Origin: a bacterium
GTDB lineage: Bacteria; Zhuqueibacterota; Zhuqueibacteria; Oceanimicrobiales; Oceanimicrobiaceae
Assembly (NCBI GenBank): GCA_046757025.1
Contig: JBHHXN010000119.1
Coordinates: 1-16,256, forward strand
DNA: 16,256 bases
Reading direction: 5' to 3'
Shown here: one piece after another, positions 1 to 16,256 of the stretch
How the letters are laid out: the number at the start of each line of letters is the position of its first letter
Position numbering within the stretch: the first letter of the stretch is position 1
Made by a program: the position numbers and the translations under genes
Notes under the pieces: model-generated
Database searches by the model: none
What the model saw: the letters and a program-made list of their open reading frames with translations, nothing else
What the model was told of the DNA's origin: nothing

Positions 1-509
1 ACAACCAGACATGCCATGAGAATACACATCAATAGCATACTGGTGAAGGATTTGGTCATGACCACGCTTTGTTCACTTGCACCACTAACAACCAGATTGC
101 GATGGCAAATATCCACTAAGTCGTTGGCCGGATAACACGTAAGAGCCAATGTCTCAATACGCAAATTTTCTTTGATATACCGGGCAGCCCAAACAGTCTC
201 TGTGGTTTTTCCCGAACGAGAAATAAGAACAGCCAAGTAATCGCATTTGGAAGAAAATATTGATTCTGAAAAGAGAAATACATCAGATGAAGGAATTGCT
301 CGAGCCTTTTGATGGGTAATCGTAGTAAAAATACTTGCTGCTGATAAAGCCAGATAATACGAGGTACCGCACCCGATAAAAACGACCTCCGAGTCCTTTT
401 TCTTCTGCAAATAGGAGCCAAGGTTTTCCTGAACTTTATCCATATTCTCAAGTACGATTCGCCAGGCATTCGGCTGATCTAAAATTTCCCTAAGTGTTTG
501 GCTTTGCAT
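1..509 (-). CDS. SIS-domain sugar-phosphate isomerase/deaminase (AgaS/GlmS-C/FrlB-like), 3' end runs off the window
   Basis: Not in the ORF track; manual translation from ATG at 509 (AAGGAG RBS upstream): MQSQTLREILDQPNAW...VVFIGCGTSYYLA...VLISRSGKTTETVWAA...ASEQSVVMTKSFTSMLL, with the SIS motifs GCGTS, SRSG-T-ET and TKSFTS. Open to position 1. Confidence 0.9.
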   Translation of the reverse strand, partial: MQSQTLREILDQPNAWRIVLENMDKVQENLGSYLQKKKDSEVVFIGCGTSYYLALSAASIFTTITHQKARAIPSSDVFLFSESIFSSKCDYLAVLISRSGKTTETVWAARYIKENLRIETLALTCYPANDLVDICHRNLVVSGASEQSVVMTKSFTSMLLMCILMACLV

Positions 510-667
510 TAATCACTCCTTCCTCACGCAAATTTTCAACTTAGTCAAACAAAGAAAACATTTTACCCACAGCTTCGAATCAAAAAAGCAGGTAAATACT
601 CCTTTTGCCTTTGTAATGCAGACATCTCGCCATAAGTAGCACGCGGGTTAAATAATCGCGATGCACT

Positions 668-1453
668 TCAGGCAATTAAAACTTCAATCCCGCGATCAAC
701 TAAATAAGCAAAGTCATCGTCCGGAATTCCACTATCCGTAACGACCTTTGAAATCTCGGTTACATCTGATATAAGTGAAAAACTTCGAACACCGAACTTA
801 CTGGAATCAGTTACAACGATAGTTTCACGGGAAATGTCGATCATAAGTTTATTCAGGTGGGCTTCGAGAACGTTGGGGGTTGTCAGGCCATGCTCCACAT
901 GAAAACCATCAACTCCCATAAAAAATTTCTCAACAAAATGTTTACGAAGAGTGCTTTCGGCGTGTGGCCCCACAAGCGAATAAGACTCCGGCCGCATTAT
1001 CCCTCCGGTGAGCGTTACGGTCAAATTCTCGAATTGCGCCAGTTCCCACGCAATGTTTATCGCATTGGTAATAACAGTCAGGTTTTTTTTACTGCCAAAA
1101 TTCCGGGCAATTTCCATAGTTGAAGATCCGGAATCAAGTATTACGGTTTCGCCATCCTGCACCAACTCAGCAGCACGTTTCCCAATCCTGCGTTTTTCTT
1201 CAACGTGCTTTTTTCTTTTGTCTTCAACTGGTAAATCTCTTACAAAGAAATTTGAGGAGATGGCTCCCCCATGTGTGCGGTGGACGAGTCCTTTTTGGCC
1301 GAGAACTTTTAGATCGTTGCGAATAGTCACCTCGGAAACTTTAAATCGTTTACAGATCTCCTGAACGCGGACATTTCCGTCTCTTTGCAGGATATCTAAT
1401 ATCTCGCTGCGTCTTTCAACAGTCGTATTTGATGGGTGATTATTCTTTCGCAT
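668..1453 (-). CDS. DeoR/GlpR-family transcriptional repressor, AgaR-like
   Basis: N-terminal HTH (ERRSEIL...VSEVTIRNDL...RTHGGA) and DeoR sensor domain (ILDSGSST, VITN, FMGVDG, DSSKF); upstream of a SIS gene. Confidence 0.93.
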   Translation of the reverse strand: MRKNNHPSNTTVERRSEILDILQRDGNVRVQEICKRFKVSEVTIRNDLKVLGQKGLVHRTHGGAISSNFFVRDLPVEDKRKKHVEEKRRIGKRAAELVQDGETVILDSGSSTMEIARNFGSKKNLTVITNAINIAWELAQFENLTVTLTGGIMRPESYSLVGPHAESTLRKHFVEKFFMGVDGFHVEHGLTTPNVLEAHLNKLMIDISRETIVVTDSSKFGVRSFSLISDVTEISKVVTDSGIPDDDFAYLVDRGIEVLIA

Positions 1454-1538
1454 TTGACACTCGCCTTTGCCTTTGTTGAGTCAAACACACAACATAAAAG
1501 ATATTGAAAGTATTATATTTTCATATTCTTTTTATTTA

Positions 1539-1558
1539 CTTTCGTTTCCTTTCGTTTT
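1539..1558. promoter_or_regulatory. AgaR-type operator, direct repeat CTTTC-N5-CTTTC
   Basis: CTTTCGTTTC CTTTCGTTTT, directly downstream of the predicted -10 of the regulator gene; an inverted GAAAG lies at 1506-1510. Confidence 0.65.
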
Positions 1559-1587
1559 AAGATAAATAAATAAATCCTATTTGTCAA
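1559..1587 (-). promoter_or_regulatory. sigma70-type promoter of the agaR-like gene
   Basis: Minus strand TTGACA (1587-1582), 17-nt spacer, TATCTT (1564-1559). Confidence 0.7.
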
Positions 1588-1947
1588 CACTTTTTTTACA
1601 AAATTTTATTTTTTTCTCAATTCAGGCTTGAAAACAGGCGATTTTGAAGATTTTTCGATGGGCTCGTTAGGCTTCCCTCGCCTAATTGGCGAAAATTAGA
1701 TTTAAAAATTGGTTGAGGAAAGCGCTACTGAATCGTTGATCTTTTAGTGATGAAATAATTGGATATAATTCGAAAACAAAGAAGGAAATCCAACCGATCT
1801 GGGGTATCGATCCAAACTAAACTTCATCCTGGTAAAGCAATACCTGCATCGTATATGAAGACTTTGGCAGAAATTATCTTTGGTCATCAATAATCATAAA
1901 AATGCCCACAGCATTGGAACACTTAACCTCAATCGAACCACGGCTTT

Positions 1948-2709
1948 TCATCCAGCTTTATCGAGATCAAACGCAAACAGGGCACTCTGCGCAATCCGCG
2001 TGGAATAAGCGCTTTGTGCCAAAGTCAAATACAAGCCATCCACCTGTTCCTTTGTGGCTCGATACTCCTGCGCGTGTTCTTCTGACCAGAAGAAAACCGA
2101 ATGGCGTCAGTACGCGTCGATGATGTTCGCTTCCGTGAAGGTTTCTCAATCCACATTGGGTTCAAACACCAGCGGCTGTGCTCCTGGCAGGTGGAAACGG
2201 TAGTTCAAATCGCTATCCAGCTCGAATCGCATGGGTTGTGCACAACACGCGCATTCAGTCTCGATTATGACTGAAAGCTTTTCCTTTCGCAATTGCCCTT
2301 GCACGAAGGGCGCCGCCATGGCGTCTTCGCCTCAGGCGGCGTACAGCCGCTCGCCGCTGCTGTAGGTTAACCGCTGCGGAGTCGGATCCACGGTAACCGG
2401 GTAGGCCCAGGAAACCGCGCCTTTCTTATTTCGAAACAGAAAAAACAAATGGCTCTCTAAATCATCGAGGATGGTTTGTATCTTTTCCAGCGGCAATGTC
2501 AACTGCTCGGATAAAAAGTCTGGCTCTATAGGCCTCCCGATTCGGGGCAGCTCCCGCACCACGAAATACCGCACTCGATGGTGATCCGCTGTCATAAAAT
2601 ATAGTCGACGCGCGATGTGCTGCGGAGCCCGGGACAGATGATGTTCCCATTGCTTTCGGGGTATCTGGATGATTTTACGGCCGCGTCCAGAATGGATGTA
2701 ATCGTGCAT
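1948..2709 (-). CDS. MerB-like alkylmercury/organometal lyase family protein, putative selenoprotein (253 aa; in-frame UGA at codons 126, 188, 201)
   Basis: ATG 2709 with AAGGAG RBS. Translation: ...WAYPVTVDPTPQRLTYSSGERLYAA-UGA-GEDAMAAPFVQGQLRKEKLSVIIETECACCAQPMRFELDSDLNYRFHLPGAQPLVFEPNVD-UGA-ETFTEANIIDAY-UGA-RHSVFFWSEEHAQEYRATKEQVDGLYLTLAQSAYSTRIAQSALFAFDLDKAG-stop (1948-1950). LYAA-U-GED resembles MerB LYAWCAxD and AY-U-RHSVFF resembles MerB FCCHVHFF. Confidence 0.8.
2077..2094 (-). other. SECIS-like hairpin 3' of UGA codon 201
   Basis: mRNA UUCUUCU-GGUC-AGAAGAA: 7-bp stem starting 12 nt after the UGA (2107-2109); apical loop begins with GG 19 nt from the UGA. Confidence 0.6.
2295..2311 (-). 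other. SECIS-like hairpin 3' of UGA codon 126
   Basis: mRNA GCCCUU-CGUGC-AAGGGC: 6-bp stem starting 20 nt after the UGA (2332-2334); loop 26 nt from the UGA with G at loop position 2. Confidence 0.6.
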
Positions 2710-2751
2710 CTTGCTTGCTCCTTGAGTAAAATTGATATCTCCATTTCTGCC

Positions 2752-4578
2752 TCACGCTTCACGAACCTTCAACACTACGAAGGTAATATCATCATTTTGA
2801 GGTCTGTTATTTCGCCATTTTTCGCCCGCGTCTTTCAGGTGGGCAATGATCTCATCGGGCGATTTATGCGCCACCTCGCGAAAAAGAGATTTCACCTTGG
2901 GATAATCCAACACCTCGCGCTTTTCGTTGAACAACTCTTGGAAGCCGTCGGTCATGAGAAGTATGACATCGCCGGCGGCCAGTTCGATCTCGGACACTTC
3001 ATAGGGAAAATGATTGTGCGCTCCCAGTGGCATGCTCTTCATGATTACTTCTTCTATTTTCTGGGATTCGTTTCGGAAAATTAACATGGGAGGCATGCCG
3101 GCTGAAGAAGCAATAATTCGACGCCCCTTGATTCTCAACAAACTCAAGGACATAAATAAATTGCCGATTTGCATTTGTTTGATAATTTCGGTGCAGCGAT
3201 TGAAAAAATCCGGGATCATCAAATTGCAGCCAAGCGCGCTGAACAGACTTTTGATGGTTGCCACCATCAACCCGGCCCGGGTGCCGTGGCCGGTGGCATC
3301 GCCGATGGCAATGTGCAGGGTGCCGTCGCTGGTCTGATTGAAGTCGTAGTAATCGCCGCCCACCTCGGTAGCTGTGTTCATGTAAACTCCGATTTCGAGA
3401 TCAGGCAGGTGCGGAATCTCATTTGGCAGCATAGAGAGCTGCAATTGTCGCGCTTCTTCCAGCTCCCTGGTTTTTCGTCGATTATCCGCTTCTATCAATT
3501 TGCGGGCGAATTCCTGTTCAGTTATGCGCCGCTCTTGCACAAGCAGTCGTTGATTGGTTCGCGCAAAATCGCGCGCCAAATACACCGACATGGCCACAAA
3601 GAGACCGATGGAGCCAAAATAGTAAGCATTGGTAATTTGATTGATGGGCGCCATTAATCCCAGATCCAGCAACGCATCGTAAGAACCGAACAGAAATAAA
3701 ATCAATATGCCGGTCGCAAAAATCCAGGCTCCGTCTGTTTTTTTTCTGATAGCCTGAATAATGATCCGGCTCACTTCCATATGCGCGAAAAGGGAACACA
3801 CCACAAAATAATGATAATGAGTTTGCGGTTTCAACACGATCAAAATACCTACCCCGATTAAAATCGATGTAAAAATCCAGAATTGCCCGGGACATTTTTC
3901 AAAAAAAATCGCGTAAACGAATCTCAGAAACAACAGGACGCCGACCGGTCCCAGGAATCGATGCACCCTCAAGTAGCGCAGCGCCTCCGCATTGTTTGCC
4001 ATCAAATCGGATTGAATATCCACGAAAATGCCGGCAGCCGATACGAATAAAAACAAAGCATAATACAAATTCGCTTTGGTTGCCGGCGAATACAAAAATA
4101 AAATTAAATGCAAAAGCGCAAACGCCAGCGGCAGAGCCGTAAAAAACATTTGCTCGCTGCGCTGCTGCAGCATGGCCTCCAACTTCTGTCGAGCCTCCTC
4201 CAAATTTGTCGATAGACCTGCCAGAGGACGCGATGGTTGGAAAAACGTCACGTGGACGCTCGAATTCTGCACCGCCAAAATTTGACTTGCTCCGGGCTCA
4301 ACCGACAACGCGTGCGGTTTGCGCAGCAGCTCCACAAGCGGCCATTCATCATGAACTCCGGCATGATTAACGCGGCCGTATTCATCGTCAGGACGATGCC
4401 TCCACACATGGCCTCCCATTTGGACGGCGTTGGGCATTCCGAGCACCTTCCTTTCGAGATCCAGGGAAGCCGGCTGCGATGGCCTTGAATAAATCGCACC
4501 GGATTCGACAGGTTGTAGAAAAAAACAAACGCCCAGCGTCAGCACAGACAAGGATAAAACCAGAGACCTTTTGCGCAT
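2752..4578 (-). CDS. Membrane-bound PP2C/SpoIIE-family phosphatase with 7TM (7TMR-DISM-like) sensor region
   Basis: Signal-like N-terminus, about seven hydrophobic helices, coiled coil, then SpoIIE motifs ARQLQLSMLP, EVGGDYYDF, IGDATGHG, SAGMPP, LMTDGFQE, NDDITFVV. Confidence 0.9.
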   Translation of the reverse strand: MRKRSLVLSLSVLTLGVCFFLQPVESGAIYSRPSQPASLDLERKVLGMPNAVQMGGHVWRHRPDDEYGRVNHAGVHDEWPLVELLRKPHALSVEPGASQILAVQNSSVHVTFFQPSRPLAGLSTNLEEARQKLEAMLQQRSEQMFFTALPLAFALLHLILFLYSPATKANLYYALFLFVSAAGIFVDIQSDLMANNAEALRYLRVHRFLGPVGVLLFLRFVYAIFFEKCPGQFWIFTSILIGVGILIVLKPQTHYHYFVVCSLFAHMEVSRIIIQAIRKKTDGAWIFATGILILFLFGSYDALLDLGLMAPINQITNAYYFGSIGLFVAMSVYLARDFARTNQRLLVQERRITEQEFARKLIEADNRRKTRELEEARQLQLSMLPNEIPHLPDLEIGVYMNTATEVGGDYYDFNQTSDGTLHIAIGDATGHGTRAGLMVATIKSLFSALGCNLMIPDFFNRCTEIIKQMQIGNLFMSLSLLRIKGRRIIASSAGMPPMLIFRNESQKIEEVIMKSMPLGAHNHFPYEVSEIELAAGDVILLMTDGFQELFNEKREVLDYPKVKSLFREVAHKSPDEIIAHLKDAGEKWRNNRPQNDDITFVVLKVREA

Positions 4579-4622
4579 TTAATAGTCCGTTTGCAATTCG
4601 TGACAATACCGCCAACAGTATG

Positions 4623-5453
4623 TCATGAACGGTATTTTGGAGACAGGCCATTTTCGCCCACCAGCATCAGCAGGTTGGCGGTGTTCTTTTGAATCAGCTC
4701 GGTGGTGCTTCCAAAAAGCTTTTCTAACACGCGGCCGTGGCCGTACGCCCCCATCGCGATCAATGCGTCTCGGGGAATGGCCTCCAGCAACGTCACCACC
4801 GAGCCGGCAGGCAGACAGTTCCACTGGCCGATGCCCGCTCTATCGATCTGTTGCTCTTCCAGGATACGCTCATAGTCGGACAGTTCCCTACCCTCTTCCA
4901 ACAAAGTCAACATATTAACCGCTAAATTCGCATGTCTGGAAATGAGCAGGGCCCATTTTAAAGCGCTGATGGAAAAATCAGAACCGCCGAACAAAACCAA
5001 AATCTCCTGCCAGTCATGAAACCGGCCCGGCGACAGCAACGCCGGCGTCGGGGTGCTTTTCACGATTTGCCGAATGCCCGCGCCGATGGCCGACAGCTGC
5101 ATCCGCCCTTGACGTTCCACCATAATTCTGGGTAAACTCAGCAAATCGAAATTCGTGGGTAAATTGGGTAAGGAGGAAGCGGTCTTGGAAGCGATTTTGA
5201 CGAAACTGAATGGAATTTCAAACGGCTCCACGATCTGTCGAACATTGTGCTCAGCCGTATCCGGGAGGTACAGATAAGACTGATCCAGCCGGATTTCCAC
5301 CGCTTCTCTTTCAAAATAAAACAAAAAACGGTCGTACTGTGGAATGTACACCTGCAGTTTACCGTGTATTTTCCTGGTAAAATCCGCTGCCTGTCTGAGG
5401 GTTTCCCGACCCAACGGCGTGTTGCGGTAAATGTGTAGAATGTTCATAGTCAT
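4623..5453 (-). CDS. Universal stress protein (tandem Usp-like domains)
   Basis: C-terminal Usp motif IAMGAYGHGRVLEKLFGSTTELI and ILVLFGGSDFSISALKWA. Confidence 0.8.
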   Translation of the reverse strand: MTMNILHIYRNTPLGRETLRQAADFTRKIHGKLQVYIPQYDRFLFYFEREAVEIRLDQSYLYLPDTAEHNVRQIVEPFEIPFSFVKIASKTASSLPNLPTNFDLLSLPRIMVERQGRMQLSAIGAGIRQIVKSTPTPALLSPGRFHDWQEILVLFGGSDFSISALKWALLISRHANLAVNMLTLLEEGRELSDYERILEEQQIDRAGIGQWNCLPAGSVVTLLEAIPRDALIAMGAYGHGRVLEKLFGSTTELIQKNTANLLMLVGENGLSPKYRS

Positions 5454-5478
5454 TTTGTTTCTTCGTCCTTATTAAAAG

Positions 5479-7602
5479 TCAAATTCTTCGAATGTATTCT
5501 TTAAACGCTGCAATTTTTTCTTTATTGCCGAAAATGATAATTTTATCTCCATGACTGAATCGATAATGAACGTGTGGGAAAATTCGCTGAACCGTTTGCT
5601 CGGATTCGGCAAAGGGCCCGTTATCTTTTTCGATCATCAACACATCCACTTCGAATCGATTGCGTAACCGTAAATCTTTGATGGTTTTGTTGACAAATTT
5701 TTTCGGGATGTTCGTTTCCATGATAGAAAAGCCCGGCAGCACATCCTGCACTTCGTTTGGATTGAGGGTTTGCAGATCCCCGGCCAGGCCGTCCATCAAA
5801 TTCAACTTGACTTTCGCCTGGTTGTAGGCATTTAGGATGTCCTGGTAATGGATGCATCCCAGCACTTCGGCCGGTGCTTTTGAGCTCACCACCGGAATTT
5901 CTTCCGATCGATATTTCGCGAACGCGCGCATGGCATAATCGAGATTATCTTTGTCTTTCAGAGTCACGATATTCGATTCGGCCAGATCTTTGGCCACGAT
6001 CATCGCCTTCAAGTTCTGATATTCGGTGATCAATTGATGCAAATTCGTGGAAAGAATGACGCCGTTCAGTTTCCCCGAACGGTTGGTAGTGTAGATGGTG
6101 TCGTGAGGGTGATCCAGGCAGTATTGAATCAGCTCTGCCAGGGTGGTGCTTTCCGGCACCGTTAAAATTTCTTTGCGCATGACACTGGCGACGCTGATGG
6201 ATTCCAGTATACGGGTGTCTTTTCCCACCGAATAATGGTAGCCCTGGCGCTGCAGCTCCCGCGCGTAAATGGAGCCTTTCAAAGTCATTTGTACGACCAG
6301 AGTACTCCCCACAACACCCACCATGAGTGGCAAGATGAAATGATAATCGTTGGTCATTTCGAATAAAATCATGATGGCGGTTAACGGCACTGAGTTGATG
6401 CCGGACAGCACCGCCCCCATGCCTACCAGTGTGTAGGTGGTCGGATCCAGGTGAATGCCGAACAGGTAATTTAAGCCGGTGGCAAAAACAAATCCCAGAC
6501 AGGCGCCCATGAACAGGGACGGAGCAAACACCCCGCCAAATCCACCGGCTCCCAAAATGAGGGTAACAAGAATAAATTTTAACAGGAGCAGCGTTCCCAC
6601 CGTATGCCAGGGCAGGGAATCGGCCAACACACGATTCATGGTTTCATAACCGATGCCAAATATTTCGGGATGCCAGTAGCCAGCCAATCCCATCAGCAAT
6701 CCCACAGCCGCCATGCCCACCCCTTTTGGCAAATGGCGGTAAAGGAGTTGGCATCGTTGCTTAATCCATTCATTGAAACGAATAAAAGCAATGGAGACGA
6801 GTCCGGCAACCATCCCCAGCAACAAGTAAAAAAAGAATAATCGGTAGGAACCGATTTCCAGGGATTTAAAAATAAAGGCGGGTTCGTTTCCCAGCAAAAT
6901 TCTCGAAACGGCACTGGCTGAAACCGAAGCTAAGAGAAACGCGCTCAACGCGGAGGCGCGAAAATCCTGCAGCAGCACCACCTCGATGGCAAAGAACACA
7001 CCGGCCAGGGGGGTGTTAAATATCGCGGCGATGGCTGCCCCGGCGGCAGCGGCTGTGAAGACCCGCTGCCGGGATTCCGTCAGTCCCATGAGACGGCCCA
7101 CCGCCGCCACTGCCCCGGCACCGGATTGCGCAGCCGGCGCCTCCGGACCAACTGTGCCGCCCATGCCGATGCAAATGGCTGGTGCGAAAAAATGAAAAAG
7201 CGTGGTTCGAAACGGAATACGACCATTGCGCAACCCCACGGCTTTAATGATTTCGAGCACCCCACGCTGGCCCGCCTCTCTGGGCGCCAGGGTGGTCATG
7301 AGGCTCTGAATCAGCATGCCCATCATGGGGATTAGAATGATGACCAGCCCCCAGTCCAGATGGCGGCTGTCGCCGTCAATGGTCAGATCGGATATCACCT
7401 CGATGATCTCGTGCAAACCCACCCCGGCGAAGCCAGCCACAATGCCAAGAAATATGGAAAACAGGGTTAAAATCGTGTATTCTGGCACGCCCAGGCCGGC
7501 CAACAATCTGCCCAGTCGCAGCTGCTGTTTTTTAAATGTACGTCGGATTTTTTGCACGCGCATGAAATTGAGTGGAATAAAGGTCCAAAACGGTGTTCTC
7601 AA
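5479..7602 (-). CDS. ClC-family chloride channel/antiporter with CBS pair and C-terminal TrkA_C (RCK_C) domain
   Basis: ClC motifs GGTVGPEAP, AAIFNTPLAGVFFAIEV, GGVFAPSLFMGA, IMILFEMTNDY, SIY; CBS repeats; KTIKDLRLRNRFEVDVLMIEK TrkA_C. True start may be the ATG at 7563. Confidence 0.92.
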   Translation of the reverse strand: MRTPFWTFIPLNFMRVQKIRRTFKKQQLRLGRLLAGLGVPEYTILTLFSIFLGIVAGFAGVGLHEIIEVISDLTIDGDSRHLDWGLVIILIPMMGMLIQSLMTTLAPREAGQRGVLEIIKAVGLRNGRIPFRTTLFHFFAPAICIGMGGTVGPEAPAAQSGAGAVAAVGRLMGLTESRQRVFTAAAAGAAIAAIFNTPLAGVFFAIEVVLLQDFRASALSAFLLASVSASAVSRILLGNEPAFIFKSLEIGSYRLFFFYLLLGMVAGLVSIAFIRFNEWIKQRCQLLYRHLPKGVGMAAVGLLMGLAGYWHPEIFGIGYETMNRVLADSLPWHTVGTLLLLKFILVTLILGAGGFGGVFAPSLFMGACLGFVFATGLNYLFGIHLDPTTYTLVGMGAVLSGINSVPLTAIMILFEMTNDYHFILPLMVGVVGSTLVVQMTLKGSIYARELQRQGYHYSVGKDTRILESISVASVMRKEILTVPESTTLAELIQYCLDHPHDTIYTTNRSGKLNGVILSTNLHQLITEYQNLKAMIVAKDLAESNIVTLKDKDNLDYAMRAFAKYRSEEIPVVSSKAPAEVLGCIHYQDILNAYNQAKVKLNLMDGLAGDLQTLNPNEVQDVLPGFSIMETNIPKKFVNKTIKDLRLRNRFEVDVLMIEKDNGPFAESEQTVQRIFPHVHYRFSHGDKIIIFGNKEKIAAFKEYIRRI

Positions 7603-7671
7603 TGTAAAGTCTAAACATACAAAAAAAAGTTGTACAAATCAAATCCCAATGACCATTTGAGTGGCATCGCT

Positions 7672-7704
7672 AAAAAAAGTCGGCTGGAGACAGTTTCTCC
7701 ATCC
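7672..7704 (-). terminator. Rho-independent terminator downstream of hgcB
   Basis: Minus strand GGA-TGGAGA-AACTG-TCTCCA-GCC-GAC-TTTTTTT. Confidence 0.6.
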
Positions 7705-7759
7705 CAGAGACTTAGACTGTGGATTGTATCCTAACGCAAGCCGCCGGCGGTAGCAAATG

Positions 7760-8032
7760 TCAAGCGGCAGCGCAAGCGGTCTCTTTTTTGCCGGTGATGG
7801 CCGCATAAATCATCGCCGTGGCACAACCCACTCCGCTATCCACCGAAATGGCGCCAGTGGGACAATTCAGCTGGCAGGCACCGCACTCCATACAGTTCGC
7901 CGGACGCACTAGCTCCACCACGCCGTTGGTTCTTTCAAACACGGCGTGGGGACAAACCGAGCTGCATATTTTACAATGATTGCATAGCGCGGGATTAAAA
8001 CGCAGCGTGTTTTGCAAATACGCGTTGAACAT
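7760..8032 (-). CDS. hgcB: Mercury methylation ferredoxin HgcB (2x[4Fe-4S])
   Basis: Two CxxCxxCxxxC motifs including the HgcB signature CMECGAC and the conserved GVGCA; starts 1 nt after the hgcA stop. Confidence 0.95.
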   Translation of the reverse strand: MFNAYLQNTLRFNPALCNHCKICSSVCPHAVFERTNGVVELVRPANCMECGACQLNCPTGAISVDSGVGCATAMIYAAITGKKETACAAA

Positions 8033-8033
8033 C

Positions 8034-9038
8034 TCAACCTCCTATTTTGTTGATCAAGGTTACGGTAATGGAAAGAATCAAACCGCCGCCAAACATCCAG
8101 GCCATGACCGGCGCATACTTGAATATTTCTCGTTTTACGCCGCTGCGGGAAGTAAAAGTAGTGGAGCCGGTAAAGTTGAGCGAAAGAAAGGCGGTCACCG
8201 CCGGCAGCGTGCAAAGGTAAGCCAGCGCCCAGCCAGCGCGCTGCCAGAAGACGATATCCGGATGCGTGGAAAAACTGATGAGAGCAAACGGCAGAGCGAT
8301 CAATCCGCCGAGGATAAATCCCTTGGTACTGAAATTGGCGGTGGGCAGCCAGGGTAGGAGAATGGGAAACAAAACCACGCCGGCCAGAATCGCCGCCAGA
8401 GCACCGGCCGAAGTCAGTGGCCCGCCTAAAAAAAATAAAAGCACAGCCGCTATCATGGAGGGAACGGACACCGTAACTACTTCCACCGGTACCACCAGCA
8501 GGCGGTCCAACAGGTTGAATCGTACACGACGCATTTCTTTGGTGGCCGACTTCGCTTCAAGATACGCCTTGATATCCCGCGCATACACCGGACCGAATTC
8601 CACATGAAAGCCGCTTTGTTGTTTGATCAGGTGTGCCGCCACGCCGGGCGCGCCCAATTGCGGCAAAATCAATCTTCTGTGTTTGACGACTTTGTGAAGC
8701 TGGGTCGCTCGTATGCGATCCACCAGCTCGTCCGTACCAAAGGTTCCTTTGCCTGCGGCACACCAGACGTTGATGCCCTTCGTGTCCAGCACCAGCAGGT
8801 AACAATCTACTCCGGCCAGGGATGAACGCAGCGCATCGAAGCTGAGGCGATAGTTGGCCGTAACCAACACCGGCGACCTGGCGTCGGGGCGACCGAGCGA
8901 ATATAGCCCAGGCGCCACCCGGTGTCCGCCGCGGTTGATGGCCAAACGCGCCAAAATGTGGTGCCAGCGGTCGGCTGCTGAGATGCGGCTATTTGTTTGC
9001 CGGATTTCCGGGCCCGCGTTCTGGATTTTTTCAGACAT
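8034..9038 (-). CDS. hgcA: Mercury methylation corrinoid protein HgcA
   Basis: Cap-helix signature GINVWCAAGKGTFG, VLVTANYRLSFD, LILPQLGAPGV, C-terminal TM helices and LNFTGSTTFTSRSGVKRE; AGGAGG RBS. Confidence 0.97.
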   Translation of the reverse strand: MSEKIQNAGPEIRQTNSRISAADRWHHILARLAINRGGHRVAPGLYSLGRPDARSPVLVTANYRLSFDALRSSLAGVDCYLLVLDTKGINVWCAAGKGTFGTDELVDRIRATQLHKVVKHRRLILPQLGAPGVAAHLIKQQSGFHVEFGPVYARDIKAYLEAKSATKEMRRVRFNLLDRLLVVPVEVVTVSVPSMIAAVLLFFLGGPLTSAGALAAILAGVVLFPILLPWLPTANFSTKGFILGGLIALPFALISFSTHPDIVFWQRAGWALAYLCTLPAVTAFLSLNFTGSTTFTSRSGVKREIFKYAPVMAWMFGGGLILSITVTLINKIGG

Positions 9039-9096
9039 TGCATCCTCCTGTCATTTAATTACACACCCATTAAATTATATCGGGATTTCTGCCACA

Positions 9097-9120
9097 CAAA
9101 AGTCAACTACCCAATAATGC
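9097..9120. promoter_or_regulatory. Degenerate copy of the putative MarR operator upstream of hgcA
   Basis: CAAAAGTCA-ACTACC-CAATAATGC; 16/24 identical to the marR promoter site with an identical 6-nt spacer; overlaps a minus-strand TTGACT (9106-9101). Confidence 0.45.
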
Positions 9121-9215
9121 ACAAGCGAAATGGTGAATACAGCGACCTCGAACTCGGCTTAGGCTTCTTCAATCAACCATCTCAAAAGCCAAGGTGTCTG
9201 GCTGGATGTATTATG

Positions 9216-10073
9216 TCATTTCACGGCCTGCACTTTGATGCTGGCGATGCGTGCAGTGTCGTCAAAGGTTATCCGGGTCTGGTTAGGGAGTTGCGCCTCG
9301 GCCGCGGCAACGATTTCTCTGCTCAATTCGAATCGGCTTAGCACCTTCACCTCCCGGAACCCCGCCTCCTGGATGGCCCGTAAATAGTCTGGTTCGCTGA
9401 GGGCGCCGCCCACGCAGCCAGCCCACCAAGCCAAGTTACTGCGCACCTCCTGAGAAAGCCCCTCGGCCACCATGTCCGAAATCACCATCTTTCCGCTCGG
9501 CTTCAGTACTCGAAAGGCTTCTCGAAATACTCGCGGTTTATCGGGTGAAAGGTTGATCACACAATTGGAAATGATCCAGTCGACACTGTCATCTTCTACC
9601 GGCATATTTTCCATTTCCCCCAGACGGAATTCGACGTTGTTCACACCCGCTTTTCGGGCATTCTCTTCGGCTTTCTGAATCATCTCAGGTGTCATGTCAA
9701 TGCCAATGACCTTGCCGCTCTGCCCGACTTTTCTCGATGCGATCAGCACATCCAACCCGGCACCCGAGCCTAAATCCAAGACCACATCGCCTTCTTTCAT
9801 CGCCACCTGTTCCAGTGGCGCGCCGCAACCGAATGTGTTTTCTACGGCTTCCCGGGGTATTTCTGCAAGTTCGGTTTTGTGGTAACCCAGTTTTTCGGCA
9901 TAGCTCATTTCAGGAGTGCCTGCCGGTGCGCAGCAAGAATGGGCGGCTTCGTAGTTTTGCACAGAAGATGCCGACGGAGCGCAGCCACAATCGGCTCGCT
10001 CCATACCGCTTTTTGTAATCAACGCGGCGTAGTGTTCTTTGACAGCTTGCTTGATCGTTTTGTCGTTTGCCAT
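9216..10073 (-). CDS. arsM: Arsenite S-adenosylmethionine methyltransferase (ArsM/AS3MT-like)
   Basis: AVKEHYA, N-terminal CGC and [49 protein letters not shown]; the conserved ArsM-type cysteines are present. Confidence 0.85.
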
Positions 10074-10102
10074 TTCAAACTCTCCATTTTTTATAAGGGA
10101 TA

Positions 10103-10126
10103 AAATTGTTATGTTCCTAACTATTT
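10103..10126. promoter_or_regulatory. Putative MarR operator (inverted repeat) between marR and arsM
   Basis: AAATTGTTA-TGTTCC-TAACTATTT, 8/9 symmetric with a 6-nt spacer. Confidence 0.65.
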
Positions 10127-10137
10127 AACAAAAAAAA

Positions 10138-10611
10138 TTACAGTGTGATTTGGCTATTGAATTTATCCAGAAGATCGCGCAGTTGTTTCACGTCCTCCGA
10201 ATTTAGCTCGGCACAGCACTTGTTGGTGATGGCCAGCAAATCCAGAGTCTGATTCTGCAGGGCCTTGCCCTTTTTGGTCAACCGAATGAGGATAACGCGC
10301 CGGTCATCGCTGCCGCGATCCCGGAAAACCAGACCATTTTTCTCCATGGTATCCACGATGCCGGTGATGGTGCTTTTCGCGGTGCCGTGCACCTTCGCCA
10401 GCTCGTTGAGGGGAATGCCGTCTTTTACCCAAAGGTGGCGCAAAATATAATATTGCTGCGGTGTGACACCAAAGGAAGTGATAAATTCGTTGTGAATGCG
10501 AAAGAGTTTCTTGTTGATCTTGTCGATGAGATCCGCCACGGCTTCGAAATCCTGTAAATCGACATCGCAGGTTGCCGGCTCACAGCAGAGATTCGATTTT
10601 CGAACAGCCAT
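10138..10611 (-). CDS. MarR-family transcriptional regulator with N- and C-terminal vicinal cysteines
   Basis: GVTPQQYYILRHLW, KSTITGIVDTMEKNGLV, DDRRVILIRLTKKG winged helix; NLCCEPATC and NKCC. Confidence 0.93.
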   Translation of the reverse strand: MAVRKSNLCCEPATCDVDLQDFEAVADLIDKINKKLFRIHNEFITSFGVTPQQYYILRHLWVKDGIPLNELAKVHGTAKSTITGIVDTMEKNGLVFRDRGSDDRRVILIRLTKKGKALQNQTLDLLAITNKCCAELNSEDVKQLRDLLDKFNSQITL

Positions 10612-10624
10612 TAATTTACCTTCC

Positions 10625-10648
10625 TAATAGTTAACTACCGAACAGTAT
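10625..10648. promoter_or_regulatory. Putative MarR autoregulatory operator overlapping the -10 and start site
   Basis: TAATAGTTA-ACTACC-GAACAGTAT; same half-site and spacer length as 10103-10126; contains the perfect palindrome TAGTTAACTA (10628-10637). Confidence 0.65.
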
Positions 10649-10672
10649 ACGCAATTTCCGACTCATTGTCAA
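10644..10672 (-). promoter_or_regulatory. Near-consensus sigma70 promoter of marR-arsM(-hgcAB)
   Basis: Minus strand TTGACA (10672-10667), 17 nt, TATACT (10649-10644). Confidence 0.85.
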
Positions 10673-10841
10673 GTGTTTTTTGTAGGAGAGGATAAAAATC
10701 AGCATAAACGGAGGCCGATGCTGTGCAAATGTGGTGGGTCAAAAACTAGGTAAATTAGTCGCGAAATATTTTCTAAGATTTAAACTTACTCCAGAACAAC
10801 GCAGTTATTTTTTTCACGATGATTTTTGGAAAGGCATTCCT

Positions 10842-11160
10842 TCATTTCCAGCTCCTCAATTTTGCGGTAAAGGTGGACTCAATGATGCCCGTTTCCTTCA
10901 AAATTTGGGCACGGCGCCCTTGCCCGAGCTGCAATTTTTTGTAGATAAAATGGCGTTCAAAATTCCTGACGGCTTTTTTCAAGGGCTGGTCGTAATCGAT
11001 GACAAATCGCTCCTGCGGTTGGTCGCTGACGTGATCCGGCAAATCTTCCACTTTTATCTGGTCACTTTCACAAAAAATCATGGCACGTTCGATAACATTT
11101 TCCAACTCGCGTACCTGACCCTGCCACTTGAAATAAGGCAGTTTTTTTCTGATTACCTGA
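10842..11160 (-). pseudogene. C-terminal remnant of a sigma54-dependent (NtrC-family) activator: AAA+ lid plus Fis-type HTH only
   Basis: YFKWQGQVRELENVIERAMIF (cf. WPGNVRELEN) and LKKAVRNFERHFIYKKL...TGIIESTFTAKL; no Walker A or GAFTGA upstream; the ORF-track start (11360) lies inside a terminator hairpin. 5' boundary approximate. Confidence 0.65.
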
Positions 11161-11335
11161 TCCTGGAGTTCGGTTATCGAAATGAAATGAAGAGTTGGAA
11201 CTGATTCATAAGGAAATTTGCAATCAAAATTACTTTCGCCATTTGCAAGTTTAGCAACATTTGGTAACATTTGTTTACAAGAAAGCCTCAACCGTAAAGA
11301 CCGGCTGCCTGAAACGCCGTCATACCTGCACCCAT

Positions 11336-11368
11336 AAAAAAGGGCCTTTGTAAAAAACAAAGACCCTT
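11336..11368 (-). terminator. Rho-independent terminator
   Basis: Minus strand AAGGGTCTTTG-TTTTTTA-CAAAGGCCCTT-TTTT; 11-bp stem with a G-U pair that forms only on the minus strand. Confidence 0.75.
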
Positions 11369-11492
11369 AATTTGATTACATTACATACGATTCTCAACAA
11401 ATTTTAGAGGAAACTTGCCCTCTATCATAACGTCGTTCAATAATTGCAGCCACATGATTGCTAACTTAACCATTCAGTCGAACCGAGGTATT

Positions 11493-11509
11493 TTCAACAT
11501 TCATGCCAA
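11493..11509 (-). promoter_or_regulatory. sigma54-like -24/-12 promoter
   Basis: TTGGCATGAATGTTGAA (GG-N10-GA; one deviation at -12 from TTGC). Confidence 0.5.
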
Positions 11510-11600
11510 AAAGGGTAATTTTAAAAAATAATAAATTTGAGGTAAGTCATTGTTTTTAAGTAATGACTTTATCAAGAATTGGATGAAACATGGGTCGAAT

Positions 11601-11648
11601 TTTCTCAATAATGAGAAATCCGATTGGCGATTTCCTACTTTTAAGAAA
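11601..11648. promoter_or_regulatory. Tandem palindromic sites, putative enhancer (UAS)
   Basis: TTTCTCA-ATAA-TGAGAAA (11601-11618, perfect arms) and TTTCCTA-CTTT-TAAGAAA (11631-11648), 30 bp apart, about 95-140 bp upstream of the sigma54-like site. Confidence 0.5.
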
Positions 11649-11676
11649 GCAGTCAATCAAAAAGGTAAATTTAGAA

Positions 11677-12327
11677 TCAATCCGAATTGACTCGTTTCAC
11701 GTAGATCACTTCGCAGATGTTCGATTCCAGTGCTAACACCGTTTCGTCAATTTTGACTACATAGGATGGGTGTTTCTGCTCCAGTCGAATGAGGTTGTCA
11801 GGAAGCACGCCAAAAATAGCCAGCCTTTCCAGGGTTTTGTTGCGGCCCGGTGCGATAAAGACGATCTTTGCTGTTTCGCCAATTTCCATGTCTTTCAGTC
11901 GGTGCACTACTGGTTTCACATCCCGGTTGAATTTTGCACAGCATGCGCCACGCGGAATGGCAATGCCGTGGGGACACACGGGCGGATGCCCAAGAAAGGT
12001 ACAAACGCTCTCAGTGACTTCCGGGCTTAATATATGTTCGAAGGCACAGGCGGATTTGGTCATTTCATTATCGCTGACATGAAAGACGTCGGTGAGCAAT
12101 CTTTCCGCCAGCAGATGCCGACGAATGATGGATTCGGCCTTTTTCAGTCCTTTGGGTTTGAGCTGCAACGTATTATTTTTGAGCGAGATAAACCCGTTGC
12201 GTTCCAGCATTTTCACCGTAGCTTTGGCCGAAAACGGCGCCTGCGACAAAATGGTCTCTGAATCCACGATGCATTTTTCATGCATCAGCCAGATGGTTTT
12301 CAGCAAGTGGTCCGCTTTTTCAGTCAT
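11677..12327 (-). CDS. DtxR/MntR-type metal-dependent regulator fused to a C-terminal FeoA domain
   Basis: IIRRHLLAERLLTDVF, ACAFEHILS, FLGHPPVCPHGIAIP; FeoA-like RLKDMEIGETAKI...ERLAIFGVLPDNLIRL. Confidence 0.9.
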   Translation of the reverse strand: MTEKADHLLKTIWLMHEKCIVDSETILSQAPFSAKATVKMLERNGFISLKNNTLQLKPKGLKKAESIIRRHLLAERLLTDVFHVSDNEMTKSACAFEHILSPEVTESVCTFLGHPPVCPHGIAIPRGACCAKFNRDVKPVVHRLKDMEIGETAKIVFIAPGRNKTLERLAIFGVLPDNLIRLEQKHPSYVVKIDETVLALESNICEVIYVKRVNSD

Positions 12328-12571
12328 GCTTTGAATCCCCGGATTTAAACATTTTCTTCACAAAGTTCACCAGAGTCGATTCCGCAGGCCACTGATAAGC
12401 ACAATTAGGACAGCAAATAAGCCGGCAGTCCGAACCGAAAGGACATCTTGAACAGGTGGTTTCCCGGCTATGGAAGAAGCGATTTCCACACAACGGACAG
12501 GTGATCATTTCATTCACGATGACATCCTCACCATTGGCACGAGCACCATTGTTTTTTCGTCGATTTGTCAT
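12320..12571 (-). CDS. Small cysteine-rich protein (Zn-ribbon/Fe-S, FeoB-associated)
   Basis: CPLCG...CSRCPFGSDCRLICCPNCAY (8 Cys); abuts the feoB stop and overlaps the next start. Confidence 0.75.
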   Translation of the reverse strand: MTNRRKNNGARANGEDVIVNEMITCPLCGNRFFHSRETTCSRCPFGSDCRLICCPNCAYQWPAESTLVNFVKKMFKSGDSKHD

Positions 12572-14500
12572 TTAGGATAAAATCCAATTCAAAATACCGC
12601 CCACAAAAAAAGCAAATGGAATGATGAACAGCGTGATTGCCACAGCGGTTTTCCATCCTCGTTCTTTGATGATGACAAAAAAATTCGCAATACAGGGGAC
12701 AAACAGCGTGATGGTCACCAGACTGACGATTATCTGGTTGCTGTTTAATAGGCCTTGCCGGGCCATATCAAATAGTCCGGCCGCGCCGTAATCCCGACGC
12801 AAAAAACCGATCAAAAAGGCTTTGGCGGTTTCTTCCGGCAATCCCATAAATCCGCTGATGAGCGGAGCCGACCAGCTCTCGATCACCTGCAAAGCGCCGG
12901 TTTTGGCCAGTACGAATAAAATAAACGTGCCCAAAAAGAACAGCGGTACGGCTTCTTTTAAATACCATTCCACGCGGGCAATGGTTTTAATTGCGATATT
13001 TGCAACGCTAGGTCTGCGAATCGGCGGCAGCTCCAAAATGAAATCCGAACTTTCGCCGGGCAAAACCAACGAAGCAAAATAACCCACTAAAATCAGCACA
13101 CCGCTAATGCAGGCAAGCCAGATGAACACCGCGGATGGCGTCAGTCCGCTGAGCAAACCGAGAATGACGCCAAGCTGAGCGGAGCAGGGTATGCCCAAAG
13201 CCAGCAGCAAAGTCACCAAAACGCGCTCTTTGCGGGTTTCTAAAATGCGAGTAGTCAGGGTCGCCATGGTGTCGCAGCCGAGGCCCAAAACCATGGGCAG
13301 CACCGCCTTGCCGTTCAAACCGAATAATTTGAAAATGCGATTTAACATCACCGCCAATCGCGGCAAATAACCGGAATCTTCCAGCAATCCGAATGCTAAA
13401 AAAAAGGTCGTCACCACCGGCAAAACGATGGCCACAGAGTACGAAAGGGCCATGGTGATTAAACCGTATTCACCCACCACCAATTCTTGTAGCAATTTTA
13501 GGGGCAGTAAAAATGTAAACAATTTTGTGGCCAGGGGATTGATGAATTCCCCGAACAACACTCCTTCGAAAAAATCCACAACCGTGCCGGCGCCAAATAC
13601 TCCCACGAATAAGTACAAGCCATACAAAACCGCGCACAATACAGGCAGCCCCCAGAACGGATGCATGGAAATACTGCTTAAAAAATCGTTAAATCGGCGG
13701 CTGCCAACTTTTTCGATTTTATAGACTTCATGAATAATCACTTCCGCTTTTTGTAAACGCCGCTCATTGATCACCACGTTGGCGGACTGTGGCAATTGTT
13801 TCTGTACTTTTTGACAAATGCCCTCGATGCGTTTCAGGACCTCGGCGGATACATTTTCAGTCAGCCAGTTTTTGAGGCTTTCATCGCCGGCCAGAATCAT
13901 CAAAGCGAGCGAACGTTTGGAAATGAAAATCTCCGGTAGCAGGATTTCGATTTCCGCCACACCATCTTCGATTACAGGGGGGTATTCGATTGTCAGTGAG
14001 GAAGTGTAGGGGTTGTTTCCGATTTCATGTACTAAATCCATCATTCCCCGGCGATGGATAGCCACGGTTTCCACCACCGGCACGCCAAATATTTCTGCAA
14101 GTTTGGATTTATCCACGGTGACCCCGCGGCTGTGCGCCTCATCCATCATGTTCAAATTCAGAATAAAGGGAATTTGCATCTCCGCTAATTGCACTGACAA
14201 AAACAAAGCTCGGCGCAAATTTTTCGCATCGGCTACCTGCACCGCCACACGCGATTGTTCATGCAGCAAAATATTGCGGGTGACTACTTCGTCTTCCGAG
14301 TATGGCAAGAGACTGTTGACGCCGGGGGTGTCGATGACCACATCCGAGCTGCCGTCATAGTGGGCATTCCCTTGTGAAATCTCCACCGTGGTTCCCGGAT
14401 AATTCGACACAGTCACGTAACTTCCGGTTAAATAACCAAATATCACACTTTTGCCGACATTGGGATTCCCTATTAAAATAATCTTGTTCTTTTTATTCAT
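12572..14500 (-). CDS. feoB: Ferrous iron transporter FeoB
   Basis: G motifs GNPNVGKS, NYPGTTVE, DTPG, NMMD; membrane motifs LEDSGYLPRLA, GLGC, IPCSAQL, FILELPP, LFVPCIA. Confidence 0.97.
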   Translation of the reverse strand: MNKKNKIILIGNPNVGKSVIFGYLTGSYVTVSNYPGTTVEISQGNAHYDGSSDVVIDTPGVNSLLPYSEDEVVTRNILLHEQSRVAVQVADAKNLRRALFLSVQLAEMQIPFILNLNMMDEAHSRGVTVDKSKLAEIFGVPVVETVAIHRRGMMDLVHEIGNNPYTSSLTIEYPPVIEDGVAEIEILLPEIFISKRSLALMILAGDESLKNWLTENVSAEVLKRIEGICQKVQKQLPQSANVVINERRLQKAEVIIHEVYKIEKVGSRRFNDFLSSISMHPFWGLPVLCAVLYGLYLFVGVFGAGTVVDFFEGVLFGEFINPLATKLFTFLLPLKLLQELVVGEYGLITMALSYSVAIVLPVVTTFFLAFGLLEDSGYLPRLAVMLNRIFKLFGLNGKAVLPMVLGLGCDTMATLTTRILETRKERVLVTLLLALGIPCSAQLGVILGLLSGLTPSAVFIWLACISGVLILVGYFASLVLPGESSDFILELPPIRRPSVANIAIKTIARVEWYLKEAVPLFFLGTFILFVLAKTGALQVIESWSAPLISGFMGLPEETAKAFLIGFLRRDYGAAGLFDMARQGLLNSNQIIVSLVTITLFVPCIANFFVIIKERGWKTAVAITLFIIPFAFFVGGILNWILS

Positions 14501-14510
14501 TCAACAGCAC

Positions 14511-15008
14511 TCACTTTACAGCATTCACAAACATTTTTAACATATCCAGCACCGAAACGACTCCCACGATTTCATCGTCGCGTGCCACAAACAGCCGATG
14601 AATTCGACCCGACAGCATGATTTGCGCTAACTCGGAAACCGGCGTTTCTTCCTGCACGCGATAGATGAAAGGGGTCATGATATCTTTTGCCAGCAGAGTT
14701 TCGCTTTCCTCCAGATGGTAGCCCGTCAATTCTTCCGCACTGAATTGCGGCTGCCAGGCTTTCAGCACGTAGTCCGAAGCCACTTTGTCGGAAATGATGT
14801 GCTCGCGACGCGGCTCGTTGCGCACAATGTCGCTCAATGTCACGACCCCGATGTGCCGCTCATTTTCATCCAGAACAGGGGCGCCGGTGATCATGTGGCT
14901 GCTCAACAAATCCGACACTTCTTCCACCGTCATTTGGCTTTGCACCGTAATCACTGGCGAGGTCATGATTTCCTGAGCCGTGATTTCTCTTGTTGACATG
15001 GTTTTCAC
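14511..15008 (-). CDS. CBS-domain pair protein
   Basis: AQEIMTSPVITV, ITGAPVLD..IGVVTLSDI, AKDIMTP, IHRLFV..IVGVVSVLDML. Confidence 0.9.
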   Translation of the reverse strand: MKTMSTREITAQEIMTSPVITVQSQMTVEEVSDLLSSHMITGAPVLDENERHIGVVTLSDIVRNEPRREHIISDKVASDYVLKAWQPQFSAEELTGYHLEESETLLAKDIMTPFIYRVQEETPVSELAQIMLSGRIHRLFVARDDEIVGVVSVLDMLKMFVNAVK

Positions 15009-15013
15009 TCCAT

Positions 15014-15730
15014 CTATTCTGATTCACTAATTTCAACGCCCGGAAATTTTACGTGCAGGGTGTGAATCACGATTTCTTCGGCCACTTCAAATCCCAGACT
15101 CGCCAGGTTAAGTACTAAATCGTAGTTCGAAGGCTCTTCTGACTCGTGATGAAAAAACCGCTGGATAAAGGCCGTGCGCGCCTTGTCCGCCTGACAGAGC
15201 ATTTCCAGGGCCTGCTTTTTACTCACAGCCTTCAAATGCATTAGATTTTCGATGCGCCTTGCCAACGACGCCACGATCCTCAATCTCAAAGTTTTGTGCG
15301 CCGGCAGTATGAAGTTCGCCCCCCGGCCCAGTATAATCGAACAGCCGCTTTCGCCGATGGCTGTAATCACCGTAACCAGATGCTTGAAATATTTATCGCT
15401 GCCTAAAGCATGATGGTTGACGAGGGTAAGCACCCAGTTGTGAATTTCATTTTGTGTTTTTTCGTCGAACGATTCCACCATATTTTTGCGGACGTTAGCA
15501 TGTTCTGCAATATAATCCACCAATTCTTTATCATACAATTTCCATTTCAATCTTTTCGACAATCCTTGCGCAAACTCCACACCCTGACTACCCATTTCTT
15601 TTGAAATGGTCAAGCACAACTTGCTAACTTTTTCGGAATCAATGGTACCTTTTTCATAGGTTCGTTCCCACAGCTTCACCTGTCGTGAAATGATCTGCTC
15701 CATGGGTATCTCATCTATGATTTTGGACAT
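15014..15730 (-). CDS. Cytidylate kinase-like family protein
   Basis: LTISKEMGSQG, KLYDKELV, IILGRGANFIL, ADKARTAFIQRFF, YDLVLN; start placed at ATG 15730 because of the GAGGTG RBS (ORF track starts at 15751). Confidence 0.85.
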   Translation of the reverse strand: MSKIIDEIPMEQIISRQVKLWERTYEKGTIDSEKVSKLCLTISKEMGSQGVEFAQGLSKRLKWKLYDKELVDYIAEHANVRKNMVESFDEKTQNEIHNWVLTLVNHHALGSDKYFKHLVTVITAIGESGCSIILGRGANFILPAHKTLRLRIVASLARRIENLMHLKAVSKKQALEMLCQADKARTAFIQRFFHHESEEPSNYDLVLNLASLGFEVAEEIVIHTLHVKFPGVEISESE

Positions 15731-15816
15731 TTGAATCACCTCGCATGGCATGGACGTGATTGAGTTAATGAATCTTTACTTCATTTTAATAAGATAAAAT
15801 GATACTTTTTTTGAGT

Positions 15817-15833
15817 AACAAAGCTTGTACCAA
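15817..15833 (-). promoter_or_regulatory. sigma54-like -24/-12 promoter of the feo-containing operon
   Basis: TTGGTACAAGCTTTGTT (GG-N10-GT; imperfect). Confidence 0.4.
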
Positions 15834-15870
15834 ATGTTATTCAACCGCGATTATGCTTTAAGTGCCTAAA

Positions 15871-16006
15871 TAGTGATGGACCGAAAACGCGATTCTTTAT
15901 GTCATTCCAGCAATCTTTTGTACTGGACTCACCTCATTTCAGGCAGGAGATCCCTCCCAAAAACTTGCAGGAATAACAAGAAAAGGCTGTTTTCGGTCAA
16001 TCACTA
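15871..16006. repeat. 136-bp palindromic MITE/REP-like element with nested inverted repeats
   Basis: Terminal IRs TAGTGATGGACCGAAAAC (15871-15888) and GTTTTCGGTCAATCACTA (15989-16006), 17/18; inner IRs TGTCATTCCAGCAA (15900-15913) and TTGCAGGAATAACA (15965-15978), 12/14. Confidence 0.7.
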
Positions 16007-16051
16007 AATTCCTAATTTCAATTAGCAAATTTCAGCGTATTATGCAAGCAC

Positions 16052-16100
16052 TTTCTTAATTTCAGGAAATTAGTAAGAGGATATTCTTACATTTGCAAAA
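16052..16100. promoter_or_regulatory. Tandem degenerate palindromes resembling those at 11601-11648
   Basis: TTTCTTA-ATTT-CAGGAAA (16052-16069) and ATTCTTA-CATT-TGCAAAA (16083-16100), 31 bp apart. Confidence 0.4.
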
Positions 16101-16256
16101 ATAAAATGGCAATGTTAACTCCAGAAAATCAGCGATTCAACGATTAGAATTGACGCCATGAAAGCGAGAGCCGGTCTTTGGAATTTTGACAGCATCAAAG
16201 AGTCGTTACAGTATGATTTAAACGATTGGTTTTTTTCAACCTTCATTACTCAAACT

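Follow-up and report, generated by a model that had tools for sequence, protein, structure and literature searches.

Contig JBHHXN010000119.1 (GCA_046757025.1), from a member of the Oceanimicrobiaceae (Zhuqueibacterota), carries on its minus strand, in this order, a marR-type regulatory gene, arsM, hgcA, and hgcB, separated by gaps of 64, 177, and 1 bp. This arrangement raises the question of whether a single repressor controls both arsenic methylation and mercury methylation. A sequence-only reading had reported an operator-like 24-mer recurring before marR, arsM, and hgcA, and had proposed that the MarR protein directly represses hgcAB. We analyzed the same stretch of 16,256 nt (the window), whose relevant genes and marR promoter are:

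10138..10611, minus strand: marR, 157 aa (Pfam MarR PF01047, 51.6 bits; cut-off 24.6)
9216..10073, minus strand: arsM, arsenite methyltransferase, 285 aa (NCBIfam NF008823, 305.9; cut-off 263)
8034..9038, minus strand: hgcA, 334 aa (NF040863, 430.2; cut-off 275; cap helix NVWCAAGK)
7760..8032, minus strand: hgcB, ferredoxin, 90 aa (NF040864, 101.7; cut-off 99)
10644..10672, minus strand: predicted marR promoter, TTGACA-17-TATACT, the top promoter-like site in the window (11/12 matches)

The HgcA, HgcB, and ArsM proteins all score above their own family cut-offs, and the cap helix of HgcA conforms to the motif N(V/I)WCA(A/G)GK, as given in the accessible part of PMC10349881. The marR promoter is sigma-70-like, with its -10 element TATACT at 10649-10644. 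Directly upstream of marR lies a 172-aa C-terminal fragment of a sigma-54 activator (10842-11360, minus strand) that retains the AAA lid and HTH domains only, possibly a remnant marking a rearrangement. Two other parts of the window deserve mention. The minus strand at 11677-14500 encodes a DtxR-type regulator with a FeoA domain, a small cysteine-rich ORF, and a gene that by eye resembles feoB. A 125-aa ORF without family match (2709 to about 1948, minus strand) runs in frame through three TGA codons. With TGA read as U, it scores 42.3 against Pfam MerB (cut-off 27), and the MerB and SaoL models of NCBIfam give weak matches. We regard this ORF as a candidate for a MerB-like lyase with several selenocysteines, encoded about 5 kb from hgcAB.

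The operator motif was derived from 24 non-redundant loci encoding a window-type MarR, taken from genomes and metagenomes with the window excluded. A palindromic model applied to 47 regions flanking marR on either side in these loci gave a de novo motif with a log-likelihood of 289, against 36-46 for five shuffles. The motif search among orthologues that the sequence-only reading had suggested yields a palindrome independently of the window. Its consensus is the 20-bp palindrome ATAGTTMGG-NN-CCKAACTAT, and in many regions the best and second-best sites are exactly 15 bp apart, tandem copies being usual. The consensus proposed earlier is to be corrected, its N6 spacer not being free: the orthologues conserve GG-NN-CC within it. 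Because the spacer holds this conserved GG and CC, the identical spacer noted in the marR and hgcA copies is in part the motif core.

Two matrices were built from these sites, an archaea-rich one from all loci (39 sites) and a bacterial one (10 sites from 8 bacterial loci). Further archaeal matches to the window-type MarR comprised 29 loci in 23 of 251 genomes; four were dropped as repeats of training loci, and among the remaining 25, a site of 15 bits or more adjoins marR in 18 and is missing in 7. These loci are mutually related and a few of them resemble training loci, so they do not count as independent draws. At the level of sequence, we show that the 20-bp motif travels with this MarR subfamily across bacteria and archaea.

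All three 24-mers were recovered, at 10625-10648 (marR), 10103-10126 (arsM), and 9097-9120 (hgcA). In that order, they agree with the earlier consensus at 13, 15, and 10 positions out of 18, and their self-complementarity is 10, 18, and 6 out of 24; the marR copy does overlap the -10 element of the marR promoter. The following sites were considered, none of the operator sites being assigned a strand:

10627..10646: operator copy 1 at marR (14/18 consensus; 15.4 bits), overlapping the -10 element and the predicted start site
10612..10631: operator copy 2 at marR (8.6 bits), 15 bp from copy 1, over the ribosome-binding region
10105..10124: operator copy 1 before arsM, the strongest (16/18 consensus), rank 1 genome-wide with both matrices
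10090..10109: weak operator copy 2 before arsM (6.0 bits), 15 bp from copy 1
9099..9118: candidate weak operator before hgcA (11/18 consensus; 7.6 bits with the bacterial matrix, 0.3 bits with the all-loci matrix)
9074..9106, minus strand: possible hgcA promoter elements, TTGACT (9106-9101) and TATAAT (9079-9074), 21 bp apart, a non-canonical pair

The genome-wide matrix scan, which the sequence-only reading had also suggested, covered 5,956,537 positions of the 5.96-Mb genome. The first arsM copy tops them all, and it is the sole match in the window with three or fewer mismatches (none in 200 shuffles). The first marR copy ranks 6th with the bacterial matrix and 33rd with the all-loci matrix. 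When tandem pairs are ranked genome-wide, the arsM pair comes 1st and the marR pair 2nd; the second copy of each had been missed earlier. Chance is a most unlikely source of the marR and arsM sites. Given the motif from 24 loci, its recurrence in the archaeal loci, and its position over the -10 element, the proposal that the adjacent MarR has this motif as its operator finds good support at these two genes, and we predict with considerable confidence that both sites serve the window MarR in this way. The six intergenic pieces folded showed no unusual structure (z from -0.65 to 1.82), and a terminator or RNA structure was rejected as an explanation of the sites. Elsewhere in the genome, two further arsM-like genes and six ArsR genes have no upstream site exceeding 6.7 bits, and the six other intergenic motif matches inspected have no arsenic-related genes downstream. 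No wider regulon is evident in this genome.

The MarR protein has cysteines at positions 9, 10, and 15, in the N-terminal tail, and at 132 and 133. The Cys132-Cys133 pair is invariant in all 23 aligned homologues, and the N-terminal Cys-Cys pair occurs in 14 of them; Cys15 is not conserved in this alignment. Among more distant proteins, a CC at the 132-133 position is found in 35 of the best 45 representatives versus 7 of the next 76. In the predicted structure the pair ends a helix (residues 125-135) and residues 1-12 are disordered; the top fold matches are HpaR, MarR, and MepR, which, together with PF01047, place the protein in the MarR family. Three more specific identities were considered and rejected. 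OhrR is the best NCBIfam match, yet scores only 56.1 against a cut-off of 200. An ArsR2-type hgcAB regulator would carry PF01022, which the window MarR lacks, the sole PF01022 match of the contig being a DeoR-type gene. The third is MarR_ars, defined by Cys36, Cys37, and Cys157 in the available part of the report on AdMarR_ars of Achromobacter deleyi As-55 (bioRxiv 10.1101/2021.08.12.456183). The window protein has the ars gene context of that group, with arsM downstream of marR here and in 18 of the 24 other loci, but no cysteine near positions 36-37, an equivalence that follows the numbering of the paper, AdMarR_ars itself lying outside our alignment. Nor does it have a cysteine before the TxxQ helix, where the MarR_ars-like proteins linked to hgcA (described below) carry theirs. 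In a quick tree composed without published MarR_ars sequences, the window MarR stands apart from 16 MarR_ars-like proteins with 97% SH-aLRT support. The window MarR is likely to represent a distinct cysteine-bearing subfamily that goes with arsM.

A DGC-domain gene lies between marR and arsM in locus L034, and in locus L032, a bacterial orthologue, marR precedes a gene with a TusA/DsrE domain rather than arsM. A true hgcA adjoins marR-arsM in none of the 24. Window-type MarR proteins are found in 3 of 167 genomes of the phylum, and in 1 of 25 genomes around G168; in G052/G167 and G168, no hgcA was found with the window query.

The site before hgcA is of another order. It had been described as degenerate and weakest, and this holds: it matches the consensus at fewer positions than the marR and arsM copies, with 7 mismatches in 18, and its 24-mer is no more palindromic than chance. 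It does overlap the TTGACT hexamer, as claimed, and covers the expected -35 region for the TATAAT at 9079-9074; the TTGACT/TATAAT pair itself is absent from the promoter-scan list. The site is the best in the 177-bp gap and 4th in the window, behind three operator copies, with a score inside the range of weak orthologous sites. It is identical to marR copy 1 at 15 of 20 positions and to the arsM site at 12 of 20, and it shares 15 of 17 positions with the second marR site of the orthologous locus L001. No terminator was detected between arsM and hgcA (9039-9215), so read-through from marR or arsM would offer a second route of control. The gap also contains a 15-bp imperfect palindrome (12/15) at 9049-9063, just upstream of the hgcA ribosome-binding site, for which conservation in relatives was not seen.

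Against the background of other upstream regions of the genome, defined by crude long-ORF gene calls, the hgcA site is borderline, standing out with some models and not with others. It is equalled by 0.3-6% of regions under the bacterial models, and by 39% (878/2261) under the all-loci matrix. The symmetric bacterial matrix gives 117/2096 (5.6%), the oriented bacterial matrix 72/2096, the tandem model 23/2096, and the oriented matrix including second copies 14/2096, with 0/681 among AT-matched regions; the oriented models, which are the most favorable, were chosen after the site was known. Identity of at least 15/20 to either window operator occurs in 7/2096 other upstream regions, and when any window of the marR promoter is allowed as query, 11-17% of regions match as well as the hgcA site does. 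The background level can be read from the 27 other hgcA loci: in two of them a site as good as or better than the one here (10.1 and 7.5 bits) lies within 200 bp, although neither genome encodes this MarR. In genome G012, the single relative that carries both a window-type MarR and hgcAB, the best site in the 1.5 kb before hgcA reaches 5.3 bits.

Comparison with relatives provided no ancestry for the gap. The site is not conserved upstream of hgcA in relatives, where the gap aligns no better than chance, and we found no close relative sharing the marR-arsM-hgcA gene order. The gap showed no significant alignment to DNA downstream of arsM (L001, L002), to regions upstream of hgcA (four relatives), or to marR promoters (four), with P from 0.065 to 0.78.

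Elsewhere in the phylum, hgcAB is usually accompanied by a different regulator. Among the 167 genomes, 28 contain hgcA, and in 17 of 27 other hgcAB loci a MarR_ars-like protein with the pattern C-C/Y-G-V-S/T-L-x-Q is encoded within the 1.5-kb flanks, 16 times upstream and once downstream of hgcAB (L052-L079). A 21-bp palindrome, ATAnTTGTATnATACAAnTAT, is present in 16 of these 17 loci just after a -10-like element. This regulator shares with the window MarR the MarR fold and an operator with outer arms ATAGTT...AACTAT placed downstream of the -10 element. It differs in being about 32% identical to the window MarR, in lying across the 97%-supported branch of the quick tree, and in its operator, which has 21 bp and a TTGTA-NNN-TACAA core in place of 20 bp and GG-NN-CC. 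A search of the window genome (95% complete) with these 17 regulators as queries hit the window MarR (about 32%) and one other, weak match; no MarR_ars-like protein was found. A relic of its operator before the window hgcA was also considered, and is absent (-2.3 bits). In G012 the two systems lie on separate contigs, marR-arsM on one and the MarR_ars-like gene, arsN2, and hgcAB on the other. The MarR_ars-like gene and arsN2 (above its NCBIfam cut-off) span L012:322-1399, so that here a second kind of ars gene is sandwiched between a MarR gene and hgcA. The genes preceding hgcA vary among the closest relatives of the window hgcA.

These observations must be weighed against the chance that only marR and arsM have a real operator. 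In that case, the hgcA site would be a chance likeness aided by a -35-like TTGACT, hgcAB would use its own promoter (TATAAT, 9079-9074) independently of MarR, and the adjacency would reflect a recent rearrangement. We regard this as a serious possibility, somewhat short of an even chance. The low palindromy and score of the site favor it, as do the 5.6% of upstream regions that equal it under the symmetric bacterial matrix, the lack of a true hgcA beside marR-arsM in the other 24 loci, the differing genes before hgcA in the closest relatives, and the perfect -10 hexamer inside the 177-bp gap. It accounts less well for the direct identity to a window operator, matched in just 7 of 2096 regions, for the missing terminator after arsM, and for the failure to find the usual hgcAB regulator of the phylum in this genome. 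The resemblance could also have a historical origin, the hgcA copy being a decayed duplicate of a marR-type promoter left by an insertion and free of selection, with any effect on hgcAB exerted through read-through from the marR or arsM promoter. The likeness to the asymmetric marR form in the same orientation (15/20) does exceed that to the arsM site (12/20) or to the symmetric consensus, which speaks for such a duplicate, but it ends within about 25 bp, and local alignment of the gap with the marR promoter is not significant (P 0.2); we consider this origin improbable.

A separate matter is the signal. The invariant Cys132-Cys133 pair, the abundance of cysteines in the N-terminal tail, and the association with arsM suggest that the MarR thiols would bind a trivalent metalloid, be it As(III), MAs(III), or Sb(III), with release of the DNA, which we consider reasonably probable. 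The protein might instead bind the same sites and sense oxidation or another soft metal (Hg(II), Cu, or Zn), an alternative that concerns the signal only and is compatible with the reading preferred below. Its cysteine layout is unlike that of the tested MarR_ars, its best NCBIfam match is OhrR, albeit far below the cut-off (56 vs 200), and the L032 orthologue, with its TusA/DsrE-domain neighbor, is not tied to arsM. Against it, 18 of 24 loci have arsM downstream, and the one cysteine that could play the part of an OhrR-like helix-1 cysteine, Cys15, lacks conservation. We consider such a signal rather unlikely.

The reading that we prefer, by a small measure, is an operator at marR and arsM with a possible weak dampening of hgcAB in this genome. 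From the position of the sites and the behavior of the MarR family, the protein would occupy the paired palindromes at marR and at arsM, spaced 15 bp apart, in the form of tandem dimers, and the bound dimer would block RNA polymerase and repress both genes until metalloid on the MarR thiols freed the DNA. In this genome, hgcAB may be dampened through the weak third site or by read-through. Direct binding of MarR at the hgcA site is possible, with the balance of the sequence evidence slightly on the side of doubt; some control of hgcAB by MarR through either route appears marginally probable. The simplest history, put forward more tentatively, would be the arrival of a marR-arsM cassette in front of hgcAB genes already without their usual MarR_ars-like regulator. 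The earlier interpretation is well supported as regards the operator at marR and arsM; its proposal that MarR directly represses hgcAB comes down to one weak site. Since the site is not conserved before hgcA in relatives and marR-arsM adjoins a true hgcA in none of the 24 other loci, we abandon the idea of a general cis-element for mercury methylation; the hgcA site is at most a lineage-specific link. The connection to mercury methylation is plausible, with one weak site in one genome behind it.

The archaeal loci offer another connection to HgcA-like proteins. In the 29 loci, arsM is downstream of marR in 7 and divergent in 2, and 6 contain a fusion of a SAM-methyltransferase, an HgcA-like corrinoid domain, and a membrane domain (L092, L095, L099, L100, L101, L116), as the next gene in five and one gene further in one; such a fusion is also present in the training locus L035 (4781-6827), to which one of the six is identical. 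All six fusion loci have a near-perfect operator, of at least 19 bits, after marR, and a HgcB-like ferredoxin follows the fusion in L035 and L116. As an HgcA the fusion is rejected: it scores 175.6 against the cut-off of 275, and its NVWCAARG lacks the GK ending, so it is a paralogue of HgcA. The ORF before another such fusion (L084:52-699, oriented) resembles, by eye, an Acr3 arsenite efflux protein. One could propose a second metalloid-sensing MarR subfamily, with a Cys-Cys pair at the end of helix 5 and a tandem 20-bp operator, spread over bacteria and Asgard-type archaea and recruited several times to the control of SAM-dependent metal(loid) methylation. Its targets would be arsM, the HgcA-like fusion, and here true hgcAB, where it would have replaced the usual regulator and a new operator would be arising before hgcA; we consider this broad scheme rather unlikely as a whole. 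If it were true, a specific DNA site would let arsenic switch on mercury methylation, and the archaeal fusions, as relatives of HgcA that respond to arsenic, would bear on the native function of HgcA.

These results bear on what controls hgcAB and on the purpose of HgcAB. The locus offers a purifiable 157-aa repressor, an exact operator, a predicted critical GG/CC, and predicted sensor cysteines, making the arsenic-mercury link approachable without culturing the organism. The mercury part would amount to a swap of regulators in one genome and not to a general rule. In a literature search of partial coverage, we found no description of the 20-bp operator, the cysteine pattern, or the MarR subfamily; the operator and the MarR subfamily for arsM are apparently new and form the firm part of the finding.

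In the accessible parts of published gene neighborhood work, both MarR genes before hgcA and arsM near hgcAB are already known, although given there without a binding site, cysteine pattern, or subfamily; the parts of PMC10083202, PMC12484752, and PMC12953829 available to us contain nothing further on MarR. AdMarR_ars resembles the window MarR in its conserved cysteines, its organoarsenic neighbor gene, its sites at its own and an ars promoter, and a regulon that is also strictly local, according to the available text (10.1101/2021.08.12.456183). It differs in that it regulates arsV (with arsN and arsP predicted), whereas the window MarR goes with arsM, and those portions of the text give no operator sequence to compare with the window motif. 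For hgcAB, the only tested regulator in the literature covered, itself accessible in part, is ArsR-like: ArsR2 of Pseudodesulfovibrio mercurii ND132, which responds to arsenic and SAH and is co-transcribed with hgcAB (bioRxiv 10.1101/2022.10.17.512643). The words "operator" and "palindrom" are both absent from the available text of that study. In a lake study, as far as its accessible text goes, ArsR-like control correlated with lower hgcA expression (PMC11984097). Like the window MarR, the ND132 ArsR2 is, in the text available, a cysteine-bearing repressor upstream of hgcAB, and it links arsenic sensing to mercury methylation, as the window MarR may; unlike the window MarR, ArsR2 belongs to the ArsR/SmtB family (PF01022) and lies directly before hgcA, whereas the window places a MarR there, with arsM in between.
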